This document shows, piece after piece, positions 1-64,000 of a stretch of 64,000 bases of DNA. Made by a program: the position numbers and the translations under genes. The stretch is from Minisyncoccota bacterium. GTDB taxonomy: Bacteria > Patescibacteriota > Minisyncoccia > Phycocordibacterales > UBA9973. The stretch spans positions 27,097-91,096 of the forward strand of contig JBAYKD010000001.1 of the NCBI GenBank assembly GCA_041664745.1, written 5' to 3'. The number at the start of each line of letters is the position of its first letter. Positions within the stretch are counted from its first letter, which is position 1. The notes below the pieces were generated by a model. It worked only from the letters and a program-made list of their open reading frames with translations, made no database searches and had not been told where the DNA came from.

Positions 1-114
1 ACAGGGCTCGGATTATTTAGTGCTAGGCTCATTGCCCATGCTCATGGAGGTGAATTGTATTATGAGTCACTTCCAGGTGGTACGCAGTTTACCTTAAAAA
101 TACCATTAAAGTAA
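1..114 (+). CDS. sensor histidine kinase, C-terminal fragment (5' end outside window)
   Basis: Frame 1 reads TGLGLFSARLIAHAHGGELYYESLPGGTQFTLKIPLK*, the G2 box and tail of an HATPase_c domain. Confidence 0.8.
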   Translation, partial: TGLGLFSARLIAHAHGGELYYESLPGGTQFTLKIPLK

Positions 115-156
115 TTTTTAATTTTAAAAACAGGTTTATATAAAACTTGCTAAAAG

Positions 157-187
157 CTGGTCTCAATAAAATGGGACCAGTTTTTTC
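157..187 (+). terminator. rho-independent terminator
   Basis: CTGGTC..GACCAG stem followed by a T7 run. Confidence 0.6.
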
Positions 188-261
188 GTTTTTTGAATAG
201 TAATTTTTATGAATTTAAAGTATAATAGAATTATCTTATTAATAATAAAAAGAAACAAAAT

Positions 262-402
262 ATGGCAAAAAGAGCTACAGGTTTAAAGCCTCATAAGAAG
301 TCACCAAGGTCACACAAGACGGTAAAGCGTTTAGCAGTTAAGAAGGTTATGCTTAAAAATAAGACAGATAAGAAAAAGTCAGTTCATAAAAAAACTAAAT
401 AG
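262..402 (+). CDS. small, highly basic 46-aa protein of unknown function
   Basis: ATG ORF MAKRATGLKPHKKSPRSHKTVKRLAVKKVMLKNKTDKKKSVHKKTK*. It is too short for the supplied ORF track and is bracketed by two terminators. Confidence 0.45.
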   Translation: MAKRATGLKPHKKSPRSHKTVKRLAVKKVMLKNKTDKKKSVHKKTK

Positions 403-418
403 AATTTTATATAGAAAA

Positions 419-446
419 AGCAGGACATTTTAATGTTCTGCTTTTT
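419..446 (+). terminator. rho-independent terminator
   Basis: 8-bp stem AGCAGGAC/GTTCTGCT followed by a T run. Confidence 0.65.
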
Positions 447-483
447 CTATATGGTAAATATTGATGATTTTTAGCCCATAAAG

Positions 484-492
484 TGGTATTAT
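484..492 (+). promoter_or_regulatory. extended -10 box TGgTATTAT, 9 nt before the ATG at 502
   Basis: Sequence motif; same layout as many other genes in this window. Confidence 0.5.
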
Positions 493-501
493 ATTAGTAG
501 T

Positions 502-1887
502 ATGTTGAATTTTCTTAATTTGAATTTTAAAAAAGGGGTTAAAAAAATATCTAATAATCCTCAACTAATATATACAATTGTTGTTGCTTTGCTCATAGTC
601 GGGTCCTTCATTTTCATGGCACAGAGGTTTGTGAGTATTGCCAATGATGCACAGGAACGCCTTATAAACGTTCGTATTGGTTCTCTTCAGGATGCTTTTG
701 TCTCTTTCGCAGGAGATAAGATAGATGATCCCCAGTATTTAAACAAAAAAATAGATGAAATAGTAAATACAAATGAAACCATTAAAAGTTTCAAGGTTAT
801 AGTTAAGAAGATAGAATTAAATCCAGATACAAATACAACTGAGACAGTCTATAAGATAATTGCTTCTAATAATAAGGAGGAAGTTGGTTCAAACGATACA
901 GAAGTTTCCTTTCTTTTTACAATTGCAACAGGGGATCCGACTCATTCTATAACAATCGCTTTAAATAATAATGGTGAAAGATTATTTAGAACAACTCGAT
1001 CTATTACAGATAATATGGGGAATATTCTTGGGGCTGTTGTTACTACACAGACTTTGTCATTAGCTGATATTGCCATACAAAGTAGTATTACCAACAGTCG
1101 AATATTACTTTTTGTAATTTTATCTCTTATCATGCTTTTGTTTTTCAGACTTTCAAAAATTATAGATTACATGGATTTATACAAAAAATTAAAAGAAGTT
1201 GATCAACTCAAGGATGACTTCGTTTCTATGGCGTCTCATGAACTACGTACTCCGCTTTCTATTATACGAGGCTATGCTGATTTTATGAAGGGAGCTCCTG
1301 AATTATCAGTAGAAACAAAAGACTATGTAAACAAGATTGATTCTTCAGCAAAAGACCTTGATGTATTAGTCAGTGACATGCTCGATGTTTCTAAAATACA
1401 ACAAGGTAGAATGTCTTTTGAACTTGCTAAATTAAATCCAACTCAAATGATAGAAGAAGTAACTTCATCTTTAGTTTTACCTGCCAAAGAAAAAAATCTA
1501 AATATTTCTTTTGACAAATCTGGAGTAAAAGATACTCAATATATAAATGTAGATGCTAATCGTTTAAAACAAGTTCTAATAAACATTATTGGTAATGCTG
1601 TTAAATATACAAAGAAAGGGGAAGTAATAGTGAGAACTTATGAAGAAAAAGGAAGGCTCTATATAAGATGTAGTGATACAGGTATCGGTATGAGTGAGGA
1701 AGAAAGAGAAAAATTATTTGAAAAGTTTTATCGTATCAGAAACGAAGAGACCAAAGAAATTCGTGGTACAGGTCTTGGGCTTTGGATTACTGCTCAGATA
1801 ATAAAACAAATGAATGGTATTTTATCGGTTGAATCTATAAAAGGGGTCGGTTCGCATTTTATAGTATCTTTCCCATTAGTTAGCTAA
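502..1887 (+). CDS. membrane sensor histidine kinase
   Basis: 461 aa. Two TM segments flank an extracytoplasmic region. H-box MASHELRTPL, N-box NIIGNAVKYT, G-boxes DTGIGM and GTGLGLWI. Confidence 0.92.
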   Translation: MLNFLNLNFKKGVKKISNNPQLIYTIVVALLIVGSFIFMAQRFVSIANDAQERLINVRIGSLQDAFVSFAGDKIDDPQYLNKKIDEIVNTNETIKSFKVIVKKIELNPDTNTTETVYKIIASNNKEEVGSNDTEVSFLFTIATGDPTHSITIALNNNGERLFRTTRSITDNMGNILGAVVTTQTLSLADIAIQSSITNSRILLFVILSLIMLLFFRLSKIIDYMDLYKKLKEVDQLKDDFVSMASHELRTPLSIIRGYADFMKGAPELSVETKDYVNKIDSSAKDLDVLVSDMLDVSKIQQGRMSFELAKLNPTQMIEEVTSSLVLPAKEKNLNISFDKSGVKDTQYINVDANRLKQVLINIIGNAVKYTKKGEVIVRTYEEKGRLYIRCSDTGIGMSEEEREKLFEKFYRIRNEETKEIRGTGLGLWITAQIIKQMNGILSVESIKGVGSHFIVSFPLVS

Positions 1888-1908
1888 TTTTTATTATAAT
1901 TTTTAATC

Positions 1909-3708
1909 TTGTCTAAAAGTATGAATAAAATTAAATCAAATATGCATAAGGGTAACAAACATTTCGTTTTAGGTCTTAGTTTTTTTGTTTTTGCTTTAAT
2001 ATCTTCAGTTGTTTGGGGATTGATATATGCTGAAGGTGATATTACTTCTTTGGATAGACTTTCAACTTCTACATCTTTATCTACAACTATTCCTACTACC
2101 TCTACCACTTCTATCACTTCTCCTATTTCTTCTACTTCTCCTACTACATCTACTCTAATTCCTACAACTAATACAGAGCTTCCAACTACTACAATAACAA
2201 CTGTTACCACGACAACTCCAATAATTAATACAACAACCACACAATTACAAAGTACTACAACCAGTGGAAGTGATGAAGGAAGTGGGGGTGGTAATACTTC
2301 GAGACTTTATATTCCATCTACTCCATCTGATTTACGATTAGATAATATTGTAATCCCATATAATATTTCACTTTCATGGAATGATAATTCTAATAATGAA
2401 GATAAATTTAATATTGAGAAAAAATTAAGTAGTGCCTCAGTTTGGTCTAGTCTTGCTCAAGTGGGTACTAATGTACTTCATTATATTGATACCAAAGTAA
2501 TTCCTAATACTCCTTATGATTATAGAATATCAGCTTGTTTGTCAGGTACTCCATGTTCTGGTGTAGTTAAATTAGAGAAGGTTTATACAACAACTATCAC
2601 TACAAATCCTACAACACCGATTGAACCAGTTAAACCAATTGTACCAATTATAACAACACCAACGGAAACCATCAAACCGGTTATACCTATAGCAACGATA
2701 CCAACAGAAACAATAATTCCTAAAACTCCAACTACAACAATTCCTAAAATACAGATAGATACATTACCAAAAGTCATAATACCAACAGCTACTATACAAA
2801 CAACCACTCTACCAACAGTGGAGAATATTTCAGGTGTTAATGTCGCTTCTACTACGACAGAAATTAAAACACCAATCCCACTCGAGACTCCAAAAGAAAT
2901 GATTGAAAGTGTTACAGCAGCTCTTAATATTCTTCCTGCGACCTTGCCTGAAATAAAAACAGACATAACCCAAACAAAGCAAGTTAAAGAACAGATAAAA
3001 CAAGAAGAAACAGCAAGGAAAGAAGTTGTACAACAAGAAATAACCAAGCTTGTATATCAAGATACAAATAAAGATGGAATTTCTGACTATGACTCTAAAT
3101 ATGTTTACAATATGGACCCTGTAAAGCCTTCGCCAACTTCTACTTATGAAGGAAAGAGTATAAATGCAGGAGAGAAAATTTTGCTTGGATTTGATCCTGG
3201 TAAAAAAGAATTGGAGAAAGTTGTAGTAGAAGAACCTGCTACTTCTAAATCAGAGGTAGTTGTATCTTTATATAAAGTTAGGGAAGTAGCTCTTACAGAA
3301 AAGAAAGAAGTTAAATTGAAGGGCCAAGCATTACCAAATAGTTTCATCACGCTTTACATTTATAGTACTCCTATCATGGTAACAGTGAAGACTGATAGTA
3401 ACGGAGAATGGCAGTATACACTTGATAAAGAATTAGAGAATGGTAATCATACAGTTTATACAGCAACAGTTAACAATACAGGTAATATTGTGGCGAAGAG
3501 TACACCATTTACATTTGTAAAGACGGCAGAGGCTGTGACATTACAAGATCTTACCCCAATACAAAGTTCAACCAGTACTACTATGGTAGAGAGGCCTGTG
3601 TTTGTGCAAACTAAAAACATATTTTTCTTAGGAATAGTCTTATTAATGATAATTGGGGTCATTTTGGTACTAATTGGTTTATTTAGTAAAAAGGTTGACC
3701 AAGCTTAA
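1909..3708 (+). CDS. mosaic cell-surface protein (signal anchor, Thr/Ser/Pro-rich linkers, FN3-like, calcium-binding-like DTNKDGISDYD, Ig-like domain, C-terminal TM anchor)
   Basis: 599-aa ORF. The track start at 1909 is TTG; the ATG at 1921 (MNKIKSNMHKG..) is an alternative. The hydrophobic N-terminus and C-terminus are visible. Confidence 0.8.
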   Translation: MSKSMNKIKSNMHKGNKHFVLGLSFFVFALISSVVWGLIYAEGDITSLDRLSTSTSLSTTIPTTSTTSITSPISSTSPTTSTLIPTTNTELPTTTITTVTTTTPIINTTTTQLQSTTTSGSDEGSGGGNTSRLYIPSTPSDLRLDNIVIPYNISLSWNDNSNNEDKFNIEKKLSSASVWSSLAQVGTNVLHYIDTKVIPNTPYDYRISACLSGTPCSGVVKLEKVYTTTITTNPTTPIEPVKPIVPIITTPTETIKPVIPIATIPTETIIPKTPTTTIPKIQIDTLPKVIIPTATIQTTTLPTVENISGVNVASTTTEIKTPIPLETPKEMIESVTAALNILPATLPEIKTDITQTKQVKEQIKQEETARKEVVQQEITKLVYQDTNKDGISDYDSKYVYNMDPVKPSPTSTYEGKSINAGEKILLGFDPGKKELEKVVVEEPATSKSEVVVSLYKVREVALTEKKEVKLKGQALPNSFITLYIYSTPIMVTVKTDSNGEWQYTLDKELENGNHTVYTATVNNTGNIVAKSTPFTFVKTAEAVTLQDLTPIQSSTSTTMVERPVFVQTKNIFFLGIVLLMIIGVILVLIGLFSKKVDQA

Positions 3709-3734
3709 CTTAATTTGACTACTTTTTGACTTCA

Positions 3735-3763
3735 TTGATTAATACCTATAAGGGTGGTACTAT
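3735..3763 (+). promoter_or_regulatory. sigma70-type promoter TTGATT-17-TGgTACTAT for the cold-shock gene (5' UTR about 75 nt)
   Basis: -35 at 3735-3740, -10 at 3758-3763, with TG at -15/-14. Confidence 0.55.
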
Positions 3764-3843
3764 TATAAGTACAAAAGCTATTATCTGAATAAGTCGATTT
3801 AGTAATTTCTATTTTGTACATTATTTATTTAAAGTCTATTAAC

Positions 3844-4056
3844 ATGAAAGGAACTATCAAAAAAATCGTTACTGATAAACCATTTGGTTTTATCACAGTT
3901 GAAGGACAATCAAATGACGTCTTTTTCCACAAGGATAAAGTAGTAGGAGTATCATTTGAGGATCTTCGCGAAGGTGACACTGTCACATTTCAAATAGAAG
4001 AAAATGAAAGAAACGGAGAGAAGAAAACAAGTGCTGTAAACGTAGAACGCGTTTAA
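3844..4056 (+). CDS. cold-shock domain protein (CspA family)
   Basis: 70 aa. KGTIKKIVTDKPFGFI and DVFFH correspond to RNP1/RNP2-like motifs. The ATG at 3844 is preferred over the track start at 3814. Confidence 0.88.
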   Translation: MKGTIKKIVTDKPFGFITVEGQSNDVFFHKDKVVGVSFEDLREGDTVTFQIEENERNGEKKTSAVNVERV

Positions 4057-4068
4057 TATTGTTTTTAC

Positions 4069-4097
4069 AAAAAACACCCTCTATCGGGTGTTTTTTG
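4069..4097 (+). terminator. rho-independent terminator
   Basis: ACACCC..GGGTGT stem flanked by an A run and a T run. Confidence 0.7.
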
Positions 4098-4124
4098 TTT
4101 TGTCTTATTTTTTACATATATTTA

Positions 4125-4133
4125 TGGTATTAT
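4125..4133 (+). promoter_or_regulatory. extended -10 box TGgTATTAT, 6 nt before the ATG at 4140
   Basis: Identical 9-mer to the box at 484-492. Confidence 0.5.
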
Positions 4134-4139
4134 TAGTAT

Positions 4140-4514
4140 ATGGAAATATTCAAGAAAGTTAATAATTTTTTTAATCGTATTGGTTCAAAGTTTAGGCATC
4201 AATTAAGTCACTGGCCGCTTGTCTATGCATTTCTAGGTAGTATCGGGGTGGTTCTTATATGGAGAGGAGTTTGGCATATCGCGGATGATATGAATATGTC
4301 CGGGTTATCATCATTATTTTGGGGTGTTTTTATATCTATAGCTACAGGGCTATTTGTGTCCTTTTTTGTAGGAGATAAAATTATAATTACAGGTATTAGA
4401 GAAGAAAAGAGAATTGATGAAAAGACAGAAGATGAAATAAAGAAAGAAGAAATTTCTTTAGTTGAAATTAAAAAGGATTTAAAAGAAATTAAGGAAGAAA
4501 TAAAAGAAATTTAA
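4140..4514 (+). CDS. hypothetical membrane protein with a charged Lys/Glu-rich tail
   Basis: 124-aa ORF with two predicted TM helices followed by EEKRIDEKTEDEIKKEE.. Confidence 0.65.
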   Translation: MEIFKKVNNFFNRIGSKFRHQLSHWPLVYAFLGSIGVVLIWRGVWHIADDMNMSGLSSLFWGVFISIATGLFVSFFVGDKIIITGIREEKRIDEKTEDEIKKEEISLVEIKKDLKEIKEEIKEI

Positions 4515-4532
4515 TTAATTTTTTAAAACACA

Positions 4533-6032
4533 ATGAATAATTTACCTATAATTTTAGCACTACTCCCTTTTGTATTTTTTGTTTTTTTCCTTTTAATTTA
4601 TAAAACGTCATTATTGAAAGCCTCGTTAATTACTTTCCTTCTTTACGTATTGTTAGCAATTTTTTATTGGGGTATAATTCCTGGCTTTTTGTTGATATCT
4701 TTTGGCAAGGGCTTCTTCGTTGCCTTTGATATTTTAATAATTATTTTTGGAGCTATTTTCTTTTTGGAAATATTGAAGGACCTTAAGGTTATCAACAATA
4801 TCTCTTATTATTTGGAACATTTATCTCACGATTATAGAGTCCAGATAATAGTTATAGCTTGGCTTTTTGAGGCTTTTCTAGAAGGTACAGCAGGGTTTGG
4901 GACACCAGCTGCTATAGCTGTACCTTTGCTGATTGGGCTTGGCCTTACGCCAATTAGGGCCCTTATTGTTGGGTTACTAGGGAATAGTACTGCTGGAGTC
5001 TTTGGAGCTGCTGGTACGCCTATCACCGTTGGTTATGCGGGGTTAAACGTTGCATCTGTTCCATATATATCTTCACTTTTAAATATTGCCGGGATTATTG
5101 TACCAATATTTATGCTTTGGGCTATTACTCTTGGTAGAGAGAATAGAAAAAAGGAGTTTTTAGATGCATTACCATTTGCAATTTGGTCAGGATTTGTGTT
5201 TATTATACCTTCTATTTTATTTGCAAAATTCTGGCCGGAATTTCCTTCCATTTTAGGTTCGGTTGTAGGAATAATTTTAGTTTTAATTACTACTAAACTT
5301 CATATCTTTGTTCCAAAAGAAAACTTAAGTTTGAAAAATGAAAAAGATTTGACCAGCACTATGTCACCATTTAGATCCTTTTTGCCTTATATTATTTTAG
5401 TCCTATGTTTAATAATAGGTAAGATTTTTTTAGGAAAGACAGGAATAACCCTAAACCTAGGTTTCAAACATGTTTTTAATTTGTTTAATCCAGGGTTTGC
5501 TTTCCTTGTAGCTGGTTTCATTGTGGCAGCTATATGGAAAAGTAAAAAGACAGTTTTAGTAGATTCTATCAAGGTTGGTTTTACAGAAGCTATTGGTCCA
5601 TTTTTTGTGATCGTATCAATGCTGGCAATGGTGCAAGTAATGATAAATTCTGGTCAAAATTCTTCAGGATTACCTTCTGCTATTGTGATCATTGCTCATT
5701 TCTTTGAAACTTCACTGTTGCCGTTCTTTTCACCATTTATAGGTGCTTTTGGTGGATTCATTACAGGTAGCGTCACTGTTTCAAATATTTTATTTGGTAA
5801 TTTGTTTTATACTGCCGCAACTCCACTTGGCTTAAATCCACAAACAATTTTATCCTTAGGAGTAGTTGGGGCAGCAGCTGGTAATATGATTGCCTTGGCT
5901 GATATACTAACAGCAGAAGCTGTCGTACGCGTGAAGAATCAAGAATTAGATATCTTAAGGGGAGTATTTATTCCTTGTATGGTTTATTTAATTATTGTTG
6001 GTTTGATAGGTATGTTACTTTTTGGTAAATAA
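4533..6032 (+). CDS. L-lactate/glycolate permease (LctP family)
   Basis: 499 aa, polytopic. EGTAGFGTPAAIAVPLLIGLGLTP resembles the LctP signature region. Confidence 0.85.
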   Translation: MNNLPIILALLPFVFFVFFLLIYKTSLLKASLITFLLYVLLAIFYWGIIPGFLLISFGKGFFVAFDILIIIFGAIFFLEILKDLKVINNISYYLEHLSHDYRVQIIVIAWLFEAFLEGTAGFGTPAAIAVPLLIGLGLTPIRALIVGLLGNSTAGVFGAAGTPITVGYAGLNVASVPYISSLLNIAGIIVPIFMLWAITLGRENRKKEFLDALPFAIWSGFVFIIPSILFAKFWPEFPSILGSVVGIILVLITTKLHIFVPKENLSLKNEKDLTSTMSPFRSFLPYIILVLCLIIGKIFLGKTGITLNLGFKHVFNLFNPGFAFLVAGFIVAAIWKSKKTVLVDSIKVGFTEAIGPFFVIVSMLAMVQVMINSGQNSSGLPSAIVIIAHFFETSLLPFFSPFIGAFGGFITGSVTVSNILFGNLFYTAATPLGLNPQTILSLGVVGAAAGNMIALADILTAEAVVRVKNQELDILRGVFIPCMVYLIIVGLIGMLLFGK

Positions 6033-6037
6033 ATTTT

Positions 6038-6262
6038 ATGTATATAAAAGTTAAGGTAGAGGCAGGTGCGAAAAAAGAGAAGATAGAGAAAAAATCAGAA
6101 AACAATTTTCTGATAAAAGTAAAAGAACCCGCAGAAAGGAATTTGGCAAATACTCGTATTAGAGAGATTATAGCCTCTATTTATGCGATAAACGTCAAAT
6201 CTGTGCGTATTATAAGTGGGCATCAAGCTCCTAGTAAAATATTGTCTATCAATATTCTCTAA
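6038..6262 (+). CDS. DUF167 (YggU-like) family protein
   Basis: 74 aa. Family-like pattern ..KVKEPAERNLANTRIREIIASIY..VRIISGHQAPSKIL. Confidence 0.7.
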   Translation: MYIKVKVEAGAKKEKIEKKSENNFLIKVKEPAERNLANTRIREIIASIYAINVKSVRIISGHQAPSKILSINIL

Positions 6263-6307
6263 AATTTGCGATAATGTAAGTATTATTAATAATTCATAAT
6301 TTCACAC

Positions 6308-6691
6308 ATGAGTACAAATATAAAAGCAACAAATATGGAGTTAACTAGTGCTATAACGGATTATGTTAACAAAAAGGTAGAATCGATTAATAAGTTTGTT
6401 TCATCTGGGGAAGAAGTTATTGTTTATGTGGAAGTAGGGAAGACGACGAAACATCATAAACAAGGAGATTATTTTAAAGCTGAATTTGATGTAAATATAA
6501 ATGGAGAAAAGTTTTTTACTGATTCTGAACAAAGTGACTTATATAAAGCAATCGATGATGCGAAAGACGAACTAATAAAAAAAATTAAAAATAGTAAAGA
6601 TAAAAAGAGCACCCTTTTCAAAAGAGGTGCGACTAGTGTAAAGAAAATGATGAAAGGAATTTCTAAAAGAAATCCATTTACTTCCAAATAG
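6308..6691 (+). CDS. hpf: ribosome hibernation promoting factor (HPF/RaiA family)
   Basis: 127 aa. The N-terminus NIKATNMELTSAITDYVNKKV and overall size are typical of HPF/YfiA. Confidence 0.8.
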   Translation: MSTNIKATNMELTSAITDYVNKKVESINKFVSSGEEVIVYVEVGKTTKHHKQGDYFKAEFDVNINGEKFFTDSEQSDLYKAIDDAKDELIKKIKNSKDKKSTLFKRGATSVKKMMKGISKRNPFTSK

Positions 6692-7502
6692 TTTCTTTTT
6701 TCCCTTCAGGAATAACTCTCTTTATTATGAATGAACCATTTTCATAAACAGCTTCAGTTATTTTAATTCTTTTACCATTTTGAAAAAAGAAACTCCCTGG
6801 CCAACCATAAAAGGCTCTGTATTTGTTCCAATTTTCTATACCATTCCCATTAGGGTCTATTTCTCCATCTTCTTTCTTTATTTTCTTACAAAATATTGCC
6901 TTGGCCTCATCTTGTGCTTTTGGTGTTATTTCTTTATTTTTAATTTGTGGCAAAATCTCACAGAGAACATTTGCTCCTAGATTTATAAGAGTCAGACGAA
7001 GTTTTTCTTTAGTATCACTTATCCCTATTTCTATTTTCTCTTCTGCCAGTATCGGTCCACTGTCAAGTTTGTATTCCATTTGCTGGATACTTACACCTGT
7101 TTCTTCATCTCCGTTTAAGAGACACGCTTCAAGTGGAGAAGCACCTCTCCATAAAGGAAGAAGGGAATAATGAATATTTATAGTACCAAGTTTAGGTTTA
7201 TTTATTATTTCTTCTGGGAGTATTTTTCCATAAGCAACCACTATAGATAACTCATAGTTTTCAGGTTTTATTTCATTTATAAATTCAGGTGTTATTTTTT
7301 CTGGCTTTAAACATTTGATGTTATTTTCTTTTGCCCATATAGAAACAGGAGTTTCGTGCATTTCAAGTCCGCGTCCAGACGGTTTATCAGGAGAGGTGAC
7401 TATAGCTTCTGGTATATATCCTTTTTCTTTTAAAATATCTAGCGTTTTACTTGCTACATCTGGAGTACCAAAGAATATAAATTTTAAATTTTGAGAAGAC
7501 AT
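6678..7502 (-). CDS. fmt: methionyl-tRNA formyltransferase
   Basis: 274 aa. FFGTPDVASKTLDIL, SPDKPSGRG, NIHYSLLPLWRGASP. Confidence 0.92.
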   Translation of the reverse strand: MSSQNLKFIFFGTPDVASKTLDILKEKGYIPEAIVTSPDKPSGRGLEMHETPVSIWAKENNIKCLKPEKITPEFINEIKPENYELSIVVAYGKILPEEIINKPKLGTINIHYSLLPLWRGASPLEACLLNGDEETGVSIQQMEYKLDSGPILAEEKIEIGISDTKEKLRLTLINLGANVLCEILPQIKNKEITPKAQDEAKAIFCKKIKKEDGEIDPNGNGIENWNKYRAFYGWPGSFFFQNGKRIKITEAVYENGSFIIKRVIPEGKKETIWK

Positions 7503-7515
7503 TTATATATAATTA

Positions 7516-8073
7516 TTAATTATTATCTTCAAATTCATTTAAGAGGGGAGCATCATGCAAATCTTTTGCTTTATCTGTAAAGAGTATTCCATCTAGATGA
7601 TCATTTTCATGTTGAAATATATGAGCAAGTAATCCAACCCCATCTTTTACAATTTTTTTACCATTTTCATCATAAGCTTCAACGGTGGCACGAGTGGCAC
7701 GACGGACTTTACCATACACAGGTCTTACAGATAGGCATCCTTCAGAAAGGAGTTTTTTATCTTTAGATATCTTTTTTAGTATTGGATTAATGAAAACCAA
7801 ATCTTTCTGACGGGCTTTTTTGTATAGTTCACCTTCAGTTGAACCCTTACCTCGAATAAAATCTTCATCAAAAATTTTTCCAGAAATGACAAAAATACGC
7901 AAAGAGACTCCTATCTGTGGAGCGGCGATCGCGACCCCATCACTTTGAGAACCTAGTGCTTCACTCATCTCACTGACGATTTTCCTGATTTTTGGTTTTG
8001 TGATACTAGCAACAGGAACTTCTTTGGCGATTTTTCTTAAAACTGGATCTTCATTTTGAACAATTGGAATCAT
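7516..8073 (-). CDS. def: peptide deformylase
   Basis: 185 aa. Motifs GVAIAAPQIG, EGCLS, HENDHLDG. Confidence 0.95.
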   Translation of the reverse strand: MIPIVQNEDPVLRKIAKEVPVASITKPKIRKIVSEMSEALGSQSDGVAIAAPQIGVSLRIFVISGKIFDEDFIRGKGSTEGELYKKARQKDLVFINPILKKISKDKKLLSEGCLSVRPVYGKVRRATRATVEAYDENGKKIVKDGVGLLAHIFQHENDHLDGILFTDKAKDLHDAPLLNEFEDNN

Positions 8074-8081
8074 ATATTTGT

Positions 8082-9380
8082 TTACTTAAGATTTTTTATA
8101 TAATCAAGTAAGTTAGATAATTTTACAGTATCTTGTGATCTATTAGTCATATCTCTAAAGATAACCGAATCTTCCATTGCTTCTTTTTGTCCAAAGATTA
8201 TAGCGTAATGCATTCCAAGTTTCTCAGCGACGGCTAGTTGGGCGCCCAAATTATCTTTAGAGATAGATTGTGCTATTGGAATCTTACCTTTTCGAAGTAT
8301 TTCAATAACATTTAATGATTTTAATTTAGCATCAAAACCAAGCTGAATAAAATATATTTTAGGCTTTTTTATTATACGAGGAGAAAGTTTTGCAAACCAA
8401 GGTGCCTCTACTACTCGATCAACTCCAATGGAAATACCGACAGATGAAACATCCTTTTTACTTCCTAATTGCTTTGCTAAGTAGTCATATCGTCCTCCAC
8501 CAGCGATTGTTATCATTTTACCTGTTTCTTTGTCTTCTATCATTATTTCAACAACAGTTCGAGTGTAATAAGAGAGGCCTCTGACAAGGCATTTATTTAT
8601 TGTGTAAGGTATTTCCATCTTCTCAAGATACTCTAAAACTTCTTTGAAATGTTTTTGACAGTCTGCGCATAAGTGCGATAGGGAATCTGGAGCATTTTTA
8701 TTGAGCTCAATAGTTCTTTCTTCTTTAGAGTCAAGAATTCTTAGGGGATTTGTTTTTAGTCTTTCGTGATCTATGGCAGGGAGGAATTGAATGTTTTTCT
8801 TGTAGTAAGAAACAAGCTCTCTTATATATGAGGCTCTGCATTCTTTGTCTCCAATAGAGTTGATATCTACAGATAGCTTTTTAGCACCAGCTTCTTCTAA
8901 TATTGTCCAAGCAGTTTTAATTACCAAAGCGTCCATAATACTTTTCTCACTTCCAAGAGAGTCAATATCAAATTGATAGAATTGTCTATAACGTCCTTTT
9001 TGTGGATTATCGTGTCTAAAGCTTGGTCCATAACTGTAGAAGAGGAGTGGTTGAGGTAAAGACTGCATTCCATGCTCTATGTAGCTACGCATAAGCCCCG
9101 CAGTGTGCTCAGGACGCAATGCTAGATGATCTCCGCCTTTTGTTTTAAGAGTATACATTTCTTTGTCGATTATATCCGTGCCTTCTCCAATAGAAGAAGT
9201 GAAAACTCCTTCCTGCTCCACTATTGGTGTATCGATAGGTTTGAATCCATAATAAACAGAAACTTCTTGAGCTTTCTCAAAAAAACCTTGGAATTGATAA
9301 TATTCTTCATCTATAATATCTCGCATTCCTTTCAAGGATAAGAATGGTTCTTTATTTGTTTTTTTCTTTGGATTATTCAT
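8082..9380 (-). CDS. hisS: histidyl-tRNA synthetase
   Basis: 432 aa. KGMRDI, LRPEHTAGLMR, YRQFYQFDID, GGGRYD. Confidence 0.95.
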   Translation of the reverse strand: MNNPKKKTNKEPFLSLKGMRDIIDEEYYQFQGFFEKAQEVSVYYGFKPIDTPIVEQEGVFTSSIGEGTDIIDKEMYTLKTKGGDHLALRPEHTAGLMRSYIEHGMQSLPQPLLFYSYGPSFRHDNPQKGRYRQFYQFDIDSLGSEKSIMDALVIKTAWTILEEAGAKKLSVDINSIGDKECRASYIRELVSYYKKNIQFLPAIDHERLKTNPLRILDSKEERTIELNKNAPDSLSHLCADCQKHFKEVLEYLEKMEIPYTINKCLVRGLSYYTRTVVEIMIEDKETGKMITIAGGGRYDYLAKQLGSKKDVSSVGISIGVDRVVEAPWFAKLSPRIIKKPKIYFIQLGFDAKLKSLNVIEILRKGKIPIAQSISKDNLGAQLAVAEKLGMHYAIIFGQKEAMEDSVIFRDMTNRSQDTVKLSNLLDYIKNLK

Positions 9381-9385
9381 TTTGT

Positions 9386-9973
9386 TTATTGATTATAATT
9401 CCCTGGTAAATAAGATACTGTACTAAAAGGTATAAGTCTCAAAAATGCTTTGCCGATCATTAATTTTTGCGGCAAGACCCCCCATGTTCTAGAGTCAGAA
9501 CTTCTATTCCTGTTGTCTCCCATAACGAAATACTCATTATCTTTTGTTGTATATTCTCCGCCTGTAAATTCTTTCTCATTAATGTAAGGTTCTACCATTT
9601 TAAATCCATCTGGATGGTCTTTATTTGTTATTGTGATTTCTCCATTTATAATAGTTATCTTTTCATTTGGTAATCCAATAATTCTTTTTATGAAAAATCT
9701 TTTTGTATCTCCGGGGTAGCGGAAGATGACGACATCTCCTCGATGGGCACTTCCTAATATATAAGATATCTCGTCAACAATTAAATATTGTCCATTATCA
9801 AACGTAGGGTACATAGATTCGCCAGAGACTACGAATGGTTGTGCTATCCACATGCGTATGGGTATTACGACTGCGAGAGCAATAATTGCGAACTTAAGCA
9901 AATCCCAACCATCTTCTAAAAACTTTTTAAATTTTGATTTTTCAGGAACGTTCATATTTGTATTATTTTCCAT
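9386..9973 (-). CDS. lepB: signal peptidase I
   Basis: 195 aa. SGESMYPTF, KRIIGLP, GDNRNRSSDSR. Confidence 0.93.
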   Translation of the reverse strand: MENNTNMNVPEKSKFKKFLEDGWDLLKFAIIALAVVIPIRMWIAQPFVVSGESMYPTFDNGQYLIVDEISYILGSAHRGDVVIFRYPGDTKRFFIKRIIGLPNEKITIINGEITITNKDHPDGFKMVEPYINEKEFTGGEYTTKDNEYFVMGDNRNRSSDSRTWGVLPQKLMIGKAFLRLIPFSTVSYLPGNYNQ

Positions 9974-9982
9974 ATAGGGCTC

Positions 9983-9991
9983 ATTTTATCA
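9983..9991 (-). promoter_or_regulatory. extended -10 box TGaTAAAAT, 9 nt before the lepB ATG (lepB-hisS-def-fmt operon)
   Basis: Read on the minus strand. Confidence 0.5.
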
Positions 9992-10056
9992 CACAAATAG
10001 TATTGACAGAATATGTATTTATGTGGTGTATTGTATTTTTCTTTATTTCATAATTC

Positions 10057-10065
10057 TGATACTAT
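10057..10065 (+). promoter_or_regulatory. extended -10 box TGaTACTAT, 6 nt before the pth ATG
   Basis: Sequence motif. Confidence 0.5.
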
Positions 10066-10071
10066 AGAAGA

Positions 10072-10695
10072 ATGATATTAATTGTTGGTTTAGGGAACCC
10101 GGGCGAAGAATACAAACAAACTCGTCATAATACAGGGCGAATAATTTTAGAGAATATTGCTAATAGTAATGATTTTTCAGATTGGAAGGACAATATGAAA
10201 TTAAAATCTCTTTGTTCGAAAGGGGAAATTGGAAAACCTGCCCGCCCTCACGGATCTTCGGGAGCAGGCGGGGAAAAATTTGATTTTATGTTACCTGAAA
10301 CTTTTATGAATAATTCAGGGAATGCAGTTTGTCAAATTATTGATGATAAAAAGAAATTAAAGAATCTGGTGGTTGTTTATGATGATATAGATTTACCATT
10401 AGGAAGTCTTAAAATATCTTTCAATCGAAGCTCAGGAGGTCACAACGGACTTGAATCTGTAATAAAGAAGGTGAAGTCTCGTGAATTTGTCCGTATACGT
10501 ATCGGAGTGTCTCCTGCAACGCCAAGTGGTAAATTAAGAAAACCAAAAGGAGAGGAGGCAGTTCTTAAATTCTTATTAGGTAAGTATAAAGAAGATGAAC
10601 TAAAAGAAATAAAAAAGATTTCCAAAAAAGTTGGAGAGATTATTGAGATGGTAGCATCTGAAGGAAAAGATAAGGCGATGAGTCTATATAATTAA
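10072..10695 (+). CDS. pth: peptidyl-tRNA hydrolase carrying a short GC-rich in-frame insert
   Basis: 207 aa. LIVGLGNPGEEYKQTRHNTG, FMNNSGNAV, GGHNGLES. Confidence 0.93.
   Translation: MILIVGLGNPGEEYKQTRHNTGRIILENIANSNDFSDWKDNMKLKSLCSKGEIGKPARPHGSSGAGGEKFDFMLPETFMNNSGNAVCQIIDDKKKLKNLVVVYDDIDLPLGSLKISFNRSSGGHNGLESVIKKVKSREFVRIRIGVSPATPSGKLRKPKGEEAVLKFLLGKYKEDELKEIKKISKKVGEIIEMVASEGKDKAMSLYN
10241..10272. repeat. GC-rich imperfect hairpin inside pth (CCCGCC CTC..GAG GGCGGG)
   Basis: Outer 6-bp stem CCCGCC/GGCGGG plus inner CTC/GAG and CG/CG pairs. Encodes ..KPARPHGSSGAGG.. Confidence 0.6.
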
Positions 10696-10699
10696 ATAC

Positions 10700-10740
10700 A
10701 AAACAAAATCACCTGGTAATTCTCCAGGTGATTTTGTTTT
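10700..10740. terminator. bidirectional terminator between convergent pth and the S1 gene
   Basis: 17-nt arms AAAACAAAATCACCTGG / CCAGGTGATTTTGTTTT. Confidence 0.8.
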
Positions 10741-10749
10741 GTATATTTA

Positions 10750-11886
10750 TTATTCTACTTCCTTTTTTGCTACATCATCCAAGTGAACTAAGGTCATCCT
10801 TTGATCTTTTGACTCAAATAGTGTGATTTGGAAATTGTAAGTTTTACCAAGTTCCAAAGTTTTCTTTAGCTTCTCTTCAGAACCGAAGCTTGAATTGTGA
10901 ACGAGTCCAGCAACTCCTTGTTTGATAGAAACGAGAGCACCATGTTTGTTGAACTTGATGACAACTCCTGAGACTATATCTCCCTTTTTAAGTTTATTTT
11001 CAAATTCTTTCCATGGGTTTTCTTTAAGAGCTTTTATCGATAAGGAAATCTTACCATCTTTAATATCAATAATTTTAGCCTTAATTTTGTCTCCAATCTT
11101 AAACATAGTCCTTGGATCTTCTACTAGACCCCAATCAATTTCAGATATGTGGACAAGTCCTTCAAGACCTTCTTCAACTTTAAGGAATATACCAAAGTCT
11201 ACGATTCCAGCGACAGTACATTCTATCTCATCGCCAACACCATACTTACCGATAATCTCTTTGCGTTCTTCTGGATTATTGTCTTTCTCAGAGAAGATAA
11301 GCTTGCCTTCTTTTGGAAGAGCAGAGATCATCACTACGTTGATACGCTTACCAACAAGCATTTTCAAAGCTTTCAAAATTTTATCCTTATCTGAATCCTC
11401 TACGCGAGGATAGTGCTCACTCTTAAGTTGACTTGCAGGAAGGAATCCAGCAATACCTTGCCAGTCGAGTATAAGTCCACCTTTGTTTGCTTCTTTAACA
11501 ACAAGTTCAAGAGGCATTTTAGATTTAATAGCTTTGTCAGCTTCACTCCAAATGAGTGCCTGCTTAGCTTCTTTCAAAGACAATTCAATATAACCTTCAT
11601 CGTTATCTGTACCGGTTACTTTTGCTTTTACGAAGTCGCCGATATTTATCTTTTTGATTATATCTTTGGCATTTATAAATTCACGTCCATATATGATACC
11701 TGTTCCAAATGGAGCGAGGTCAATATAAACTGAAGATTTCTGTATAGAAATAACAGGACCTTCTACGAGGGCATCCACTTGTGGTGGAAGATCTGCTTTA
11801 TCAAGCATTTTACCAATACTTGAAAGTTCAATTTTTGCATGTTCTGCGATGCTTGCAACTACATCATTTTCATCTTTCTTTGTCAT
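10750..11886 (-). CDS. rpsA: 30S ribosomal protein S1-like (four S1/OB repeats)
   Basis: 378 aa with repeated G..V.G.V......G.F(V/I)....GL.H.SE type modules. Confidence 0.85.
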   Translation of the reverse strand: MTKKDENDVVASIAEHAKIELSSIGKMLDKADLPPQVDALVEGPVISIQKSSVYIDLAPFGTGIIYGREFINAKDIIKKINIGDFVKAKVTGTDNDEGYIELSLKEAKQALIWSEADKAIKSKMPLELVVKEANKGGLILDWQGIAGFLPASQLKSEHYPRVEDSDKDKILKALKMLVGKRINVVMISALPKEGKLIFSEKDNNPEERKEIIGKYGVGDEIECTVAGIVDFGIFLKVEEGLEGLVHISEIDWGLVEDPRTMFKIGDKIKAKIIDIKDGKISLSIKALKENPWKEFENKLKKGDIVSGVVIKFNKHGALVSIKQGVAGLVHNSSFGSEEKLKKTLELGKTYNFQITLFESKDQRMTLVHLDDVAKKEVE

Positions 11887-12045
11887 AATTTCTATTGTTT
11901 TTAAAAATATAAATAAATTTATATTTTTGGAACTAAAAAAACCGCATATTGCGGCGCAGTTTGAATGTCTTTATATTGTTTGGCTTTCAAATCAAAACCA
12001 AATAAAAATAAAGGGTTAAATCCAATCTGAGCTTATAATATGATT

Positions 12046-12074
12046 ACTATACTATAAAAGGGAATATTGTGCAA
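12046..12074 (-). promoter_or_regulatory. sigma70-type promoter TTGCAC-17-TATAGT, about 150 nt upstream of the S1 gene
   Basis: Minus strand; -35 at 12074-12069, -10 at 12051-12046. Confidence 0.45.
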
Positions 12075-12081
12075 TCTCTTC

Positions 12082-12106
12082 CAGAAAGGGCCTAAGGCCC
12101 TTTCTG
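12082..12106. repeat. REP-like hairpin copy 1 (CAGAAAGGGCC TAA GGCCCTTTCTG)
   Basis: Perfect 11-bp stem with a 3-nt loop, 30 nt upstream of the transposase ORF. Confidence 0.9.
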
Positions 12107-12120
12107 TGAATTTCTATCTA

Positions 12121-12129
12121 TGATATAAT
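12121..12129 (+). promoter_or_regulatory. extended -10 box TGaTATAAT, 6 nt before the ATG at 12136
   Basis: Sequence motif. Confidence 0.55.
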
Positions 12130-12135
12130 TTAAAA

Positions 12136-12810
12136 ATGAGGAAACAACCTATTATTACAGGTGAGAACTATCATATTTATAATCGTGGTGTAGATAAACG
12201 CGATATTTTTGGTGACAAATTTGACCTAAGACGTTTTGTAGAAAGTATAAAAGAATTTAATCAAGTGGATACAATAGGAAGTTTAATTAACTTAAGAAAG
12301 ACTAAAAAGATTCAGAAAGGGCCTAAGGCCCTTTCTGAGGAGTCGCTTGTTTCAATAGTTGTATATTGTTTAAATCCAAATCATTTTCACTTTATTTTGA
12401 AGCAATCTACGGATGGTGGAATAGCTAAGTTTATGCAGAAATTGCAAAGTGGGTATACCTCATATTTTAATATTAAAAACAAACGATCCGGATCATTATT
12501 TCAAGGTACTTTTAAGGCACAGCATATAGGTAGTGAAAATTACTTCAATAAGACTCTTGGATATGTAAACAAAAATTATCAAGTTCATGATATTCCAGAA
12601 GATAAGAAAGAATTAGTATTTGCTAGTGATTATGAATACGAGAATAATAATTTTAAGATTGTTTCAAAAGTAGAAGGGAAAAGAATTTTAGAAATTTTTG
12701 GTGGAGCTGGTAGGTTTAAAAAACATTCAGATGAAATTGTGGAAATTATTAGAAAAGAAAGAGGAAAGACTTTACTTTCGGAAGATGAAAACTTACCAGA
12801 AAGGGCCTAA
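12136..12810 (+). CDS. HUH (Y1) transposase, IS200-like / REP-associated tyrosine transposase (RAYT)-like
   Basis: 224 aa. YHIYNRG start, HUH motif NHFHFIL, SLFQGTFKAQHI and GYVNKNYQVH blocks. The stop codon lies in the loop of hairpin copy 3. Confidence 0.8.
   Translation: MRKQPIITGENYHIYNRGVDKRDIFGDKFDLRRFVESIKEFNQVDTIGSLINLRKTKKIQKGPKALSEESLVSIVVYCLNPNHFHFILKQSTDGGIAKFMQKLQSGYTSYFNIKNKRSGSLFQGTFKAQHIGSENYFNKTLGYVNKNYQVHDIPEDKKELVFASDYEYENNNFKIVSKVEGKRILEIFGGAGRFKKHSDEIVEIIRKERGKTLLSEDENLPERA
12313..12337. repeat. REP-like hairpin copy 2, in frame inside the transposase ORF
   Basis: Identical 25-mer, translated as QKGPKALSE. Confidence 0.9.
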
Positions 12811-12821
12811 GGCCCTTTCTG
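12797..12821. repeat. REP-like hairpin copy 3, supplying the last 4 codons and the stop codon
   Basis: Identical 25-mer, translated in another frame as PERA*. Confidence 0.9.
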
Positions 12822-12843
12822 TATATTTTAGAAGTTAAATTTA

Positions 12844-12852
12844 TGATAGAAT
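12844..12852 (+). promoter_or_regulatory. extended -10 box TGaTAGAAT, 7 nt before the ATG at 12860
   Basis: Sequence motif. Confidence 0.5.
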
Positions 12853-12859
12853 ATACAAT

Positions 12860-13738
12860 ATGATTAATTTTGAAAAACAATTTTTTCCACAAGGAAAAGA
12901 AAGAAAAGATTTACTCAAATCTAATGCAGAAGGTATAAATAAGGCACAAGAAGAAGATAGATTGGAAATGAGGGAAAATCATAATTACGGTAATATAGAT
13001 TCACATCTTGAAAAAGAAGGTGCTAGTTTTTCTTACTTTTTCAGAAATATTTTACCAGAAGGACAAAAAGACTTACGATCTTATGTCGAATCATCATTTA
13101 AAGAAAAACAAGGTAAAGCTTTGGGTGTTGAATTTGGTGGAGTTGGTTCGAATCTTTTTCGTGGATTTAGTAAGGGGTTCTTCAAGGAAACATTTGGTAT
13201 CACATTGGCAGATCACAGGGAAAAATGGAAGACAAAAATAGATGCATACAAAAATTCAAAACATAAATTAGATCATAATGTAATTGAAGGAGATATACTT
13301 TCCGATAACTTATATGATAATTTGGAAGAAAAATTGAATGGTAGAAAAGTTGATATTATAATTGAGCGTATGTTTCTAGGGATAGAATTTATGCCAGCTG
13401 AACCATATAAACTGTCAAGCATTTTGGAGAAGTGGTATGTAATGCTTAATGAAGGTGGAATTATGTTTATTCAATCACCTGTAGTATTTAATAATCTTTT
13501 AGATAAGTGGGCAGAAATGCTTCATGATAAATATATAGATAGTATTGAATTTCAATATGAGAAAGGAATACATGATGCTGCTGTTGAGAATGAAGGATAT
13601 TCGTCTTTTCGTTTACGCAAATTAAAGGGAGCACCTAAAGATTTACCTTTTTTAGATTCAAAAACAGTAGCAAGAACAGAAAAATGGATTTCTTCAGAAA
13701 AAGAGAAAAGTAAAAATTTTGATTGGTATTTAAAGTAA
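12860..13738 (+). CDS. hypothetical protein, possibly a divergent Rossmann/methyltransferase-like fold
   Basis: 292-aa ORF. Weak motif-I-like LGVEFGGVGSN and a later LNEGGIMFIQSP segment. No confident family recognised. Confidence 0.6.
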   Translation: MINFEKQFFPQGKERKDLLKSNAEGINKAQEEDRLEMRENHNYGNIDSHLEKEGASFSYFFRNILPEGQKDLRSYVESSFKEKQGKALGVEFGGVGSNLFRGFSKGFFKETFGITLADHREKWKTKIDAYKNSKHKLDHNVIEGDILSDNLYDNLEEKLNGRKVDIIIERMFLGIEFMPAEPYKLSSILEKWYVMLNEGGIMFIQSPVVFNNLLDKWAEMLHDKYIDSIEFQYEKGIHDAAVENEGYSSFRLRKLKGAPKDLPFLDSKTVARTEKWISSEKEKSKNFDWYLK

Positions 13739-13757
13739 TCATTCTTTGTCATATATC

Positions 13758-13783
13758 AAGCCTTTTATTTTAAGGCTTTTTTT
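13758..13783 (+). terminator. rho-independent terminator
   Basis: AAGCCTT..AAGGCTT stem followed by a T run. Confidence 0.65.
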
Positions 13784-13791
13784 GCTAGTAT
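13783..13791 (+). promoter_or_regulatory. extended -10 box TGcTAGTAT, 6 nt before the lepA ATG
   Basis: Sequence motif. Confidence 0.5.
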
Positions 13792-13797
13792 AGGGAT

Positions 13798-15627
13798 ATG
13801 GATATTAAATATATCAGGAATTTTTCAATTATTGCCCATATTGATCACGGCAAGAGTACTTTGGCTGACCGAATGCTTGAAGTCACGGGCACAATCGAGA
13901 AACGTAAAATGAAAGACCAAGTTCTTGATTCAATGGAGCTTGAAAGAGAGCGTGGCATCACTATTAAAATGCAGCCTGTCAGAATGGAGTACACACTAGA
14001 TAATCAAAAATATATTTTGAATCTTATTGATACACCTGGCCATATTGACTTCTCTTATGAAGTATCACGTGCGTTGAAGGCTGTGGAAGGCTCAATCTTA
14101 CTCATTGATGCTACTCAAGGCGTTCAAGCTCAGACTTTGACAACTCTACAAATGGCTCGTGACTCGGGGTTGGTTATAATTCCTGTTTTATCGAAAGTTG
14201 ATTCTCCACTCGCAATGGTGGATGAAGTGAAAATGGAAGTAGCTCTTCTTCTAGATATTGATCCGGATTCTATTCTGCTTGTTTCTGGGAAAACGGGTGA
14301 GGGTGTTGTAACTCTTTTAGAAGAAGTTATTAAGAGGATTCAACCACCTGCCCATTCAAATTTTGATGTTGCGAAAACAGATGGAGCTCAAGCTCTCGTA
14401 TTTGACTTTAAATATGATAATCATAGAGGAGTCATTGTTTACGTACGTGTTGTAGAAGGAGAATTTAGAAAGGGTGAGTCATTATTATTTGCTGTGTCAG
14501 AAGAGAAATTTATTTGTCTCGAAGTTGGAACTTTTTCTCCGGAAGAAGAACCAAAGAGTCAAATAGGTACAGGGGAGATAGGTTACATAGTGACAGGTAT
14601 TAAAAAGCCAGGAATTGCATCCGTTGGAGATACTATTACATACTTAAAGAAACCCGCAGCGGCCTTACCAGGATACATGAACCCAAATCCAGTTGTATGG
14701 GCTTCCGTTTATCCTGAGAGTCAAGATGATTTTCCAAATCTAAAACAAGCCTTAGGGCGCTTACGTTTATCTGATTCATCATTTTCTTATGAAGAAGAAT
14801 CTTCTGGTTCTTTGGGTAGAGGATTTCGTTGTGGATTTTTAGGAATGCTTCATCTTGAAATTATTGCCGAGAGATTGAATAGAGAATTTGACCTAGAGCT
14901 TATTGTGACTATGCCATCTATTACATATAAAGTAACTGTTCGAAATGGAAAAGAAGAAACTATATACTCTCCGCATTTATTTCCAGATGATGGAAACGTT
15001 CTTAAGGTTCTCGAGCCTTGGGTAAACGTAAAAATTATTACCCCTTCAATTTATACAAGCTCCCTCATGCCTTTTTTATATGATCATGAAGGAATTATTA
15101 AATCGACAGATAATTTCGGAGATAACAGATCTACTATTGATTTAGAGATGCCACTCCGTGAACTCATGAGAAACTTTTTTGATGACATGAAAAGTATTAC
15201 TTCTGGCTACGCCTCGATATCTTATGAGATAGGTGATTATAAGCCTGCTGACGTAGTCCGTATGGATATCATAGTGGCAAATGAAGTTATGCCAGCTTTC
15301 TCTCGTGTGGTGTCACGTAGACGTGTTGAAGATGAAGCAAAATCTCAAGTGGAGAAACTCCATAAAATTATTCCTAGACAGCAATTTGCTTTCAAAATTC
15401 AAGCCAAAGCCTTGGGGCGTATTATATCGTCGGAAGGAGTTTCCGCTTTCCGTAAGGACGTCTTAATGCATGGTAGTAAGGTTGTAGGAGGTGGAGACGT
15501 AAGTCGTAAGAAGAAGTTATTGGAAAAACAAAAGAGAGGCAAGAAGAGAATGCAGTCAAACGCAAAAATAAACATCTCTCATGATGTTTTCCTTAAGATG
15601 ATGCGAAGTAGTAATGATAAGGGTTAA
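13798..15627 (+). CDS. lepA: translation elongation factor 4 (LepA)
   Basis: 609 aa. IRNFSIIAHIDHGKSTLADR, DTPGHIDF, and the LepA-specific C-terminal region. Confidence 0.96.
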   Translation: MDIKYIRNFSIIAHIDHGKSTLADRMLEVTGTIEKRKMKDQVLDSMELERERGITIKMQPVRMEYTLDNQKYILNLIDTPGHIDFSYEVSRALKAVEGSILLIDATQGVQAQTLTTLQMARDSGLVIIPVLSKVDSPLAMVDEVKMEVALLLDIDPDSILLVSGKTGEGVVTLLEEVIKRIQPPAHSNFDVAKTDGAQALVFDFKYDNHRGVIVYVRVVEGEFRKGESLLFAVSEEKFICLEVGTFSPEEEPKSQIGTGEIGYIVTGIKKPGIASVGDTITYLKKPAAALPGYMNPNPVVWASVYPESQDDFPNLKQALGRLRLSDSSFSYEEESSGSLGRGFRCGFLGMLHLEIIAERLNREFDLELIVTMPSITYKVTVRNGKEETIYSPHLFPDDGNVLKVLEPWVNVKIITPSIYTSSLMPFLYDHEGIIKSTDNFGDNRSTIDLEMPLRELMRNFFDDMKSITSGYASISYEIGDYKPADVVRMDIIVANEVMPAFSRVVSRRRVEDEAKSQVEKLHKIIPRQQFAFKIQAKALGRIISSEGVSAFRKDVLMHGSKVVGGGDVSRKKKLLEKQKRGKKRMQSNAKINISHDVFLKMMRSSNDKG

Positions 15628-15764
15628 TATCCTTACTGAAATAAAACAGGCATATAAAGTAGTATCATACTGACTATCACCAATATTGAAATTACTGCAA
15701 AAATCTTCTCTATTCTTTTTTTATTTTTTTGACCGAAAAACATGATACAATAATAGCATTAAAT

Positions 15765-16148
15765 ATGTCTGAATTCAATAGGAAAAATAAATACAATTTT
15801 TGGCACTCACCTTTGATGTTGATACTACTTTTTTGTATTTTAGTTTTATTCATATATAATATTATCGGTTTAATGGAAAAAGAAAGAGAAACAGCAAGGA
15901 AAAAGGATATAATTTTAGCTAATATTGAAACTCTTCGTAATAGGGAAAGCATATTGACTACAGATATAAATAAATTGAAAACTGAAGATGGAATAGAAGA
16001 AACCATCCGAGATAAATATCAAGTAGTAAAAGAAGGGGAGAAAATGGTTACAATTGTTGATGAAGAGAAAAAGGGTAATGTAGAAATAGAGGCACCTGTC
16101 GAGGATTCAAGTTTTTTGGGTTGGATAAAAAGGTTGTTTAAAATTTAA
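15765..16148 (+). CDS. septum formation initiator family protein (FtsB/DivIC-like)
   Basis: Single TM followed by a coiled coil, and IEETIRDKYQVVKEGEKMV. The ATG at 15765 is preferred over the track start at 15729. Confidence 0.7.
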   Translation: MSEFNRKNKYNFWHSPLMLILLFCILVLFIYNIIGLMEKERETARKKDIILANIETLRNRESILTTDINKLKTEDGIEETIRDKYQVVKEGEKMVTIVDEEKKGNVEIEAPVEDSSFLGWIKRLFKI

Positions 16149-16151
16149 AAT

Positions 16152-16222
16152 GCGGGGTTAGTATAATGGTAATATGCGACCTTCCCAAGGTTGAGACACG
16201 AGTCCGATTCTCGTACTCCGCA
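16152..16222 (+). tRNA. tRNA-Gly (anticodon CCC)
   Basis: Hand-folded 71-nt cloverleaf: acceptor GCGGGGT/ACTCCGC, anticodon arm CGACC-TTCCCAA-GGTTG, T arm ACGAG-TCCGATT-CTCGT. No encoded CCA. Confidence 0.88.
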
Positions 16223-16343
16223 CATTGACTTAAAAGTCTTTTTATTGACTTATGTGTATTACGTGTCAATATTGTAAATTTGACGACTATGATATAATAG
16301 AGTGAGGAAAGGAATTATTAATTAATAATAAAGAATTACAATT

Positions 16344-16586
16344 ATGAAAAAAGTTACAATATATAGCACACCAACATGTCACTTCTGTCACATGGCTAAG
16401 GATTACTTTAATGAGAAAGGAGTAGTTTTTGAGGATTTTGATGTGTCAAAAGATTTAGACAAAAGAAAAGAGATGCTTGAGAAAAGTGGTCAGATGGGAG
16501 TACCAGTTATTATCATAGATAATAAAGATATTATTGTTGGTTTCAATAAACCTCAAATAATAGAACTCCTCGGTATTACAGAGTAG
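16344..16586 (+). CDS. glutaredoxin-like protein (NrdH/Grx family)
   Basis: 80 aa. Active site CHFC near the N-terminus; GVPVIIIDNKDIIVGF. Confidence 0.88.
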   Translation: MKKVTIYSTPTCHFCHMAKDYFNEKGVVFEDFDVSKDLDKRKEMLEKSGQMGVPVIIIDNKDIIVGFNKPQIIELLGITE

Positions 16587-16612
16587 TAATTTATATAAGA
16601 ATGTCGTATTAT

Positions 16613-16642
16613 AAAGGCACCAGAAATGGTGTCTTTATTTTT
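16613..16642 (+). terminator. rho-independent terminator
   Basis: 9-bp stem AAAGGCACC/GGTGTCTTT followed by a T run, ending at the tRNA-Arg 5' end. Confidence 0.7.
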
Positions 16643-16714
16643 GCCCCCGTAGTTCAATGGATAGAACAGTCCCGTCCTAAGGGATAGATGCACGTTCGAT
16701 TCGTACCGGGGGCA
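16643..16714 (+). tRNA. tRNA-Arg (anticodon CCU)
   Basis: 72-nt cloverleaf: acceptor GCCCCCG/CGGGGGC, anticodon loop GTCCTAA, T loop TTCGATT. One C-A mismatch in the T stem. Confidence 0.85.
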
Positions 16715-16735
16715 CTTCTGTTTTTATGAATTATA

Positions 16736-16744
16736 TGATAATAT
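16736..16744 (+). promoter_or_regulatory. extended -10 box TGaTAATAT, 7 nt before the ATG at 16752
   Basis: Sequence motif. Confidence 0.45.
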
Positions 16745-16751
16745 CCGTTAT

Positions 16752-16991
16752 ATGGAGCAAGAAGAAAGATCTTTATTAGAAGAAAATTTAAGGGTATCTA
16801 GAGAGAACAACAGACTCCTTATTAAAGTTCGTAGTGTTCAACGTTGGGCTCAGATTACACGTGTTATTTATTGGTTTCTTATTATAGGGGTTTCAATAGG
16901 AGCTTTCTATTTTATAGAACCATTCTTGTCTAGTTTAGGTGATGTTTATGGAGTAGATACTTCTAATTTTGATAGTTTCTTGAAAAATTAA
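16752..16991 (+). CDS. hypothetical small membrane protein
   Basis: 79-aa ORF with one TM helix (VIYWFLIIGVSIGAFYFI). Confidence 0.55.
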   Translation: MEQEERSLLEENLRVSRENNRLLIKVRSVQRWAQITRVIYWFLIIGVSIGAFYFIEPFLSSLGDVYGVDTSNFDSFLKN

Positions 16992-17076
16992 AAAATAATA
17001 ATATGCCGAGATATGCTGTCTTGGTGGAAAAGCACCAAGATAAAATAATTAAAGTTTGAAAGTTAAATAGTATTAT

Positions 17077-17149
17077 GCCGAGATAGCTCAGTTGGTAGAG
17101 CGCTCCCCTGAAGAGGGAGATGTCCCCAGTTCAAATCTGGGTCTCGGCA
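17077..17149 (+). tRNA. tRNA-Phe (anticodon GAA)
   Basis: Perfect 73-nt cloverleaf: GCCGAGA/TCTCGGC, D arm GCTC-AGTTGGTA-GAGC, anticodon loop CTGAAGA, T arm CCCAG-TTCAAAT-CTGGG. Confidence 0.95.
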
Positions 17150-17157
17150 CATAAATC

Positions 17158-17185
17158 AAAAAATCCCCCATATGGGGGATTTTTT
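17158..17185. terminator. bidirectional terminator (AAAAAATCCCCCATATGGGGGATTTTTT)
   Basis: Perfect 28-nt palindrome between tRNA-Phe (+) and the hsp20 gene (-). Confidence 0.8.
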
Positions 17186-17187
17186 GA

Positions 17188-17691
17188 TTATATTGATTTT
17201 ACTTTCAACTTCGTTTCTTTATTCTTATCTATTTTTGGTAATTTAATAATTAAGAGTCCATGCTTCTCAATAGCTTCAGCTTCTTCTGGATTAACTTCTT
17301 CAGGTAATGCGATAGTTCTTGAAAATGTCCCCCAGAAAAGTTCTTGAACAAAATAATTTTCTCTACTGATTGATTGATTCTCCTCTCTTTTACCTTGAAT
17401 AGTTATAGAATCTCTCGTTATATTTATGGTTAAATTGTCTGGATGTACTCCTGCTATCATAGCTTGAACGATGATTTCACTATTTGTCTGGTATAAGTCT
17501 ATGGTAAGCTCTGCTTCTTGATCTTCATCCCACTTAGAATCTTTCTCTTTATTTACTAATTTTTCTGAGTCTCTGATATTTAGATTTATTTTTTTAATAG
17601 AATTAGAAGAGGATCCAGCTTGTTCTTCTTCCTCCTGATCTTCTAAACGAATACTTCCTGTAAGGCGCTCTAAAAATGATCTTTTTTTCAT
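17188..17691 (-). CDS. small heat-shock protein (Hsp20/alpha-crystallin family)
   Basis: 167 aa. Alpha-crystallin domain LTIDLYQT..IVQAMIAGV...ITIQGKRE...F.RTIALPEEV...GLLIIKLPK. Confidence 0.88.
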   Translation of the reverse strand: MKKRSFLERLTGSIRLEDQEEEEQAGSSSNSIKKINLNIRDSEKLVNKEKDSKWDEDQEAELTIDLYQTNSEIIVQAMIAGVHPDNLTINITRDSITIQGKREENQSISRENYFVQELFWGTFSRTIALPEEVNPEEAEAIEKHGLLIIKLPKIDKNKETKLKVKSI

Positions 17692-17700
17692 GATATATAT

Positions 17701-18411
17701 TTATGAGATAGCTTGAACTATCGTCATACGTTTTAATTTCTCAAATATAAGAATGTTAATAATTGCGACGACCCATAAGAATCCAAAAACAGAAAGAAAA
17801 TTTCCTCCATTTCCTTTCATTATAAAAAAATTGAAAACACTGTGTAATATTATAGCACAGATTATTCCTATTAATAAGTAAAATACTCTATACTGTTTTA
17901 AATAAAACGATAACCCCAAGGCAATTCCTAGCATTGAGCTTGCGATAGCATGTAAGAGGGTAGATCCAAGGAATCGCAAGTTACCAGTTAACATCCCCAC
18001 GATAGTATTGCTAGCGCTCATTGGTTTTATAAGATAAAGAACATTTTCAAATGCTGCAAAACCAAGTGCTGTAGCAATGAAGTACATTGGATAGTCTATA
18101 GGTCTTCGTATTATATTATTACCGAAAATCATAAGTGAGACTCCAACTAATTTGAGTATTTCTTCTATTCCAGCCCAAACTATTATTTGCATGGTATTAT
18201 CTTTAACAAAATTCATTGAAAATTTCTCCATCCACATAGCTACGAGGACAAGGATTGCTCCTAATATAAAAGCTACTATGACAAGAATTATTGGTTCAGG
18301 ATCGTCTCTGTCTTCTTGATACATCCAAAACCACAACCATAATAAAGCAGGTACTACTCCTACTAATATTGCATATGGTATTGTACTTGTATTACTTAAT
18401 AATGTGTCCAT
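17701..18411 (-). CDS. PrsW-family intramembrane metalloprotease
   Basis: 236 aa, polytopic. Motifs EEILK, FAAFEN, LHAIAS, HSVFNF. Confidence 0.8.
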   Translation of the reverse strand: MDTLLSNTSTIPYAILVGVVPALLWLWFWMYQEDRDDPEPIILVIVAFILGAILVLVAMWMEKFSMNFVKDNTMQIIVWAGIEEILKLVGVSLMIFGNNIIRRPIDYPMYFIATALGFAAFENVLYLIKPMSASNTIVGMLTGNLRFLGSTLLHAIASSMLGIALGLSFYLKQYRVFYLLIGIICAIILHSVFNFFIMKGNGGNFLSVFGFLWVVAIINILIFEKLKRMTIVQAIS

Positions 18412-18423
18412 ATTATTTATTAA

Positions 18424-20580
18424 TTATTCTGGCCATTTCTCCACCATTAATAATTTTTTATTCTCTATTGGTAGTATACTCCATATTTCTTCTGTTACGA
18501 AAGGCATGAAAGGGTGGAGAACTTTTAGTGACTTTTCTAGTATTTCAATCAGAAGAGTTTGTCTTGATATTTTTGATTTTTCGTCCCCACCTGAGATTAT
18601 TGGTTTACTTTCTTCTATTATTATACTTGCGAATGTATCCCAGATGTAATGATAAATTTTCTCAGAAGCCATATAGAATCGGAAATTTTCCATGTCTAGT
18701 GTAATATCTTTTATTATAATATTAAATTCATCTATTATTTTTTTATCAGATTCATTTAATTCAGATTTTTTAAAATTGTCATTTGGAACACTAGACATAA
18801 CAAATCTTGTAATATTCCAAAGTTTGTTTGCAAAATTCTTATATCCTTTTATTCTATCGCGAGAAAGAGCCAAGTCCATACCAGGAGTATTTCCAACAAC
18901 GAGAGCTATACGTAAAGCATCAGAACCAAAAGTATCTATAAGGTCTATAGGATTTACTACATTACCTTTAGATTTACTCATTTTTTCTCCTTTTTCATCA
19001 TTTACTAATCCATGCAGATATACATTATGAAATGCAACTTCATCTCGAAGATATAAAGCAAATATAACCATTCTAGGAATCCATTTAAATATTAAATCAC
19101 GTCCAGTTTCCATAACATTTGTAGGATGATATATATCTAAATCTTTTGTGTCTGGGTATCCAAGTGACAGGAGCGTCCATTGGCCTGAAGAGAACCATGT
19201 ATCAAAAGTATCAGTATCTTTATGTAATTCTCCACCACATTCACATTTAACAAGCTCATCTTTTAAATCCGAATATCCTTTTTTACAAATGTTACAGATT
19301 TTTGCAGGAATAGGTATGCCCCAAACAATTTGGCGAGAAATATTCCAGTCAATAGTATTAGTCATCCAATAACGGAAAATTTTTTCATAATTTTCAGGGT
19401 AGAATTTTATCTTGCCACTATCTACTGCATCAAGAGCTCTGTCCGCAAGTGGTCGCATTTTTACGAACCATTGATCTTTAATTTGAGGTTCAATAATTGT
19501 ATTACATTTAAAACATGTTTTTACGCTATGCTTATAGGCTTCATCTATTTTTACTAAAAGACCTTTTTCTTTCAATTTCTCTATAATCATAGGTCGTGCT
19601 TTAGATATGTGTATACCAACAAAATCTCCAGCTATTGGGAGGAGCTTGCCTTTCCAGTCTATGATTTGTTCTTTATCTAAGTTGTGTCTTTCAGCTATTT
19701 CAAAGTCTACTTGAGAGTGCCAAGGAGTGATAGTCATAATTCCTGTACCAAACTCCATGTCTACACTGTCATCTTTTATAACTGTTGTTGTGATAGGTCC
19801 ATTTATCCATTCAAGTTCAATTTTCTGTCCATGTTTGTATTCTTTATATCTTTCATCTTTTGTGTTCATTACGACATACTTATCTCCAAATTTAGTTTCT
19901 GGACGAGAAGTACTGATCACGAACGGTCCGTATTGAAGGTAATAGTAAGGCTCTGTTCTTTCTTCAAATTCAGTTTCAACTTCTGAAAGGGAAGTTTGAT
20001 GTTTAGCACACCAGTTTACAATTCGGTCGCCACGATAAACTAAACCATCTTTAAACATTTTATCAAAAGTTTGCTGGACAGTTTTTACAATTTCTGGATC
20101 AAGAGTAAATTTTTCACGAGACCAATCACAAGATGCTCCAAGTCTACGAACATCATTTTCCATGAATTCTTTATTGGCTATAGTGAAGTCATAAATTTCT
20201 TTATATAAATCCTCTGGCTTCATGTCAAACCTTGAGCGTCCTTCTTTTTCTAATTTTCGCTCGTAAACTATTTGGGTTTCAAATCCAGCGTGATCTGCTC
20301 CAGGTACCCAGAGAGTACGATCACCCTTCATGCGATGGTATCGAGTCATGATATCTTCAAGTGTTACGAAAAGAGCGTGCCCAGCATGAAGTCGGCCATT
20401 AGCGTTTGGAGGGGGCATGACAATAGTGAAAGGCTTTGCTTTTTCATCTGTGACACCTTTTTCAATACAAACATCAGGATTAAAGAATCCACTTTCTTCC
20501 CATATTTTATATATACGATCTTCCGTTTCTTTTGGGTTGTATGGTTTTAATAGCTTTGGGTCTATATTGGGCTCATTCAT
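18424..20580 (-). CDS. valS: valyl-tRNA synthetase (compact form)
   Basis: 718 aa. PPPNANGRLHAGHAL, GTGIMTITPWHSQVDF, KMSKSKGN. Confidence 0.92.
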   Translation of the reverse strand: MNEPNIDPKLLKPYNPKETEDRIYKIWEESGFFNPDVCIEKGVTDEKAKPFTIVMPPPNANGRLHAGHALFVTLEDIMTRYHRMKGDRTLWVPGADHAGFETQIVYERKLEKEGRSRFDMKPEDLYKEIYDFTIANKEFMENDVRRLGASCDWSREKFTLDPEIVKTVQQTFDKMFKDGLVYRGDRIVNWCAKHQTSLSEVETEFEERTEPYYYLQYGPFVISTSRPETKFGDKYVVMNTKDERYKEYKHGQKIELEWINGPITTTVIKDDSVDMEFGTGIMTITPWHSQVDFEIAERHNLDKEQIIDWKGKLLPIAGDFVGIHISKARPMIIEKLKEKGLLVKIDEAYKHSVKTCFKCNTIIEPQIKDQWFVKMRPLADRALDAVDSGKIKFYPENYEKIFRYWMTNTIDWNISRQIVWGIPIPAKICNICKKGYSDLKDELVKCECGGELHKDTDTFDTWFSSGQWTLLSLGYPDTKDLDIYHPTNVMETGRDLIFKWIPRMVIFALYLRDEVAFHNVYLHGLVNDEKGEKMSKSKGNVVNPIDLIDTFGSDALRIALVVGNTPGMDLALSRDRIKGYKNFANKLWNITRFVMSSVPNDNFKKSELNESDKKIIDEFNIIIKDITLDMENFRFYMASEKIYHYIWDTFASIIIEESKPIISGGDEKSKISRQTLLIEILEKSLKVLHPFMPFVTEEIWSILPIENKKLLMVEKWPE

Positions 20581-20586
20581 ATATAG

Positions 20587-20595
20587 AATATAACA
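20587..20595 (-). promoter_or_regulatory. extended -10 box TGtTATATT, 6 nt before the valS ATG
   Basis: Read on the minus strand. Confidence 0.5.
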
Positions 20596-20602
20596 TATTT
20601 TA

Positions 20603-21706
20603 CTACAAAGATAAATTTCCTTGAGCTTTTAGAGATTTTAAATTTTTTACAAACTTTTTGTTTCTGCTTCCGTAGTATCCCACGATTCCTATCATTAGGG
20701 CATTGTCACCCGTAAGACTTTTGATAGGAAAGTGGGTTTTAATATTAAGGAAGTCGGACTTCCTTAGTTTTTTAATTTCATTTTTCATTACTTCTTGCAG
20801 ATAAGTATTTGCTGATACTCCACCTCCTACTATTAGAGTTTTGATTTTGTATTGTTTAATAGCCTTGATTGTTTTATAGACCAAAGTCTCAACAACTGCA
20901 TCCTCGAACTCTTTAGCAATTTTTTGTTTAATGTTTATGTCTTCCAATATATTTGGATTTTTTTCTTTCAAATCACGTATAAGGTAAAGTACTGCAGTTT
21001 TCAATCCAGAAAATGAAAAGTCATAATCTTTAGAATGAATCATAGGGCGGGGGAGAATAATAGCTGGTATTTCGCTCGAAATGTTTGAACGCTCGATGTC
21101 TGCCATCTTTGAAATTTCTGGTCCTCCAGGATAAGGAAGCCCAAGCATACGAGCCACCTTGTCGAAAGCTTCTCCGGCTGCATCATCGCGAGTCTGACCA
21201 ATCTTTTTATATTTGTGCCAATCTTTTACAAGTATAAGTTCTGTGTGCCCACCGGAAACTAATAGTGAGAGCATTGGAAATATTTTTCTATTAGAATTAA
21301 TTGTGAAGGTTTTTCCTTTTTTAGGGAATATAGAGAAAATGTGCCCCTCCATATGGTTCACTTTTATTACTGGAATTTTGTATTTTAGTGATAGTTCTTT
21401 TGCAAAGACGATTCCTGTCCAAAGTGCTGGCTCGAGTCCTGGTCCGTATGTTACGGTGATAACGTCAATTTTTTCCATTTTCATTTTAGCCTGCTTAAGC
21501 GTCTCTTCCAGAACTATTGGTAAATTTTTCTGGTGCTCTCTTTTTGCCATCATAGGGAAAACTCCTCCAAATTCGGCATGGATTTTGATTTGTGAATTAG
21601 TATTGTTGCCTAGAATCTTAAAAGTATCATTTTTACCAGATTTTTTGACTTCCAATATGCTTATTCCTGTATCATCGCATGATGTTTCTATGGCTAAAAC
21701 TTTCAT
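20603..21706 (-). CDS. tsaD: tRNA N6-adenosine threonylcarbamoyltransferase (TsaD/Kae1)
   Basis: 367 aa. LAIETSCDDTG, HMEGH, SGGHTEL, GGVSAN. Confidence 0.93.
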   Translation of the reverse strand: MKVLAIETSCDDTGISILEVKKSGKNDTFKILGNNTNSQIKIHAEFGGVFPMMAKREHQKNLPIVLEETLKQAKMKMEKIDVITVTYGPGLEPALWTGIVFAKELSLKYKIPVIKVNHMEGHIFSIFPKKGKTFTINSNRKIFPMLSLLVSGGHTELILVKDWHKYKKIGQTRDDAAGEAFDKVARMLGLPYPGGPEISKMADIERSNISSEIPAIILPRPMIHSKDYDFSFSGLKTAVLYLIRDLKEKNPNILEDINIKQKIAKEFEDAVVETLVYKTIKAIKQYKIKTLIVGGGVSANTYLQEVMKNEIKKLRKSDFLNIKTHFPIKSLTGDNALMIGIVGYYGSRNKKFVKNLKSLKAQGNLSL

Positions 21707-21712
21707 CTTAGC

Positions 21713-21721
21713 ACTATATCA
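21713..21721 (-). promoter_or_regulatory. extended -10 box TGaTATAGT, 6 nt before the tsaD ATG
   Basis: Read on the minus strand. Confidence 0.55.
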
Positions 21722-21748
21722 TAAGGGTTTTTATTTGACTATCATTTA

Positions 21749-21757
21749 TGTTAGAAT
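21749..21757 (+). promoter_or_regulatory. extended -10 box TGtTAGAAT, 6 nt before the ATG at 21764 (head of the cmk-murE-murD... operon)
   Basis: Sequence motif. Confidence 0.55.
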
Positions 21758-21763
21758 GAAAGT

Positions 21764-22342
21764 ATGAACAAAAAGCATATTATTACGATTGCAGGTAAGC
21801 TTGGAAGTGGTAAATCTTCAACTGCTAAAATGGTTGCAGAAATTCTTGGGTATAAACATTATTCTACTGGTGATTTTTTTAGATCTATTGCAGACGAAAG
21901 AGGAATTTCTACTGTCGAATTAAATAAAGCTGCAGAAACAGATCTATCTATAGATAAAGAAGTAGACGATAGAAATATAGAAATAGGAAAGATGGAGAAT
22001 GTAGTGTTAGATTCACGTTTAGGTTTTCATTTTATCCCGGAATCTTTTAAAGTTTTTCTTGAGCTTAATCCAATAATCGCATCTCAAAGAATTTTGAATG
22101 ATAAAAAAAATAATTTAAATAGACATAATGAAACTAGCAGCGCTTTTGACACAGCTGAAAATATTTTAAATTCTATATCGGAAAGAATGCTATTAGAAAA
22201 AAATAGATATAAAGAATTGTATGGAATAAATGATAATACTTCTCATGATAATTTTGACTTAGTTATAGACACAGAAAAAATACCACTTGAAGATGTTTCT
22301 AAAAAAATTATAGAAGAATATAATAATTGGTTAAACAAATAA
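21764..22342 (+). CDS. cmk: cytidylate kinase-like P-loop kinase
   Basis: 192 aa. IITIAGKLGSGKSSTAKMVAEILGYKHYSTGDFFR. Confidence 0.8.
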   Translation: MNKKHIITIAGKLGSGKSSTAKMVAEILGYKHYSTGDFFRSIADERGISTVELNKAAETDLSIDKEVDDRNIEIGKMENVVLDSRLGFHFIPESFKVFLELNPIIASQRILNDKKNNLNRHNETSSAFDTAENILNSISERMLLEKNRYKELYGINDNTSHDNFDLVIDTEKIPLEDVSKKIIEEYNNWLNK

Positions 22343-22345
22343 TAT

Positions 22346-23743
22346 ATGAAAATATTAAGTGAATTATTAGAAGATGTAAAAATACTAGAGAGCCATGGAA
22401 ATCTCGAAGCTCTAGTTTCTTCGCCTTCACTTAATTCAAAAAATATTGAGCCGCATTCAGTTTTTGTAGCGCTTGCTGGGAATGTACTAGATGGGCACTC
22501 TTTTATAAATGAAGTTATAGAGAAAGGAGCAACAGCGATAGTTCACGAGAAAGATATAGAAGAATTTAAATCTGGTGTCACGTACATTAAAGTCGCAGAT
22601 ACTCACAGTGCTATAGGGATAATCACAAGTAATTTCTATGATAATCCATCTCGTAAATTGAAATTAATAGGAGTGACAGGAACTGCTGGTAAAACTACAA
22701 CTGCAACTTTACTGCACCAGCTTTTTAGAGATTTAGGTTATAAGGCTGGAATGATAGGTACTGTTGTAAATAAAATAAATGACACAGAAGAAGAAGCTCA
22801 TCGTACAACACCAGATGCTGTTACTTTAAACGAATTGCTTGCCAGAATGGTAGATGATGGTTGTATGTATTGCTTTATGGAAGTATCTTCTCACTCTGTT
22901 AGTGAAAAACGTATCTCGGGAATCTCTTTTTGGGGAGGAATATTTACTAATCTTACTCTTGATCATCTCGACTATCATAAAACAATGGATAATTATTGTG
23001 ATGCAAAGAAGGGCTTCTTTGATATTCTGCCAGCTACAGGTTTTGCTATCGCAAATATCGACGATGAAAGAGGCGAGTATATACTAAGTACTACAAAAGC
23101 TCATAAGTATACTTTGAGTTTAAAGAAAGAAGCAGATTTTAATGAGAGATTTGAATCAAAATTGATAGGAGAATTTAATGCTTATAACTTACTTGGTATT
23201 TATGCTGCTGCAGTTCTTCTTGGTGAAAGTAAAGAATATGTAAAAGAAAAAATAAAAAATCTTGAAGCGGTTCCAGGAAGATTTCAGTATTATAAATCAG
23301 AAAATGGAGTTACAGGTATTGTAGATTATGCACATAAACCAGATGCACTTTTAAATGTTTTAAAAACTGCAAATAATATGAAGGGTAAAGGTAAGCTTAT
23401 CGCTGCAGTAGGTTGTGGTGGAGATAGAGACAGAAGCAAGCGTCCTATAATGGCCAAGCTCGGTTATGATATGAGCGATATTCTTATACTTACGTCGGAT
23501 AATCCTCGTACTGAGAAACCCGAAGATATATTAGAGGAAATGAGTAAGGGTATAGAAGGGTTATCAGAAGATAAAGTTTATATTATAGAAGATAGACATG
23601 AAGCTATAAAGAAGGCTTGCTTCCTTGCTATGCCTGGTGACTTCATACTTATCGCTGGTAAAGGTCACGAAACTTATCAAGAAGTGAATGGAGTCACGAC
23701 TCACTTTGACGATATGGAGGAGCTAAAAAATAATCTTAAATAA
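22346..23743 (+). CDS. murE: UDP-N-acetylmuramoyl-L-alanyl-D-glutamate--2,6-diaminopimelate (or L-Lys) ligase
   Basis: 465 aa. GVTGTAGKTTT, DYAHKPDAL, SDNPRTE. Confidence 0.92.
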   Translation: MKILSELLEDVKILESHGNLEALVSSPSLNSKNIEPHSVFVALAGNVLDGHSFINEVIEKGATAIVHEKDIEEFKSGVTYIKVADTHSAIGIITSNFYDNPSRKLKLIGVTGTAGKTTTATLLHQLFRDLGYKAGMIGTVVNKINDTEEEAHRTTPDAVTLNELLARMVDDGCMYCFMEVSSHSVSEKRISGISFWGGIFTNLTLDHLDYHKTMDNYCDAKKGFFDILPATGFAIANIDDERGEYILSTTKAHKYTLSLKKEADFNERFESKLIGEFNAYNLLGIYAAAVLLGESKEYVKEKIKNLEAVPGRFQYYKSENGVTGIVDYAHKPDALLNVLKTANNMKGKGKLIAAVGCGGDRDRSKRPIMAKLGYDMSDILILTSDNPRTEKPEDILEEMSKGIEGLSEDKVYIIEDRHEAIKKACFLAMPGDFILIAGKGHETYQEVNGVTTHFDDMEELKNNLK

Positions 23744-25080
23744 TGCAAAATTATAAAAAACAATTTAAAGGGAAGAAGATTACAGTCATGGGACTGGGTC
23801 TTTTGGGGAGGGGGATTGGATATACAAAATTTTTGGCTGAATGTGGGGCGGATTTGATAGTCACGGATTTGAAGACGAAGAAACAGCTCGCGACGTCGCT
23901 TAAGGCACTTGAGAAATTTCCCAATATTAAATTTGTATTAGGTGAACATCGATTAGAAGATTTCAAGGATAGAGATATGATAATAAAGGCTGCAGGAGTA
24001 CCTTTTGATTCTATTTATATAAAAGAAGCTCAAAAAAATAATATTCCGGTTGAGATGGATGTATCGCTTTTTGCTAAGTGTGTGCCTGAAGTAATGATTA
24101 TAGGAGTGACTGGCACAAGAGGGAAATCTATGACTACGACTCTTATATATGAAATCCTTAAAGCAAATGAAAAGTTTTTGAAAAAGAATATATATATTGG
24201 GGGAAATCTTCGCGGAATTGCTACTTTGCCGTTACTTAAAAAAGTAAAAGATGGAGATATACTAGTTTGTGAACTTGATTCTTGGCAACTTCAAGGATTC
24301 GGCGAAGCAAAACTTTCTCCTTCTATTTCTGTCTTCACAACTTTCATGCCTGACCATATGAATTATTATAAAAATGATATGGATAAGTATTTTGGAGATA
24401 AATCAAATATTTTTAAATATCAAAAGAAAGATGATACATTAATAATCTTGTCAGATATGAAGAAATGGATAAAGAAAGAAGATGTAAAAGGCAAGTTAAT
24501 TGTTACTGATAAAAAAGAAGTTGATGTTTGGAAGTTTAATGTGAAAGGGGATCACCATAGAAACAACTTATCCTGTGCAGTAAAAGTTGCAGAAGTATTA
24601 GGAATTCCAGAAGCTAAAATTAAAAAAGTTGTTGCTAATTTTAAAGGATTAGAGGGACGCTTAGAATTTTTGAAGAGTTATAGGGGTATAAAAATCTATA
24701 ATGACAATAATGCTACGACTCCAGAAGCTACAATCGCTGGTATCGAAGCGCTAAAGACTAATAAGAAAAACATTGTGCTTATTTGCGGTGGAGCTGATAA
24801 GGGTCTCAACTTAGAAAATTTTGTAAAAACTGTAAATACTAACTGTAAGAGTGCAGTGATGATTCCGGGAACGGGAACAGAAAGACTAATTAAGAATTAT
24901 GAAATTAAAATTAAGAATGAAGTTGGAAGAGATTTGAAAGGCATAGTAAAGAGTGCTTTGTCTCAGGCGAAGAAGGGAGATGTAATTCTTTTCTCCCCGG
25001 CATTTGCTTCGTTTGGAATGTTTAATAATGAATATGAACGAAATGATTTATTTATGAAGATAATTAAGAAGTTAAAATAA
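23743..25080 (+). CDS. murD: UDP-N-acetylmuramoylalanine--D-glutamate ligase
   Basis: 445 aa. N-terminal Rossmann KKITVMGLGLLGRG, GVTGTRGKS, NDNNATTPEAT. Confidence 0.92.
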   Translation: MQNYKKQFKGKKITVMGLGLLGRGIGYTKFLAECGADLIVTDLKTKKQLATSLKALEKFPNIKFVLGEHRLEDFKDRDMIIKAAGVPFDSIYIKEAQKNNIPVEMDVSLFAKCVPEVMIIGVTGTRGKSMTTTLIYEILKANEKFLKKNIYIGGNLRGIATLPLLKKVKDGDILVCELDSWQLQGFGEAKLSPSISVFTTFMPDHMNYYKNDMDKYFGDKSNIFKYQKKDDTLIILSDMKKWIKKEDVKGKLIVTDKKEVDVWKFNVKGDHHRNNLSCAVKVAEVLGIPEAKIKKVVANFKGLEGRLEFLKSYRGIKIYNDNNATTPEATIAGIEALKTNKKNIVLICGGADKGLNLENFVKTVNTNCKSAVMIPGTGTERLIKNYEIKIKNEVGRDLKGIVKSALSQAKKGDVILFSPAFASFGMFNNEYERNDLFMKIIKKLK

Positions 25081-25083
25081 TTT

Positions 25084-25593
25084 ATGTATAAAAAAGTAAT
25101 TATCATCGGTGGAGGAGGATCAGGCAAATCATCTTTAGCAGATAGGATGGGGAAGTATACTGGTTACCCTGTGTACCATTTAGATAATTTACTTTTGGAT
25201 TCAAATTGGCAACAAAAGCCTAAAAATCAATGGGAAGAAATTAGCCAGGTATTTTTAACGAAAGATGCTGGAATTGTGGATGGAAATTATTCAAGCTCTA
25301 TACCAAACAGAGTAAAATGGGCCGATGTAATTATTTATATTGATATACCGACCCACGTTCAGCTTTGGCGTATTACACGTAGATATATAAGGAATAAACT
25401 TGGACTAGACAAAAGATGTGGTTTTCCAGATGGTTCAAAGGAAAAAATTGGCATGAAATTTATTCTATGGACATATCACTGGAATTCTAACCATAGAGAA
25501 AAACTACTCTCAATGTTAGACTTAGAAAAAGATAAAAAAGTTTTAATTATAAAAGAAGCAAGGAGTTTAGACATTAAAAGTTTATTTGAATAA
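25084..25593 (+). CDS. P-loop NTPase, adenylate-kinase-like (FlaR / topology-modulation type)
   Basis: 169 aa. IIIGGGGSGKSSLADRMG..PVYHLDNLLL..NW. Confidence 0.75.
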   Translation: MYKKVIIIGGGGSGKSSLADRMGKYTGYPVYHLDNLLLDSNWQQKPKNQWEEISQVFLTKDAGIVDGNYSSSIPNRVKWADVIIYIDIPTHVQLWRITRRYIRNKLGLDKRCGFPDGSKEKIGMKFILWTYHWNSNHREKLLSMLDLEKDKKVLIIKEARSLDIKSLFE

Positions 25594-25597
25594 AATT

Positions 25598-25801
25598 ATG
25601 AAAAAAGAAATTGAAAAAAAATATACAAAAAAGCAAACTATTAAAATATTGGAAAGATTAGTAAGGTCTCTAAATAATGGAAAACCTTTTAAAATGCAAA
25701 TAAAAGGTAAGAAAGTTTATCTTCCTAAGGAATCTGAAATTGAAATAGAATATGAAAAGGAGAAAAATGAAGAAAAAATAGAAATAGAAATTAAGTGGTA
25801 A
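25598..25801 (+). CDS. small acidic protein, amphi-Trp-domain-like
   Basis: 67 aa ending ..EIEIEYEKEKNEEKIEIEIKW. The ATG at 25598 is preferred over the TTG at 25586. Confidence 0.55.
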   Translation: MKKEIEKKYTKKQTIKILERLVRSLNNGKPFKMQIKGKKVYLPKESEIEIEYEKEKNEEKIEIEIKW

Positions 25802-25810
25802 AATAAATAT

Positions 25811-26443
25811 ATGAAATACAATAAAAATTTAAAAGATACATACAATAGAATCGCCGAAGATTGGCATAAAGATCATCAATCAGATGATTGGTGGTATGAA
25901 GGTACTGATAAATTTATTTCTTATTTTAAAAAAGGAGATAGTATTTTAGATGTAGGATGTGGGTGTGGTACAAAAAGTAAATATCTTATTGATAAAGGAT
26001 TAAATGTGACAGGTATAGATTTTTCAGAAAATTTTATAAATATAGCCAAAAAAGAAGTAATTGGTGGAGAATTTTTAGTTATGGATATAAATGACACAAA
26101 TAAATTGGAGAAAACTTTTGATGGAATATTTATACAGGCTGTATTATTACATATTCCTAAGAATGAAGTTGAGAGTCTTTTAAAAGAAATTATAAAAAAA
26201 TTGAAAGTCGGTGGTTATTTATATGTTGCTGTTAAAGAAAAAAAAGAAGGGGGAGTAGATGAAGAAATTAAAAAAGAAAATGATTATGGCTATGAATATG
26301 AAAGATTTTTTAGTTATTTTACTTTAGATGAAATTAAAAATTATTTTAAAAACATAGGGTTAAAAGTAATTTTTGAGAATGAAGCACCACCAAGTAGGGC
26401 CACAAGAAAAACTAATTGGATACAAGTAATTGGTAAAAAATAA
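25811..26443 (+). CDS. class I SAM-dependent methyltransferase
   Basis: 210 aa. Motif I ILDVGCGCGTKS; later GGYLYVAV. Confidence 0.85.
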   Translation: MKYNKNLKDTYNRIAEDWHKDHQSDDWWYEGTDKFISYFKKGDSILDVGCGCGTKSKYLIDKGLNVTGIDFSENFINIAKKEVIGGEFLVMDINDTNKLEKTFDGIFIQAVLLHIPKNEVESLLKEIIKKLKVGGYLYVAVKEKKEGGVDEEIKKENDYGYEYERFFSYFTLDEIKNYFKNIGLKVIFENEAPPSRATRKTNWIQVIGKK

Positions 26444-26447
26444 ATAT

Positions 26448-27074
26448 ATGAAATTAATATTATCATCAGATGGTAGTTTTCTACTGAAATATGGTTATGA
26501 GCAAACTGGTATATCTAAAGATCAGATGAGGATTGGATATATTACAACTGCATCAAAAAAAGCTCGAAATAAAGATTTTATGGAAAATTTTAAAATCTCA
26601 ATAGAGAAAGAAAAATATAATTTTGAAGAAATAGATATTGAAGGTAAAACAGAAATAGAATTAAGAGAATTTTTTAAAGATAAAAATGTAATACACATAG
26701 AAGGAGGAAATACTTTTTATTTATTAAAAATAATAAGAGAAACAGGTTTTGCTGTAATTTTAAAAGATTTAATTAATGAAGGGAAAGTTTATATAGGAAC
26801 TAGTGCTGGTTCATATATTACTTGTCCTAATATAGAAGTATCAGATTGGGATAAAACAGGAAGAGATAGGTTTGGTATAACAGATTTTACTGCTTTAGCT
26901 TTGGTGCCTTTTGTTTTAAAAGTTCATTATAAAGATGAACAAGAGATAGAGACCAGAGAAAATAGTAAGTTATTAAAATATCCAATTAGAATATTACGGG
27001 ATGGACAAGGTATAATCGTGGAAGATGGTAAATATACATTTATGGGTGATGGAGAAGAAGTAATATTAAATTAA
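26448..27074 (+). CDS. peptidase E-like (S51 family / class I glutamine amidotransferase-like)
   Basis: GGNTFYLL and GTSAGS motifs. The ATG at 26448 is preferred over the overlapping track start at 26430. Confidence 0.8.
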   Translation: MKLILSSDGSFLLKYGYEQTGISKDQMRIGYITTASKKARNKDFMENFKISIEKEKYNFEEIDIEGKTEIELREFFKDKNVIHIEGGNTFYLLKIIRETGFAVILKDLINEGKVYIGTSAGSYITCPNIEVSDWDKTGRDRFGITDFTALALVPFVLKVHYKDEQEIETRENSKLLKYPIRILRDGQGIIVEDGKYTFMGDGEEVILN

Positions 27075-27086
27075 TAAAATAATTTT

Positions 27087-27326
27087 ATGAAAAAATTAGA
27101 AATCGGGGCAATATATAAGCATTACAAGGGGACCAAAGCGAAAGTTATTGGGGAGTGCTTTCACAGTGAGACACAAGAACCGATGGTTATTTATATACAT
27201 TTAGAAGATGGAGTCTCTTGGGCTCGTCCAAAAGAGATGTTTTTAGAGAATGTTATAATAGACGGTAAGGAAGTAGAAAGATTTGAAAAAGTTGAACAAG
27301 AAATATTAATTAAACCAAGTAAATAA
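27087..27326 (+). CDS. DUF1653 family protein
   Basis: 79 aa. YKHYKGTKAKVIGECFHSETQEPMVIY...WARPKEMF matches the family pattern from memory. Confidence 0.8.
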   Translation: MKKLEIGAIYKHYKGTKAKVIGECFHSETQEPMVIYIHLEDGVSWARPKEMFLENVIIDGKEVERFEKVEQEILIKPSK

Positions 27327-27776
27327 ATGCAAAAATTTGAAGATTTAATAAATAAAAATAAATATCAGGTTTTTGTATTTTGTTGCCCTGCGTATTTCCC
27401 ATTTAATTATTTTAGGCATCCTTGGTTTGTATTAAATAAAAAAGGAGAAATATCAAGATGGGAAATACGACATTATATAAATAAAAAAACTCTTGATTAT
27501 TTATTTTTAAATCAACAGATGCCATTTGAGGGAACTAATATGACTTATTTAATAAATAAAAAATGGAACGCAAGTCTTTTGGGTTCTATAGAAGACGATG
27601 TTGCAGTAAAAGCAATAGATTTTATTGAAAATTCTCCCAAAAATTATCCTTATTGTAAAAAGTATTCTTATGTGGGTCCTAATAGTAATACATATGTTCA
27701 AATGGTTTTAAACAAATTTCCAAAGTTTAATATTAAATTATCTAACCGGTTTATAGGAAAGGATTTTCATGTATAA
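27327..27776 (+). CDS. hypothetical protein (possibly DUF3750-like)
   Basis: 149-aa ORF abutting the previous stop codon. RHPWFVLNKKGEISRWEI. The family assignment is uncertain. Confidence 0.6.
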   Translation: MQKFEDLINKNKYQVFVFCCPAYFPFNYFRHPWFVLNKKGEISRWEIRHYINKKTLDYLFLNQQMPFEGTNMTYLINKKWNASLLGSIEDDVAVKAIDFIENSPKNYPYCKKYSYVGPNSNTYVQMVLNKFPKFNIKLSNRFIGKDFHV

Positions 27777-27777
27777 T
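27770..27777 (+). promoter_or_regulatory. -10 box TG-TATAAT overlapping the preceding stop codon, 8 nt before the murC ATG
   Basis: TATAAT at 27772-27777. Confidence 0.45.
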
Positions 27778-27785
27778 AAGAATAT

Positions 27786-29120
27786 ATGACAGAACTTGAT
27801 TTAAAGACAATTAAAAACGTTCATTTTATAGGAATCGGAGGGATTGGAATCTCGGCGGTGGCTAGGATGATGCTTCATGATGGGAAGAAAGTGAGCGGGC
27901 AGGATATGCAAGGTGGGGAAATAGTAGAGGAACTTATAAAGCTAGGTATAGATATTAAAATAGGTCAGTCTTATGAGAATATACCAGAAGATACTGATTT
28001 GATAGTCTATACTATTGCTATAGATACTTACGATAAAGAACTTGCAGATAAGATAAAAGCTCAAGATATTGTGCCTGTCCGTTCATATCCACAAATGTTG
28101 GATATTATAAGTCGTGATAAATATACGATTGCAGTATCAGGAACTCATGGCAAGACGACAACGACAGCAATGATCGCACAGATATTAGGTGAAGATGGGG
28201 AAGACCCTTCTGTCATAGTTGGAAGTTTAATTAAAAATAAAGATGGCACTCGTTCTAACTTTATATATGGTAAAAGTAAATATCTAGTGGTAGAAGCATG
28301 TGAATACAGAAGATCATTTTTAAATATTAATCCGAAAGTTCTAGTTATTACAAATATAGATGAAGATCATCTTGATTATTACAAAGATATAGAAGATATA
28401 AAAAATGCATTCCATGAGATGGCAATGAAAGTACCTACCGATGGATTTGTTGTTTGTAATCCAAATGATAAAAATATTGCTGATGTAACAAAAGATATAA
28501 AAGCAAAAGTTATAAATTGGGAAGAATTTTATAATAGTGAATTGAAGTTAAAAATTCCAGGAATTCATAATAAGAAGGATGCAGCGGCGGCTATAGCCGC
28601 CGCTGCCACTTTGGAAATTTCCAAAGAAGTAGCAGAGAAATATGTTGTGAATTTCCCAGGTACATGGCGACGATTTGAATTCAAAGGGAAGCTCTCAAAT
28701 GGAGTTTTTATTTACGATGATTACGCTCACCATCCCGTAGAAATTACTTCTACACTCGAAGGCTTTAGAGAATTGTACTCTAAGGCGGACGGATGGAAAT
28801 TAACAATAGTCTTTCAACCTCATTTATTTAGTCGTACAAAATTACTTTTAAACGACTTTGCACAAAGTTTCAAAGATGCAGACAAGGTTTTAATTCTACC
28901 AATTTATTACGCAAGAGAAGTTGATGATGGGACTATTTCCTCAAATGTCTTAATGAGTGAGATAAATAAATACTCGAACAATGGAGAGGCCTTTTCCTCT
29001 TTTGAAGAATTAGAGAAATATCTAGAATTAGGGCTCTCTCATATGGGGGAAAAGGATATAATAGTGACTATGGGCGCTGGGGAAGCCTTTAAGGTTGGGG
29101 ACTTCCTTTTAAAAAATTAA
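27786..29120 (+). CDS. murC: UDP-N-acetylmuramate--L-alanine ligase
   Basis: 444 aa. HFIGIGGIGISAVARMM, SGTHGKTTTTAMIA, DDYAHHP. Confidence 0.94.
   Translation: MTELDLKTIKNVHFIGIGGIGISAVARMMLHDGKKVSGQDMQGGEIVEELIKLGIDIKIGQSYENIPEDTDLIVYTIAIDTYDKELADKIKAQDIVPVRSYPQMLDIISRDKYTIAVSGTHGKTTTTAMIAQILGEDGEDPSVIVGSLIKNKDGTRSNFIYGKSKYLVVEACEYRRSFLNINPKVLVITNIDEDHLDYYKDIEDIKNAFHEMAMKVPTDGFVVCNPNDKNIADVTKDIKAKVINWEEFYNSELKLKIPGIHNKKDAAAAIAAAATLEISKEVAEKYVVNFPGTWRRFEFKGKLSNGVFIYDDYAHHPVEITSTLEGFRELYSKADGWKLTIVFQPHLFSRTKLLLNDFAQSFKDADKVLILPIYYAREVDDGTISSNVLMSEINKYSNNGEAFSSFEELEKYLELGLSHMGEKDIIVTMGAGEAFKVGDFLLKN
28581..28606. repeat. perfect 26-nt GC-rich palindrome inside murC (GCAGCGGCGGCTA TAGCCGCCGCTGC)
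   Basis: Encodes AAAAIAAAA in the HN..A.AA.A region of MurC. Confidence 0.7.
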
Positions 29121-29122
29121 TA

Positions 29123-29872
29123 ATGATATATAATGTATATATGGAAAACAACAACAAATTTTTAATGTTTTTAAATACGAGAATATTTATTGCGATAGGA
29201 ATTGTAGCGGCAGCATTTATAGGAGCTTACGCTTTTTATCAAATTCGTTCTCTTGATAATACTTTGACAGTTACAGGCAGTACTACAAAACAAGTAACCT
29301 CAGACCACGTAAAATGGGTCGGGGCTATAAATCGTGTAGTGAAAGCAAGTACACTCAAGACTGGTTATGCTGATATGGCAAGTGATTTAGTATTTGTGAA
29401 AGAATTTTTAAAGAGTAAAAATATTCCAGATAATCAAATAGTTATTTCTCCTATTTTTATGGATCAAAATTATGATGGGCCACAAGGTGGAGAGAGGAGT
29501 TATACTCTTCGTCAAACTATAGATATCAATTCTTCTGATGTGGATGCCATTGGAGAAGTAGCCAAGAATGTACAACCACTTATAGAAAAAGGTGTAATTT
29601 TCTCAACTCAATCTCTTGAATTCACTTATTCAAAACTTCCAGAGGAACGTGTCTCAATGTTAGCCGATGCAGTCAAGGACGCGCAAGCACGTGCCATGAG
29701 CCTAGCTCAATCAAGTGGTAAAGTTGTAGGACAATTGAAAAGTGCAACTTCTGGTGTAGTTCAGGTGATGTCTGCCAATTCAACAGATGTAAGTGACTAT
29801 GGATCTTATGATACTTCAAAAATAGAGAAGAATATCATGATGACTGTCAAAGCTTCATTTACTCTAAAATAA
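29123..29872 (+). CDS. SIMPL domain (DUF541) protein
   Basis: 249 aa. N-terminal TM; AVKDAQARAMSLAQSSGKVVGQLKS. An alternative ATG lies at 29141. Confidence 0.75.
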   Translation: MIYNVYMENNNKFLMFLNTRIFIAIGIVAAAFIGAYAFYQIRSLDNTLTVTGSTTKQVTSDHVKWVGAINRVVKASTLKTGYADMASDLVFVKEFLKSKNIPDNQIVISPIFMDQNYDGPQGGERSYTLRQTIDINSSDVDAIGEVAKNVQPLIEKGVIFSTQSLEFTYSKLPEERVSMLADAVKDAQARAMSLAQSSGKVVGQLKSATSGVVQVMSANSTDVSDYGSYDTSKIEKNIMMTVKASFTLK

Positions 29873-29884
29873 ATTTATTTTATT

Positions 29885-30724
29885 ATGAAAAAATATTTTC
29901 TTTTTCTAATAATTACATTTTCTTTTTTATTATCTTGTAGTGTTTACGCTCAAGCTACTATTAATTCCGGTTTTATTCCGGGGCAAATTTGGTATTCTAA
30001 AGAATCTTTAATAGAAGGAGAAACTGTAAATATATATACCGCTATTTGGAATGGAGAAAAAGATACAGTATCTGCAAAAGTAGAATTTTATGATAAAAAT
30101 GTTATTTTGGGTACCAGAGAAATTTCTATTTCATCCGGAGAACTAAAGGATGTTTACATTCCTTGGAAAATTACAGCTGGTGATCATGTCATATCTGCTA
30201 AAACTATTTCATCAACAGTCGTTATATCAGGTAAGAAAGAAAAGGTGGTACTCAATCGTACAACAACTGCGAGCGACAAGCAGTTCGTACCAGTTCTTAT
30301 TAAGAATGCTGAAGGAGAGCAAGTAAAAGAGACAGATGTTTTGAAGAATCAAATAGATAAAGCAAGTAATGATATAGGAAGTATTATTCCGGACAATGTC
30401 AGTATTCCTATTACCAGTGGATTAGGTGTAGTAGATAATTTAAGAACTAATATTTTAGCGCAAGTAAATACCGTTATAGATGCGACCAAAAAGGATATAG
30501 GTAAAGTCCTAGGTACATCAACAGTGGAGCAAAAAATTCCCAACAAAATAGAAAAGGTGGGTAGTACGCAAGATGCCATAAAGAAACCTATCGCTTATAT
30601 AAAACTTTTTTTATTTTCAGTACTCTCTTTCATTCTCGGAAGTCGTATAGTTTTTTATTCTCTAATCGCTTTGATTTTATTTTTTATTTTTCGAGGAATT
30701 TATCGTAAAATACGAAACAGATAA
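29885..30724 (+). CDS. hypothetical exported protein with a C-terminal membrane anchor
   Basis: 279 aa. Signal peptide MKKYFLFLIITFSFLLSCSVYA and a C-terminal TM followed by RKIRNR. Confidence 0.65.
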   Translation: MKKYFLFLIITFSFLLSCSVYAQATINSGFIPGQIWYSKESLIEGETVNIYTAIWNGEKDTVSAKVEFYDKNVILGTREISISSGELKDVYIPWKITAGDHVISAKTISSTVVISGKKEKVVLNRTTTASDKQFVPVLIKNAEGEQVKETDVLKNQIDKASNDIGSIIPDNVSIPITSGLGVVDNLRTNILAQVNTVIDATKKDIGKVLGTSTVEQKIPNKIEKVGSTQDAIKKPIAYIKLFLFSVLSFILGSRIVFYSLIALILFFIFRGIYRKIRNR

Positions 30725-30737
30725 CCCCTCCACCTAT

Positions 30738-31019
30738 ATGAAAAGACTAATTTTTGACATATTTCTATTTATCTTTATATTCTTATTACCTTGGTGGGTG
30801 GTGTTAATTTTATCAATCATTGGATTATTTATATTTACGAGTTTTTATGAGTTTATTGTTTCTAGTATTGTAATATATGTGCTATATTCTGTTCCCTTAG
30901 ACACATTTTTAAATAAATCTATTTTTGTTTATGCTGGTATTATAGTTTTTTATTTAATGTCAGAGTATTTACGTCGTCATATAATTCTATATAAAAATGA
31001 AATTCCATATAAAACATAA
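30738..31019 (+). CDS. hypothetical small membrane protein (MreD-like position upstream of PBP2; unproven)
   Basis: 93 aa with three TM helices; overlaps the next gene by 23 nt. Confidence 0.5.
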   Translation: MKRLIFDIFLFIFIFLLPWWVVLILSIIGLFIFTSFYEFIVSSIVIYVLYSVPLDTFLNKSIFVYAGIIVFYLMSEYLRRHIILYKNEIPYKT

Positions 31020-32691
31020 ATACATAAAACGTGATATTGCTCCAGATGAGATATTTCTTGATTCCAAGAATTTACCCGAGTTCAATACTCAACAATTCGA
31101 AGGTAGGTTAGAGAAGCCAATACCCAAAAAGACAATTTTTTTAGTTGGGCTATCTTTCTTATTTTTTTCTTTTATTTTTATTTACCAACTAAGTAACTTA
31201 CAAATAATAAAAGGGGCACTATATTTCAAAAAAAGTCAAAATAATACTTTAATGAGGCAACCTATTTTTGCAGATCGTGGTCTTATATATGATAGGAATG
31301 ATGTTCTACTTACTTGGAATTCTTGGAATAAAGATGATTTGAATAAATTTTCCTCTCCAATTAGATCTTATATAAATGATCCAGGGTTTGGTCTTTTGCT
31401 TGGATATGTCAGTTCTCCAGCAAAAGATTCATCGGGGCGTTATTGGCAGGATTCTTTTATTGGTAAAGATGGCATTGAAAAGTCTTATAATTCTAATCTT
31501 ATAGGTAGTAATGGTGTTCGTATAACAGAAACAGATGTAAAAGGAATTATTCAATCAGAAAATGTTGTCACACCACCAGTAGCAGGGGAGAATTTAAAAC
31601 TCTCTGTTGATAGTAGAATACAAAAGAAGATGTATGATTCAATTTCGAATATGGCTCAAAGTGTAGGTTTTATGGGAGGAGCAGGAGTTCTTTTAGATAT
31701 TAAGACAGGGGAGGTATTGGCTATGACTAGTTATCCAGAATACAACAGTAATATTTTATCCCTTGGTAATGATAGTAAAACAATAAATGGATATTTTTCT
31801 GATAAAAGAAAGGTCTTTTTGAATCGTTCCGTTTCAGGACTCTATAGTCCAGGATCTATAGTTAAACCATTTTTAGGCTATGCTGCTCTAGTTGAAAATG
31901 TTATATCTCCACTCAAAACAATCTTTGCCAATGGAACAATATCAGTTCCTAATCCATATTTTCCAGATAAGAAGACAATATTTAAAGATCACGGAACTTT
32001 CGGTAATGTAGATATGAGGAAGGCCATTGCTATTTCATCAGACATTTATTTTTATGAAATTGGAGGAGGGTTTGAAAGTCAAAAAGGACTTGGAATTTTA
32101 AATATTGATAAATATTCAAAAATATTTGGTATTGGAGAGGAGACCGGAATTAATGTTAATGGAGAAAAAGCTGGGACGATTCCAACGCCCGAGTGGAAAG
32201 CTAAAACTTTTAAAGGTGATCCATGGAGAGTGGGTGATACTTACAATACCTCTATTGGTCAGTATGGTTTTCAAGTAACTCCTATTCAAATGGCACGAGC
32301 CGTGGCAGGTATTGCAAATAATGGAGTAATTTATACTCCCCATGTTACATTGGCTGATAAGAATTTTTCAATACCGGAAGTTGTTCTAGTTGATACTACT
32401 AAGATGACCGTAATAAAAGAGGGTATGAGAATGGCCGTAACTGAGGGAACTTGTATGGCTTTGAATCTTTCATCTGTGGAAGTAGCAGCCAAGTCTGGTA
32501 CGGCTCAGGTAGGTCTTGGAAATACAAATACAAATTCTTGGATAATAGGATTCTTCCCTTATGATAATCCCAAATATTCTTTTGCTTTAGTTATGGAACG
32601 TGGACCAAAAGCTGCATCAGGAAATGCTACTAGAGTTATGAGTGAAGTTATAGACTATATGAGTGTCTATATATCAGAATATCTTAAATAA
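30997..32691 (+). CDS. mrdA: penicillin-binding protein 2 (elongation-type transpeptidase)
   Basis: 564 aa. SPGSIVKP (SxxK), SSD, KSGTAQ. Confidence 0.88.
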   Translation: MKFHIKHKYIKRDIAPDEIFLDSKNLPEFNTQQFEGRLEKPIPKKTIFLVGLSFLFFSFIFIYQLSNLQIIKGALYFKKSQNNTLMRQPIFADRGLIYDRNDVLLTWNSWNKDDLNKFSSPIRSYINDPGFGLLLGYVSSPAKDSSGRYWQDSFIGKDGIEKSYNSNLIGSNGVRITETDVKGIIQSENVVTPPVAGENLKLSVDSRIQKKMYDSISNMAQSVGFMGGAGVLLDIKTGEVLAMTSYPEYNSNILSLGNDSKTINGYFSDKRKVFLNRSVSGLYSPGSIVKPFLGYAALVENVISPLKTIFANGTISVPNPYFPDKKTIFKDHGTFGNVDMRKAIAISSDIYFYEIGGGFESQKGLGILNIDKYSKIFGIGEETGINVNGEKAGTIPTPEWKAKTFKGDPWRVGDTYNTSIGQYGFQVTPIQMARAVAGIANNGVIYTPHVTLADKNFSIPEVVLVDTTKMTVIKEGMRMAVTEGTCMALNLSSVEVAAKSGTAQVGLGNTNTNSWIIGFFPYDNPKYSFALVMERGPKAASGNATRVMSEVIDYMSVYISEYLK

Positions 32692-32724
32692 TATGAGTTA
32701 GGGGTTTACTTATTAATCATAAAT

Positions 32725-32733
32725 TGCTACAAT
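32725..32733 (+). promoter_or_regulatory. extended -10 box TGcTACAAT, 10 nt before the greA ATG
   Basis: Sequence motif. Confidence 0.5.
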
Positions 32734-32743
32734 CCAGAAACTT

Positions 32744-33208
32744 ATGGAAGAAACAAATTATATAACAGAGGAGAAGAAACATGCATTACAAGAAGAACTT
32801 AAGCATTTAAAAACCTTTAAAAGAAAGGAAATTTTGGAATCTTTGGAAGCCGCTAAGGCTTTAGGGGATTTGTCTGAAAACGCTGAATATCATCAAGCTC
32901 GTGAAGATCAAGGTAAAACAGAAGATCGTATTAATCAGATTGAATACATGCTTCAGTCTTCAGTCGTAGTGAAAAAGCACCAGAGTTCAAAAGTTGAGAT
33001 AGGAACAACTGTAGTAGTAAATAAAGAAGGGAATAAGGATCATGTTACTTATAGTATTGTCGGAGCTGAAGAAGCAGATATGACCCATAATAAAATTTCA
33101 AATAAATCACCTCTTGGTGAAGCACTCTTTGGCAAGAAGAAAGGAGACGTTGTTTCTATTAAAACTCCCAAGGGACTAGCCAAATACACTCTAATTGATA
33201 TACAATAG
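32744..33208 (+). CDS. greA: transcription elongation factor GreA
   Basis: 154 aa. GDLSENAEYHQAREDQG and the C-terminal S..SPLGEALFGKKKGD. Confidence 0.93.
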   Translation: MEETNYITEEKKHALQEELKHLKTFKRKEILESLEAAKALGDLSENAEYHQAREDQGKTEDRINQIEYMLQSSVVVKKHQSSKVEIGTTVVVNKEGNKDHVTYSIVGAEEADMTHNKISNKSPLGEALFGKKKGDVVSIKTPKGLAKYTLIDIQ

Positions 33209-33212
33209 GGAT

Positions 33213-35132
33213 ATGGCATCTATTGAAGAATTACGCATTGCGCGATTTACTAAAATTACTAAATTAAAAGAAGCGGGTATGGATCCGTATCCTCCTTCTG
33301 TTAAACGCGATTACTCAATTAAATATGTTAAAGCTCTCTTTGAAGATCTTGCCCCCCAATCGGAGGACAAGAATATTTCTATTGCTGGTAGAGTAATAGT
33401 TGTGCGAGGTCAGGGGTCTATTTTATTTATAGTATTACAGGATGGAAATGAGAGATTCCAAGCTGTGCTTAAAAAGGATTCCCTAGAAGAAAAATTATTT
33501 AATCTATTTGTTGATACTGTTGACAGTGGAGATTTTATTTCTGTAACTGGTTCATTATTTATTACACAAAGAGGGGAACAAAGTATTTTGATAAAAGATT
33601 GGCAAATGGCTACAAAGGCTCTACTCCCGTTGCCTGATAAATGGCACGGATTGCAAGACATAGAAGAGATTTATCGAAAGAGATACCTTGATGTACTTAT
33701 GGATCAAGAGACTTACAATCGTTTCGTGATTCGTTCACAAGTTATAAAGTATATACGTGAATTTCTAGATAATAAAAATTTCTTAGAAGTTGAAACTCCG
33801 ATTTTGCAGAACGAAGCCGGAGGTGCCATGGCGAAAGTTTTTGAGACGCATCACAATGACTATGATATGCCTATGGTTCTTCGTATTGCTCTCGAGCTTG
33901 AGCACAAAATGCTTATGGTAGGTGGATACGAAAGAGTTTATGAAATAGGTAAAACTTTTAGAAATGAAGGATCAGACCCTACACACCTTCAAGAATTTAC
34001 AATGCTTGAATGGTACGCTGCATATCAAACGCTTGAGACGAATATGGAATGGACTGAGGAGCTTATAAAATCCATTGCCAAAGATTTAATGGGTAAGACA
34101 GTTTTTAAAGTTTATGATAATGATGGTAATGGAGTCGATGTAGATGTTGCTGTGGCTTGGGAGAGGATCACTTTTGGTGAATTACTAAAACGTGATGCAG
34201 GTATAGACATCGAAACTATAACCGAAGAGGATGCCAGGGCACAAGCTATCAAATGGGGAGTAAAAGAAGACGAAGCTAAAAAATTAGGAAGAGGCAATCT
34301 ACTTGATAAAATTTATAAAAAATGTTCAAGGAGGAAAATTATCAACCCAACCTTTATTACAGATTTCCCAGGAGACTTAAAACCTCTAGCTCAACAAAAT
34401 TCAAATGGAACTGCAAGAGTTTGCCAACTAATAATTGCAGGAGCTGAGATTACGAATCAATATGCGGAACTTGTAAATCCTGTGATTCAGAGAGAGTTAC
34501 TTGTGTCTCAAGGTAAAGCAAAAGAAAATGGAGATGAAGAAGCTATGGGTGTGAATGAAGGATTTATAACTGCTATGGAGCATGGTATGCCACCGATGAC
34601 AGGATTCGGAATGGGTATTGATCGCTTGGTGGCAATATTTACCGAGCAGAAGAATCTTCGTGATGTGATTTTCTTTCCCATAATGAAACCGAAGGAGAAT
34701 ATACAAGAATCTAAAGAAACAATGGTTGCGGTTGCAGTATTAAATACAGGAATTTCTCTTCTACCTTGGCAAGAATTAAATACAATAGCTCACTTGAATG
34801 CAGCTTTTGGAGCCAGAGTTGGTAAGAATTTATTCTCTCAAGATACAATAGAATCAAAAGATAATCATAAAATAAAATTGAATATTAAAAATGCAATAAT
34901 GATTAAAAAAGTAGACAGCTCAGATAAATTGAAGGTTTTGGCACTTGAAGCAAAAGGAAAAGAACTAGAGGTAGATGAATTTACTCGAGAAATGATTGAA
35001 ACAACGAATGACAAAAAAGTTGTTTCGATTACTTTGTCTAAAGATTTTAAAGATATTGAGTACCTAGGAGTATTAATTTATGGACCTAAAAATATTGTTG
35101 ATAATTTAACTTCAGAACTAGAAATGTATTAA
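33213..35132 (+). CDS. lysS: lysyl-tRNA synthetase (class II) fused to a C-terminal DUF2000-like domain
   Basis: 639 aa from the ATG at 33213 (MASIEEL). Class II motifs FRNEG, GGAMA, GFGMGIDRL. About 146 extra residues follow ..FFPIMKP. Confidence 0.9.
   Translation: MASIEELRIARFTKITKLKEAGMDPYPPSVKRDYSIKYVKALFEDLAPQSEDKNISIAGRVIVVRGQGSILFIVLQDGNERFQAVLKKDSLEEKLFNLFVDTVDSGDFISVTGSLFITQRGEQSILIKDWQMATKALLPLPDKWHGLQDIEEIYRKRYLDVLMDQETYNRFVIRSQVIKYIREFLDNKNFLEVETPILQNEAGGAMAKVFETHHNDYDMPMVLRIALELEHKMLMVGGYERVYEIGKTFRNEGSDPTHLQEFTMLEWYAAYQTLETNMEWTEELIKSIAKDLMGKTVFKVYDNDGNGVDVDVAVAWERITFGELLKRDAGIDIETITEEDARAQAIKWGVKEDEAKKLGRGNLLDKIYKKCSRRKIINPTFITDFPGDLKPLAQQNSNGTARVCQLIIAGAEITNQYAELVNPVIQRELLVSQGKAKENGDEEAMGVNEGFITAMEHGMPPMTGFGMGIDRLVAIFTEQKNLRDVIFFPIMKPKENIQESKETMVAVAVLNTGISLLPWQELNTIAHLNAAFGARVGKNLFSQDTIESKDNHKIKLNIKNAIMIKKVDSSDKLKVLALEAKGKELEVDEFTREMIETTNDKKVVSITLSKDFKDIEYLGVLIYGPKNIVDNLTSELEMY
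34614..34692 (+). repeat. direct repeat copy 1 (inside lysS)
   Basis: 77/79 nt identical to 35885-35963. Confidence 0.9.
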
Positions 35133-35143
35133 ATTCTGAAACT

Positions 35144-35182
35144 AAATACTAGTCCTAAGCGTGGCTTAGGACTAGTATTTTT
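35144..35182 (+). terminator. strong terminator of the fused lysS
   Basis: 17-bp stem AAATACTAGTCCTAAGC/GCTTAGGACTAGTATTT with a 3-nt loop. Confidence 0.8.
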
Positions 35183-35188
35183 GCAGTA

Positions 35189-35217
35189 TTGACTTATGTA
35201 GTTAAACATGTTATACT
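35189..35217 (+). promoter_or_regulatory. near-consensus promoter TTGACT-17-TGtTATACT
   Basis: -35 at 35189-35194 (the TTG used as ORF start in the track), -10 at 35212-35217. Confidence 0.6.
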
Positions 35218-35263
35218 TGAAAAAAATCCAAGACATGTGTTTTGGCAAAAAAATTTAAAAACA

Positions 35264-35785
35264 ATGGTTACAAAAAAACAGATTGCGGCATTGAAGTATA
35301 TGATCTTCGTGTCCAGGAATGATAATGAGCTGTCAAAGAGAATACTAGCGTTTCTCATTGATAAGTCAGAGAAATTGACAAAAGAAGTATGCATAACTCT
35401 TGTGGCAGATCGTGAAGGTTATACTGCTAGCGAAATAGAAAATGCTGCACATGCCATAGGTGGAATGAATAGTTCCAGTGGTACGACGCATCTTCATGCA
35501 CTTCTTTGCCTGATGGGGGGTAAATTTAGTTTTAGTCATCACTATGGTGATGTTGATCCGACACGTATTGGTAATATCTTCAATAATGATGGACAATTTG
35601 CTGGATTTGCTGTTTCCCAGGTACGGAGTCCTAATCTTGCTATTGAGGGGATGCCAACTCGTTACACTTTCTGGTTTTCAAAAAAAGACTACTCAAGACA
35701 AGCTCTTTACGTTGTCGCAACACGCGACATTCTTGAAAAAATTAACATCAAGAAATCTGGCTTATATACAAGTCTTGATTGCTAA
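35264..35785 (+). CDS. hypothetical protein (cargo of the lysS insertion)
   Basis: 173 aa from the first ATG downstream of the promoter. No family recognised. Visibly less AT-rich than its neighbours. Confidence 0.6.
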   Translation: MVTKKQIAALKYMIFVSRNDNELSKRILAFLIDKSEKLTKEVCITLVADREGYTASEIENAAHAIGGMNSSSGTTHLHALLCLMGGKFSFSHHYGDVDPTRIGNIFNNDGQFAGFAVSQVRSPNLAIEGMPTRYTFWFSKKDYSRQALYVVATRDILEKINIKKSGLYTSLDC

Positions 35786-35791
35786 AAATGG

Positions 35792-35845
35792 AACCTCACA
35801 CTAACAGAAAGCTTCATGCTTCTGGTGTGAGGTTTTTTGTTTTTT
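35792..35845 (+). terminator. compound terminator hairpin
   Basis: AACCTCACAC..GTGTGAGGTT outer stem, CAGAAAGC..GCTTCTG inner stem, then a T run. Confidence 0.7.
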
Positions 35846-35854
35846 AGAATAGGT

Positions 35855-35877
35855 ATCGTGAGGTCTTGCCTCACGAT
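35855..35877. other. 9-bp hairpin ATCGTGAGG-tcttg-CCTCACGAT abutting repeat copy 2
   Basis: Perfect stem; function unknown. Confidence 0.5.
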
Positions 35878-35884
35878 GTTGGTA

Positions 35885-35963
35885 GGTATTGATCGCTTGG
35901 TGGCAATATTTACCGAGCAGAAAAATCTGCGTGATGTGATTTTCTTTCCCATAATGAAACCGA
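35885..35963 (+). repeat. direct repeat copy 2 (orphaned)
   Basis: 77/79 nt identical to 34614-34692; both differences are synonymous in the lysS frame. Confidence 0.9.
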
Positions 35964-35971
35964 GAGAATAA
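35885..35971 (+). pseudogene. lysS: displaced original 3' end of lysS (..GIDRLVAIFTEQKNLRDVIFFPIMKPRE*)
   Basis: Reads in the LysRS frame to a TAA at 35969-35971 and is followed by a terminator. Confidence 0.8.
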
Positions 35972-35994
35972 ACAATAATACAATATAAAATGTG

Positions 35995-36031
35995 AAAAGG
36001 CTGTGTCTTTGGAAAGACGCAGCCTTTTTTT
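35995..36031 (+). terminator. presumed original lysS terminator
   Basis: GGCTGTGTCTTT-gg-AAAGACGCAGCC stem followed by a T7 run. Confidence 0.75.
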
Positions 36032-36274
36032 GTTCATGTTCTTTTATTGAGAGAACCCACTATGTAGTATGGCCTCATTTTGCTTGAATAGAGACTCCTA
36101 TAGAGTTACATTTGTTGCCGAAGTTTTCTTATCAGCAGCTAACTACTATATATTCCCCAATATGGTGGTTGCTTTTTTAGTATCAACCTGCCATTAAAGA
36201 ACCTAATTGATTTGATATTAGAACAATGTAGTAAATAAGTCAAATTTTAGGGGTAAAAAGTTATGCACAGTTTT

Positions 36275-36340
36275 GTGGGGGAAGAGTATTGCATTGTGGG
36301 ATAGAGTGGTTTATAATAGAAGCAGGTGGGATAAAGTGGG
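36275..36340 (+). promoter_or_regulatory. candidate MraZ operator: five GTGG(G/T) boxes in helical phase around a TATAAT box
   Basis: Boxes start at 36275, 36296, 36306, 36326 and 36336. TATAAT at 36312-36317. Confidence 0.6.
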
Positions 36341-36353
36341 TTAAATAAATTTT

Positions 36354-36788
36354 ATGTTAATTGGAGAATATACACACACATTAGATGATAAAAACAGAAT
36401 GTCATTACCTGTTAAATTCCGAAAGGAGATGGGGAAGAGTATTGTTGTTGCTCCAGGACTTGATAATTGTCTTTCAATTTTTACAACGAAAGAATGGCAA
36501 AAAGTTTCTGCCAAATTGTCCGACTCGTCCATGCTTACAACAGATAATAGAAGTTTCTCGAGATTTATGTTTGGTCAGGCTGTAATTGTAGATGTAGATG
36601 CAAATGGCCGAATACTAATCCCGGAAAATTTAAAAATAAGATCCAATCTTGCAACCAAGGTGGTTGTTATCGGCGTGCAGAATCGTGCAGAAATCTGGAA
36701 CGAGAAAGCTTGGAATGATTATAAGAAAGTTGTTGAGACACAGGCTGACGCCCTCGCTGATAAATTAGGGCAGATAGGAGTTCTTTAA
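36354..36788 (+). CDS. mraZ: transcriptional regulator MraZ
   Basis: 144 aa. LIGEYTHTLDDKNRMSLPVKFR and a second SpoVT/AbrB-like half with GRILIPENL. Confidence 0.93.
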   Translation: MLIGEYTHTLDDKNRMSLPVKFRKEMGKSIVVAPGLDNCLSIFTTKEWQKVSAKLSDSSMLTTDNRSFSRFMFGQAVIVDVDANGRILIPENLKIRSNLATKVVVIGVQNRAEIWNEKAWNDYKKVVETQADALADKLGQIGVL

Positions 36789-36789
36789 T

Positions 36790-37683
36790 ATGACACATAT
36801 ACCAGTATTGAAAGATGAATCTATAGATGGTCTCGCAATCAAAAATGCAGACACAATAGTAGATGGAACTTTAGGTGGTGGGGGGCATACCTTTGAAATG
36901 ATCAAACGTTACGGTAATAGTATAAAAATCATTGGTCTTGACCTTGATATAGATGCAAAAAGCAGAACTGAAATTCTAATAGGTGATACTCCTTCCGATT
37001 TTGTTTTTGCAAATAGTGGATTCCAAGACATCGATAAAGTTCTAAGTGATTTGAAAATCGAGAACGTAGATGGAATATTGCTCGACTTGGGTATAAGTTC
37101 TTTTCAACTAGAAGTCGCAGGAAGGGGATTCTCATTCTTGAAAGATGAACCACTTTTGATGACTATGAAGAAAGAACCAACAGAAGAAGATCTAACAGCC
37201 AAGGAAATAGTGAATACTTGGGATGAGGAGAATATAGCAGACATCATTTATGGTTTTGGCGAAGAAAAATATTCACGAAAGATAGCTAAGAAGATAATTG
37301 AGAGTAGAAAAGAAAAAGAGATTGAGACAACATTTGATTTGGTGAAGATTATACAGGATGCAGTCGGAGGGTATTATAAGGGGTTAAGAATCCATCCAGC
37401 CACTCGCACCTTCCAAGCATTACGCATAGCTACAAATAGTGAACTTTCAAATTTAGAGGAAGTTTTAGATAAAGGATTTAATTGTTTGAAGAAAGGAGGG
37501 CATATGTCAGTTATTAGCTTTCATAGCTTAGAAGATAGGATTGTGAAAAGAGCCTTTGTAGGATTAAAAGAAAAAGGCTTAGCGAAAATTATAAACAAAA
37601 AGCCAATAATACCAACAGAAGAAGAGCTAAGATCAAACCCTCGTTCACGCAGTGCAAAATTAAGATTATTAGAAAAAATATAA
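36790..37683 (+). CDS. rsmH: 16S rRNA (cytosine1402-N4)-methyltransferase RsmH
   Basis: 297 aa. HIPVL, DGTLGGGGH, DLGISSFQL, SFHSLEDRIVK. Confidence 0.94.
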   Translation: MTHIPVLKDESIDGLAIKNADTIVDGTLGGGGHTFEMIKRYGNSIKIIGLDLDIDAKSRTEILIGDTPSDFVFANSGFQDIDKVLSDLKIENVDGILLDLGISSFQLEVAGRGFSFLKDEPLLMTMKKEPTEEDLTAKEIVNTWDEENIADIIYGFGEEKYSRKIAKKIIESRKEKEIETTFDLVKIIQDAVGGYYKGLRIHPATRTFQALRIATNSELSNLEEVLDKGFNCLKKGGHMSVISFHSLEDRIVKRAFVGLKEKGLAKIINKKPIIPTEEELRSNPRSRSAKLRLLEKI

Positions 37684-37696
37684 TATAAAACAAAAT

Positions 37697-38020
37697 ATGA
37701 GCAAAACAAAAGCAATAGCAAATGATATAGTAGTAAACACAAACACACAGAGAGTTTTATTTAATATACTTTTGGGCTCTCTTTTGTCATTTTTTATTGT
37801 TTATATATATATTATCGGATCTATTACTTTTAATGTTATTGCTCGTAAATCGCTTGAAAATACTGAAAGAATCTTAGGTAGTAACATAAGTAATTTAGAA
37901 TTAACTTATTTAAGTAACATAAATGAAGTGAACAAAACACGAGCAGAATCATTAGGCTTCGTAGATACAAAATCAAACATTTTTGCTACTAGATCTATTA
38001 CTCATGTTGCTATACGCTAA
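37697..38020 (+). CDS. FtsL-like small bitopic membrane protein (assigned by position)
   Basis: 107 aa with a single TM, between rsmH and the division PBP. Confidence 0.55.
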   Translation: MSKTKAIANDIVVNTNTQRVLFNILLGSLLSFFIVYIYIIGSITFNVIARKSLENTERILGSNISNLELTYLSNINEVNKTRAESLGFVDTKSNIFATRSITHVAIR

Positions 38021-39729
38021 TGAATCTCTCATCGTTCCACTCTCGAATAATAATAGTATCAATTTGTATTTTCTGTTTCGCTAGTATATTAATAGGGAAA
38101 CTTTTTTATGTTCAGATAGTACATAAGAATTTATATATAGACAAAGCTGATAGGCAGTACTCTACTCCTACCAGTAATATTTTTGATCGTGGATCAATCT
38201 TTTTTACTAAGAAGGATGGCTCATTAGTTGCCGGAGCAACTGTCTCATCTGGATTCAAAATTGCAATTAATGCAAAGAATATAGTTGATGCGGAAATGAC
38301 TTATCAAGCTCTTGACCCATATACGGAGATGGATCATGACACTTTTATATTAAAAGCCAATAAAAAAACTGATCCATATGAAGAAGTTGCTTTTCACCTA
38401 ACAAAGGAACAAGTAACAGAAATAGATAATTTAAAACTTCCCGGAGTTTCTATATATAAAGATAATTGGAGATTTTATCCAGGCGAGACTCTGGCTTCGC
38501 ATACACTCGGATTTCTAGCTTATAAAGGGGATGATAAAGTGGGGCAGTATGGTCTTGAACGTTCTTATAATGATATTCTATCAAAACCTCAAAATGATAC
38601 TTATGTGAATTTCTTTGCGGAAGTATTTTCAAATATTAAAAATTCAGTTTTAAATGTAAAAAAACAAGGTGACATAGTGACGACAATAGAACCCGCTGTA
38701 CAAGATACATTAGAATCTGAACTTAGAGATGCATTTTCAAAATGGACTCCAGATATTGCTGGTGGAATAATTATGAATCCACAAACAGGGGAGATATATG
38801 CGATAGCCGGAATGCCTGATTTTGATTTAAATAAATTTGGGGAAGTCAAAGATCCGAGTGTATATAGAAATATAATGGTTGAAGATGTTTTAGAATTTGG
38901 CTCAGTTATCAAACCTCTTGTAATGTCAGCAGCATTGGACGCAGGGGCTGTTACACCAGAGACAACATATCTTGATAAGGGCGTCGTAACAGTCGATAAA
39001 AAAGGTATTTATAATTTTGATAAAAAAGGACGAGGAACTGTTTCCATGCAGTCGGTATTAGATCAATCATTAAATACAGGAATGGTTTTCACTGAAAATA
39101 AATTAGGTCACGATAAATTTCGCACATATATGAAGTCTTATGGGATAGGAGAGAAGACTGGAATAGATCTACCAAACGAGACAAGTGGATTAATTAAGAA
39201 CTTAGATAGTCCAAGAAACATAGAATATGCCAATGCTTCATTTGGACAAGGTATAGCCCTTACTCCTATTGAAGCAGTGCGTGCCTTCTCAATAATAGCT
39301 AATGGTGGTAATATGATAACGCCACACTTAGTTAAACAGATTAGGTACGACGATGGAACTTATGAAAATAAGGATTATGGAGTGACATCTTCTTCTGTAA
39401 TAAAAAAGGAGACGTCGGTAACTATTTCTAGAATGTTGGCTCATGTTTTTGAGGCATATGACAGTGGAGCACATAAATTTGAACATTATACCGTAGCGGC
39501 AAAAACAGGAACTGCTCAAGTGGCCATGGATAATGGTAAGGGATACTATCCTGATCGCCATACACACTCATTCTTTGGATACTTTCCAGCTTATGATCCG
39601 CAGTTTCTAGTCTTTCTCTTTTTAAAGAATCCTAAAGGAGTAGAGTATGCATCGCAGAGTTTGATCCCACCATTCATGAACATAACAAAGTTTTTATTAA
39701 ATTATTATAACGTACCACCAGATCGCTAA
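38020..39729 (+). CDS. ftsI: penicillin-binding protein (FtsI/PBP3-like transpeptidase)
   Basis: 569 aa. GSVIKP (SxxK), SLNTG (SxN), KTGTAQ. Confidence 0.88.
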   Translation: MNLSSFHSRIIIVSICIFCFASILIGKLFYVQIVHKNLYIDKADRQYSTPTSNIFDRGSIFFTKKDGSLVAGATVSSGFKIAINAKNIVDAEMTYQALDPYTEMDHDTFILKANKKTDPYEEVAFHLTKEQVTEIDNLKLPGVSIYKDNWRFYPGETLASHTLGFLAYKGDDKVGQYGLERSYNDILSKPQNDTYVNFFAEVFSNIKNSVLNVKKQGDIVTTIEPAVQDTLESELRDAFSKWTPDIAGGIIMNPQTGEIYAIAGMPDFDLNKFGEVKDPSVYRNIMVEDVLEFGSVIKPLVMSAALDAGAVTPETTYLDKGVVTVDKKGIYNFDKKGRGTVSMQSVLDQSLNTGMVFTENKLGHDKFRTYMKSYGIGEKTGIDLPNETSGLIKNLDSPRNIEYANASFGQGIALTPIEAVRAFSIIANGGNMITPHLVKQIRYDDGTYENKDYGVTSSSVIKKETSVTISRMLAHVFEAYDSGAHKFEHYTVAAKTGTAQVAMDNGKGYYPDRHTHSFFGYFPAYDPQFLVFLFLKNPKGVEYASQSLIPPFMNITKFLLNYYNVPPDR

Positions 39730-39730
39730 G

Positions 39731-41035
39731 ATGAAAAATTTATTCAAAAAAATAATAGTCAGTATTCTCACTTGGCAAGCTAGAATTGTTCTTAAAAAAT
39801 ACAAACCGAAGATCATTGCTATTACAGGCTCAGTAGGGAAGACTTCTACAAAAGATGCTATTTTTACAGTGCTTTCTAAATTCAAAACAGTTAGAAAAAG
39901 TGAGAAGAGTTTTAATAGCGAGATAGGTTTACCTCTCACTATTTTGGGGATACCAAATGGTTGGAGCAATCCTGTTATATGGATTGAGAATATAGTGCGT
40001 GGTTTCTCTTTGATTTTATGGAAAAAGTCTTATCCAGAATATTTGATTTTAGAAGTTGGTGTTGGTAAACCAGGAGATATAAAGAAAAATGTTGCTCCTT
40101 GGCTTGCACCTGATATCGTCGTCATTACTCGCTTCCCTGATAAACCTGTACATGTAGAGTTCTTTGATAGTGTAGATAAAATTGTTGAGGAGAAAAGTGC
40201 CTTAGCTTTTGCCTTGAAAAAAGATGGTTTATTGATTCTAAATCATGATGACGAGAAAGTTTATGCTATTCATACCAAGGCGAATCGTCGCACTGTGTCT
40301 TATGGTACGAACAGCAATGCGACTTATAAAGCAACTTACACTTCCTATATAAATACCACAGATACAAATGGAGATGAGATTACTCGTGGTATAAGCTTCA
40401 AACTTGAGCATAATGGACATACTTTCCCAATAATACTACCGAATATAATAGGAATGCATTATATTGATTCAGTTTTGGCAGCGCTTGCTTGTTCTATGGA
40501 GCTTGGTTGTGATTTACTTTTGTCTATTGGTTATATAAGTGAATATAATACTCCTCCTGGTAGATTATCTTTAATCGAAGGAGTAAATAATTCTACTATT
40601 ATAGATGATACTTATAATTCCTCGCCGGTCGCTGCTATTGCCGCTCTCAATGTTTTGAAAGAAATGAAAAGTAAGAGGAAAATTGCCGTACTAGGGGATA
40701 TGCTTGAATTAGGAAAATTTACAGAAGAAGAACACCATATACTTGGTGAGAAAGTATCTCATGTCGCCGACATGTTGATTTTAGTTGGGCCAAGAGCAAA
40801 ATTTATTGCGGATGGTGCACTTGAGAGTGGATTTAATATTAAAAATTTATATAGTTTTGATTCATCTAAAACAGCTGCTAAATTCTTGAGTGGAGTGGTA
40901 GAGAAAGGGGATTTGGTCTTGGTGAAAGGTTCCCAAGGAGTACGATTAGAACGAGCTGTAGAGGCCATAATGGCCCACCCAGAGCTTAAGAATAAACTCT
41001 TATGTAGACAAGAGCGTGAATGGCAAAATAGATAG
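39731..41035 (+). CDS. murF: UDP-N-acetylmuramoyl-tripeptide--D-alanyl-D-alanine ligase
   Basis: 434 aa. ITGSVGKTSTKD, DDTYNSSP, VLGDMLELG. Confidence 0.92.
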   Translation: MKNLFKKIIVSILTWQARIVLKKYKPKIIAITGSVGKTSTKDAIFTVLSKFKTVRKSEKSFNSEIGLPLTILGIPNGWSNPVIWIENIVRGFSLILWKKSYPEYLILEVGVGKPGDIKKNVAPWLAPDIVVITRFPDKPVHVEFFDSVDKIVEEKSALAFALKKDGLLILNHDDEKVYAIHTKANRRTVSYGTNSNATYKATYTSYINTTDTNGDEITRGISFKLEHNGHTFPIILPNIIGMHYIDSVLAALACSMELGCDLLLSIGYISEYNTPPGRLSLIEGVNNSTIIDDTYNSSPVAAIAALNVLKEMKSKRKIAVLGDMLELGKFTEEEHHILGEKVSHVADMLILVGPRAKFIADGALESGFNIKNLYSFDSSKTAAKFLSGVVEKGDLVLVKGSQGVRLERAVEAIMAHPELKNKLLCRQEREWQNR

Positions 41036-41214
41036 TTTGCACAGGTTGGAGCTGTGAAAGTTGACTTTAGTTTTTTAATATGCAAATATGAGAATATGTC
41101 ACTTATTAGTAAAAATCAAAATTTAAATAAGAGCTTCTGGGGAAGTTTCTATTTCTATACTTTCAATTTGAAGGTTGATTTTTGTTAATAAAATTCTCGA
41201 ACTAATTTTTTATT

Positions 41215-41246
41215 AAAAACCAGCTTTCAAACGAAAGCTGGTTTTT
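41215..41246. terminator. bidirectional terminator
   Basis: 14-nt arms AAAAACCAGCTTTC / GAAAGCTGGTTTTT. Confidence 0.75.
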
Positions 41247-41305
41247 AATTTAGTTCTTTCAAATATAAATATAAATAAATTTTTAATTTTTTTAATCAAT
41301 TAATT

Positions 41306-41470
41306 ATGGAAACAAAAAGAATTAATGGCTATCTTTATATGGTAGCAGTAGACCCTTCAACAAGATTAGAGTCAGGAATACAAGAAGAACAACTAAGTGC
41401 TGAAGAGTATTTAGCTTCTAAGGGAATTCCAGATAATGAAATTAGAAAAATAATAATAGAATCAGAATAG
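41306..41470 (+). CDS. hypothetical 54-aa acidic protein
   Basis: ATG ORF METKRINGYLYMVAVDPSTRLESGIQEEQLSAEEYLASKGIPDNEIRKIIIESE*, sitting between two terminator-like hairpins. Not in the ORF track. Confidence 0.4.
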   Translation: METKRINGYLYMVAVDPSTRLESGIQEEQLSAEEYLASKGIPDNEIRKIIIESE

Positions 41471-41547
41471 GTTTCTATTAAAGCATTGCCTTAATTGGCG
41501 TAAATTATTAAAGCACTCTCGGGGAACTGAGATGCTTTTTTATTTTG

Positions 41548-41619
41548 TGACCCTACAGAGAATCGAACTCTGATTTTATCCTTGAGAAGGATACGTCCTA
41601 ACCGTTAGACGATAAGGCC
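41548..41619 (-). tRNA. tRNA-Glu (anticodon CUC)
   Basis: 72-nt cloverleaf on the minus strand: GGCCTTA/TAGGGTC (two G-U pairs), D region TCGTCTAACGGTTAGGACG, anticodon arm TATCC-TTCTCAA-GGATA, T arm CAGAG-TTCGATT-CTCTG. Confidence 0.85.
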
Positions 41620-41733
41620 AATAACAATACTCTTATAAAGTACCAGAAAAATGGCTTTTTTACAAGAAAATTCATTGCTAATTTAATGGGATTATTATAG
41701 AATAATATTGAAGAATAAGGATAATATGTCCTA

Positions 41734-41762
41734 TTGACAAATGCCCAAAATAGTGATATACT
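41734..41762 (+). promoter_or_regulatory. near-consensus promoter TTGACA-17-TGaTATACT
   Basis: -35 at 41734-41739, -10 at 41757-41762. Confidence 0.6.
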
Positions 41763-41780
41763 ATACACAAATTCGTTGAG

Positions 41781-41840
41781 TTAGTTTTTGGTTTGTTTGA
41801 GTAGATTAATATTAGTCTTTTCAAACAAACTGAAAACTAA
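41781..41840. repeat. 60-nt near-perfect inverted repeat in the 5' UTR of the 41864 gene
   Basis: 25 of 30 positions pair, including 8-bp TTAGTTTT/AAAACTAA and 10-bp GTTTGTTTGA/TCAAACAAAC blocks. Confidence 0.7.
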
Positions 41841-41863
41841 TCATTCATTTAAAATTCAATTTT

Positions 41864-42286
41864 ATGAAAACAAACATTTTTTTTCTTTTAGGAAGTGTAG
41901 GTATCATTGCTCAAGTTTTACGGGTCATAATGGATCCTATCAGAGCTCATGAGTGGAGCAGGTTCGGATTACTCTTACTCGTGATCGTTCTATGTTCTAT
42001 GTTGGCTTGGTACCTAATCAAACAAATTTGGTCAGAAATGAAAAAAATCAGCATAACGAAATCTTTGCTGGAAAATTACAAAAAAGACAAAGTTGTTTGG
42101 AAATTCATTTTTTTCGCCCTAGTGTTGCTATCAACAGCAGAAAGTACAATTGAAGCGCTTATTAATTTAAACACTTCTACGCAAGCATTCGTTTTATATG
42201 CTTTGGATGCAAATTGTATTTTTTTGGTCATATGCTATTGGCCAAGCGTTAGAAAAAGAATTGAAGAAATACCTGATACAAAATAA
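41864..42286 (+). CDS. hypothetical membrane protein
   Basis: 140-aa ORF with about four TM helices. Confidence 0.6.
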   Translation: MKTNIFFLLGSVGIIAQVLRVIMDPIRAHEWSRFGLLLLVIVLCSMLAWYLIKQIWSEMKKISITKSLLENYKKDKVVWKFIFFALVLLSTAESTIEALINLNTSTQAFVLYALDANCIFLVICYWPSVRKRIEEIPDTK

Positions 42287-42312
42287 TTGTTAAAGGTAAA
42301 GAATTAGAAAAG

Positions 42313-42351
42313 ATCCCGCATATTTGTAATATAATATGTGGGATTTTTTTG
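42313..42351 (+). terminator. rho-independent terminator
   Basis: 11-bp stem ATCCCGCATAT/ATATGTGGGAT followed by a T7 run. Confidence 0.75.
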
Positions 42352-42360
42352 TGCTTTTTA

Positions 42361-42369
42361 TGCTATAAT
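42361..42369 (+). promoter_or_regulatory. extended -10 box TGcTATAAT, 8 nt before the rsmI ATG
   Basis: Sequence motif. Confidence 0.55.
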
Positions 42370-42377
42370 ATACACCT

Positions 42378-43073
42378 ATGATAGATAGCGATATAGGCAC
42401 TTTATATATAGTAGCGACGCCAATAGGGAATTTGGAGGATATTACTTTGCGAGCCTTACGTATCCTTAAAGAAGTGGATTATATTTTATGTGAAGATACT
42501 CGGACGACCCAAGTCTTACTCAATAAGTACGAGATCAAGACAAAGACGATGAGTTATCACGCTCACAGTACTGATAATAAAGAATCGGTGATAATTAATT
42601 TATTAAAAAATGGCAAGAATTTAGCTCTAGTTTCCGACGCAGGGACGCCTTGCATTTCTGATCCAGGAGTCATGCTTGTCGCCAATATAAGAAAGGAGTT
42701 TGGTGATCAAGCCTTAGTCTCTCCAATTCCAGGAGCTAGTGCTCTAGTCTCTGCACTTTCTGCGAGTGGTGTATCTTCTGCAGAATTTGTATTTCTTGGA
42801 TTCTTACCTCACAAAAAAGGAAGGGAGACATTATTTAAAGAGATTGGTAATAGCAAAAGAGTAATAGTTTTCTATGAATCAACTCACAGAATTTTAAAAA
42901 CACTTGCATCCCTTATCAAATATGCTCCAAAGTTCAAAATAGTAATAGGTAGGGAACTTACAAAGCAATTCGAACAATTTGTTGAAGGTACACCCGCCGA
43001 AGTTTTGGAGTATTTTACTAAGAATACAGACAAACAAAGAGGTGAATTTGTGGTTATTGTGGAGCCTAAGTAA
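42378..43073 (+). CDS. rsmI: 16S rRNA (cytidine1402-2'-O)-methyltransferase RsmI
   Basis: 231 aa. GTLYIVATPIGNLEDITLRALRILKEVDYILCEDTR, SDAGTPCISDPG. Confidence 0.92.
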   Translation: MIDSDIGTLYIVATPIGNLEDITLRALRILKEVDYILCEDTRTTQVLLNKYEIKTKTMSYHAHSTDNKESVIINLLKNGKNLALVSDAGTPCISDPGVMLVANIRKEFGDQALVSPIPGASALVSALSASGVSSAEFVFLGFLPHKKGRETLFKEIGNSKRVIVFYESTHRILKTLASLIKYAPKFKIVIGRELTKQFEQFVEGTPAEVLEYFTKNTDKQRGEFVVIVEPK

Positions 43074-43091
43074 ATAATATATAATGTGAAT

Positions 43092-43307
43092 ATGACAAAA
43101 GAACGCAAACTATTTTTAATCGGTATATGGGTAGCCATCTTGCCATTCCTTGGTTTTTTTGAAAGTTGGAGAAAAATATTATTTGTATTGACTGGTATCG
43201 GTATTATTTACTTAGCCTATTTATTTTACAACGAAGCCAAGGCGCGTAACAGTAAAGATGAAAATGTAATTAAATCATTTATAGATAATATAGGTAGCGG
43301 AGAATAA
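43092..43307 (+). CDS. hypothetical small membrane protein
   Basis: 71 aa from the ATG at 43092, which lies 6 nt after a TATAAT at 43080-43085. Two TM helices. Confidence 0.55.
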   Translation: MTKERKLFLIGIWVAILPFLGFFESWRKILFVLTGIGIIYLAYLFYNEAKARNSKDENVIKSFIDNIGSGE

Positions 43308-44524
43308 TGCGACACAAAAAATCCATCAACTTGTTCATTTTTATAATACTCGCATTACTTATTGCGGGTTCATTTATTTATTTTGTATTACCTAAATTAC
43401 AAAACCAAATAGAATATAATAGTGAAGAAATTTCACAGAAGATTTTAGATAGTGGGGAAGTTGCTAAAACAGAAAAAATTGTTGTACCAGTAGTTGTTCC
43501 AGTTATTAGCCCTATAGTGGTTACTCACATAAGTACTCCTAAAACAGTTAAGGCAGTTTATATTTCAGCATGGGTGGCTGGATCACCAAAATTTCGCGAT
43601 ACAATTATTAAAATGATAGATGATACGGAGTTGAATGCTATTGTTATTGATGTGAAGGATTCTACTGGCAGGGTTAGTTTTGATATGCCAGTTCCAGACG
43701 TGCAAAAAGAGGGTAGTATAGAAAAACGTATTTCAAACATACGCGAATTAACAGATATGCTTCACAAAAAGAATATTTATATAATAGGGCGTGTGTCTGT
43801 TTTCCAAGATCCTTACATGACGAAAAAGCATCCCGAATGGTCTGTTACAAAGAAAAGCGATGGGACTGTTTGGAAGGATCGCAAAGGTTTATCATTTCTT
43901 GATCCAGCTAAAAAGGAAGTTCATGATTATATAATTTCTGTAGCCAAAGGTGCATATGAAGAAGGTTTTGACGAACTTAATTTTGATTATATTCGTTATC
44001 CTTCCGATGGCAATATGAAAGACATCAATTATCATTTAGCAACTGGAGAAACGAGGTCAGATAATATAGAAAAGTTTTTCAAATATTTATCAACTGAGAT
44101 GAAGAAAGAAAAAAATATTCCTCTCTCGGCTGATCTATTTGGATTAACTACTGAAGCTACGGACGATATGGGTATCGGTCAAGTATGGGAGAAGGCGTTT
44201 CCTTATTTTGATTTTCTTTGTCCTATGGTTTATCCTTCTCATTATCCACCAGGTCATGCTGGCTACAAGAATCCATCGATGTATCCGTATGAAGTCATCA
44301 ATCAAGCACTTTTGGGTGCAATAAAGAAGACGGATAAAATACAAGGTGACAAGAATAAAGTGAGAGCGTGGCTTCAAGACTTTGATATGGGGACTACTTA
44401 TACCAAAGAACTTATTCAAAAAGAAATGAAAGCTGTATATGATAATGGCCTCACATCTTGGATGCTTTGGGACCCAGCGAACAAATATACTCCATCTGCA
44501 TTAGAGCTTGAATTAAAACAATAA
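43307..44524 (+). CDS. putative glycoside hydrolase (DUF4015/GHL-type TIM barrel)
   Basis: 405 aa. N-terminal TM; VKAVYISAWVAGS...NAIVIDVKDSTGRVSF; FDYIRYP. Confidence 0.7.
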   Translation: MRHKKSINLFIFIILALLIAGSFIYFVLPKLQNQIEYNSEEISQKILDSGEVAKTEKIVVPVVVPVISPIVVTHISTPKTVKAVYISAWVAGSPKFRDTIIKMIDDTELNAIVIDVKDSTGRVSFDMPVPDVQKEGSIEKRISNIRELTDMLHKKNIYIIGRVSVFQDPYMTKKHPEWSVTKKSDGTVWKDRKGLSFLDPAKKEVHDYIISVAKGAYEEGFDELNFDYIRYPSDGNMKDINYHLATGETRSDNIEKFFKYLSTEMKKEKNIPLSADLFGLTTEATDDMGIGQVWEKAFPYFDFLCPMVYPSHYPPGHAGYKNPSMYPYEVINQALLGAIKKTDKIQGDKNKVRAWLQDFDMGTTYTKELIQKEMKAVYDNGLTSWMLWDPANKYTPSALELELKQ

Positions 44525-44527
44525 TTT

Positions 44528-44536
44528 TGTCATAAT
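44528..44536 (+). promoter_or_regulatory. extended -10 box TGtCATAAT, 6 nt before the ATG at 44543
   Basis: Sequence motif. Confidence 0.45.
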
Positions 44537-44542
44537 AAATAT

Positions 44543-45769
44543 ATGAAAATAAAAGTAAATTACAGAAAAATTAGTTATATTGTTGTATCAATTTTGCTTT
44601 TGGGTGTAGTCTTTGGAATCGGCTTATATTTTGGATATTCTCGTCGTCCAGATATTGATAAGGTTACTTCTATAATAAATAAAACTCCAACCTTTGAAAC
44701 GACAGCTGACTTTGCACCTTTCTGGAAAGCATGGAATACATTGAAAGAAAAGTCTATATACTCTGACAAAATTACAGACCAAGAGCGTGTCTGGGGAGCT
44801 ATAAAGGGCCTAGCAGGAGCCACAGGCGACCCATATACTACTTTCTTTAATCCAGAGGATAACAAGCTGTTTAAAGATGAAATAAAGGGGTCTTTTAGTG
44901 GAATAGGTGCTGAAATAGGCATGAAGGACAATGTTCTGACTGTTATTGCGCCTTTGAAAGGTACACCAGCTTTCACTGCTGGTATCAAGAAAGGAGACAA
45001 AATTATAAAAATAGATAATGTTTCTACAAATGATATGTCCGTAGACATGGCCATCAATAAAATTCGTGGAGAGCGTGGTACTACTGTGACTCTTAATATT
45101 TTTAGAACTGGAGAGAATCAAACTCGCGATATAAAAATAGTCCGAGATACGATAGCGATTCCGACAGTAGATACAGAGGCTAGGCCCGATGGAATCTTCG
45201 TCATCAAGTTTTATAGCTTCTCAGAAAATTCTGACAATTTATTTGCGGGCGCTCTCGATGAATTTTCTAAATCAGGAAGTCATAAACTCCTTCTCGACTT
45301 GAGAGGTAATCCAGGTGGATATCTAGACGCCGCTGTTAATATTGGCTCTTGGTTTATCGACGAAGGGAAGGTAATTGTTAGTGAAGATTTTGGTTCTAGT
45401 AAGAAAGCTCAAGTATATCGTAGTCACGGCCCTAAATTATTTACTGATAAGTTGCAATTTGTTGTGCTTGTGGATGGAGGCTCTGCGTCTGCTTCTGAGA
45501 TTCTAGCTGGAGCCTTAAAAGAGCAAGGTGTAGCAACGCTTGTCGGAGAGAAAACTTTCGGTAAGGGTTCAGTTCAGGAGCTGGTAGATATAACAAAAGA
45601 TACTTCTCTCAAGGTAACTGTTGCCAAGTGGCTCACTCCAAACGGTGTTTCTATTTCTCAAGTAGGTATTGATCCTGATGTGAAAGTTCCTTATACCTTA
45701 AAAGACTTTCAAGCTCTTCGTGATCCACAAATGGATAAAGCTGTCGAAATATTAAAAGCTAAGCAATAA
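44543..45769 (+). CDS. S41 family C-terminal processing peptidase with PDZ domain
   Basis: 408 aa. GIGAEIG, PDZ segment PAFTAGIKKGDKIIKID, DLRGNPGG, GGSASASEILAGALKE. Confidence 0.9.
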   Translation: MKIKVNYRKISYIVVSILLLGVVFGIGLYFGYSRRPDIDKVTSIINKTPTFETTADFAPFWKAWNTLKEKSIYSDKITDQERVWGAIKGLAGATGDPYTTFFNPEDNKLFKDEIKGSFSGIGAEIGMKDNVLTVIAPLKGTPAFTAGIKKGDKIIKIDNVSTNDMSVDMAINKIRGERGTTVTLNIFRTGENQTRDIKIVRDTIAIPTVDTEARPDGIFVIKFYSFSENSDNLFAGALDEFSKSGSHKLLLDLRGNPGGYLDAAVNIGSWFIDEGKVIVSEDFGSSKKAQVYRSHGPKLFTDKLQFVVLVDGGSASASEILAGALKEQGVATLVGEKTFGKGSVQELVDITKDTSLKVTVAKWLTPNGVSISQVGIDPDVKVPYTLKDFQALRDPQMDKAVEILKAKQ

Positions 45770-45775
45770 AATTAT

Positions 45776-46213
45776 ATGAAAATTATTTTAACAACAGATG
45801 TGCCAAAGATGGGTAATAAATATGATGTAAAAGATTTTAAGAATGGATATGCGAACCTTCTCATATCTAAAGGTTTAGCTATCCTTGCGACTCCGGCTGC
45901 ACTTTCTAATTTAGAAAACATGAAAAAGGAAGGAGAGAAAAAGAAAGAGGAAGGAATGAAAGCTTTCGATTCGCTTGTCTCATCTATAAATAACACAAAG
46001 TTGAACATAAAAGTTAAAGCTAATGAGAAGGGTCATTTATTCAAAGCTGTCGGTCCTCGCGATATAGTGGAGGCTGTGAAAAAAGTAACGGGTGTAGACA
46101 TAGATGAAAGATCAATAGTTATGGAACATATAAAAGAAATAGGTACTCATAAAATAGAAATCAAAAAGGGAAGTAAGAAGGGAATATGCGAGGTGATAAT
46201 AGAGAAAGAATAA
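45776..46213 (+). CDS. rplI: 50S ribosomal protein L9
   Basis: 145 aa. MKIILTTDVPKMGNKYDVKDFKNGYANLLISKGLA. Confidence 0.92.
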   Translation: MKIILTTDVPKMGNKYDVKDFKNGYANLLISKGLAILATPAALSNLENMKKEGEKKKEEGMKAFDSLVSSINNTKLNIKVKANEKGHLFKAVGPRDIVEAVKKVTGVDIDERSIVMEHIKEIGTHKIEIKKGSKKGICEVIIEKE

Positions 46214-46255
46214 AAGTAAAAATCTCTGACACATGTGTCAGAGATTTTTACTTTT
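46212..46255. terminator. 44-nt perfect palindrome, bidirectional terminator between rplI and rpmA
   Basis: AAAAGTAAAAATCTCTGACACA|TGTGTCAGAGATTTTTACTTTT. It overlaps both stop codons. Confidence 0.85.
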
Positions 46256-46526
46256 AGATTACGTGAACTATTTTTTTAACGGATGATGTTCGGTTGAAGT
46301 TTACTTTTCTTTTTGTACCGTATTTGATTGTTCCAGGTTTTAAAGCAAATAATGTGTGATCTTTACCTAGTCCAACATTATTACCAGGGAGAATTTTAGT
46401 ACCTCTTTGGCGAATAATGATTGATCCTGCTTTCGCAATTTCACCAGCGTAAAGTTTCGTACCTAAGTACTTTGGATTTGAATCTGTTAAGTTTTTAGCC
46501 GATCCACCGGCTTTTCGATGTGCCAT
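46254..46526 (-). CDS. rpmA: 50S ribosomal protein L27
   Basis: 90 aa. [33 protein letters not shown]. Confidence 0.95.
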
Positions 46527-46532
46527 ATGATA

Positions 46533-46560
46533 AGTTTATAGTTCTAAGTTTATAGTTCTA
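46533..46560. repeat. tandem duplication of the 14-mer AGTTTATAGTTCTA just upstream of rpmA
   Basis: Two identical adjacent copies. On the minus strand each carries a TATAAA -10-like box; the proximal box lies 8 nt from the ATG. Confidence 0.8.
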
Positions 46561-46633
46561 AAGATAGGATAATGGCCTAAAATTACTATATAATCTAGCA
46601 AACTACGGAAAAATGATTTATAATTAAACTCAT

Positions 46634-47014
46634 ATGAGTATAAATGATTTTATGAATAAAATCAAGGGTAAAATAGGTATTGACAGTATGACTCTAGTGT
46701 GTTTTTGTATAATAGTCTTGGTTTCATTGGGTTCTTTTGGTTTAGGGCGCCTTTCTGTAGCTAAAATAGACAATGTTGACCAATTAAACGTAAAAGAGGA
46801 GGGGATAAATATTTCAAAAAATGAAGGGGATACGGTACCGGATAATTCCATTACTTCGAAGGAGAAGCTGTATGTAGCTTCAAAAAATGGTAAACTATAT
46901 TATAGTTTAGGTTGTGCTGGAGCTAAGAGGATATCTCCAAAGAATGAAGTATGGTTTGCTTCATCTATCGATGCAGAGAAGTCTGGGTACACTTTATCAA
47001 CATCTTGTAAATAA
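46634..47014 (+). CDS. membrane-anchored protein with a C-terminal Ada/sunset-type Cys motif
   Basis: 126 aa. N-terminal TM; KLYYSLGCAGAKRISPKNEVWFASSIDAEKSGYTLSTSCK. Confidence 0.65.
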   Translation: MSINDFMNKIKGKIGIDSMTLVCFCIIVLVSLGSFGLGRLSVAKIDNVDQLNVKEEGINISKNEGDTVPDNSITSKEKLYVASKNGKLYYSLGCAGAKRISPKNEVWFASSIDAEKSGYTLSTSCK

Positions 47015-47019
47015 TAAAA

Positions 47020-47979
47020 ATGAAAACTATAAATCAAATCATAACAGTAATAATTTTTCTAGCATTGATATTCTTCTTTAGGAATGATCTTACATCTTTA
47101 TACTCGAAAGCTGTTTCTTATATACAAAATGGTATCACTCAATATACATCCATTTATAAAAGTGATTATAAAGATAAAGTAGATCAAGCGATAGTGTCTT
47201 TGGGTAATGACTTAAATTTAAATAATAATACGAAACAAATAAACAAAGTAGAGACGCCAGGACCTCTAGTAGTACCAAAGGATTATCTAACAACAAATAC
47301 AAAGAGTATTAATCTATCTATTAAGGGCGTAATAAATATAACCAATATTTATAGAGCCTCAAATGGTAGTTTGCCTCCATTAACAGAAAATCCTAAATTA
47401 AATTTTTCTGCTGAGAAAAAATTACAAGATATGTTTCAGAAAGGATACTTTGAGCACATCTCACCAGATGGAGTTGGCGTAGGAGATCTGGGTACTTTAG
47501 TATCTTATGAATATATTATTATCGGAGAGAATTTAGCCCTAGGAAATTTTAAAAATGATCAAGCTTTAGTAGATGCATGGATGGCAAGTCCTGGGCACAA
47601 GGCAAATATTTTAAATAAAAGATATACCGAGATAGGAGTTGCTGTTGGTAAGGGTCTCTATAATGGAGAAAATGTTTGGATGGCTGTGCAGCATTTTGCA
47701 CTACCAAAGAGTGCTTGTCCTTCTATAAATGAGGTCCTACGGGGCATAATAACCATCGATCAAGATAAGATAAAGACCATGGAAGGTGATTTAGCCTCAA
47801 AAAAGGCCAATATCGACACAGGGGCCGTTTATGAGGGGCAAACGACAAATGGCCAGATAGATAGCTATAATTCTTTAGTAAGTGATTACAATAAAATAAT
47901 TGTAGATATAAAAGAAAAAATAAATACTTACAATGCGCAAGTTCGTGATTTCAATAACTGTATAGAAGGGGTGAACTAG
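47020..47979 (+). CDS. CAP (SCP/PR1-like, YkwD-type) domain secreted protein
   Basis: 319 aa. N-terminal TM; GYFEHISPDG, ENLA, WMASPGHKANIL, YTEIGVAV. Confidence 0.85.
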   Translation: MKTINQIITVIIFLALIFFFRNDLTSLYSKAVSYIQNGITQYTSIYKSDYKDKVDQAIVSLGNDLNLNNNTKQINKVETPGPLVVPKDYLTTNTKSINLSIKGVINITNIYRASNGSLPPLTENPKLNFSAEKKLQDMFQKGYFEHISPDGVGVGDLGTLVSYEYIIIGENLALGNFKNDQALVDAWMASPGHKANILNKRYTEIGVAVGKGLYNGENVWMAVQHFALPKSACPSINEVLRGIITIDQDKIKTMEGDLASKKANIDTGAVYEGQTTNGQIDSYNSLVSDYNKIIVDIKEKINTYNAQVRDFNNCIEGVN

Positions 47980-48100
47980 GGTTTGGGGGCATCTTTTACG
48001 ACGTTTAAATACCCTTATGGGTAGTTTAATGTCGCAAAAGATATATTGTGCGACACTCACATATATAACTCCCCTAACAATATATAGATATAATTATGTA

Positions 48101-49408
48101 TTAGACAAACGTTAGTGCTACCCCTTTGTGATTTATCCTGCCCGTTCTGCCGATTCTGTGGATGTAAGTATCATAAGTTTGTGGAATTTCGTAATTTATT
48201 ACGTGAGTTACTTCAGGAATATCGAGTCCTCTAGCAGCTACGTCTGTAGCTACCATTATGTTGATCTCATTTTTCCTGAATTTGAGGAGGGTACGCTGAC
48301 GGTCATTGTGCCTCTTATCGCCATGAATTGAGCCTGCTTTATATCCCCTTTTTATTAATTCAACAGAAAGTTTTTCTACTGAATGTTTCATCTCAGAAAA
48401 AATTAAAACTTTTTTAAATTCATCTTCTTTATCCAAAAGATTGCAAAGTGCATCTATTTTATCTACACCACGTTCAAGTCTTATTACGTCTTGCTCGACG
48501 TTCTTAGAAGTCTCTCTGGTCTTGACCATGACTTTCACTGGATCGTTTGCAAATCTTTCAATAAGCTTCTCTATTGGCTTAGGTAATGTTGCTGAGAAGA
48601 AGAATCCTTGTCTATCCTTTGGAGTTTTCTCAAGGAGGAATGTTATATCATCTATGAATCCCATATCGAGCATTCTGTCAGCTTCATCGAGAACTACAGA
48701 GCGAGTACCTGATAAGTTGATCTCTCCACGCTTCACTAGGTCGAGTAATCTGCCGGGAGTTCCTATGACTACATTGCATTCTCTCTTCAAGCTTCTTATT
48801 TGTGCTCCGATAGGTGCCCCACCGACACATACAACTCCATAGATTTTCATTCCACGAACGAGTTCGTTGAATTCTGTTTCTATTTGGATTGCTAATTCAC
48901 GTGTTGGAGCGATGATTATTGCAGTCTCATCTTTGTTTCCAATTATTTTATTTACTATAGGAATAAGAAAGGCTGCTGTTTTACCAGTACCTGTATCGGC
49001 AATACCCAAAATATCTCTTCCTTCAAGTGAATGAGTGATTGATTTGTCTTGAATAGGACTTGGATAAACGTAATTCTTATTTGCAATAGCAAGTTTTAGT
49101 TTAGGATCTATTTTAAAATCATTAAAGGTGTGAGTTGGTATGTAGATCTCTTCTTTTTCTATGACAGTAGATTTATTTATAAAACGAGTGACGTCTATCC
49201 TCTCATAAGAAGATTTTCTTTTGTTTCTACCACCACCACTTCTACTTCCACCACCTCTATTCCCACCAAATGAAGGTCTTGCATTTCTACTTCCAAAAGA
49301 AGATCCACCTCTCGAAGGACCATTTGATCTAGAACTACCAGTGGACTTGTTGCCACCAGAATAATTAGAGGACCTGCTAGGGCCTCTTTGTTTTGTATTG
49401 TTATACAT
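48101..49408 (-). CDS. DEAD-box ATP-dependent RNA helicase with an N-terminal Gly/Arg/Ser-rich region
   Basis: 435 aa. Q motif, ADTGTGKTAAF, VLDEADRMLDMGF, SAT, HRIGRTGR. Confidence 0.93.
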   Translation of the reverse strand: MYNNTKQRGPSRSSNYSGGNKSTGSSRSNGPSRGGSSFGSRNARPSFGGNRGGGSRSGGGRNKRKSSYERIDVTRFINKSTVIEKEEIYIPTHTFNDFKIDPKLKLAIANKNYVYPSPIQDKSITHSLEGRDILGIADTGTGKTAAFLIPIVNKIIGNKDETAIIIAPTRELAIQIETEFNELVRGMKIYGVVCVGGAPIGAQIRSLKRECNVVIGTPGRLLDLVKRGEINLSGTRSVVLDEADRMLDMGFIDDITFLLEKTPKDRQGFFFSATLPKPIEKLIERFANDPVKVMVKTRETSKNVEQDVIRLERGVDKIDALCNLLDKEDEFKKVLIFSEMKHSVEKLSVELIKRGYKAGSIHGDKRHNDRQRTLLKFRKNEINIMVATDVAARGLDIPEVTHVINYEIPQTYDTYIHRIGRTGRINHKGVALTFV

Positions 49409-49484
49409 ATTTTATTTCTTTGCGTGTTTCAAAATTAAAATTGAAACACTCATACACACAAAGGAGTCTCTCAATATGTTTAAT

Positions 49485-49513
49485 ATATTAGCATCTATCC
49501 TATTTTTTGTCAA
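49485..49513 (-). promoter_or_regulatory. promoter TTGACA-17-TAATAT for the DEAD-box helicase (5' UTR about 70 nt with a 9-bp hairpin at 49424-49449)
   Basis: Minus strand; -35 at 49513-49508, -10 at 49490-49485. Confidence 0.55.
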
Positions 49514-49551
49514 TATCACTAAAAAGCCTTATTTATAAAGTTAAAATAACA

Positions 49552-49589
49552 AAAAAGAACTATGCTAATAAATTAGAATAGTTCTTTTT
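49552..49589 (-). terminator. terminator of the 49603 gene (symmetrical, A run / T run)
   Basis: 12-nt arms AAAAAGAACTAT / ATAGTTCTTTTT with an inner CTAAT/ATTAG stem. Confidence 0.7.
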
Positions 49590-49602
49590 ATGCGTCGAAT
49601 GA

Positions 49603-49833
49603 TTATAGAGTACCTAAGTCTGTATCAATTGCTTTTAGATCAGCATCAATACCTGAATCAACTTCTATGTTATTTACATCTTCATTGATAGTAGCAGCGG
49701 TCTCTCCACTAAGAGTTGTAGGAGTTTCTGTGTTTATATCCCCTACTTTATCTTTTTGAGAATTTTTCCAAACTAAAGTGAATACAATTATTACTATAAT
49801 AATTAATGCACCGTATAATAAATTTTTATTCAT
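49603..49833 (-). CDS. hypothetical small secreted/anchored acidic protein
   Basis: 76 aa. N-terminal TM LLYGALIIIVIIVFTLV. Confidence 0.55.
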   Translation of the reverse strand: MNKNLLYGALIIIVIIVFTLVWKNSQKDKVGDINTETPTTLSGETAATINEDVNNIEVDSGIDADLKAIDTDLGTL

Positions 49834-49884
49834 AAATATTTTATATTAGCTCGCTAAAGCTTTAGCGTAAGCGGCTATTAATTA

Positions 49885-50925
49885 TTAATTAGTAGGAGTT
49901 ACAGGAGTCACAGCTGTAGTTTCAGTGTCTTCTTCATCATCATCAATCTTTGGAGTTTGAGCAAGAGTTGTAGCAGCTGACTTTACGTTCTCGTGTACAA
50001 CTTTGACTTGATCACGTAGAGCTTTAATATCAGTATTTAAACTTTCTTTGATTCCACTCATTGCAGCCTTCAATTCTGCTTCTGTTGTGATGTTTGCTGT
50101 ATATACCTTTCCAGATTGAGCAAGTATTAGAGCCTTCACTTCTGTGATGGATGATTTAGCTTTCTCTATTAGAGTACGAGTAGAGGCTACATCTATGCCT
50201 CTTGTGTCAGCATCATTTGCACGAGCCTCAATTCGGAGCAAGCTTTCTTCTATTTTATCTGTTATTTCATTTAGATTATTTACTGCTTTTGTATTAAGTT
50301 CTGCAATTTTTGCAACGATTTTCTCTACAGTTACTTGTTTCTTCTCATCTTTAATCTTAGCAATGTCAGCCTTGAACTTTTCTTTATTTGCTTCCATTTT
50401 TGCTTTTTGTTCTTCCTTATTTAATTCCATTTCTTTCTTGAATTCTTCTTTCTTTAATTCAAATTCATTCTTTTTTGCTTCTCTATCTGCCTCATTTAGT
50501 TTCTTCAACTCTTCTCTTTTGGCTTCGAATTCATCCTTCTTGGCTTCCCTATCAGCCTCGCTTAAATTTTTGAATTCTTCTCTATTTTTTTCAAACTCAT
50601 CCTTTTTTATTTCTCTTTCCTCTTCTATTTTATTTCTAAATTCTTCTCTATTTTGTTTTAATTCTTCTTTTTTTACATCTTTATCTTCTTTTATTTTATC
50701 CTTTACTTCAACTCTTTTTTCTTTTAGATCTTCTCTGTTCTCTTTTATTTGATTACGGATTGCACCAAGTGGTGGTTGTTTAAGATCTGCTCCGGCTGGT
50801 ACTGGTGCATTTATGGGTTGTATTTGTGGTTTATCTTCTATTTCATTTTCTTCTGCATAAGCTACAGGAGAAACAAGTAAGATTCCTACAAAAATTAATG
50901 ATGCATATTTGATGTATTTTTTCAT
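49885..50925 (-). CDS. secreted coiled-coil protein with Lys/Glu-rich repeats
   Basis: 346 aa. Signal peptide ..VSPVAYA. Repeats such as EADREAKK(D/N)EFE.K.EE.KK across about aa 61-196 (nt 50338-50745). Confidence 0.7.
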   Translation of the reverse strand: MKKYIKYASLIFVGILLVSPVAYAEENEIEDKPQIQPINAPVPAGADLKQPPLGAIRNQIKENREDLKEKRVEVKDKIKEDKDVKKEELKQNREEFRNKIEEEREIKKDEFEKNREEFKNLSEADREAKKDEFEAKREELKKLNEADREAKKNEFELKKEEFKKEMELNKEEQKAKMEANKEKFKADIAKIKDEKKQVTVEKIVAKIAELNTKAVNNLNEITDKIEESLLRIEARANDADTRGIDVASTRTLIEKAKSSITEVKALILAQSGKVYTANITTEAELKAAMSGIKESLNTDIKALRDQVKVVHENVKSAATTLAQTPKIDDDEEDTETTAVTPVTPTN

Positions 50926-51006
50926 AATTTTTTATGTTTAATTAACTTTATTAATAACTAATAATGTTTACATTATAACTCTTCTACAAAGTTACGCTAA
51001 TTTTTC

Positions 51007-51978
51007 TTATTTTATAACACTATTTATGGGGTTTCCAGTCTCTAATACAGAGATTATGTTTTTGGCAGCTATCTCAGACATAAGGTCGCGAGCAGATTGT
51101 CTTGCAGAAGCAATATGTGGAGTTATGATAACATCAGGCAATTTGATAAGACCTTTTGTTAATTTAGGCTCAAACTCAAAGACGTCTAGTGCAGCCCCTC
51201 GGATAATATCATTTTCTAATGCATAGACTAAAGCTTTCTCGTCTACAACAGGACCACGGGAAGTATTTATTAAGAATGCAGTTTTCTTCATTGTTTTAAG
51301 TGACTCTGTATTTATCAAATGTCTTGTAGAAGGAAGTAGTGGAACGTGGAGAGATACGATATCTGCTTCTCGCAATACTTCTTCAGTCGTCATTCTAGTT
51401 GTATTTTCAATTTTATCTAATTCAACACTAGGAGATACATCACTATATATAATACTTGAGCCGAAACCATAATGAAGAATTTTTGCTACTTCTGTTCCTA
51501 TCTGGCCAGCACCTATTAGGCCTATCTTCTTACCTTTCATATCTGTCCCTATAAATATATCAGGGTCCCAGCCTTTGTATTTTCCTTCACGCATGAATTC
51601 ATCAGCTTCTACTAAGCGAGTAGTGAGTGCAAGCATAAGAGCAACAGTATGTTCCGCGACAGCAGTAGAAGAAGTGCCTGGAGTGTTTGTAATGAAAACA
51701 TTACAAGCTTTTGCATCTTCTATATTTACATTATCATAGCCAACAGAGAAGTTCGCAAAGATTTTTGCTGTAGGGCAAGCATTGAATACTTCTTTATCTA
51801 TAATATCAGTCAGAAAAGCAATAACTCCATCATAGGGTTTCTTTTTCAATTCTTTAATAATGTCTTTTTTTGTTGGAGCACCTTTTGATGTTCCTATATC
51901 AAATAGAATCCCCTTTTCTCTTAGTAATTTTAATCCTGATTCTGGTATCTTTCTTGTGATGTAAATTTGTTTGCTCAT
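51007..51978 (-). CDS. D-isomer-specific 2-hydroxyacid dehydrogenase (glyoxylate/hydroxypyruvate reductase-like)
   Basis: 323 aa. NAD motif GLIGAGQIG; SRGPVVDEKAL; ITPHIASA. Confidence 0.9.
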   Translation of the reverse strand: MSKQIYITRKIPESGLKLLREKGILFDIGTSKGAPTKKDIIKELKKKPYDGVIAFLTDIIDKEVFNACPTAKIFANFSVGYDNVNIEDAKACNVFITNTPGTSSTAVAEHTVALMLALTTRLVEADEFMREGKYKGWDPDIFIGTDMKGKKIGLIGAGQIGTEVAKILHYGFGSSIIYSDVSPSVELDKIENTTRMTTEEVLREADIVSLHVPLLPSTRHLINTESLKTMKKTAFLINTSRGPVVDEKALVYALENDIIRGAALDVFEFEPKLTKGLIKLPDVIITPHIASARQSARDLMSEIAAKNIISVLETGNPINSVIK

Positions 51979-52002
51979 AATATAATTTGCGTAGCGTGTT
52001 AT

Positions 52003-52800
52003 TTAAATAACAATATCTTTCTTACTCAAATGCTTCTCTGCTGCTAATGCGATATTCTCCATCATTGTTACAGTTTCTATTGGATATTTACCCATTGCTG
52101 ATTCTTCTGAGAGCATCACTGCGTCTGCTCCATCGATTATTGCATATGCGACGTCGGAGACTTCAGCACGAGTAGGGACAGGGCTGTTCACCATTCCTAG
52201 CATCATTTGAGTTGCGACTATTACCATTTTACCTTTCTTGTTACATGCGTCTATTATTTTATGTTGGATAAAAGGTATTTCTTCGAGTGGGTATTCATTA
52301 CCAAGGTCGCCACGAGCTACCATAATTCCATCAGTTGCTTCAAGTATCTCATCTAGGTTATCTACTGCCATCTTACGTTCGATTTTTGCAATAATTTTTT
52401 GTTTACCACCTTTTGCATTTATTAAACTTCGAAGCTCTATTATATCTTTTGCGCTTCCGACGAATGAGAGTGCTATATAGTCTACATTTTGTTCAATTCC
52501 AAATATTAAATCATTCTTATCTTTCTCTGTGATAACTTCTGTCTCAGTATCTCCTCCAAAGTGGTGCCCCGATTCTTCTTGAACTCTAGGTCCTGATAAG
52601 TCCTGCATTATTTCTATTGACTTTCCGCACTCTAAAGCTGCTTCTCTGATATGTGCAATGATAATTCCGTGGCCTTCATGTGTATCCCAAGAGAAATTCA
52701 ATCGGGCTATATTAAGATTGTGTTTAATGAGCTCTATGAGCATCTCCTTACTCTGACTCGAAGGCCCCATTGTGGCTATAATTTTTGTTTTTGATTCCAT
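52003..52800 (-). CDS. pyk: pyruvate kinase, barrel-only mini form (no lid B domain, no C domain)
   Basis: 265 aa from the ATG at 52800. [41 protein letters not shown]. Confidence 0.8.
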
Positions 52801-52811
52801 AATAATTGTAT

Positions 52812-52820
52812 TATAACAAT
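52812..52820 (-). promoter_or_regulatory. extended -10 box TGtTATAAT, 11 nt before the ATG at 52800
   Basis: Minus strand. It lies inside the longer track ORF, which argues for the shorter start. Confidence 0.55.
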
Positions 52821-52906
52821 AAATGAGGAGCATAAGCAAATAAAGTAATCTTTAATTTGTTTAATGTCCGAATGCCATTGTTATATCGTAATCGATATAA
52901 CCTATA

Positions 52907-54613
52907 TTATATAAAAAGTTTAGCGAGGCGGATGTCTTCGAAGGAGAGGCTAGAGCCTTCTTTCTCGAGAATTAGTTTGATTGGATTTAATTTTCCTATT
53001 TCCTCCCCTTTCAACTTCTTATTTACTTTTTTTACTAGATCAATATTTTTCTGTGATGGACGGATGTGTGTGATGATCGTCTCTGGATATTCTTTCATTA
53101 TTTGTTCTATGTGGTGAGTGATTGTGCCGATTGTTAAGCTTCTCTCCTTAGCTATTTCTTTAATATTATTTCCCTTGTCTAATAATTCTTTTGTAATTAA
53201 AATAGTTGGGATTTTCGTATCAATGATTCTTCTCTTAAGCAAGGACCGTCCTTGCTTACGTGATTCTTGAGAGTGGTTTATATTTATGGTGCCCCCCATT
53301 CTATTTATGAATTCAACTTCAAGTAATTCTTGCTCGCCATTTTTAAGTTTCTTAAACATTAATTCGTTCTGGAAACTCTCATTTTTTAATTCTTGATCAA
53401 GCTCGAGAATCTTCGGATTTACTAGCAGAGATTCCTTGGTAAAACCTATTAAACATATGCCTGAAAGTGTCCTTACGCGGGAGAGGGCTACGTACCCCAT
53501 TCCGTAGGTAAAAGTGCTTCTAAGGTCAATCAGAGCGTTATCTAGGGACATTCCTTGGCTCTTGTGGATAGTTATAGCCCAAGCTAGCCTTAAGGGGAAT
53601 TGGGTGATGGAAGCCTTTATTCGGCCGTCTTCCTCTATAGCCCAGATTTCAGGTGCTACGACTACACTCGTGCCATTATAAAGTTTTACTATTGGATAAC
53701 CAGACTCAACTTCAAAGCCAGTAATTTTCCCTCGTGATCCATTTACATAACCTTTATCAAAATTATTTTTAATACACATTACCTCAGCGCCAACCTTCAA
53801 TCTTAGTTCTTCGTATGCTAGGCAACTCTTTTTTAAAATATCTACAATTATTTCGTGACCTTTTGAAGTCATATTATAAACTTTTTCTTTTTCATCTATT
53901 TGTGCAAGCTCTTCATAATTCTCTTTATCGACATTTATGTTGTGAGTATAGAGCTTCGTCGCTTTAATTCCCTTGAGTTCCCTATCTATACATTTGTCCA
54001 AGTACTCATAATGCTTTTCTTCCAAAGTATTTGTACGAATATTATTTAATATTTCAGTTAAGGTGTCGTCTTCTTGTCTGTGTTGTTCGGTCAGATAACA
54101 GATAGCAGGATTCAATATTTTCCATGCTTCACTTTCGTAAATCATACTACTCTTTCCATCTTCTTTTTTAGATTTCTCTACAGGTGGGAGTTGAAAGAAG
54201 TCGCCTGAGAGGATTACTTGGAGTCCACCAAATGGCTTGCCATTTCTCTTAAATCTTTTGCAAATTTTATCTACCATGTCCAGCTGGAAGCCGTGAAGCA
54301 TGGAGACTTCATCAATAACGAGGACGCGAGCCTTATCGAATCTTTTCCAAAGATATTTCTTTTCTTCGAGAGCTTCTAATTCGTGCTCTCCCATTACATT
54401 CTTCACCCCTATTCCTGACCAACCGTGAATAGTCATGCCGTTCATATGAGTCGCAGCGATGCCTGTCGAAGCTGTAACGGCGACAGCGATCTCGTGGTCC
54501 TCTAGGTAATCTATATATTTATTCAGAAGATAAGTTTTGCCAGAGCCGGCACTGCCTGTAAGGTAAATATTTACTCCAGTTTTCATTATTTTGAAAGCTT
54601 GCTCTTGGGTCAT
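52907..54613 (-). CDS. PIF1/RecD-like SF1 DNA helicase with a C-terminal helix-turn-helix module
   Basis: 568 aa. LTGSAGSGKTYLL, VLVIDEVSML, TIHKSQG, and the C-terminal ..IKEIAKERSLTIGTITHHIEQ. Confidence 0.88.
   Translation of the reverse strand: MTQEQAFKIMKTGVNIYLTGSAGSGKTYLLNKYIDYLEDHEIAVAVTASTGIAATHMNGMTIHGWSGIGVKNVMGEHELEALEEKKYLWKRFDKARVLVIDEVSMLHGFQLDMVDKICKRFKRNGKPFGGLQVILSGDFFQLPPVEKSKKEDGKSSMIYESEAWKILNPAICYLTEQHRQEDDTLTEILNNIRTNTLEEKHYEYLDKCIDRELKGIKATKLYTHNINVDKENYEELAQIDEKEKVYNMTSKGHEIIVDILKKSCLAYEELRLKVGAEVMCIKNNFDKGYVNGSRGKITGFEVESGYPIVKLYNGTSVVVAPEIWAIEEDGRIKASITQFPLRLAWAITIHKSQGMSLDNALIDLRSTFTYGMGYVALSRVRTLSGICLIGFTKESLLVNPKILELDQELKNESFQNELMFKKLKNGEQELLEVEFINRMGGTININHSQESRKQGRSLLKRRIIDTKIPTILITKELLDKGNNIKEIAKERSLTIGTITHHIEQIMKEYPETIITHIRPSQKNIDLVKKVNKKLKGEEIGKLNPIKLILEKEGSSLSFEDIRLAKLFI
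53236..53258. repeat. perfect 23-nt palindrome TAAGCAAGGAC C GTCCTTGCTTA, in frame inside the helicase gene
   Basis: Translated as RKQGRSLLK in the linker between the helicase core and the HTH module. Shares the AAGGAC-N-GTCCTT core with 61766-61812. Confidence 0.8.
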
Positions 54614-54620
54614 AGGGTAT

Positions 54621-54628
54621 ATTATAAT
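54621..54628. promoter_or_regulatory. palindromic -10 element ATTATAAT shared by two divergent start codons 21 nt apart
   Basis: TATAAT reads on both strands, 7 nt from the helicase ATG (54613) and 6 nt from the ATG at 54635. Confidence 0.5.
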
Positions 54629-54634
54629 ACAGAT

Positions 54635-54796
54635 ATGGACAAAGACGAAGAAACAATTAAAGAGGTAAAAGAACCTATTTGTCCTCGTTGTGGTCTACGT
54701 TCTTACGATGAGGTTTGCCAGAATTGTGGCACTCCTATTGTGGACAATAAAGACGACGAAGAGGAAGATACAAATTGGCGCGAGAAGTATAGATAA
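54635..54796 (+). CDS. small zinc-ribbon protein with acidic tails
   Basis: 53 aa. CPRCG...CQNCG. The ATG at 54635 is preferred over the track start at 54599. Confidence 0.65.
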   Translation: MDKDEETIKEVKEPICPRCGLRSYDEVCQNCGTPIVDNKDDEEEDTNWREKYR

Positions 54797-54832
54797 TCAA
54801 AAGCACCGCGACGTACGTCGCGGTGCTTTTGA
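54797..54832. terminator. 36-nt perfect GC-rich palindrome, bidirectional terminator
   Basis: TCAAAAGCACCGCGACGT|ACGTCGCGGTGCTTTTGA, immediately after the stop codon. Confidence 0.85.
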
Positions 54833-54838
54833 TTTGAT

Positions 54839-54901
54839 TTACTTTTTTACTACTTTCTTTGGTTTCTTAACTTCTTTTCTGTGACCATCTCCTTTTGCCA
54901 T
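54839..54901 (-). CDS. possible 20-aa basic peptide MAKGDGHRKEVKKPKKVVKK
   Basis: ATG ORF on the minus strand ending 6 nt before the bidirectional terminator. Speculative. Confidence 0.25.
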   Translation of the reverse strand: MAKGDGHRKEVKKPKKVVKK

Positions 54902-55029
54902 ATTATTTCAAGCAAAACAAATTATTTTATAAAAAACTAGTCTGGCTCCTCGTCCTCCCTCATCCGAGGACTTTTTTTAGAATATAATTTGTGAAGCTTT
55001 CTATTTATTATTAATTATTTTATTATACT

Positions 55030-56019
55030 TTATTTATTTTCACTTGAATAGTCCAAACTTGAAGTAATGATCATGTTTCTGTGACTGATGTAATAGTTAG
55101 TTGCGAGTATTCCCCCGATAATTACGAGAGTTATGAGCCCGTTGGTTATAAGGTCAGGATGATGATTCTTTATTCTAATTATTATATTTAAGATTAAGGA
55201 TAGAAGAATTATTCCGAAGATAATAAAGAAGATTACATTGGTACTATTGCGAGGTGAGGAGAATATCTTTTGTAGGAATGTTGGCGTAGTTATATTAGCT
55301 TTTGCTATTTCCGTATCTATTTCGGCACCCAAGACATTAGCAACCTCTTTTATATCTACAGTCTTAGCTACTTCGGTAATATTTTTAATTTCTTTTTGTA
55401 TTTGTGGCTTGATTATATTATTCTGTATATCTTTTAATTCTGCTGTTGGTGTCGGCATTGGGTTCGCATATACTTGAGCGACGAAGACCGTTTCTCTCCC
55501 TTCGTACATACCATTTGCTACACCTGTGCCCATCTCCGTATAGTTACCCTTCACGATATTTGCTTTGTGCGTAGGAGAGGCCATCCATGCATTGGTCACG
55601 TCTTGTGAGTCTGTAAAGTTCACAGCCAAGTTCTCACCAGCGTACTGGTATTCATAGCCGGCCTTTGCGAGCCAGTACCAAGGAGTCTTCCCTTCTGGGC
55701 TGGTGTGGGCAAAGTAGCCATACGTTGCCATATCATTTGCTTTCATTTCGGCTGCTTTGTTTAAAGTAGGATTTACCGCTAGAGTATTTAATTTTTGTGT
55801 TTGACGTTCTTCGTTGGTAAGGTTGGCAAGTATTGCTGGCAAGACTGCAGCCATACCACCAGTGTTATTTATGCGAGTGATAGTAGGGATAAGGAAAGTA
55901 AACACTTCCAAGAATAGAAGCACGAATATAACTTTGCGGATATTCTTGCTACGCAATATGTGGGGACGATTATCGTTCCCATCTTGTGGAATAAAGTGTT
56001 TTTTAAGCCAAGAAATCAT
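55030..56019 (-). CDS. CAP (SCP/PR1-like) domain membrane protein
   Basis: 329 aa from the ATG at 56019. GYFAHTSPEG, ENLA, WMASPTHKANIV, YTEMGTGVA. N-terminal and C-terminal TM helices. Confidence 0.85.
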   Translation of the reverse strand: MISWLKKHFIPQDGNDNRPHILRSKNIRKVIFVLLFLEVFTFLIPTITRINNTGGMAAVLPAILANLTNEERQTQKLNTLAVNPTLNKAAEMKANDMATYGYFAHTSPEGKTPWYWLAKAGYEYQYAGENLAVNFTDSQDVTNAWMASPTHKANIVKGNYTEMGTGVANGMYEGRETVFVAQVYANPMPTPTAELKDIQNNIIKPQIQKEIKNITEVAKTVDIKEVANVLGAEIDTEIAKANITTPTFLQKIFSSPRNSTNVIFFIIFGIILLSLILNIIIRIKNHHPDLITNGLITLVIIGGILATNYYISHRNMIITSSLDYSSENK

Positions 56020-56025
56020 GTTTGC

Positions 56026-56031
56026 ATTATA
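56026..56031 (-). promoter_or_regulatory. TATAAT box 6 nt before the ATG at 56019
   Basis: Minus strand. It lies inside the longer track ORF (start 56049), which itself begins only 2 nt after the upstream terminator. Confidence 0.5.
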
Positions 56032-56051
56032 CATAATAATTGCGTACATGT

Positions 56052-56088
56052 AAAGAAGAGCCCGAAGTTTCGCTTCGGGCTCTTCTTT
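56052..56088 (-). terminator. terminator of the giant surface-protein gene
   Basis: 16-bp stem AAAGAAGAGCCCGAAG/CTTCGGGCTCTTCTTT. Confidence 0.85.
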
Positions 56089-56103
56089 TATTATTTTGTA
56101 ATG

Positions 56104-59100
56104 TTATTTATTTAGCTCTGCTCTAGTCTTTGCTCCTATCACTCCATCCCCTACTAGCTTGTTTGCTATTTGGAACTTGATGACGGCGGCCTTAGTCTTT
56201 ACTCCAAAGTTTCCATCAGCTGTCAAAGTATATCCAAGAGTAGTTAAGAACTTCTGAAGCTCTATGATTTCATTTCCTTTTGAACCCTTCTTCATGAACT
56301 TTGTGAAGTTGAATTTCTCCGCACCGAGAACTTGTCCAATAGCTGGAGTTGTCTTCACAACTGGTCGCATATAACTTCCGCTAGCTCCATGACTATTGGT
56401 TGCAGTTTGAGTATAAGTAGCAAAAGTTGTAAAGTGTTTGGTCCAGATTACCATGTCAGAACCTACATCCATTTTACAATCACCTTCTACTGGGAATAGA
56501 GTACCAGAATTTATAGTTGTGCTACCTATATCAGCATCACAAGTATTTGTTATCTCTGTAAAGACTCCACCTCTAGAATATCCTGCAAATTTACCTGCTT
56601 GCCCTGGGATGAGAATACGAACTGCATTATCAAAAGTTAATTTGATATCACCATATCCAACTTCAATAACTGATAGAACTGTTGAAGTCATGCCACTATC
56701 TGGTGTTGCTGTGACCGTAGAGTTCTCTTTTACTGTTGGAGCATTGATTGTTCCATCCCAACCTGTTGGAGCAGTCACTACTGTACCTGTTGGAATTTCA
56801 ACTGTGACAGGAGTTGTTGATAAGCTTGTAGTTACATTCATTGTAATATCTGGAAGAGTTGCAGTAGTGTGAGTAAGATCATCAGAAGTTAATGAACTGA
56901 CATCAATCGTGGCGTCAGGAACATTTTCAGGAATAGTAATAGTAGTTGCAACTGTAGAATTTACTACGACTTCTTTCTGTGTAGTATTTACTGTAACAGT
57001 TGGAGCAGCAGCTATTTGAGTAGCTGGTAATATTGTAACACTGACTGAATAATTTTGTGTTGTAGAGTTTGCAGCAGTGACTGTATAAACTATAGGATGA
57101 GCTACTGAATCTGTGAAATCATGAGCTACCAGAGTATTTGGGCTAACAGATGCTCCAGAAATTGTAATTGTAGGAATGAGAGCTGTTATATTTGTTCCAT
57201 TAGGAACATTAATTGCAATAGTATAGTCAGATTCTTTCACTACACCTATAGCTTCTAGTGTTGCGAAACTAAATGCAGTAATTTCTTTTGAGTTGGATGG
57301 TGTAAGAGCAAAATTTGCAGTGGCAGATTTATTTGCAGTTACGTTTGTATCAGTTCTTGTTGCACTTGTACTATTAGTGTCGCTCCAATCTACAAAGTGA
57401 TAACCACTATTTGCTACTGCAGTAACTTCTGTTCCACTTGCGCCATGATTTACTGTTTGAGAAGCTGTTCCTGTAATACTTCCATGATCTCCTGCTGTAT
57501 AAGCTAGAGTGTAAGTATTAATTGCAAAGTTTGCAGTAACTGATTTGTTTGAAGTTACATTAGTCTCTGTTCTAGCAGCAGTAAGTATTCCATCACTCCA
57601 ATTTGTGAAGTGATAGCCAGTGTTAGGAACTGCGGTAACTGTTGATCCATCTCCACCATAATTTACTGTTTGCGGTGAAGTTCCCATAATATTTCCATGT
57701 GCTTCAGCTGTATAAGTGAGAGTGTAAGTATTAATTGCAAAAGTTGCAGATATTGTATGAGTGGAACTAATACTTGAGAATGTATATGTAGTTATTACTC
57801 CAACTGAAGATCCATCAACTAAGACATTTGCAACATGATAATTTGCATTAGGAGTAATTGTATATGTCTGACTAGACAAAGCATCTTTTGTTATTACGCC
57901 TGTTGGTGAGACTTCACCATTTGTTCCAGATGTTGCAGTAATATTATATGTATTTATTGCAAATGTTGCAGATATTGTATGAGGAGCCGTAACATTTGTG
58001 AATGTATAACTTGTAATTGCACCTTCTGAATGGCTGTCAACAAGTACATCAACTATATGATAATTTGTATTTGGTGTAATAGTGAAAATCTTACTTGTTC
58101 CAGAATCTATAGATGCAGTAGGAGTGATAGAGCCATGTTCACCAGCTGAAGAAGTCAAAGTAAATTGGTCGGCTGTTGCTCCGAATATTGCTGTCACAAC
58201 TCCAGAATCAACAACGTTTGTTGCTGTTGCTCCTGCTACTGTGAAGAAATCTGCTGGTACACCAGTTAGAGAATAACCAGTTTTTGGAGTTAGAGTAATT
58301 GTTGCTGTATAACTCGTACTTGGAAGGAAATGACTATCTGCTGGTGACCAAGTTACTGTTCCTGTGTATTGAGCTGTTTCAGTAATTGTTGTCACTGGAG
58401 TTGCATCATTTGCCGGTGTTGTTACTCCAGATATTGCTGGTGTTGAGATAGTCAAAGTGTTCATTGATGAACTAGAGTAATAAGGAATGAAGTCAACGTT
58501 TCCAGAAATTTTTGCAACGATATCAGCCTTAACGGAAGTTCCCCACCAGTTATTTTTGGCGTCAATCTGACTTATTCCATTATCAACATTCATAAAATGA
58601 GTTTGTCCATTAAAGGAGGAATGACTTACTGATACAACAGGAGATCCAATCTTTTCAAATCCTCCCACCTCTATTCCATTTACTCCACCATTAAAAACAT
58701 TTCCTGCTCCAATAGTTACTGAAGGATCAGATGTCTCACCATTATAAATTGCCACAGAAACCCCAGCAGTATTGTTGTTAAATGTATTATTTGTCAAAGT
58801 GGCCTGAGTATTAGGATCATCCCAAATTGAAATACCAGAAGAAGTAGACCCATCGATTGTAGCTACACCTGTATTGTCTGAAATAGTGTTATCAGATAAT
58901 GTTATATGTGCACCTCCCCCAATTTCAAATGCATAATCCAGCCAATTGCCAACTCCTTTTCCGGTATATGTATTTCCGCTATAAGTTCCAGTTGGAGCGT
59001 TAGCAGTGTAATATATTTGAACTCCATATCTTCCCATTTCACTAAATTGAGAATCAGTTACATCAACATTTCCACTTGTTAGAACTTCAATACCTGCTCC

Positions 59101-61629
59101 ATTGTAAGCTGGTCCACTTTCTTCATATTTTATATTGATAAACTTTACGTTATTTATGGAACCAGAACTTGAATCTACATATCTTATTGCTTGAAATATT
59201 TTATGTGTTAAACCATCCAAAGTAACTCCTTGTAAGTTAAATAGAGCATTGGAGCTTACTAAAAACCACCCCTTGGAATTTTCAGAATTTCCAGTATCTT
59301 GAGCCGGTTTAATAATCGTCGTTGCTTTATCTGCACCAATGATTGATATATTTTTATCAATAACAATTTGTCCAACTTCCGTATATGTTCCCGCTGAGAC
59401 ATTAATCGTATCACCAGAAATTGCAGCAGTAATAGCATCTACTATTGTTTCGTAACCAGTTTTTCTTGCTTCACTAGTAAGCATGACCGGACCAAATTCT
59501 GTACAATCAATATTTGTACACCATGGAGAATAATCTATATATTCTAATGTACCCGGAGTTGTGTTTGTTACTGAAGCTAAGTCAAAACCATAACCAGCTA
59601 ATTTACTTACAATGGTTGTTTTATCTGCACTTCCCCACCAATTGTTTTCTGCTTTGAAGTTAGTATCTCGATTTGCATCAGTATAAAGATTTACACGTGA
59701 GTTACTATAAATTTTATTATTACTGATATTATTATTCATAATGGAATAACCTGCTTGACTACTATTTCTTATATGTAAACCATCTTTGTTGGTAGTGAGA
59801 GTATTACCAGTTATAGTATTCCCACTTGAGCCCATCATTTCAATCCCAAAAGCAGTGTTCCCAGAAACTGTGTTGTCCGTCACTGTGTTATTACTAGATT
59901 TCCATAAATAAATTCCATTTGCTTCAAAATTAGAACTTTCTGTTGTTCCCGTAGCCCCACTTATTTCATTATCTGTTATAGTATTACTATTACAATCCTT
60001 ACCAATATAAACGCCGTCTCTAGCATTAGTAGTCATTGTATTACCAGAGATAGTGATTGTGGTAGAGAAAAGTGCAGCATTATAGGGAGAAACATCAAGA
60101 ACAATTCCATAACGTGCATTATTAGTAATAGAATTATTCCTTATCGTGCTATTACTTGCTCCTAAAACTGCAACCCCTGTTGCGTTGTTAGTGATAATGT
60201 TGTTTTCAACAGTAATGCCTGTTATAGAAGATCCGCCACCAACCAACCCAATGCCACCATCTGTAGTAATATCCGTTCCAGAATTTCTAACTGTAAAATT
60301 TTTAAATGTCACATTAATTGCTGTAATAGCAACAACAATTCCAGTAGTACCACTGCCATCAATAATAGTCGTGTTTTTATCAGCCCCTATTAAACTAATT
60401 GATTTATTAATCGAAAGATGTTCAGAGTATGTTCCTGCTGAAACATTTATCGTGTCACCAGGAGTAGCAGCTGTAATAGCTGCTTGAATGGTATCGTATT
60501 CTGTACCAGTATTTTGGTTTACAACGTTCTTTGTGTCTTCTGTTTCAAAGGTAGTGAAGTGGTCAGTAGTAAATATAAATATACCAGAATTAAAACCACA
60601 TCCAACACATACAGCGCCGATAGCTGGATAATTTGGATCTCCTAGTGGAATTATATTTCCAGAATTATTTTTTACTATAAGGTTTGGAGCGCCACCAAGA
60701 CCAGATAAGCCGTACATAGTAATAGTAGCTGGCAAATTTTTAAAAACAGATTCAGTTGTTCCAGATACATAAGTATTTAGGCCAATTTTTGCATAAGCTG
60801 TTCCATTTCCTTCAATATCTAATTTGTTTCCAGTTAATTTTAAATAATCAACAGTATTTTTATCTGTAAGATTTAATGGCCCAGCAAAAGCTATTTTACC
60901 TAAAGCGGTTGAAGGTGTATTTACATCTGTTCTCTTTTCAAAATATAGATTAGTTGCGGCGGATGGATTTTCTATTGAACCCATATTTGTTACAACTCTG
61001 TTGCCTGAAGAAAGGTCGCTTGCAATAGAAGCAAGGGTAGGAGGAACAGATGGAGACCCCGTTCCTGCAAGTTGCTCATGAGTCCACGCGATAGCATTAT
61101 TAAACCAGCCTTTAGTTGGGGTACCTGAGTTCCAAGTAGTTGGGGCAGAATAATCTTCCATTCTTCCAGATGAACCTATACTTGGTGCTGTTTGTAAATA
61201 ATTGGGCATATAAGAACCATTGGTTACGTTTCCATAAGTTACTCTGTTTACTGGAGTAGCTCCATTATAAAGCCCTATTGAATCACCAGGATCGTTAAGT
61301 CCTGAAACATCAAAAACTAAAATACCATTAGCTGGCAAAGTTCCAGAAAGTGAAATTAGTTCAACTTCAGTTGGGACAAGTGGTTGTATTGCATCTGGGT
61401 CGGTAAGCTCTGTAAGTTTCCATCCTGTTAGAGGAATATCAGAACTTGTGTTATTTAATAACTCAACCCACTCACTTCCGCTTGAAGGATGCGACATAAA
61501 TTCTGAAATTACAACATCTGGAACTGTAGCATTTGCCGTATTACTAACTAAAAATCCGCCGACTAGAAAAACCAGAGCGAAAAGAATCGTTCCGAGAAAC
61601 TTGAGATGAGATCTCATTTGTGTAAACAT
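56104..61629 (-). CDS. giant surface protein: signal anchor, lamin-tail (LTD) domain, two parallel beta-helix (PbH1/NosD-like) modules, four Listeria-Bacteroides-type repeats, Ig-like region, C-terminal PG_binding_1 domain
   Basis: 1841 aa. VVISEFMSHPSSGSEWVELLN (LTD); NNIITNNATGVAV.. repeats; two GDTINVSAGTY module starts; two NNWWG module ends; C-terminus GSKGNEIIELQKFLTTLGY..DGNFGVKTKAAVIKFQ. Confidence 0.9.
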   Translation of the reverse strand: MFTQMRSHLKFLGTILFALVFLVGGFLVSNTANATVPDVVISEFMSHPSSGSEWVELLNNTSSDIPLTGWKLTELTDPDAIQPLVPTEVELISLSGTLPANGILVFDVSGLNDPGDSIGLYNGATPVNRVTYGNVTNGSYMPNYLQTAPSIGSSGRMEDYSAPTTWNSGTPTKGWFNNAIAWTHEQLAGTGSPSVPPTLASIASDLSSGNRVVTNMGSIENPSAATNLYFEKRTDVNTPSTALGKIAFAGPLNLTDKNTVDYLKLTGNKLDIEGNGTAYAKIGLNTYVSGTTESVFKNLPATITMYGLSGLGGAPNLIVKNNSGNIIPLGDPNYPAIGAVCVGCGFNSGIFIFTTDHFTTFETEDTKNVVNQNTGTEYDTIQAAITAATPGDTINVSAGTYSEHLSINKSISLIGADKNTTIIDGSGTTGIVVAITAINVTFKNFTVRNSGTDITTDGGIGLVGGGSSITGITVENNIITNNATGVAVLGASNSTIRNNSITNNARYGIVLDVSPYNAALFSTTITISGNTMTTNARDGVYIGKDCNSNTITDNEISGATGTTESSNFEANGIYLWKSSNNTVTDNTVSGNTAFGIEMMGSSGNTITGNTLTTNKDGLHIRNSSQAGYSIMNNNISNNKIYSNSRVNLYTDANRDTNFKAENNWWGSADKTTIVSKLAGYGFDLASVTNTTPGTLEYIDYSPWCTNIDCTEFGPVMLTSEARKTGYETIVDAITAAISGDTINVSAGTYTEVGQIVIDKNISIIGADKATTIIKPAQDTGNSENSKGWFLVSSNALFNLQGVTLDGLTHKIFQAIRYVDSSSGSINNVKFINIKYEESGPAYNGAGIEVLTSGNVDVTDSQFSEMGRYGVQIYYTANAPTGTYSGNTYTGKGVGNWLDYAFEIGGGAHITLSDNTISDNTGVATIDGSTSSGISIWDDPNTQATLTNNTFNNNTAGVSVAIYNGETSDPSVTIGAGNVFNGGVNGIEVGGFEKIGSPVVSVSHSSFNGQTHFMNVDNGISQIDAKNNWWGTSVKADIVAKISGNVDFIPYYSSSSMNTLTISTPAISGVTTPANDATPVTTITETAQYTGTVTWSPADSHFLPSTSYTATITLTPKTGYSLTGVPADFFTVAGATATNVVDSGVVTAIFGATADQFTLTSSAGEHGSITPTASIDSGTSKIFTITPNTNYHIVDVLVDSHSEGAITSYTFTNVTAPHTISATFAINTYNITATSGTNGEVSPTGVITKDALSSQTYTITPNANYHVANVLVDGSSVGVITTYTFSSISSTHTISATFAINTYTLTYTAEAHGNIMGTSPQTVNYGGDGSTVTAVPNTGYHFTNWSDGILTAARTETNVTSNKSVTANFAINTYTLAYTAGDHGSITGTASQTVNHGASGTEVTAVANSGYHFVDWSDTNSTSATRTDTNVTANKSATANFALTPSNSKEITAFSFATLEAIGVVKESDYTIAINVPNGTNITALIPTITISGASVSPNTLVAHDFTDSVAHPIVYTVTAANSTTQNYSVSVTILPATQIAAAPTVTVNTTQKEVVVNSTVATTITIPENVPDATIDVSSLTSDDLTHTTATLPDITMNVTTSLSTTPVTVEIPTGTVVTAPTGWDGTINAPTVKENSTVTATPDSGMTSTVLSVIEVGYGDIKLTFDNAVRILIPGQAGKFAGYSRGGVFTEITNTCDADIGSTTINSGTLFPVEGDCKMDVGSDMVIWTKHFTTFATYTQTATNSHGASGSYMRPVVKTTPAIGQVLGAEKFNFTKFMKKGSKGNEIIELQKFLTTLGYTLTADGNFGVKTKAAVIKFQIANKLVGDGVIGAKTRAELNK
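57304..58164 (-). repeat. four tandem ~72-aa coding repeats (each ending A(T/N)FA(I/L)) inside the giant gene
   Basis: Units FTLTSSAGEHG.., TYNITATSGTNG.., TYTLTYTAEAHG.., TYTLAYTAGDHG... The recurring DNA string agtattaattgcaaa marks unit borders. Confidence 0.8.
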
Positions 61630-61765
61630 ATATTTAATTTGTATTATTAATAATTAATAAAATAGGACTAAGAAAAACAAGAACATTTTCTCTATATGCT
61701 TATAGCCTACACCGAAATAGAATCCTGTCAAGGACTTGAAAGGTGCATAAGAAGTGAAGAAGAAT

Positions 61766-61812
61766 TTCCCAAGGACGGTCCTTGGGAAGGCTCTTTTAAG
61801 GACCGTCCTTGG
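61766..61812 (-). terminator. two tandem GC-rich hairpins of the AAGGAC-N-GTCCTT family after the 61817 gene
   Basis: TTCCCAAGGAC G GTCCTTGGGAA (61766-61788) and AAGGAC C GTCCTT (61798-61810). Confidence 0.7.
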
Positions 61813-61816
61813 TGCT

Positions 61817-62806
61817 TTATTGTGGAGTATTTAGATTGGGCAATGTTGCAGTATTTATTGGGGCAGTTGTAGGAGTAATTGGTGCAGGATTTGTATGGGT
61901 TATTGTAGGAGCAGGTGTAGGAGCAGGAGTCTTAACTTCTGGAGTAGCTGGCTTTGCTGGCTGTGATTGTTGTGTTGCTTTTGCTTGTTCTATTTTCTTT
62001 TCTACTGATTTCTCTGCTGGAGTTGCTGTATGTGGGGCAGGCATATTCAAAGGCATAGTAGTGGTAGCTGGCTTCCTTAGGAGACTATAAATTCCATAAC
62101 TTCCACCTAAAAGTATCAATATAATTAACAATATTATCCATATAGACATAGGCCCACTGACGATAGCACCAACTCTTACGGCGCTGGCTGTAAGGCTATC
62201 TTTCAATTTTTCTCTTCCTGAAAGTCCATCATCACTACCATCGCTTGGCAATATTTCCTTTATATTACTGGCTATTGGGCTTATTTCTACAGCCTTACTT
62301 GTTACTGTTGTTTTGGTTGTAGTAATGGGTGGTATGGCTTTGGCGGTTGTGCTTGTTTTTGGAGGAGTGACTAATGTCGTTGTTTTACAACGATTTCCTG
62401 TATTTATATCATATGTATCCCCTGACTTAAGTGCACATCCGAAAAGCATAGGTTTTATATAGCTTGAGCAACGAATACCAGTATTCACATCAAATACATC
62501 TCCTGATCCGGCCTTGCATCCTACAAGCACTGTTTTTACGTTGTTATTACAAGGTCTTCCAGTATTTACGTCATAAAGATCCCCAGATTTTGGTGCACAT
62601 CCGACGAGTACCATTGTAGATACTGATCCATCCTTATTGATATTACTGACTGGGGATGATAATGAATAGGAAACGCCCAAAGATTTGATCGTAGTTGTTG
62701 CGGCCTCCCCTTTTGCTGTGTTTATAAAAAATCCACCGACGAAGAAAAGCATGGTGAATAAAATCGCCCCGATAAATTTGAGATTGGTTCTCATTTGTGT
62801 AAACAT
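61817..62806 (-). CDS. surface protein with a paralogous leader, three Cys-bracketed repeats, a TM segment and a Pro/Thr/Ala-rich tail
   Basis: 329 aa. The N-terminus MFTQMRTNLKFIGAILF.. mirrors the giant protein's N-terminus MFTQMRSHLKFLGTILF.. Confidence 0.8.
   Translation of the reverse strand: MFTQMRTNLKFIGAILFTMLFFVGGFFINTAKGEAATTTIKSLGVSYSLSSPVSNINKDGSVSTMVLVGCAPKSGDLYDVNTGRPCNNNVKTVLVGCKAGSGDVFDVNTGIRCSSYIKPMLFGCALKSGDTYDINTGNRCKTTTLVTPPKTSTTAKAIPPITTTKTTVTSKAVEISPIASNIKEILPSDGSDDGLSGREKLKDSLTASAVRVGAIVSGPMSIWIILLIILILLGGSYGIYSLLRKPATTTMPLNMPAPHTATPAEKSVEKKIEQAKATQQSQPAKPATPEVKTPAPTPAPTITHTNPAPITPTTAPINTATLPNLNTPQ
62387..62599 (-). repeat. three 27-aa-period coding repeats G-C-x(3)-SGD-x-(Y/F)-D-(V/I)-NTG-x-(P/R)-C
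   Basis: Cys pairs at aa 70/86, 97/113 and 124/140. Confidence 0.75.
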
Positions 62807-63282
62807 AAATTTTAATTCTCGCGTCTCGCAACCGGTGCGGACGGATTTGGTATTAAGATTGATAAAAAATTAGTTTCTAAAAACAAGAACACATATACCT
62901 ACAGATTATACCGAATGGAAACTAAGTCAAATATTTAATTAAGAGCGAAACACAAATCGACGTCTGTCAATACCAACTAAATTTAAAAAATAGTGGCAAC
63001 ATTTTCTGCACCTGCAGGAAATGCTGCCAGATGTTTTGAAGTTTTATTTTGGGAGAAAATTTTTAAAAAAATGACGTCTAAAAACATTTGAGAAATATAG
63101 ATATATAAGTTGTTCTTTATAAAGGACATATCTATAAAGGACACTATATGATGTCCTTTAGAAATATAGGCTATATAACCTTATCTTTTATCCTGCTATT
63201 GATAAATATGTAAATTTATGTTATTTTGTAAAAAATAGAAAAAATAGAATAATTTTTAAATTAATTTTAAATTTTAGACCAT

Positions 63283-63684
63283 ATGTACTATCCTGATCTT
63301 TTAAGTTTGAAGGGTAACACACTTAAATTGGGTGATGTGTTATCTGTTCATAACATGCTTCATGTTGCATGTTGTAATTCCCTAAGAAACTTATATCAAG
63401 ACGATTCCCAGATTTTCAAAGATCTGGGTATTGAAAACAAGGACAAATTTTGTTCTTATTATTATAAGTATCAAGCTCTTCCGGGAGAGTTCCCCCTCTC
63501 TAAGGAAGATGATTTTCCTGCCATGACTAATCTTGCTATAGCTCTCATGGAGCTATCAGAAGAAAAGATTCTGGAAGAAGAAAAAAAGATTCTCATAATG
63601 AAAGAATATCTTGAAAGTGAAGAACTTCTTCATAAAGAGATAACTAGAAAAAAAGGATTTTTCGAACGAATCCTTGGCTTCTAA
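63283..63684 (+). CDS. hypothetical protein
   Basis: 133-aa ORF; no family recognised. Confidence 0.5.
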   Translation: MYYPDLLSLKGNTLKLGDVLSVHNMLHVACCNSLRNLYQDDSQIFKDLGIENKDKFCSYYYKYQALPGEFPLSKEDDFPAMTNLAIALMELSEEKILEEEKKILIMKEYLESEELLHKEITRKKGFFERILGF

Positions 63685-63712
63685 AAATCTTCTTATAAAA
63701 CGAAATAAAGGT

Positions 63713-63741
63713 AAAACCCGCTGAAATAGTCAGAGGGTTTT
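63713..63741. terminator. bidirectional terminator
   Basis: AAAACCCGCTGA..TCAGAGGGTTTT between convergent genes. Confidence 0.7.
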
Positions 63742-63745
63742 CTTT

Positions 63746-64000
63746 TTATTTATTTACTGTGAACTTCATAACTTGAACGCTCTTGGTATCTTTATTATAT
63801 ACATAGCTGAATGTAGCCTTGTTTTGAATATGGCCATCTTCATAGGTAATTTCTCCTATTTTTGTCGCGGAATTAATGTTTGCAGATATCACATACCAAG
63901 TACCACCCAGTACTGGTTTGTTGGTAGATATTTTTCCTATATTATCTCTAATGTATTGTTCAACCACCTGTTTTTCATCTATAGAATCACAATCAGTCTG
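63746..64000 (-). CDS. hypothetical protein, 5' end outside window
   Basis: The minus-strand frame stays open to the window edge (..QTDCDSIDEKQVVEQYIRDNIGK..). The track start at 63967 is an internal GTG. Confidence 0.55.
   Translation of the reverse strand, partial: QTDCDSIDEKQVVEQYIRDNIGKISTNKPVLGGTWYVISANINSATKIGEITYEDGHIQNKATFSYVYNKDTKSVQVMKFTVNK

Follow-up and report, generated by a model that had tools for sequence, protein, structure and literature searches.

Rickettsia palindromic elements are about 100-150 bp long; they are spread over numerous genes that are unrelated to one another, and no enzyme gene goes with them. In IS200, the hairpin at the left end is described as terminating transcription that enters from outside. 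The REPtron, as presented in the relevant parts of three papers, consists of a tnpA(REP)/RAYT gene with cognate REP hairpins on both sides (PMC3116915; PMC3479197; PMC6006769). In subclass 2.4 of TnpA(REP), according to the sections of the 2018 classification that deal with it, REP sequences are found in frame inside the tnpA(REP) gene itself (Quentin et al. 2018, PMC6006769). In-frame REPs within tnpA(REP) genes are thus already known, and, as judged from the same sections, the case described here is a variant of that kind. Study of the function of RAYT/TnpA(REP) proteins and of the copying of REPs is hampered by the hundreds of dispersed, heterogeneous REPs. The CPR family analysed here is a stripped-down case, each unit pairing a single small gene with three or four perfect hairpins that are identical to one another and fixed in position.

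The window, that is the whole 64-kb stretch of DNA analysed, contains exactly three copies of the 25-mer CAGAAAGGGCC-TAA-GGCCCTTTCTG, all on the + strand and each with the loop TAA. No fourth copy was detected anywhere in the 64 kb at up to three mismatches, and the expectation from 100 shuffles of the window was 0.00 matches. Folding as single-stranded DNA gave -12 to -13 kcal/mol for each copy (z about -5 to -6.5). The copies are called U (upstream), I1 (internal) and T (terminal), and the whole unit from U to T measures 740 bp. Its features are as follows.

12082 to 12106, no strand assigned: hairpin U, upstream, a perfect palindrome with an 11-bp stem and a TAA loop; exact match to the 25-mer; fold of -13.1 kcal/mol, z -6.5.
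12121 to 12129, + strand: extended -10 element TGaTATAAT, as read from the sequence; 6 nt separate its end from the ATG.
12136 to 12810, + strand: ORF of 224 aa resembling Y1 HUH ssDNA nucleases/transposases (PF01797, Foldseek, homologues, dN/dS).
12313 to 12337, no strand assigned: hairpin I1, internal, the same 25-mer within a 27-nt palindrome (12312 to 12338), coding in frame for Q60-S67.
12382 to 12390, + strand: HUH codons H83-F84-H85, from conservation in 30 orthologues.
12562 to 12576, + strand: motif of the helix that bears the catalytic tyrosine, Y143-V-N-K-N147, of the Y-x-x-x-N form known from class 2 TnpA-Y1 (PMC6006769) but followed by Y148 and not by P.
12797 to 12821, no strand assigned: hairpin T, terminal, the same 25-mer; the 5' arm codes for P221-A224 and the loop TAA (12808 to 12810) is the stop codon.

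A sequence-only reading had reported three identical 25-nt palindromes in the same loop orientation and no other copy, and the exact scan of the window agreed. It had also correctly placed the first copy before TGaTATAAT, the second in frame within the gene and the third with its loop as the stop codon, and had recognised the HUH motif and the GYVNKNY block (Y143..N147) of the ORF. The gene is, as it stated, bracketed and pierced by its own palindromes. Hairpin I1 begins precisely at codon 60 and is read as Q-K-G-P-K-A-L-S, a segment of the loop that joins helix A to the strand ahead of the HUH strand. A flipped loop at this site in the window would create an in-frame TAG (CCT TAG).

The protein encoded by the ORF was compared with known families. 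It scored 32.6 bits against Pfam PF01797 (cut-off 23) over residues 56-146, and fell below threshold with the NCBIfam models for RAYT (NF047646, 28.1 bits for a cut-off of 80) and for transpos_IS200 (15.5 bits for a cut-off of 55). The top Foldseek match was 4ER8, the E. coli TnpA(REP) protein bound to a REP hairpin (E 7.9e-5, TM(target) 0.59), with which the ORF shares about 12% sequence identity. It was followed by the TnpA proteins of IS608, IS200 and ISDra2, those of IS608 and ISDra2 as TnpA-hairpin complexes. A sequence/profile search of the PDB with the ORF returned nothing relevant and did not reach 4ER8, so that the link to RAYT and IS608 comes from the fold search only. In sequence the ORF is distant from the RAYTs characterised so far. 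The predicted structure has a mean pLDDT of 73.5 and places HUH on strand 83-90 and Y143 and N147 on helix 134-150. Its pLDDT drops below 50 at residues 47-66, in the region of I1, and in the tail (212-224); the coding hairpin copies are thus predicted to fall in disordered loops or segments. A set of 30 orthologues shows no exception at N82, F84, H85, Y143, N145, N147 or Y148, whereas H83 is retained in 90% of them or more. By superfamily score, by HUH/Tyr/polar-ligand motif and by fold, the ORF is a Y1 HUH protein, as had been proposed from the sequence. At the C-terminus it carries an extra helical region of 75 residues. A Pfam search with the last 74 residues gave nothing, with no recognisable DNA-binding domain, and the neighbouring 292-aa ORF gave no match either.

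About 2900 homologues of 220-230 aa were found in Paceibacteria-type CPR. At 50% identity the family comprises 137 clusters with E below 1e-30. A literature search for RAYT or Y1 transposases in CPR found nothing. Among the window gene (WIN) and the orthologues L003 and L004, dN/dS was about 0.08. The three pairs differ by a dS of 0.9-1.2 and share 62-67% of third positions, and their hairpins are only 0-1 nt apart. A dN/dS this low and the invariance of the catalytic residues show that the enzyme is not in decay, which was one of the two possibilities named by the sequence-only reading.

We then extended the comparison to 80 orthologous loci of 43-85% amino acid identity, plus L003 at 88%. 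Nearly every gene of these loci has its own GC-rich palindrome at matching positions: upstream (-60..-15), at the stop codon and inside the gene, either at +165..+210 (I1) or, in a distant clade, at +440..+490 (I2). Matching positions were found in orthologues down to about 45% identity, so that the hairpins are not lineage-specific insertions. The palindromic elements measure 25-43 nt. Some 47 different stem cores occur among 69 loci, and the stems are usually identical inside one locus, with identical arms between I1 and T in 36 of 40 comparisons, between U and I1 in 35 of 40 and between U and T in 36 of 44. In ten of the 11 stem pairs both partners have changed, and one stem position, the 5th pair from the loop, is an invariant G:C pair. 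Of the alignment cells at stem positions 94% are paired, against 30-43% when the partner is slid, the 94% being inflated since the sites were chosen by pairing. Single copies with a compensated pair of their own occur in L027, L033 and L049. The loop flips freely in orientation; a constant REPIN-like inversion of U with respect to T was considered and rejected, there being a weak tendency only (25 inverted, 18 same). In L031, a second, distant Y1 paralogue lies 5 kb away and has its own, different flanking hairpins. Two paralogues of the family in one genome have related yet distinct hairpins; within-genome paralogues are only about 73-75% identical to the query. Contigs encoding an identical protein showed no differences within the unit in a strain-level comparison, and no conserved cleavage motif was noticed adjoining the hairpins.

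Within the coding sequence, the stop codon lies in the loop of hairpin T in 24 of 60 orthologous loci, and in 21 of 60 the hairpin begins no more than 12 nt past the stop. Every orthologue has counterparts of QKGPKALS and PERA, and these co-vary with the hairpin of each locus. What derives from the hairpin is confined to the final 3-4 residues and the stop codon. Discrete insertions of 9-14 aa at I1 and I2 were rejected as an explanation, loop length being similar with and without a hairpin. Because orthologues lacking I1 or I2 have equally long loops, the hairpins overwrite sequence and do not insert into it. Some loci contain weak or apex-mismatched copies, or no recognisable I1; since their genes are still intact, no single hairpin site is indispensable. 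Family-wide positions, covariation, purifying selection and hairpins unchanged at a dS of about 1 argue that the hairpins are ancient and selected, and not recent strikes on a decaying gene. As far as sequence comparison can tell, this is an old, selected gene-plus-hairpin unit.

The hairpins are essentially confined to the gene. GC-rich perfect hairpins reach 1.98 per kb in the unit, compared with 0.136 per kb over 494 kb of flanking sequence, in which extra copies of a locus's hairpin are few and lie mostly within 1.5 kb. When all GTDB species genomes were scanned, the sister MAG JAENWX01 proved to carry just three copies of the 25-mer over its entire assembly, each of them associated with the gene. 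A solo copy of the window's hairpin occurs in another Paceibacterota MAG with no HUH gene near it (L001). A pattern match in Deltaproteobacteria (L002) has GC-rich surroundings and was taken as unrelated. No dispersed REP population was seen in the 64-kb window, the sister MAG or the flanks. With no other copy of the 25-mer in the remaining 63 kb of the window or in the sister MAG, the unit does not, over that coverage, amount to a REP/RAYT system of the classical dispersed kind. The sequence-only reading had named absence elsewhere in the genome as an outcome that would refute it, and over the 63 kb and the sister MAG this is what was observed. Its assignment to a REP/RAYT-type system is supported in part, by the Y1 HUH protein, the RAYT-like fold and the flanking hairpins, and not by the missing dispersed copies or by the score below the RAYT model. 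Locally, it looks as if the hairpin/enzyme unit works like a REP/RAYT system. Taken from one genome alone, an in-frame copy and a stop codon in a loop do resemble insertions, and together with the solo copy in L001 they could suggest that a dispersed REP family recently struck its own RAYT gene, which tolerates the hits or decays. The conservation of positions over some 80 orthologues, the strong purifying selection, the lack of further copies in the window or the sister genome and the overwriting implied by equal loop lengths without I1 or I2 make such recent, lineage-specific insertions extremely improbable.

We next considered signals at the promoter. In the window, 29 nt separate the end of hairpin U from the ATG at 12136, and TGaTATAAT lies downstream of U. 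A TAnnnT hexamer ends exactly 6 nt ahead of the start codon in 45 of 73 orthologous loci, the TG extension of the -10 element is present in 47 of 73, and an SD-like motif in 0 of 73. This pattern implies a leaderless mRNA, which would start at about 12136. Hairpin U spans about -54..-30 from the start codon, the likely transcription start, and so covers the -35 region of the promoter. The overlap with the -35/spacer region recurs in essentially every locus, and U often abuts or provides the TG of the -10 element. Such a position, together with an invariant G:C pair that suits a sequence-reading protein and a function independent of orientation, is what would be expected of double-stranded palindromic operators, at which the protein (through its C-terminal helical domain, for example) or another dimeric regulator would repress the gene without any cleavage of ssDNA. 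However, the C-terminal residues contain no recognisable DNA-binding domain, and DNA looping between operators is not supported, the centre-to-centre spacing of U and I1 ranging from about 208 to 240 bp without helical phasing. The invariant HUH, Y and N residues suggest selection on catalysis and not on binding alone, and stems that reach 14-20 bp within the coding sequence (L057, L059 and L047) suit hairpin stability better than operator half-sites. We hold pure operators to be very unlikely.

The hairpins might also be cis elements acting at the RNA level, unrelated to the activity of the enzyme and tolerated or recruited as terminators or insulators, 3'-end stabilisers or translation brakes. 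In the window, hairpin T is followed by TATATTTT and scores as terminator-like. On the antisense strand, a T-rich tail follows I1 in 37 of 48 loci against a background of 16%, which could indicate an antisense terminator, although such a T-tract can also arise from the conserved Lys/Arg-rich NLRK peptide. REPs elsewhere influence mRNA stability, according to the pertinent part of one paper (PMC3479197). On the other hand, U and T are trailed by a T-rich stretch, whichever strand is read, in only some 20-25% of loci for a background of about 15%, and classical terminators were rejected as a general explanation. G.T and A.C mismatches are symmetric at the non-coding sites (20:18 at U, 14:15 at T), so that no sense-strand G.U excess and no strand or RNA signature by wobble pairs is present there; the A.C excess at I1 is accounted for by synonymous G-to-A changes (AAG to AAA). 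Rfam searched over 11500-13500 returned sub-threshold miRNA noise on hairpin T and no match. Because U lies upstream of the inferred mRNA start, mismatches are symmetric and the loop flips freely, a strand-specific RNA element does not fit. Furthermore, a general signal would need neither an identical sequence at three sites nor a difference between Y1 genes 5 kb apart, and would be expected at other genes, where it was not found. An origin of the hairpins in RNA-level functions thus appears distinctly unlikely.

The genomic context was informative as to movement. In one syntenic block (BipA, sigma-like, DUF8128, YceG, RNase T, MnmA, AlaRS), the unit occupies three different junctions, once in inverted orientation (L007/L015/L019/L027, L042/L044 and L028). 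The context in the window joins the left side of one locus group to the right side of another. Orthologues of 45% and 72% identity lie in a common context (L081 and L011). The different junctions are evidence that the unit has changed place, on an evolutionary time scale only. They could be explained if the unit were an active, autonomous IS200-type insertion sequence with U and T as left and right ends, moving by peel-and-paste transposition, the internal copy being an accident or an alternative end. The gene is indeed tightly bracketed, U beginning as little as 4-6 nt after the stop of the upstream gene and T lying at the stop codon, and the size of the unit is close to that of IS200. Yet a single copy is present in 64 kb, paralogues in the same genome are far from near-identical and have different hairpins, and distant orthologues share the same context. 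The low dN/dS in so deeply diverged a family, a Y-x-x-x-N motif where TnpA(IS200) has Y-x-x-x-Q, and ends that are identical perfect palindromes instead of distinct imperfect hairpins also speak against an active insertion sequence, which we regard as unlikely.

On balance we lean towards a compact, ancient REPtron/IS200-like cassette, mostly vertical in its inheritance and rarely mobile, in which the palindromes are the putative sites of the enzyme itself. In such a cassette a hairpin and then an extended -10 promoter would precede the leaderless Y1 HUH gene, and a further hairpin would close it. Homology and association suggest that the palindromes are most likely binding sites of the encoded enzyme, and probably also the sites at which it cleaves and rejoins DNA. 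Recognition would be of single-stranded DNA folded into stem-loops, as in the complexes of RAYT with REP and of IS608 TnpA with its ends. Because hairpin U occupies the -35/spacer region, it may serve autoregulation, or insulation against outside transcription. The copies could be held identical by copy correction together with selection for recognition by one protein, candidates for the correction being strand transfer mediated by the enzyme or template switching between nearby palindromes. The intragenic copies may persist because they overwrite flexible loops at no cost to the protein. A bolder version, which seems to us rather doubtful, is that the enzyme has no substrates other than the three or four hairpins within and beside its gene, that it homogenises them by cutting and rejoining, and that they gate its promoter. 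If true, this would be a minimal, self-contained and self-referential RAYT/REP system, a "REP population of size three", which an entire CPR class has conserved and in which RAYT function could be studied as a tractable model.

The natural variation of the family illustrates how the copies evolve in concert and by compensation and how freely the loop flips, that translation through a hairpin is tolerated and that one copy overlaps the promoter. With a protein of 224 aa and oligonucleotides of 25 nt, G:C-based recognition, autoregulation and enzyme-mediated homogenisation become directly testable hypotheses. For annotation, the "transposase" called in many Paceibacteria genomes is not IS debris; the gene is conserved and evolves under purifying selection.

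Compared with Rickettsia palindromic elements, the hairpins share the translation of palindromic DNA in frame into a surface-exposed segment, but they are shorter and occur only in and around a gene for an enzyme of hairpin-binding type. With IS200/IS605 elements (IS200, IS608, ISDra2), the locus has in common a minimal unit of about 0.7 kb in which a Y1 HUH gene has a hairpin on either side, evidence of movement within a syntenic block and, as in IS200, an upstream hairpin adjoining the promoter. It differs from them by its catalytic motif, by a protein of 224 aa where theirs is a core-only one of about 130-150 aa, by the absence of multiple near-identical copies and of tnpB, by two identical perfect palindromic ends and by strong purifying selection across a deeply diverged family. 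The REPtron is matched in the Y1 HUH fold (top Foldseek match) and Y-x-x-x-N catalytic helix, in low copy number with mainly vertical inheritance, and in GC-rich flanking palindromes that are specific to the gene even where a genome has two Y1 genes. Unlike in the REPtron, no dispersed extragenic copies were found, and each hairpin combines a short, perfect stem with a loop of 3 nt. Unlike canonical REPs, the window hairpins have no GT[AG]G guide tetranucleotide at their foot, which reads (C)CAGAAAG. In some distant orthologues GTAG is found inside the stem (TGTAGACGT, TGTAGGTGT). The ORF departs from RAYT proteins in scoring below the cut-off of NF047646, in its additional C-terminal helical region and in having Y-V-N-K-N-Y where the definition in the available text of the 2018 classification gives Y-x-x-x-N-P, the N being kept and the P replaced by the invariant Y148 (PMC6006769). 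Its hosts are CPR/Paceibacteria, names absent from that available text (PMC6006769). As far as the sections on subclass 2.4 describe it, the resemblance there is closest in that cognate palindromes lie inside the enzyme gene with the frame intact, in a predicted tolerant peripheral region, and are accompanied by flanking copies. Against the same sections, the sites differ in lying N-terminal to HUH (I1) or just past the Y helix (I2), at positions conserved family-wide and without lengthening of the loop, and in a third copy that supplies the stop codon. The motifs NH[IFV]H, WQ and YIxNNP given there for subclass 2.4 correspond to NHFH, FQ and YVNKNY in the ORF, and where the REPs of subclass 2.4 are described as long, with a "double foot" and tagged by GTAG, the window hairpins are of a different build.

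Three exact copies of the 25-mer CAGAAAGGGCCTAAGGCCCTTTCTG accompany the HUH gene of the window, as follows:

12082-12106: upstream hairpin (U), exact match
12136-12810, + strand: HUH gene, ORF of 224 aa
12313-12337: internal hairpin (I1), exact match, translated in frame as Q60-S67
12797-12821: terminal hairpin (T), exact match, with its loop TAA as the stop codon after P221-E-R-A

The sequence-only reading had described the three hairpins, the in-frame second copy and the loop stop of the third accurately. No fourth match was detected in the 64-kb window at up to 3 mismatches, and none is expected by chance. Folding of each copy as single-stranded DNA gave a stem-loop of -12 to -13 kcal/mol (z ~ -5 to -6.5). 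Other long palindromes, perfect or near-perfect, are found in the window at 46211-46256 (23+23 nt, spacer-free) and 28581-28606 (a GC-rich 26-mer), and terminator-like ones at 17154-17189 and 54785-54844; all are unrelated in sequence to the HUH-gene hairpins.

The 224-aa protein passed the Pfam Y1_Tnp model (32.6 bits, cut-off 23), so its earlier assignment to the Y1 transposases holds. The NCBI equivalog cut-offs for RAYT (28 vs 80 bits) and IS200 (15.5 vs 55 bits) were both missed by far, and a profile search of PDB sequences gave no match. The top fold match of an AlphaFold2 model (mean pLDDT 73.5) was 4ER8, the REP-associated nuclease of E. coli in complex with a REP hairpin (E 7.9e-5), followed by the IS608, IS200 and ISDra2 transposase-hairpin complexes. 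H83-F-H85, Y143 and N147 are conserved among 30 aligned orthologues (H83 in at least 90%). With Y-x-x-x-N the window protein has the spacing that PMC6006769 gives for class 2 TnpA-Y1 proteins, whose Asn is the metal ligand, but an invariant Tyr stands in place of the usual Pro. A word-indexed search put the family at ~2900 clusters at 90% identity, and an exhaustive search at 50% identity returned 137 clusters with E below 1e-30 and 2511 with E below 1e-10. Named matches were confined to CPR of the Paceibacteria/Nomurabacteria type.

We then compared 80 orthologous loci from metagenomes (43-85% identity) and one from a GTDB genome (L003, in the sister MAG JAENWX01, 88%). Nearly every locus carries a perfect or near-perfect GC-rich palindrome at -60 to -15, at +165 to +210 and at or just after the stop codon; in a distant clade (~45-55% identity) the internal palindrome lies elsewhere, at +440 to +490 (I2), and two loci, L077 and L079, have four copies. 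The hairpin triad is thus a property of the whole family, and since orthologous loci carry their own palindromes at matching positions, the earlier idea of a lineage-specific, recent insertion is not upheld. The gene unit contains GC-rich perfect hairpins at ~15 times the density of 494 kb of flanks. Across the aligned proteins, changes in the internal segment go along with changes in the C-terminal tail (QKGPK/PERA*, IAPK/PDSA*, ESK/PDRV*), and tails such as PDSALGAIW resemble the hairpin translated through a flipped loop. In the model, I1 codes for residues 60-67 in a low-confidence loop (47-66) and T for the final four residues of a disordered tail (212-224); I2 of the distant clade maps immediately after the catalytic helix. 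As orthologues without I1 or I2 have loops of equal length, the palindromes overwrite flexible linkers rather than lengthening them.

Stems vary among loci (~47 different 8-nt cores in 69 loci), whereas comparisons between the sites of one locus showed identity in 36/40, 35/40 and 36/44 cases. In an ungapped alignment of 49 distinct T-site hairpins, both sides change in 10 of 11 stem pairs, the remaining G:C pair being invariant; stem cells were paired in 94% of cases against 30-43% with the partner slid, for sites that had been chosen by pairing. Private compensated pairs in single copies (T of L027; L033; L049) indicate that selection acts on pairing at each individual site and not just on sameness among the sites. 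Since three copies cannot independently acquire the same change in both arms, some form of copy-correction has to be inferred. Candidates are strand transfer from site to site by the enzyme and template switching among neighbouring palindromes, by which quasipalindromes are known to mutate.

The window locus, L003 and the orthologous locus L004 are separated by a dS of 0.9-1.2, near saturation (third-position identity 62-67%), with a dN/dS of ~0.08, indicating that the HUH gene is not decaying. Their coding hairpins nevertheless differ by 0-1 nt, and in the non-coding U copy the central loop base is the sole difference, which shows that the hairpins are constrained as nucleotides. The recent-insertion and decay reading is hardly credible.

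An extended -10 box separates U from the ATG. In 45 of 73 loci the end of a TAnnnT hexamer lies exactly 6 nt upstream of the start codon, the TG extension is present in 47, and no SD-like motif was found upstream of the gene in any of the 73. An SD-like 4-mer occurs at -16 to -4 in just 2 of 38 window ORFs of at least 200 aa; Shine-Dalgarno sequences thus seem to be little used in this genome, and their lack at this gene is uninformative by itself. Together with the position of the -10 hexamer, it makes a leaderless mRNA most likely, with U outside the predicted transcript. U covers the -35/spacer region and abuts the -10 box in many loci; the tightest overlap was seen in a Nomurabacteria paralogue (P0039, L084:2961-3000), where the U 3' arm provides the TG of the extended -10 (CTATCTGGTATAAT). 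That the palindromes serve as duplex operators only is quite improbable. At T, the stop codon lies in the loop (24/60 loci), in the 5' arm (6/60) or up to 12 nt upstream of the hairpin (21/60), and translation continues through the 3' arm in 4 loci via a flipped or altered loop, indicating that the DNA palindrome, not the peptide, is conserved. Loop orientation is free to flip except where an in-frame stop would arise (CCT TAG at I1 in the window's clade). Read on the antisense strand, I1 (12312-12338, minus strand, in the window) has a T-rich tract behind it in 37 of 48 loci, the background being 16%. The arrangement looks like an antisense intrinsic terminator, but the tract may instead simply result from the conserved Lys/Arg-rich NLRK(T/S)K peptide. 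T-runs after T and U are not general across loci. RNA-level signalling by the hairpins is improbable, as the two kinds of wobble-type mismatch are about equally frequent at the non-coding sites (U 20:18, T 14:15) and U would not be transcribed.

Copies away from the gene, implied by the REP/RAYT system proposed earlier, did not materialize: the count is 0 in the rest of the window, and the sister MAG has exactly three copies, all gene-associated. Three contigs were hit when all GTDB species genomes were scanned for the stem, whatever its loop; one is that of the sister MAG. A second, from another Paceibacterota MAG (JBAYKP01), has a solo copy, TTTCCAGAAAGGGCC-TTA-GGCCCTTTCTGGAAA (L001:4050-4074), intergenic between an aldolase-like gene and a bL25-like gene that it precedes, and the nearest 4 kb contain no HUH gene; nothing else pointed to the hairpin occurring away from an HUH gene. 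The third contig, a GC-rich Deltaproteobacteria sequence, was rejected as unrelated. When each locus was searched with its own arm at up to 2 mismatches, few extra copies turned up, mostly within 1.5 kb upstream (L047, L057, L038, L007). Judged by the window, the GTDB species genomes scanned for this stem and the locus flanks, a dispersed REP population is apparently absent, though a handful of distant copies may lie elsewhere in the source genome. REPIN-like doublets (two inverted hairpins a few nt apart) and tandem half-site arrays adjoin the gene in some loci, at T or U in L013, L053, L062, L063 and L078 and upstream in L045, L024, L015 and L076.

Several neighbourhoods are conserved, and one of them, common to the orthologues L081 (45% identity) and L011 (72%), speaks for long vertical residence. 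Within one syntenic block the unit is found at three different intergenic junctions, in one case inverted. In the window (10072-15627), the left context (S1-domain protein, Pth) is that of L020, L025, L029 and L033 and the right context (LepA and the next gene) that of L003 and L023; the change of synteny falls exactly at the HUH gene, suggesting that the cassette marks a rearrangement breakpoint. A 292-aa ORF without Pfam match (12860-13738) separates the HUH gene from lepA, which in L003 follows directly, which makes the ORF an additional gene of the window's lineage. A genome can contain two family members whose hairpins are related but not the same. A distant Y1 HUH paralogue (L031:11961-12614; 217 aa, NHFH, YIHLNPV, PF01797), 5 kb downstream of a family member, carries hairpins of its own upstream and at its end, TGCGCAAGGTT-TAA-CCTTGCGCA, as well as an extended -10 box, and no intragenic hairpin. 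Junction changes and paralogue-specific hairpins suggest that the unit moves or recombines rarely, each enzyme gene keeping its own hairpin type. An active IS200-type element is an unlikely description of it. The most likely reading, which we consider moderately probable, is that the palindromes are cognate sites that the enzyme recognises as single-stranded stem-loops, like those in the solved structures of RAYT and IS608. U would at the same time act as a control or insulation site overlapping the promoter, and the intragenic copies would be retained in loops that tolerate them.

Among known systems the REPtron, a tnpA(REP)/RAYT gene with its cognate REPs on either side, comes closest. PMC6006769 had already reported REPs in frame within the tnpA(REP) gene as a hallmark of subclass 2.4, and the window family shares this trait; an enzyme gene pierced by its own palindrome is hence not a new idea. 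A G-rich tract (GGGGATTGA..., GGATTTTGAGGGG...) directly 3' of T in L005, L009, L019, L025, L029, L032 and L033, not in the window, resembles the ends GGGG[AT][CG]A[CG] given for TIRYT elements in the same paper. Our literature search found no paper on such hairpin-HUH cassettes in CPR. New with respect to known systems are a CPR family with a distinct Y motif, intragenic hairpin positions fixed over deep divergence, a stop codon within a hairpin loop, a promoter-overlapping copy at a predicted leaderless gene, strict hairpin identity within loci combined with diversity between them, and the apparent absence of dispersed REPs. The main value of the family would be as a minimal, testable model for RAYT-REP biology.

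What the first reader, a model, noticed from the sequence alone, without database searches (positions are those of the whole stretch)
25084..27776. Six-gene accessory block wedged between murD and murC
Seen: six small genes lie between murD (ends 25080) and murC (starts 27786), tightly packed on the same strand with gaps of -8 to +12 nt. They are an adenylate-kinase-like P-loop NTPase, an amphi-Trp-like acidic mini-protein, a SAM methyltransferase, a peptidase E/S51-like protein, a DUF1653 protein and a DUF3750-like protein. The block looks even more AT-rich than the mur genes. murC has its own TATAAT box (27772-27777) overlapping the last accessory stop codon. Known: in canonical dcw clusters murD is followed by ftsW-murG-murC; none of these six families belongs to cell-wall synthesis. 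Inference: this is an insertion of a co-transcribed accessory module into a cell-wall operon. Its function is unknown; candidates include nucleotide/small-molecule modification, a stress function or a defence-type function.
Basis: partly seen in the sequence, partly recalled or inferred. Interest (0 to 1): 0.55.

Follow-up and report, generated by a model that had tools for sequence, protein, structure and literature searches.

The report
Variable gene slot between murD and murC
The six small genes between the cell-wall genes murD and murC are real, but they are one genome's filling of a slot that related Candidatus Nomurabacteria fill with different, shuffled sets of small enzyme genes or leave empty, so they are not a six-gene system.

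Summary
Observation confirmed. The "co-transcribed accessory module" reading is only partly supported. The window is a Candidatus Nomurabacteria (Patescibacteria/CPR) contig. In 63 related species the interval runs from 4 nt (genes adjacent in 21) to 7.4 kb. It holds about 31 small-protein families in many combinations and orders, and 96% of the ORFs share the mur orientation. No relative has all six genes. None of the window's five internal gene neighbour pairs recurs among the 63; only g4-g5 recurs, in one extra fragment. The nearest relatives read g1-g3-hydrolase-g6 and hydrolase-g2-g5-g3-HD. There is no integrase, transposase, attC-size spacer or meaningful defence-system hit. All six genes are under purifying selection (dN/dS 0.06-0.18). 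A sharp identity break inside murE and very divergent murE-murD-g1-g2 (dS 0.7-1.3, against 0.3-0.55 elsewhere) point to turnover by homologous recombination, plus cassette gain or loss at stereotyped stop-start junctions. Verdict: a lineage-wide gene-flux hotspot inside a cell-wall gene run; six unrelated hitchhiker genes; moderate interest.

The parts
21764..22342 (+). cytidylate-kinase-like P-loop kinase, first gene of the co-directional run. This position is also exchangeable: the nearest relative L141 has an unrelated ADK-family kinase here.
   Evidence: Pfam Cytidylate_kin2/AAA_17; L141 has PF00406 ADK, 22% aa identity.
22346..23743 (+). murE (left backbone). It holds a recombination breakpoint near codon 100.
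   Evidence: Mur ligase domains. Identity to L141 is 93-94% nt in codons 1-100, then 69-80%; dS 1.26.
23743..25080 (+). murD, left flank of the variable slot.
   Evidence: TIGR01087 murD, 314 bits against a cutoff of 212. dS 1.1-1.46 to the nearest relatives, against a background of 0.3-0.55.
25084..25593 (+). g1: FlaR-like / adenylate-kinase-fold P-loop NTPase (Walker A GGGGSGKS).
   Evidence: NF005994 1e-38, below cutoff. Homologues sit in the slot of 6 loci in the set, the window's own copy included; dN/dS 0.12.
25598..25801 (+). g2: amphi-Trp mini-protein (67 aa from the ATG; the ORF opens at TTG 25586).
   Evidence: TIGR04354, 46.8 bits above the cutoff of 31. Mean identity about 80% across slot copies, against about 70% for MurD. 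dN/dS 0.075 and dS 1.0 to L146.
25811..26443 (+). g3: class I SAM-dependent methyltransferase of the small-molecule type (motif I: ILDVGCGCG).
   Evidence: Methyltransf_25/11/23, about 1e-17. 93% nt identity to L141 and 90% to L146; dN/dS 0.11-0.13.
25800..25817 (+). left copy of an exact 18-nt direct repeat, AAAATAAATATATGAAAT, spanning the g2 stop and the g3 start.
   Evidence: the repeat finder family D20. Six matches at up to 3 mismatches against 1.5 expected; 0 of 100 shuffles reach six.
26437..26454 (+). right copy of the same 18-nt repeat, spanning the g3 stop and the g4 start. Together the two copies bracket the g3 cassette.
   Evidence: L141 has near-identical junction sequences on both sides of g3.
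26448..27074 (+). g4: peptidase family S51 (PepE-like; nucleophile elbow GTSAGS and a His aligned with solved homologues).
   Evidence: PF03575 7e-31. PDB 3l4e 2.6e-16, with the alignment shown. 65-77% identical across many Patescibacteria. dN/dS 0.17.
27087..27326 (+). g5: DUF1653, a small SH3/Tudor-like beta-barrel. It is a long-standing neighbour of the mur cluster.
   Evidence: PF07866 3e-20. AF2 pLDDT 92; matches 3be3 with TM 0.75. Found within 10 kb of murD in 43 of 92 loci, in several positions. GC at backbone level.
27327..27776 (+). g6: DUF3750, a permuted papain-like fold with Ser in place of the catalytic Cys (invariant H31 and S120 in PNSNT).
   Evidence: PF12570 2e-16. Alignment A1. 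AF2 pLDDT 95. Best PDB matches TseH (prob 0.99, TMq 0.53) and CLN5. Classified as papain-like in PMC10318531.
27786..29120 (+). murC, right flank of the variable slot.
   Evidence: TIGR01082, 401 bits against a cutoff of 335.
29123..29872 (+). SIMPL/DUF541 gene, itself variable. It occupies the next junction (murC|hyp279) in only some relatives.
   Evidence: PF04402. The murC-hyp279 gap exceeds 300 nt in 7 of 29 relatives. Absent in L141.

Best explanation
The block is this genome's current content of a lineage-wide variable slot between murD and murC in Candidatus Nomurabacteria/Paceibacteria.

What the genes are. The six genes are functionally independent, selectively maintained small cytosolic proteins:
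- g1: a FlaR-like nucleotide kinase/NTPase.
- g2: an amphi-Trp mini-protein.
- g3: a small-molecule SAM methyltransferase.
- g4: an S51 dipeptidase-type hydrolase.
- g5: a DUF1653 beta-barrel.
- g6: a Ser-variant papain-like hydrolase.
They belong to a pool of at least 31 mostly house-keeping or house-cleaning type families that also includes NUDIX, alpha/beta-hydrolases, a HAD-like family, LMW phosphatase, Ham1, PgeF, MurI and DHH.

How they are probably expressed (inferred). They ride on read-through transcription of the long co-directional mur gene run. The evidence is gaps of 0-12 nt, no terminator-like site, and 96% co-orientation of slot ORFs in relatives.

How the content turns over.
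(i) Homologous recombination tracts anchored in the conserved mur genes and in shared cassettes. The mosaic is shown: there is an identity break inside murE, and murE-murD-g1-g2 is hyper-divergent against g3/g6 and the background. The direction of the event is inferred.
(ii) Cassette-precise deletion, insertion or reordering at stereotyped stop-start junctions (...AAA TAA, 0-12 nt, ATG AAA...), which supply 10-18 nt of microhomology. This step is inferred, from the exact 18-nt repeat bracketing g3 and from the pattern g3-C0-g6 / C0-g4-g5 / g3-g4-g5-g6 among close relatives.

It is not a six-gene system, not a mobile element and not a defence island.
For: Slot variability against control junctions:
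- murD|murC gap: 4-7403 nt; 21 of 63 at 150 nt or less, 38 of 63 above 300 nt.
- cmk|murE: 26 of 26 at 116 nt or less.
- SIMPL|hyp279: 7 of 7 at 29 nt or less.
- hyp279|PBP2: always 278-481 nt.

Content and order:
- 119 slot ORFs fall into 31 clusters, annotated. None is an integrase or transposase.
- 28 of 47 recurrent family pairs occur in both orders, no window adjacency recurs, and 108 of 113 ORFs are co-oriented.
- More slots with other fillings appear.
- S51 sits in unrelated contexts in other CPR classes.

Composition: slot GC is below that of murD+murC in 38 of 38 occupied relatives, mean -6.3 points, p = 7e-12.

Selection: dN/dS is 0.06-0.18 for all six genes.

Recombination:
- dS is 1.26 for murE, 1.10-1.46 for murD, 1.0 for g2 and 0.74 for g1. 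It is 0.26-0.42 for g3, 0.35 for g6, and 0.28-0.54 for tsaD, hyp279, hyp93, PBP2 and greA.
- Identity drops sharply at about codon 100 of murE.
- murD is 74-79% nt identical while shared cassettes are about 90%, in all three pairwise comparisons.
- MurE and MurC identities are bimodal, with 10 of 66 discordant combinations.

Junctions:
- An exact 18-nt repeat brackets g3.
- Slot ORFs end in AAATAA in 46% of cases against 17% for other ORFs, and are followed by an ATG within 12 nt in 63% against 40%.

No defence signal. No flanking long repeats. No tRNA nearby.
Against: - Co-transcription is untested; the promoter and terminator scans are uninformative in this AT-rich DNA.
- The relatives are one genome per species, with MurD 62-87% identical. 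Some of the variability is therefore long-term gene-order drift and not a specially active site, and only about 20 kb per genome was seen, so 'absent from the slot' is not 'absent from the genome'.
- The junction-motif enrichment is confounded by the lower GC of slot genes and by spurious ORFs in the control set. The generic K-stop/Met-Lys context could yield the 18-nt repeat without any recombination role.
- Some pool members (PgeF, MurI, perhaps S51 and the papain-like g6) could have real links to peptidoglycan-precursor metabolism, so the genes may not be pure hitchhikers.
- All the sequences are metagenome assemblies, and mosaic identity profiles can in principle arise from strain-chimeric assembly in a relative (L141).
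Confidence: 0.7

Rival explanations
1. The six genes form one functional, co-inherited accessory module (a pathway for nucleotide or small-molecule modification, stress or defence) inserted as a unit into the mur operon.
For: Tight same-strand packing with 0-12 nt gaps. The block is distinctly low in GC. All six genes are under purifying selection.
Against: No relative has the six together. No window adjacency recurs among the 63 species, and family pairs occur in both orders. The closest relatives differ by single cassettes. GC is uneven inside the block. dS differs about fourfold between g2 (1.0) and g3 (0.26-0.42), so the genes do not share one history. PADLOC gives nothing but a generic methyltransferase hit.
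Confidence: 0.04
2. The slot is a cassette array serviced by a dedicated mobile-DNA machinery. This would be integron-like, or driven by the transposase that mobilises the roughly 110-nt inverted-repeat element seen at gene starts in relatives, with the stop-start junction motif as its recombination or target site.
For: Combinatorial, co-oriented, promoterless-looking cassettes. An exact 18-nt repeat brackets g3. The junction motif is enriched in slot ORFs. In 13 related loci, a repeated 105-113-nt element with terminal inverted repeats ends directly against an ATG, often at slot junctions and once inside the 3' end of murD.
Against: No integrase or transposase was found among the ORFs scanned in the window, which did not cover every ORF, or among the slot families annotated in relatives. 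Spacers of 0-12 nt leave no room for attC-type sites. The inverted-repeat element is absent from the whole 64-kb window (nhmmer, E up to 1). The mosaic divergence is what ordinary homologous recombination produces.
Confidence: 0.1
3. Pure differential loss: an ancestral Nomurabacteria genome carried a long array of these genes between murD and murC, and present-day differences are deletions during genome reduction, with no gain or exchange.
For: Among the closest relatives the patterns fit single losses from g1-(g2)-g3-C0-g4-g5-g6. Cassette identities are in the same range as MurD identities. All homologues of g1-g4 seen within 10 kb of murD lie in the slot.
Against: 28 of 47 recurrent family pairs occur in both orders. 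g3 and g5 are inverted in order between the window and L146, L005 and L016. Cassette identity correlates only weakly with MurD identity (Spearman 0.08-0.54). dS is heterogeneous along the array. There are 15 singleton families.
Confidence: 0.12
4. Functional linkage: slot genes are selected to be co-expressed with the Mur ligases because they service the same metabolism. Examples would be nucleotide-sugar or precursor house-cleaning and amino-acid or dipeptide supply for the stem peptide.
For: The pool includes PgeF/YfiH (PF02578) and a glutamate racemase-type gene (PF01177), together with NUDIX, Ham1 and phosphatases. By established knowledge, PgeF/YfiH edits mis-charged UDP-MurNAc-peptides and MurI supplies the D-Glu used by MurD. 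g4 is a dipeptidase-family enzyme. g6 has a fold shared with peptidoglycan hydrolases such as TseH. DUF1653 stays near the mur genes in 43 of 92 loci.
Against: Most pool families have no known tie to peptidoglycan. 21 of 63 genomes have an empty slot. S51 homologues in other CPR classes sit in unrelated contexts. Nothing here was tested biochemically.
Confidence: 0.2

Closest known systems
Chromosomal hotspots of gene flux between conserved core genes
   Same: The same pair of core genes flanks different accessory content in different genomes. There is no recognisable mobile element. The flanks show signs of homologous recombination. The accessory genes are more AT-rich than the core genes.
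   Different: The slot lies inside a tightly packed, essential cell-wall gene run. The cassettes are almost all co-oriented, with 0-12 nt spacing and no promoters or terminators of their own. The content is small housekeeping-type enzymes, not defence, phage or surface-polysaccharide genes. The comparison is across species and genera of a CPR lineage, not across strains.
Integron gene-cassette arrays
   Same: Promoterless, co-oriented, single-gene cassettes in combinatorial order, dependent on an upstream promoter.
   Different: No IntI integrase, no attI, and no attC sites (spacers are 0-12 nt). The array sits between two essential genes of one operon-like run.
Canonical dcw (division and cell wall) cluster
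   Same: murE, murD and murC lie on one strand in the conserved relative order. mraZ-rsmH-ftsL-ftsI-murF is nearby.
   Different: The cluster is split. mraY, ftsW and murG are not between murD and murC in this genome or in any of the 63 relatives with both flanks. Unrelated genes (SIMPL, greA, lysS) are interleaved.
Correia-like or MITE-type intergenic repeats (for the side observation in relatives)
   Same: About 110 nt long, with terminal inverted repeats and a long-hairpin potential, present in multiple copies per genome at gene boundaries.
   Different: It always abuts an ATG start codon. It is not found in this window. No cognate transposase has been identified. It is not in Rfam at gathering threshold.

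Membership tests
Gene-flux hotspot between core genes | The same flanking core gene pair holds different intervening gene content in related genomes. | tested here: met
   The murD|murC gap is 4-7403 nt in 63 species and holds 31 families.
Gene-flux hotspot between core genes | Variability is concentrated at this junction compared with neighbouring junctions. | tested here: met
   cmk|murE is tight in 26 of 26, SIMPL|hyp279 in 7 of 7, and hyp279|PBP2 is constant. Only murE|murD (24 of 75 occupied) and murC|hyp279 (7 of 29) also vary.
Gene-flux hotspot between core genes | Evidence of recombination in the flanks. | tested here: met
   Identity breaks at about codon 100 of murE. dS is 1.1-1.5 for murE/murD against a background of 0.3-0.55. 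No formal recombination test was run.
Integron cassette array | IntI tyrosine recombinase and attI next to the array. | tested here: not met
   The ORFs scanned with Pfam, which cover most but not all of the large ORFs of the window, include no recombinase. The genes flanking the array are murD and murC.
Integron cassette array | attC recombination sites (imperfect inverted repeats of about 55-140 nt) after each cassette. | tested here: not met
   Intergenic gaps are 0-12 nt. No structured repeats were found in the block.
Genomic island or mobile element insertion | Integrase or transposase, flanking direct repeats or a tRNA target, and unit-like inheritance. | tested here: not met
   No such genes. 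The nearest tRNAs are at 17.1 kb and 41.5 kb. The only repeat is the 18-nt junction motif around g3. The content is inherited piecemeal.
Genomic island or mobile element insertion | Atypical base composition. | tested here: met
   27.1% against 34.0% GC. The same offset holds in 38 of 38 relatives, so it marks the gene pool and not one recent event.
Anti-phage defence system or island | Proteins matching known defence-system models in a system-like combination. | tested here: not met
   PADLOC: g3 hits only the methyltransferase domain of mad2 (1.7e-21). The only other match is a below-noise hit for g1 (VakA, E 0.006, 15 bits); g2, g4, g5 and g6 have no hit.
Canonical dcw cluster order murD-ftsW-murG-murC | ftsW and murG lie between murD and murC. 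| tested here: not met
   Neither is present in the window interval or in any related slot.
Peptidase family S51 (g4) | Pfam PF03575 above the gathering score, with the Ser nucleophile elbow and His conserved. | tested here: met
   107.9 bits against a cutoff of 23.9. GTSAGS and the His align with 3l4e. The acidic third residue was not checked. Below the PepE equivalog cutoff (62.7 against 156), so substrate specificity is unassigned.
DUF3750, papain-like Ser variant (g6) | PF12570 above the gathering score, conserved Ser in place of Cys plus His, and a papain-like fold. | tested here: met
   61.5 bits against a cutoff of 25. H31 and S120 are invariant. The fold matches TseH and CLN5 at modest TM, 0.43-0.53. 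Family classification from PMC10318531.
DUF1653 (g5) | PF07866 above the gathering score, with the fold of PDB 3be3. | tested here: met
   73 bits against a cutoff of 23.5. TM 0.75 and rmsd 2.4 to 3be3.
amphi-Trp domain (g2) | TIGR04354 or PF20068 above cutoff, with a C-terminal Trp. | tested here: met
   46.8 bits against 31, and 28.0 against 27. The protein ends ...IEIKW.
FlaR-type 'DNA topology modulation protein' (g1) | NF005994 or NF005576 equivalog score. | tested here: not met
   133 and 91 bits against cutoffs of 215 and 224. It is a homologue with a P-loop, not an equivalog.
Co-transcribed operon with the mur genes | A single transcript spanning murD, the block and murC. | not testable with these tools
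   Only indirect support: 0-12 nt gaps, the same strand, and no terminator-like site.

The most novel reading that the evidence does not exclude
Nomurabacteria would possess an integrase-less cassette system. In it, stereotyped stop-start junctions (AAA-TAA, 0-12 nt, ATG-AAA) act as recombination or target sites, so that single promoterless genes can be excised, inserted and reordered in frame with an essential, constitutively expressed operon. The same machinery might place the roughly 110-nt inverted-repeat element precisely in front of ATG codons, including inside the 3' end of murD. That would be a new route to operon-embedded gene shuffling in ultra-small genomes.
Probability: 0.1. Interest if true: 0.75.

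Novelty: new member of a known kind. Interest (0 to 1): 0.38.

Why it matters
The result changes how this block should be annotated and interpreted. The six genes should not be treated as a pathway, a defence system or a cell-wall module; guilt-by-association with the mur genes is unsafe here.

It also documents something useful for CPR biology. Even in roughly 1-Mb reduced genomes, an essential peptidoglycan gene run holds a recurrent slot where small accessory enzymes are swapped, apparently expressed by hitch-hiking on the operon. The flanking mur ligase genes themselves are exchanged between lineages by recombination.

If the junction-motif mechanism were real, it would be a simple, recombinase-free way of shuffling genes inside operons. 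The slot also gives a compact catalogue of the small-enzyme accessory pool of Nomurabacteria, including highly conserved unknowns (amphi-Trp, DUF1653, DUF3750) that merit biochemical study.

Tried and rejected
1. Defence island: the PADLOC scan of the six proteins gave only a generic methyltransferase-domain hit. Rejected.
2. Integron or genomic island: no recombinase among the ORFs scanned, no attC-size spacers, and no flanking repeats beyond the 18-nt junction motif. Rejected for the window.
3. murC's own promoter: the TATAAT exists, but promoter-like hits are at chance level (61 against 59.5). Uninformative.
4. Structured RNAs: Rfam finds only four tRNAs in the window, none near the block.
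5. Closer relatives in metagenome contigs, using MurC as query: nothing closer than the genome set. The informative close relatives came instead from exact-protein look-ups of g6, g4 and g5 homologues.
6. The roughly 110-nt inverted-repeat element of relatives was searched in the window with an nhmmer profile and is absent. It is not a known Rfam family at gathering threshold.
7. First reading, 'cassettes are younger than the core' (93% against 79% nt identity): rejected after the dS analysis. g3 and g6 match the genome background, and it is murE and murD that are anomalously divergent.
8. PDB sequence searches for g1, g5 and g6 gave no informative hits. The fold searches were needed.
9. Other pool families (Ser hydrolase, NUDIX and others) elsewhere in the 64-kb window: none found. 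The rest of the genome was not available.
10. Literature: no prior description of this slot was found. Among the six families, only the DUF3750 classification was retrieved.

Full report
**1. What is in the sequence**

One search confirms the layout on the + strand: murE 22346-23743, murD 23743-25080, six ORFs, then murC 27786-29120. Searches confirm the flanks: murD matches TIGR01087 at 314 bits against a cutoff of 212, and murC matches TIGR01082 at 401 bits against 335.

- g1 (25084-25593) is a P-loop NTPase. Its nearest model is the FlaR-type 'DNA topology modulation protein' NF005994, at 1e-38 but below the equivalog cutoff.
- g2 is an amphi-Trp mini-protein.
- g3 is a class I SAM methyltransferase.
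- g4 is a Peptidase_S51 protein.
- g5 is DUF1653.
- g6 is DUF3750.

With the ATG starts used by the public gene calls (g2 at 25598, g4 at 26448) the gaps are +3, +4, +9, +4, +12, 0 and +9 nt.

The block has 27.1% GC against a window mean of 34.0% (sd 2.1), and it is the lowest-GC 2.7 kb of the 64 kb. The signal comes from g2, g3, g4 and g6 (21-26%); g1 and g5 are at backbone level.

The TATAAT in front of murC exists, but promoter-like matches are at chance frequency (61 found, 59.5 expected). No terminator-like site lies on the + strand within the block.

Independent assemblies carry identical sequence.

**2. Organism and wider context**

The window is part of a 281-kb metagenomic contig. Its closest relatives are Candidatus Nomurabacteria/Paceibacteria MAGs.

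Genes run co-directionally from 21.7 to 48 kb. The order is cmk-like, murE, murD, the block, murC, SIMPL, two unknown genes, PBP2, greA and lysS. After a further unknown gene and an untranslated gap come mraZ-rsmH-ftsL-ftsI-murF. The dcw cluster is therefore already split and interleaved in this lineage. murD-ftsW-murG-murC is not the local reference state.

**3. Synteny in relatives**

I fetched 80 murD loci, one per species, with MurD 62-87% identical, and located the backbone genes by tblastn.
- The murD|murC gap ranges from 4 to 7403 nt. It is 150 nt or less in 21 of 63 loci and above 300 nt in 38 of 63.
- Control junctions are fixed. cmk|murE is tight in 26 of 26, SIMPL|hyp279 in 7 of 7, and hyp279|PBP2 always spans one small gene.
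- Two other junctions vary: murE|murD (24 of 75 occupied) and murC|hyp279 (7 of 29, by SIMPL).

The 119 ORFs found in the slots fall into 31 clusters. Apart from the window's six, these include the following:
- a YdeN-type serine hydrolase (20 loci) and NUDIX (14 loci);
- an unassigned roughly 130-200-aa family and an S33/S9-type alpha/beta-hydrolase;
- PgeF/YfiH, LMW phosphatase, GT2 and DHH/DHHA2;
- a glutamate-racemase-type gene, inositol monophosphatase and EEP;
- DUF218, Ham1, GDSL lipase and AAA_33.

None is an integrase or transposase. In the relatives, 108 of 113 slot ORFs share the mur orientation.

**4. Module or not**

- No relative has all six families. The most is four (L033, among 14 genes) and then three (L005).
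- None of the window's five internal adjacencies recurs among the 63 species.
- 28 of 47 family pairs that co-occur at least twice are seen in both orders.
- Exact-protein look-ups found closer relatives. L141/L142 read murD-[g1, g3, Ser-hydrolase C0, g6]-murC. L146 reads murD-[C0, g2, g5, g3, HD]-murC. The fragment L145 carries C0-g4-g5.
- Further fillings appear.
- In Kuenenbacteria, Moranbacteria and another CPR contig, the 67-68% identical S51 homologue lies in unrelated contexts.

The six genes are therefore not a co-inherited unit. They are what currently sits in a variable slot specific to this lineage.

**5. Composition**

In all 38 relatives with an occupied slot, the slot is more AT-rich than murD+murC (mean -6.3 points, Wilcoxon p = 7e-12). 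Low GC is a standing property of this accessory pool. It is not evidence for one recent foreign insertion.

**6. Are the genes functional?**

dN/dS against the nearest homologues is 0.12 (g1), 0.075 (g2), 0.11-0.13 (g3), 0.17 (g4), 0.06-0.10 (g5) and 0.18 (g6).

The expected motifs are present:
- g1 has the Walker A motif GGGGSGKS, and g3 has the SAM motif I ILDVGCGCG.
- g4 has the S51 nucleophile elbow GTSAGS and a His that align to PDB 3l4e.
- g6 has invariant H31 and S120 within PNSNT.

The g6 model (pLDDT 95) best matches the permuted papain-like hydrolases TseH (prob 0.99, TMq 0.53) and CLN5. This agrees with the published classification of DUF3750 as a papain-like family with Ser in place of Cys (PMC10318531).

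The g5 model (pLDDT 92) matches the DUF1653 crystal structure 3be3 (TM 0.75). It matches SH3/Tudor-like barrels such as the CarD, PcrA and Mfd polymerase-interacting domains more weakly. The last point is only a lead.

DUF1653 lies within 10 kb of murD in 43 of 92 loci. In 17 it lies after murD (in the slot where murC is also on the contig), in 10 immediately upstream of murE, and in 13 further upstream. It also has backbone-like GC. It therefore looks like an old companion of the mur cluster, not a newcomer.

**7. How the slot changes**

Against L141/L142 the background synonymous divergence is 0.28-0.54 (tsaD, hyp279, hyp93, PBP2, greA). g3 (0.26) and g6 (0.35) fit that range. murE (1.26) and murD (1.10) are far more divergent, with g1 (0.74) and murC (0.80) intermediate.

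Along murE, nucleotide identity falls from 93-94% in codons 1-100 to 69-80% afterwards. It stays low through murD and g1 and returns to 90-95% in g3. g2, compared with L146, also has dS 1.0.

In all three pairwise comparisons of the window, L141 and L146, murD is 74-79% identical while the shared cassettes are about 90%.

Across the wider set, MurD identity is unimodal but MurE and MurC identities are bimodal, with 10 of 66 discordant combinations.

The simplest reading is repeated homologous-recombination import of divergent murE-murD segments. Here the right-hand end lies at the g2|g3 junction, so such tracts can carry neighbouring cassettes (g1, g2) with them. Which genome is the recombinant was not resolved.

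**8. Junctions**

An exact 18-nt direct repeat, AAAATAAATATATGAAAT, spans the g2|g3 and g3|g4 boundaries and so brackets g3. At up to 3 mismatches there are six matches against 1.5 expected, and 0 of 100 shuffles reach six; apart from the two exact copies, at least two of the others (27076, 44532) also lie at gene junctions. L141 has near-identical junctions on both sides of its g3.

Slot ORFs in relatives end in AAA-TAA in 46% of cases against 17% for other ORFs. They are followed by an ATG within 12 nt in 63% against 40%. The lower GC of slot genes and spurious ORFs in the control set confound this comparison.

The close-relative patterns (g3-C0-g6, C0-g4-g5, g3-g4-g5-g6) fit precise single-cassette loss between such junctions. 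I therefore infer, but have not shown, that these stereotyped stop-start junctions provide microhomology for cassette-precise deletion, insertion or reordering that keeps the operon intact.

**9. Rivals**

- A coherent six-gene module is essentially excluded (sections 4 and 7).
- A dedicated mobile machinery (integron-like or MITE-associated) lacks any recombinase, attC-size spacer or element copy in the window. It stays the most novel reading not excluded.
- Loss-only evolution is contradicted by the order inversions and the heterogeneous dS.
- Some functional tie to peptidoglycan-precursor metabolism is plausible for a few pool members (PgeF, MurI, perhaps S51 and the papain-like g6). It is untested and cannot explain the empty slots in a third of the genomes.

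**10. Comparison with known systems, and verdict**

In behaviour the locus matches the well-known class of gene-flux hotspots between conserved core genes. It differs in three ways:
- it is embedded in an essential, tightly packed cell-wall gene run;
- it holds almost exclusively co-oriented, zero-spaced single-gene cassettes of housekeeping-type enzymes;
- it lies in a CPR lineage.

It fails the defining tests for integrons, genomic islands and defence systems. I found no earlier description of this slot.

Novelty: a new member of a known kind. Interest is moderate at 0.38. The residual upside is the unproven junction-mediated shuffling idea.

Noticed in passing
Relatives only: L005 4704-4813 and 14060-14171; L014 13601-13707, 14225-14336 and 3640-3744(-); L018 8377-8487; L030 2612-2721(-); L032 7771-7883(-); L095 8332-8442 and 8649-8761; others: A repeated element of about 105-113 nt with terminal inverted repeats (AC[CT]TGTCCCGTACTAAATTT ... 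AAATTTTAGTAC(T)GGG). It folds into a long hairpin (z -2 to -4.3) and almost always ends directly against the ATG of the next gene, often at slot junctions. It is absent from the 64-kb window (nhmmer, E up to 1) and is not an Rfam family at gathering threshold. It may be a MITE or Correia-like element, or a promoter/5'-UTR module.
   Followed up: partly
L046 10223-10345, L058 9004-9125, L081 9154-9275: In three species the same element sits inside the 3' end of murD. The reading frame runs ...LF, then into the element (TCPVLNF-stop). The displaced last eight murD codons (MK[LI][IV]K[KNG]LK-stop) follow the element intact. This is either an insertion that truncates MurD or something stranger; it was not resolved.
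   Followed up: partly
murE|murD junction; empty in the window (23743); occupied in L003, L005, L006, L010, L019, L023, L030, L033-L035, L038, L042, L043, L046, L050, L059, L075, L076: A second variable slot. 18 of the 24 occupied relatives (24 of 75 in all) carry one to three tandem copies of a 552-603-aa protein with no Pfam family above threshold (only a faint DUF5817 or zf_Tbcl hit) between murE and murD. The other six occupied intervals hold smaller ORFs or none.
   Followed up: partly
window 22346-25593, compared with L141 2788-6121: murE (from about codon 100), murD and g1 are far more divergent from the nearest relatives (dS 0.7-1.5) than the surrounding genes (0.3-0.55). Essential Mur ligase genes seem to be replaced by divergent alleles through recombination. 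MurE and MurC identities across 66 loci are bimodal, with 10 discordant combinations.
   Followed up: partly
window 21764-22342, compared with L141 2186-2785: The kinase gene upstream of murE is cytidylate-kinase-like in the window but an ADK-family adenylate kinase in the nearest relative (22% aa identity). This is a non-orthologous replacement at a fixed position.
   Followed up: no
window 29123-29872: The SIMPL/DUF541 gene after murC is itself an optional cassette. It is missing in L141 and in most relatives; the murC|hyp279 gap exceeds 300 nt in only 7 of 29.
   Followed up: partly
window 25598-25801 and homologues in L005, L006, L023, L029, L060, L143, L144, L146: The 67-aa amphi-Trp mini-protein is more conserved across species (mean about 80% identity) than MurD (about 70%), with 7 of 15 pairs more than 10 points above MurD. 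It is a strongly constrained small protein of unknown function.
   Followed up: no
L136 189-2081 (Ga0172380_10123066): The MurC match covers residues 4-333 at 81% identity but spans 1893 nt instead of about 990. This suggests an insertion of roughly 900 nt (intein, intron or other element) inside murC in that metagenome contig.
   Followed up: no
window 33195-35132: The lysyl-tRNA synthetase (tRNA-synt_2 plus the anticodon OB domain) carries a C-terminal DUF2000 domain (1e-16), an unusual fusion.
   Followed up: no
window 28581-28606 (inside murC): A perfect GC-rich 11-bp-stem palindrome, GCAGCGGCGGCTATAGCCGCCGCTGC, lies in the murC coding sequence (encoding AAAAIAAAA). It stands out in a 34% GC genome, and the terminator scan flagged it on the minus strand.
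   Followed up: no
L140 6001-6624 and 9934-10548: A Moranbacteria contig carries two S51 paralogues 3 kb apart, next to NUDIX, CYTH and an AAA_15/DUF4276 pair. Small hydrolase genes of the same pool cluster there too, but not at the mur genes.
   Followed up: no

Follow-up and report, generated by a model that had tools for sequence, protein, structure and literature searches.

The stretch of DNA analysed here (the window, 64,000 nucleotides) carries on its minus strand, at positions 52907..54613, an open reading frame of 568 amino acids in which Pfam recognizes a PIF1-like helicase (PIF1, residues 10-186; 2B domain, residues 260-300) with a C-terminal HTH_40 domain (residues 471-564). This gene is the host of a perfect 23-nt palindrome of the family that we call B, TAAGCAAGGAC-C-GTCCTTGCTTA, located at 53236..53258 and annotated, like the other palindromes described below, without a strand. 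The sequence TAAGCAAGGACCGTCCTTGCTTA matches the window letters at 53236-53258, and its 11-nt arms are exact reverse complements around a single central C (11+1+11). On the coding strand, the codons CGT AAG CAA GGA CGG TCC TTG CTT AAG specify R452 to K460 (RKQGRSLLK), with the palindrome beginning at the third base of the R452 codon and ending at the first base of that for K460, and therefore read as (R)KQGRSLL(K); the peptide covering it includes ESRKQGRSLLKR. The original prediction had described this palindrome and its translation within the helicase, and both were recovered. The encoded segment falls between the helicase core and HTH_40, in a disordered inter-domain linker (residues 445-469; 53207..53281, minus strand) that is modeled by AlphaFold as coil with a pLDDT of <50 and no secondary structure. 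The linker is hypervariable in both length and sequence among 70 orthologues, while the reading frame is open and the flanking domains are intact around the palindrome. Hence, the placement in an inter-domain linker that had been proposed, with a structure prediction as its check, agrees with the Pfam domains on either side, the variability and the model. The helicase linker, which is also basic, is permissive: it tolerates almost any sequence.

As single-stranded DNA, the palindrome folds into a hairpin with a 10-bp stem and a 3-nt loop (−9.0 to −9.7 kcal/mol; z of about −5.5), and none of 200 shuffles gave an equally stable fold. It is not the only copy of its kind. The core AAGGACNGTCCTT is found at 53241, 61771, and 61798, that is, three matches in the window versus 0.16 expected with up to one mismatch, and GGACNGTCC gave three matches versus 0.20 expected, a number never reached in shuffles. 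A core shared with the hairpins at 61766-61812 had been noticed from the letters alone, and it is indeed the same sequence. The first of these two hairpins, TTCCCAAGGAC-G-GTCCTTGGGAA at 61766..61788, is intergenic, lies downstream of the stop codon of the ORF 61817..62806(−), and is terminator-like on the minus strand; the second, TAAGGAC-C-GTCCTTGG at 61797..61812, has the central base opposite to that of its neighbor. Separated by a 9-nt spacer, the two can form a joint long hairpin (−17.9 kcal/mol) that resembles a REP doublet; the helicase copy is a singlet. The source contig (281 kb) has a fourth core copy, AGCAAGGACCGTCCTTGCT, some 10 kb upstream of the window, which makes four copies in about 84 kb of this contig versus about 0.2 expected per 64 kb. 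Three of the four copies in the source genome are intergenic and two of them directly follow a stop codon, with n being only 4. Furthermore, TAGCAAGGACGGTCCTTGCTA is found between genes in L035, an unrelated Paceibacteria contig, and TACATAGGACCGTCCTATGTA is in frame within another gene of L008. Family B is a set of low-copy, short hairpin repeats with the core GCAAGGAC-S-GTCCTTGC, dispersed over this Nomurabacteria genome and related ones in intergenic as well as intragenic places.

A freely evolving linker could show any sequence, and the palindrome might be a product of codon choice in a low-complexity linker or an artefact of assembly. We give this next to no credence: the core was observed three times versus about 0.2 in shuffles, the z value of the hairpin is about −5.5, the same 23-mer is present in an independent MAG of another study, and a 19-mer of it in a third assembly. 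The half-site AAGGAC occurs 29 times versus 26.5 expected and is not over-represented; only the palindromic form is special, which ruled out a DNA uptake sequence or a restriction site. A viral origin of family B was also dropped, since GCAAGGACNGTCCTTGC had only two IMG/VR matches, both with A/T centers and in unrelated contexts, that look like chance. The two-fold symmetry of the core would fit an operator of a dimeric DNA-binding regulator, with the helicase copy being an intragenic binding site or an accident, and three of the four source-genome copies do lie upstream of promoters, 30 to 75 nt ahead of the conserved TTGACA promoter of a gene for 1841 amino acids and, in another case, about 60 nt ahead of a small gene. 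However, the perfect symmetry runs on into arms that are specific to each copy, as explained by hairpin formation and not by protein contacts; unrelated hairpins occupy the intergenic site in the 90%-identical relative L005; different palindrome families sit in the same helicase linker; and the half-site count shows no excess. We therefore regard an operator as very improbable.

The closest records are Candidatus Nomurabacteria/Paceibacterota MAGs, in line with the CPR-like genome that had been suspected, and the linker of related helicases holds the palindrome seen here, another one, a decayed version, or none. In the majority of the orthologues, the linker is short, K-rich, and palindrome-free, and the 91%-identical orthologue of L004 has almost no linker and no palindrome, so that the encoded residues are lineage-specific, as had been anticipated. 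L005 has the identical 23-mer despite indels and substitutions in the flanking linker, a perfect CGCAAGGACGGTCCTTGCG is read in the same frame in L099, and the copy of L098 is decayed. QGRSL was found only in these three, which themselves encode it by palindromic codons, either perfect or visibly decaying; the same residues in non-palindromic codons were not encountered. A different palindrome (family C) lies at the same helicase site in L001, L002, and L100, and a decayed copy of it in L006. A similar picture was seen in a DNA-alkylation-repair gene: L002 has a perfect in-frame family-C copy there, beside an apparently older, decayed one, and in the L009 orthologue, that codon position is taken by a palindrome that differs again. 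In the helicase tree, families B and C are intermixed, as judged from tree topology and identity ranks only, and the basal orthologues are without palindromes. In sum, at least three types of palindrome have occupied this linker across related lineages. The word "inserted" in the original prediction holds as far as this phylogenetic distribution suggests it, but a clean empty site with identical flanks was not seen among the orthologues and the linker of L099 is no longer than palindrome-free linkers; because of these two observations, insertion is indistinguishable from replacement combined with indels.

Palindromes may also be born in place by template switching (quasi-palindrome correction, fold-back synthesis) in a slippery, A-rich linker. 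Consistent with this, the perfect symmetry of the arms reaches past the shared core, and yet their sequence differs by copy (TAAGC, TTCCC, or TACAT), half-arm tandem duplications adjoin the intergenic copies in L104 and L035, and L004 and L006 encode the conserved SQGMSLD by CCAAGGAATGTCCTTGG, with the same CAAGGA/TCCTTG arms. Against this, an identical core of 13 to 17 nt over genes, intergenic regions, and genomes cannot arise independently every time, the SQGMSLD codons of the window are not palindromic, and the family-C palindrome in the helicase of L002 has a perfect counterpart in a different gene at a distance of 5 kb. We consider an origin in place improbable. A more specific idea, in which the SQGMSLD quasi-palindrome of the helicase itself gave rise to family B, was dropped, since these codons are not palindromic in the window and family B is present at unrelated loci.

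The recurrence of some hairpin at the same place in several lineages could also mean that it is a selected RNA or DNA cis-element at a domain boundary, acting in pausing, mRNA processing or as an internal attenuator, with the peptide as a by-product. Four of 10 stem pairs have changed on both sides, with 82.5% of the cells paired and much lower values in slid controls; L100 has a compensated inner pair (GGC/GCC versus GGA/TCC); and the 23-mer is unchanged in L005 next to linker sequence altered by indels and substitutions. Selection on the hairpin itself would also fit the compensated arm changes between orthologous copies, but the swapping in of pre-formed palindromes yields an identical covariation signal. 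Moreover, the hairpin is missing from most orthologues, including all basal ones, copies have decayed in L006 and L098, L004 lost its copy or never had one, and the same sequence family is found in unrelated intergenic and genic places. A role as an intrinsic (Rho-independent) terminator would be suggested by the GC-richer stem-loop and by the intergenic family-B copies, which come right after a stop codon and were flagged as terminator-like; the helicase copy, in contrast, lies within an intact ORF, 330 nt ahead of the stop codon with the conserved HTH_40 domain downstream, and is not followed by a T-run on the sense strand, which goes on as AGAGAAGAATC. An internal terminator and promoter check at the palindrome gave a borderline antisense terminator match and nothing more, and an Rfam E-value scan of 50-64 kb of the window gave no known RNA family at the palindrome. 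A selected cis-element is, in our view, unlikely, although it is the least improbable of these alternatives.

A candidate for the machinery that handles such hairpins is encoded in the same window. The ORF at 12136..12810 (+) codes for a RAYT-type Y1 (HUH) transposase of 224 amino acids, as judged from Pfam Y1_Tnp (32.6 bits; cut-off, 23) and a fold match, with the HUH motif (HFH) and Y143 conserved. Its score against NCBIfam REP_Tyr_transpos is 28 bits, below the curated cut-off of 80. The best match of the predicted fold is the E. coli RAYT-REP complex 4ER8 (TM of 0.66 on the target), and the fold search also retrieved IS608 TnpA; a PDB profile search with the RAYT alignment gave no sequence-level match. 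The gene has three palindromes of another family, A: CAGAAAGGGCCT-A-AGGCCCTTTCTG at 12082..12106, 30 nt upstream of the start codon; an in-frame copy at 12312..12338 that encodes IQKGPKALSE in a low-confidence loop; and a copy at 12797..12821, whose central TAA is the stop codon. At most of the 56 RAYT loci of relatives that were examined, one and the same palindrome recurs upstream, in frame inside, and at the stop codon of the gene. The family is vertically conserved, with 70 to 88% identity over many MAGs, and at least one genome names two paralogues. For the majority of RAYT loci, the cognate palindrome is restricted to the gene, with no dispersal over the surrounding ±10 kb, and therefore, the RAYT family of the window is a weak disperser. 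The presence of the RAYT gene, with its family-A palindromes, demonstrates that this genome has a hairpin-specific transposase machinery.

A transposase flanked by family-B palindromes was not found, the RAYT of the window carrying family A. Family-B palindromes flanked the RAYT gene at none of 56 of the 80 fetched RAYT loci, a B-type internal peptide was present in 0 of 120 close RAYT homologues, all of which have PKALS-type internal peptides, and B-, C-, or D-type peptide motifs were present in 0 of 149 cluster representatives of RAYT proteins. Extension of the source contig by ±10 kb gave no RAYT cognate to family B either. The only lead comes from L045, which has a second, classical RAYT flanked by TGCGCAAGGTT-T-AACCTTGCGCA, with CGCAAGG arms that match family B as it is present in L099 (the palindromes are CGCAAGGTT-arm ones). 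No viral relatives of the RAYT2 protein were found.

Housekeeping genes of this lineage frequently contain palindromes in frame. In the window, TAAGGAAGTC-G-GACTTCCTTA at 20746..20766 is a perfect palindrome in frame in TsaD that encodes LRKSDFL; some orthologues hold it, and others are 4 to 5 residues shorter. In L071, the RAYT's own palindrome is also present in PurH, in frame and in tandem, and in-frame palindromes were found in PriA (L090) and AlaRS (L056). With a stem of at least 9 and a loop of at most 5 as the definition of a perfect, GC-containing palindrome, 10 are present in the window and 272 in 977 kb of a lineage sample, versus 6.8 in shuffles (about 40-fold), and 84% of the lineage palindromes have a center of odd length. 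The locus census is biased, since its 80 loci were picked for carrying a RAYT.

Taken together, we consider it fairly probable that the helicase palindrome is a REP-like element tolerated in a permissive linker, an intragenic copy of the dispersed family B that was brought there as a hairpin handled by a Y1 transposase. In our model, the palindrome would be read through in an open frame and would add about 7 to 9 hydrophilic residues without a role for the enzyme. A Y1 HUH transposase of the RAYT class may bring in and renew the element, acting on it as a single-stranded DNA hairpin, sites that already hold a palindrome may be favored for landing or replacement, and in the helicase gene, only events that keep the frame would survive. 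It is probably a hairpin-specific Y1 transposase that handles the family-B element, and the element itself is probably neutral for the helicase.

REPs are short (20 to 40 nt), mainly intergenic near the 3′ ends of ORFs, and in a minority of cases translated inside genes (Di Nocera, De Gregorio and Rocco 2013, PMC3733652). The same study describes REPs inside genes, many of which serve replication or repair (helicases among them), a site in recB that is occupied by different REPs, REP ends that can supply stop codons, and a GTAG or CGTC tetranucleotide conserved at one end (PMC3733652). The elements described here are similar in that they are short hairpin repeats with intergenic and translated copies, differ in type at the same orthologous site and, in the case of family A in the RAYT gene, supply a stop codon. 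The helicase palindrome is a short, stable stem-loop in the size range of REPs (about 20 to 40 nt), and family B is a dispersed repeat, albeit with few copies compared to classical REPs (4 in about 84 kb). Unlike REPs, family B has no terminal GTAG or CGTC tag, its ends reading TAAGC, TTCCC, or TACAT; CGTC/GACG is present solely at the center (GGACCGTCC), never at an end. It is also perfect with an odd center of 1, 3, or 5 nt, and it resides in a CPR/Patescibacteria host with no cognate transposase identified.

With REP/REPIN-RAYT systems (Bertels and Rainey 2011, PMC3116915; Bertels et al. 2017, PMC5581495; structure 4ER8), the window shares a vertically conserved Y1 HUH transposase gene flanked by inverted copies of a genome-specific palindrome, a doublet at 61766-61812 that can form a longer hairpin, and a fold closest to E. 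coli TnpA-REP. It differs in that the RAYT is flanked by family A and not by the family B of the helicase, has a third palindrome in frame in its own gene, has palindromes that are mostly not dispersed, and belongs to a family below the NCBI curated cut-off.

Rickettsia palindromic elements (RPEs) reportedly are selfish palindromic DNA in frame in protein genes of reduced genomes, where they are tolerated at positions that leave the fold undisturbed. Classical RPE-1 is about 100 to 150 bp long and adds 30 to 50 residues. The family-B copy resembles them in being in frame in a protein gene at a spot compatible with the fold; compared by size and placement, not by sequence, in which a relationship is not expected, the helicase element differs in having 23 nt and about 7 to 9 residues, and the host is a free-living or episymbiotic CPR bacterium and not an alphaproteobacterium. 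The RPE work of Ogata et al. 2000 is cited in PMC1779305 and PMC3733652. Of the RPE-like in-frame insertion originally proposed, the frame, the permissive linker, and the CPR host stand, but in length, the element falls far short of classical RPEs, and the REP is the better comparison. Mobile GC clusters of yeast and other fungal mitochondria are GC-richer palindromes that spread in an AT-rich genome, occasionally in frame. They belong to a eukaryotic organelle and have other sequences and another mechanism, and therefore provide an analogy only.

In CPR/Patescibacteria, the genome is small and gene-dense, and repeats are commonly assumed to be scarce. Intragenic REPs and their enrichment in repair genes are already published; what is new here is the CPR variant, and a full-text literature search gave no report of REP/RAYT-type elements in CPR/Patescibacteria. 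As a broader and more tentative reading, which we hold to be somewhat less than an even chance, the Paceibacteria (CPR) would have an undescribed form of REP-RAYT system: a vertically conserved RAYT family of about 220 amino acids with three concertedly evolving, genome-specific perfect palindromes (upstream, in frame, and supplying or abutting the stop codon), together with related palindromes that repeatedly colonize or replace one another at fixed "landing pads" in housekeeping genes. These landing pads may be the helicase linker, the DNA-alkylation repair protein, PurH, PriA, AlaRS, and TsaD.

The observations matter in that essential genes include short hairpin repeats in their translated sequence, and the repeats at a given codon position turn over from one close relative to another. 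For annotation, "hypervariable loops" of CPR proteins may be repeat DNA and not adaptation; for evolution, CPR genomes make it practicable to study how selfish or domesticated DNA shapes protein linkers; and for the mechanism, the link between palindrome and Y1 transposase is testable, with the three-palindrome layout of the RAYT gene as a defined set of biochemical substrates. If the broader reading is true, proteins of these minimal genomes would continually gain loop and linker variation from hairpin transposition, and the palindrome of the helicase would represent the present state of one landing pad.

Positions 53236-53258 of the window are occupied by TAAGCAAGGACCGTCCTTGCTTA, a palindrome whose 11-nt arms are exact reverse complements with one central base between them. 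As the original prediction held, it is translated in the frame of the PIF1-like helicase (52907..54613, minus strand, 568 aa): the coding-strand codons CGT AAG CAA GGA CGG TCC TTG CTT AAG give R452-K460 (RKQGRSLLK). As single-stranded DNA, it has a 10-bp stem (−9.0 to −9.7 kcal/mol, z ~ −5.5). The proposed position between the helicase core and the helix-turn-helix module was borne out by the Pfam domain limits (PIF1, residues 10-186; Pif1 2B, 260-300; HTH_40, 471-564) and by an alignment of 70 helicase orthologues, the closest of which come from Candidatus Nomurabacteria/Paceibacterota MAGs. In this alignment, the linker from FINRMGG to IDTKIPT measures 6 to ~25 residues and is usually short and lysine-rich (e.g., TIKQIPGKKKKVGKV). 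AlphaFold2, run on the same alignment (mean pLDDT, 80.8), models residues 445-469 as coil with pLDDT of <50, flanked by a helix ending at 438 and by the first HTH_40 helix at 470. Since residues 452-460 lie inside this coil, the site is, according to the model, a permissive, disordered linker. The effect of the palindrome on the helicase is most likely neutral.

The helicase palindrome had also been said to share its core with the hairpins at 61766-61812, and AAGGACNGTCCTT is indeed found at 53241, 61771, and 61798. Three matches in the window compare with 0.16 expected, and three matches to GGACNGTCC compare with 0.20 expected, a number reached in none of the shuffles; a chance palindrome is thereby excluded. 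The two copies of this family (family B) at 61766-61812 lie in the intergenic stretch after the stop codon of ORF 61817..62806 (minus strand), where the related locus L005 (90% identical) has unrelated hairpins. Further copies are present on the source ENA contig of the window (281,295 bp) at a distance of ~10 kb upstream, between genes of the unrelated contig L035 (TAGCAAGGACGGTCCTTGCTA), and within the reading frame of a zinc-finger gene in the related locus L008 (TACATAGGACCGTCCTATGTA, coding for YIGRSYV). The palindrome is unlikely to be the operator of a regulator: promoter-proximal intergenic copies agree with this reading, but the symmetric variable arms and the turnover described below do not, nor is the half-site enriched. 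Beside the intergenic copies, arm and flank are duplicated in tandem, GTCCTTGCTATCTT twice at L104 1-40 (the upstream copy on the source contig, where the right arm is duplicated) and GTATAGCAA(A) three times at L035 3195-3345, which may be a footprint of how such elements are made or processed.

To follow the helicase site itself, DNA was compared at 21 orthologous loci. L005 (protein 98% identical) has the same 23-mer despite substitutions and two indels in the adjoining linker, and L099 (81%) has a perfect 19-nt palindrome, CGCAAGGACGGTCCTTGCG, with unchanged reading frame (SQGRSL); recurrence of the same or nearly the same element in these genomes excludes an assembly artefact. L098 carries an element of the L099 type with one arm decayed. 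The linkers of L001, L002/L003, and L100 contain not family B but a different palindrome (family C), each one mismatch away from the inferred ancestor CCGCGAGGA-AAG-TCCTCGCGG and with a compensated inner pair in L100; the copy in L006 has decayed, hairpins of the GTCGCC...GGCGAC type occur in L009 and L101, and in L004 (91% identical) the linker is almost missing. In all more distant orthologues among the 21 loci, no palindrome was found. In a neighbor-joining tree calculated without the linker and read for topology only, B- and C-bearing helicases are mixed within two clades and nested among palindrome-free sequences. From this turnover and the tree, the palindrome-coded residues are lineage-specific, and every recurring QGRSL is palindrome-encoded; no distant relative compared keeps these residues with non-palindromic codons. 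The data support repeated landing or replacement of palindromes in this linker instead of one insertion event.

That the hairpin is a selected cis-element of the helicase gene was suggested by covariation of the arms (compensated changes in 4 of 10 pairs; paired cells, 82.5%, with much lower values in slid controls) and by perfect conservation in L005. However, most orthologues are without a hairpin, it has decayed in two lineages, the sense strand has no T-run, the site has no Rfam match, and the same sequences occur elsewhere. A mobile repeat also has to be weighed against template switching, by which the palindrome could be made locally; this would account for perfect but variable arms and for half-arm duplications, but it cannot account for identical 13- to 17-nt cores at unrelated loci. 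About 5 kb from the helicase in L002, a gene for DNA-alkylation repair contains a perfect family-C 27-mer in frame, followed by an apparently older, degenerate copy (6365-6430 for both), and the orthologous gene in L009 has a different 25-nt palindrome at the identical codon position (565-589, TTCCCCTAGGTC-A-GACCTAGGGGAA). Similar palindromes thus occupy different sites within a genome and different palindromes occupy the same site between genomes, as would be expected, judging from these sequences, if the repeats evolve as a population and favor certain landing sites.

Other palindromes were noted as well. The conserved helicase motif HKSQGMSLD is coded in L004 (1278-1294) and L006 (11056-11072) by CCAAGGA-ATG-TCCTTGG, whose arms CAAGGA/TCCTTG are those of family B, whereas the window (53540-53563) codes SQGMSL by AGC CAA GGA ATG TCC CTA; the likeness is probably a coincidence. 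Just upstream of the gene, the 40-nt perfect palindrome AATCAAAAGCACCGCGACGTACGTCGCGGTGCTTTTGATT (54795-54834), kept in relatives with other central bases (L005 8620-8662, L006 9730-9763, L004 1-20), looks like a bidirectional terminator. In relatives, a Peptidase_S24 (LexA-like) gene sits directly upstream of the helicase and is preceded by the LexA/Cheo-box-like TGTGAACGNNCGTTCACA (GAAC-N4-GTTC; L002 9130-9147, L007 8-25, L008 9125-9142, L009 9113-9130, L010 187-204), hinting at an SOS-linked helicase; in the window, no ORF of Peptidase_S24 size lies between the helicase and the next gene. A 46-nt perfect palindrome with 23-nt AT-rich arms (46211-46256) marks exactly a synteny break, at which L008 carries, in addition, a zinc-finger gene (574 aa) and a palindrome of the CAGATAG type (21449-21471).

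The window also encodes a RAYT-type Y1 transposase (12136..12810, plus strand), which scores 32.6 bits against Pfam Y1_Tnp (cut-off, 23) and below the curated RAYT threshold of NCBI. H83/H85 and Y143 are conserved. Its predicted fold is closest to the complex of the E. coli RAYT with a REP hairpin (4ER8), the next matches being IS608 and ISDra2 TnpA. Within 12082-12821, its palindrome CAGAAAGGGCCT-A-AGGCCCTTTCTG occurs 30 nt upstream and again across the stop codon, which is the central TAA, and the coding sequence itself contains a third, in-frame copy (IQKGPKALSE); the two palindrome-coded segments have low confidence in the model. This translated palindrome is a direct precedent from the same genome for the helicase case. 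Of 80 homologous loci gathered (L018-L097), 56 were examined, and most have a palindrome at all three positions, uniform per locus and different between loci. This conserved Paceibacteria family (~220 aa) has genome-specific perfect palindromes ~40-60 nt upstream (often with inverted central base[s]), at ~+170-180 nt (coding for xxPKALSx), and at the stop codon or immediately behind it; the ±10 kb around most loci show no dispersal of the cognate palindrome. In each of 120 close homologues, the internal peptide belongs to the PKALS type, and motifs of the B, C, or D type were found in none of 149 RAYT cluster representatives. The 56 loci, the window, and ±10 kb of the source contig yielded no transposase with family-B palindromes at its flanks. 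The only lead is a second, classical RAYT in L045 (15906-16642; MPNHFHILL, YSYIHLNPVK, with the YIHLNPV motif), 6 kb from the PKALS-type RAYT and without internal palindrome; on both sides it has TGCGCAAGGTT-T-AACCTTGCGCA, with arms matching those of the family-B copy in L099. Some Paceibacteria genomes thus have at least two RAYT classes. We infer that a hairpin-handling Y1 transposase would act on family B.

Translated palindromes also occur in other genes. The palindrome of the RAYT in L071 recurs as in-frame tandem copies close to the C-terminal end of PurH (17540-17620), that of the RAYT in L084 recurs in frame at 13858-13880, and AlaRS of L056 (126-166) and PriA of L090 have in-frame palindromes as well; the hosts are housekeeping or membrane proteins. 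In TsaD of the window (20603..21706, minus strand), TAAGGAAGTC-G-GACTTCCTTA (20746-20766) codes for LRKSDFL, common to many orthologues, others being 4-5 residues shorter (IKENK-LKTK); its core GAAGTCSGACTTC recurs in the 44-nt in-frame doublet in PriA (L090 9534-9577). The window TsaD is a short form: orthologues P0244-P0348 have hypervariable insertions of up to ~70 residues at residues ~209-214, with recurring peptides that include PLPLTKGEAGRGF, LPLSRGR, and VPGSLAQADGPSTSK. Similar peptides of the PSPL..GEG type are encoded in L024, L033, and L035 by CCCCTC...GAGGGG palindromes, and this suggests further translated repeat families. The 26-nt perfect GC-rich palindrome GCAGCGGCGGCTATAGCCGCCGCTGC (28581-28606) codes for AAAAIAAAA within a 446-aa ORF. 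A 977-kb sample of the lineage, enriched for RAYT loci, contains 272 perfect palindromes (84% with odd centers) versus 6.8 in shuffles.

In sum, the observation of an in-frame palindrome is confirmed as real and not due to chance, and its interpretation as an insertion of the Rickettsia palindromic element (RPE) kind is supported after two adjustments: the element resembles REPs more than RPEs, and the linker has been a target of landing or replacement repeatedly, not of a single insertion. Classical RPEs are far longer. RPE-4 and RPE-6 of Rickettsia are reported to be intragenic REP-type elements (PMC3733652). Many intragenic REPs lie in genes for replication and repair, such as those of UvrD/Rep helicases and RecBCD, different REPs occupy one site in recB of two Xanthomonas species, and REP ends may supply stop codons (PMC3733652, Di Nocera et al. 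2013); family B works alike. Unlike classical REPs (for REPIN-RAYT biology, see PMC3116915 and PMC5581495), it has no terminal GTAG/CGTC tag, and no cognate RAYT was found in the sequences examined. A full-text literature search gave no report of REP/RAYT elements in CPR or of a palindrome inside a RAYT gene. We therefore regard family B as a variant of a known phenomenon that would be new in CPR. The RAYT genes with three palindromes and the frequent in-frame palindromes in CPR housekeeping genes are more interesting than the single helicase case.
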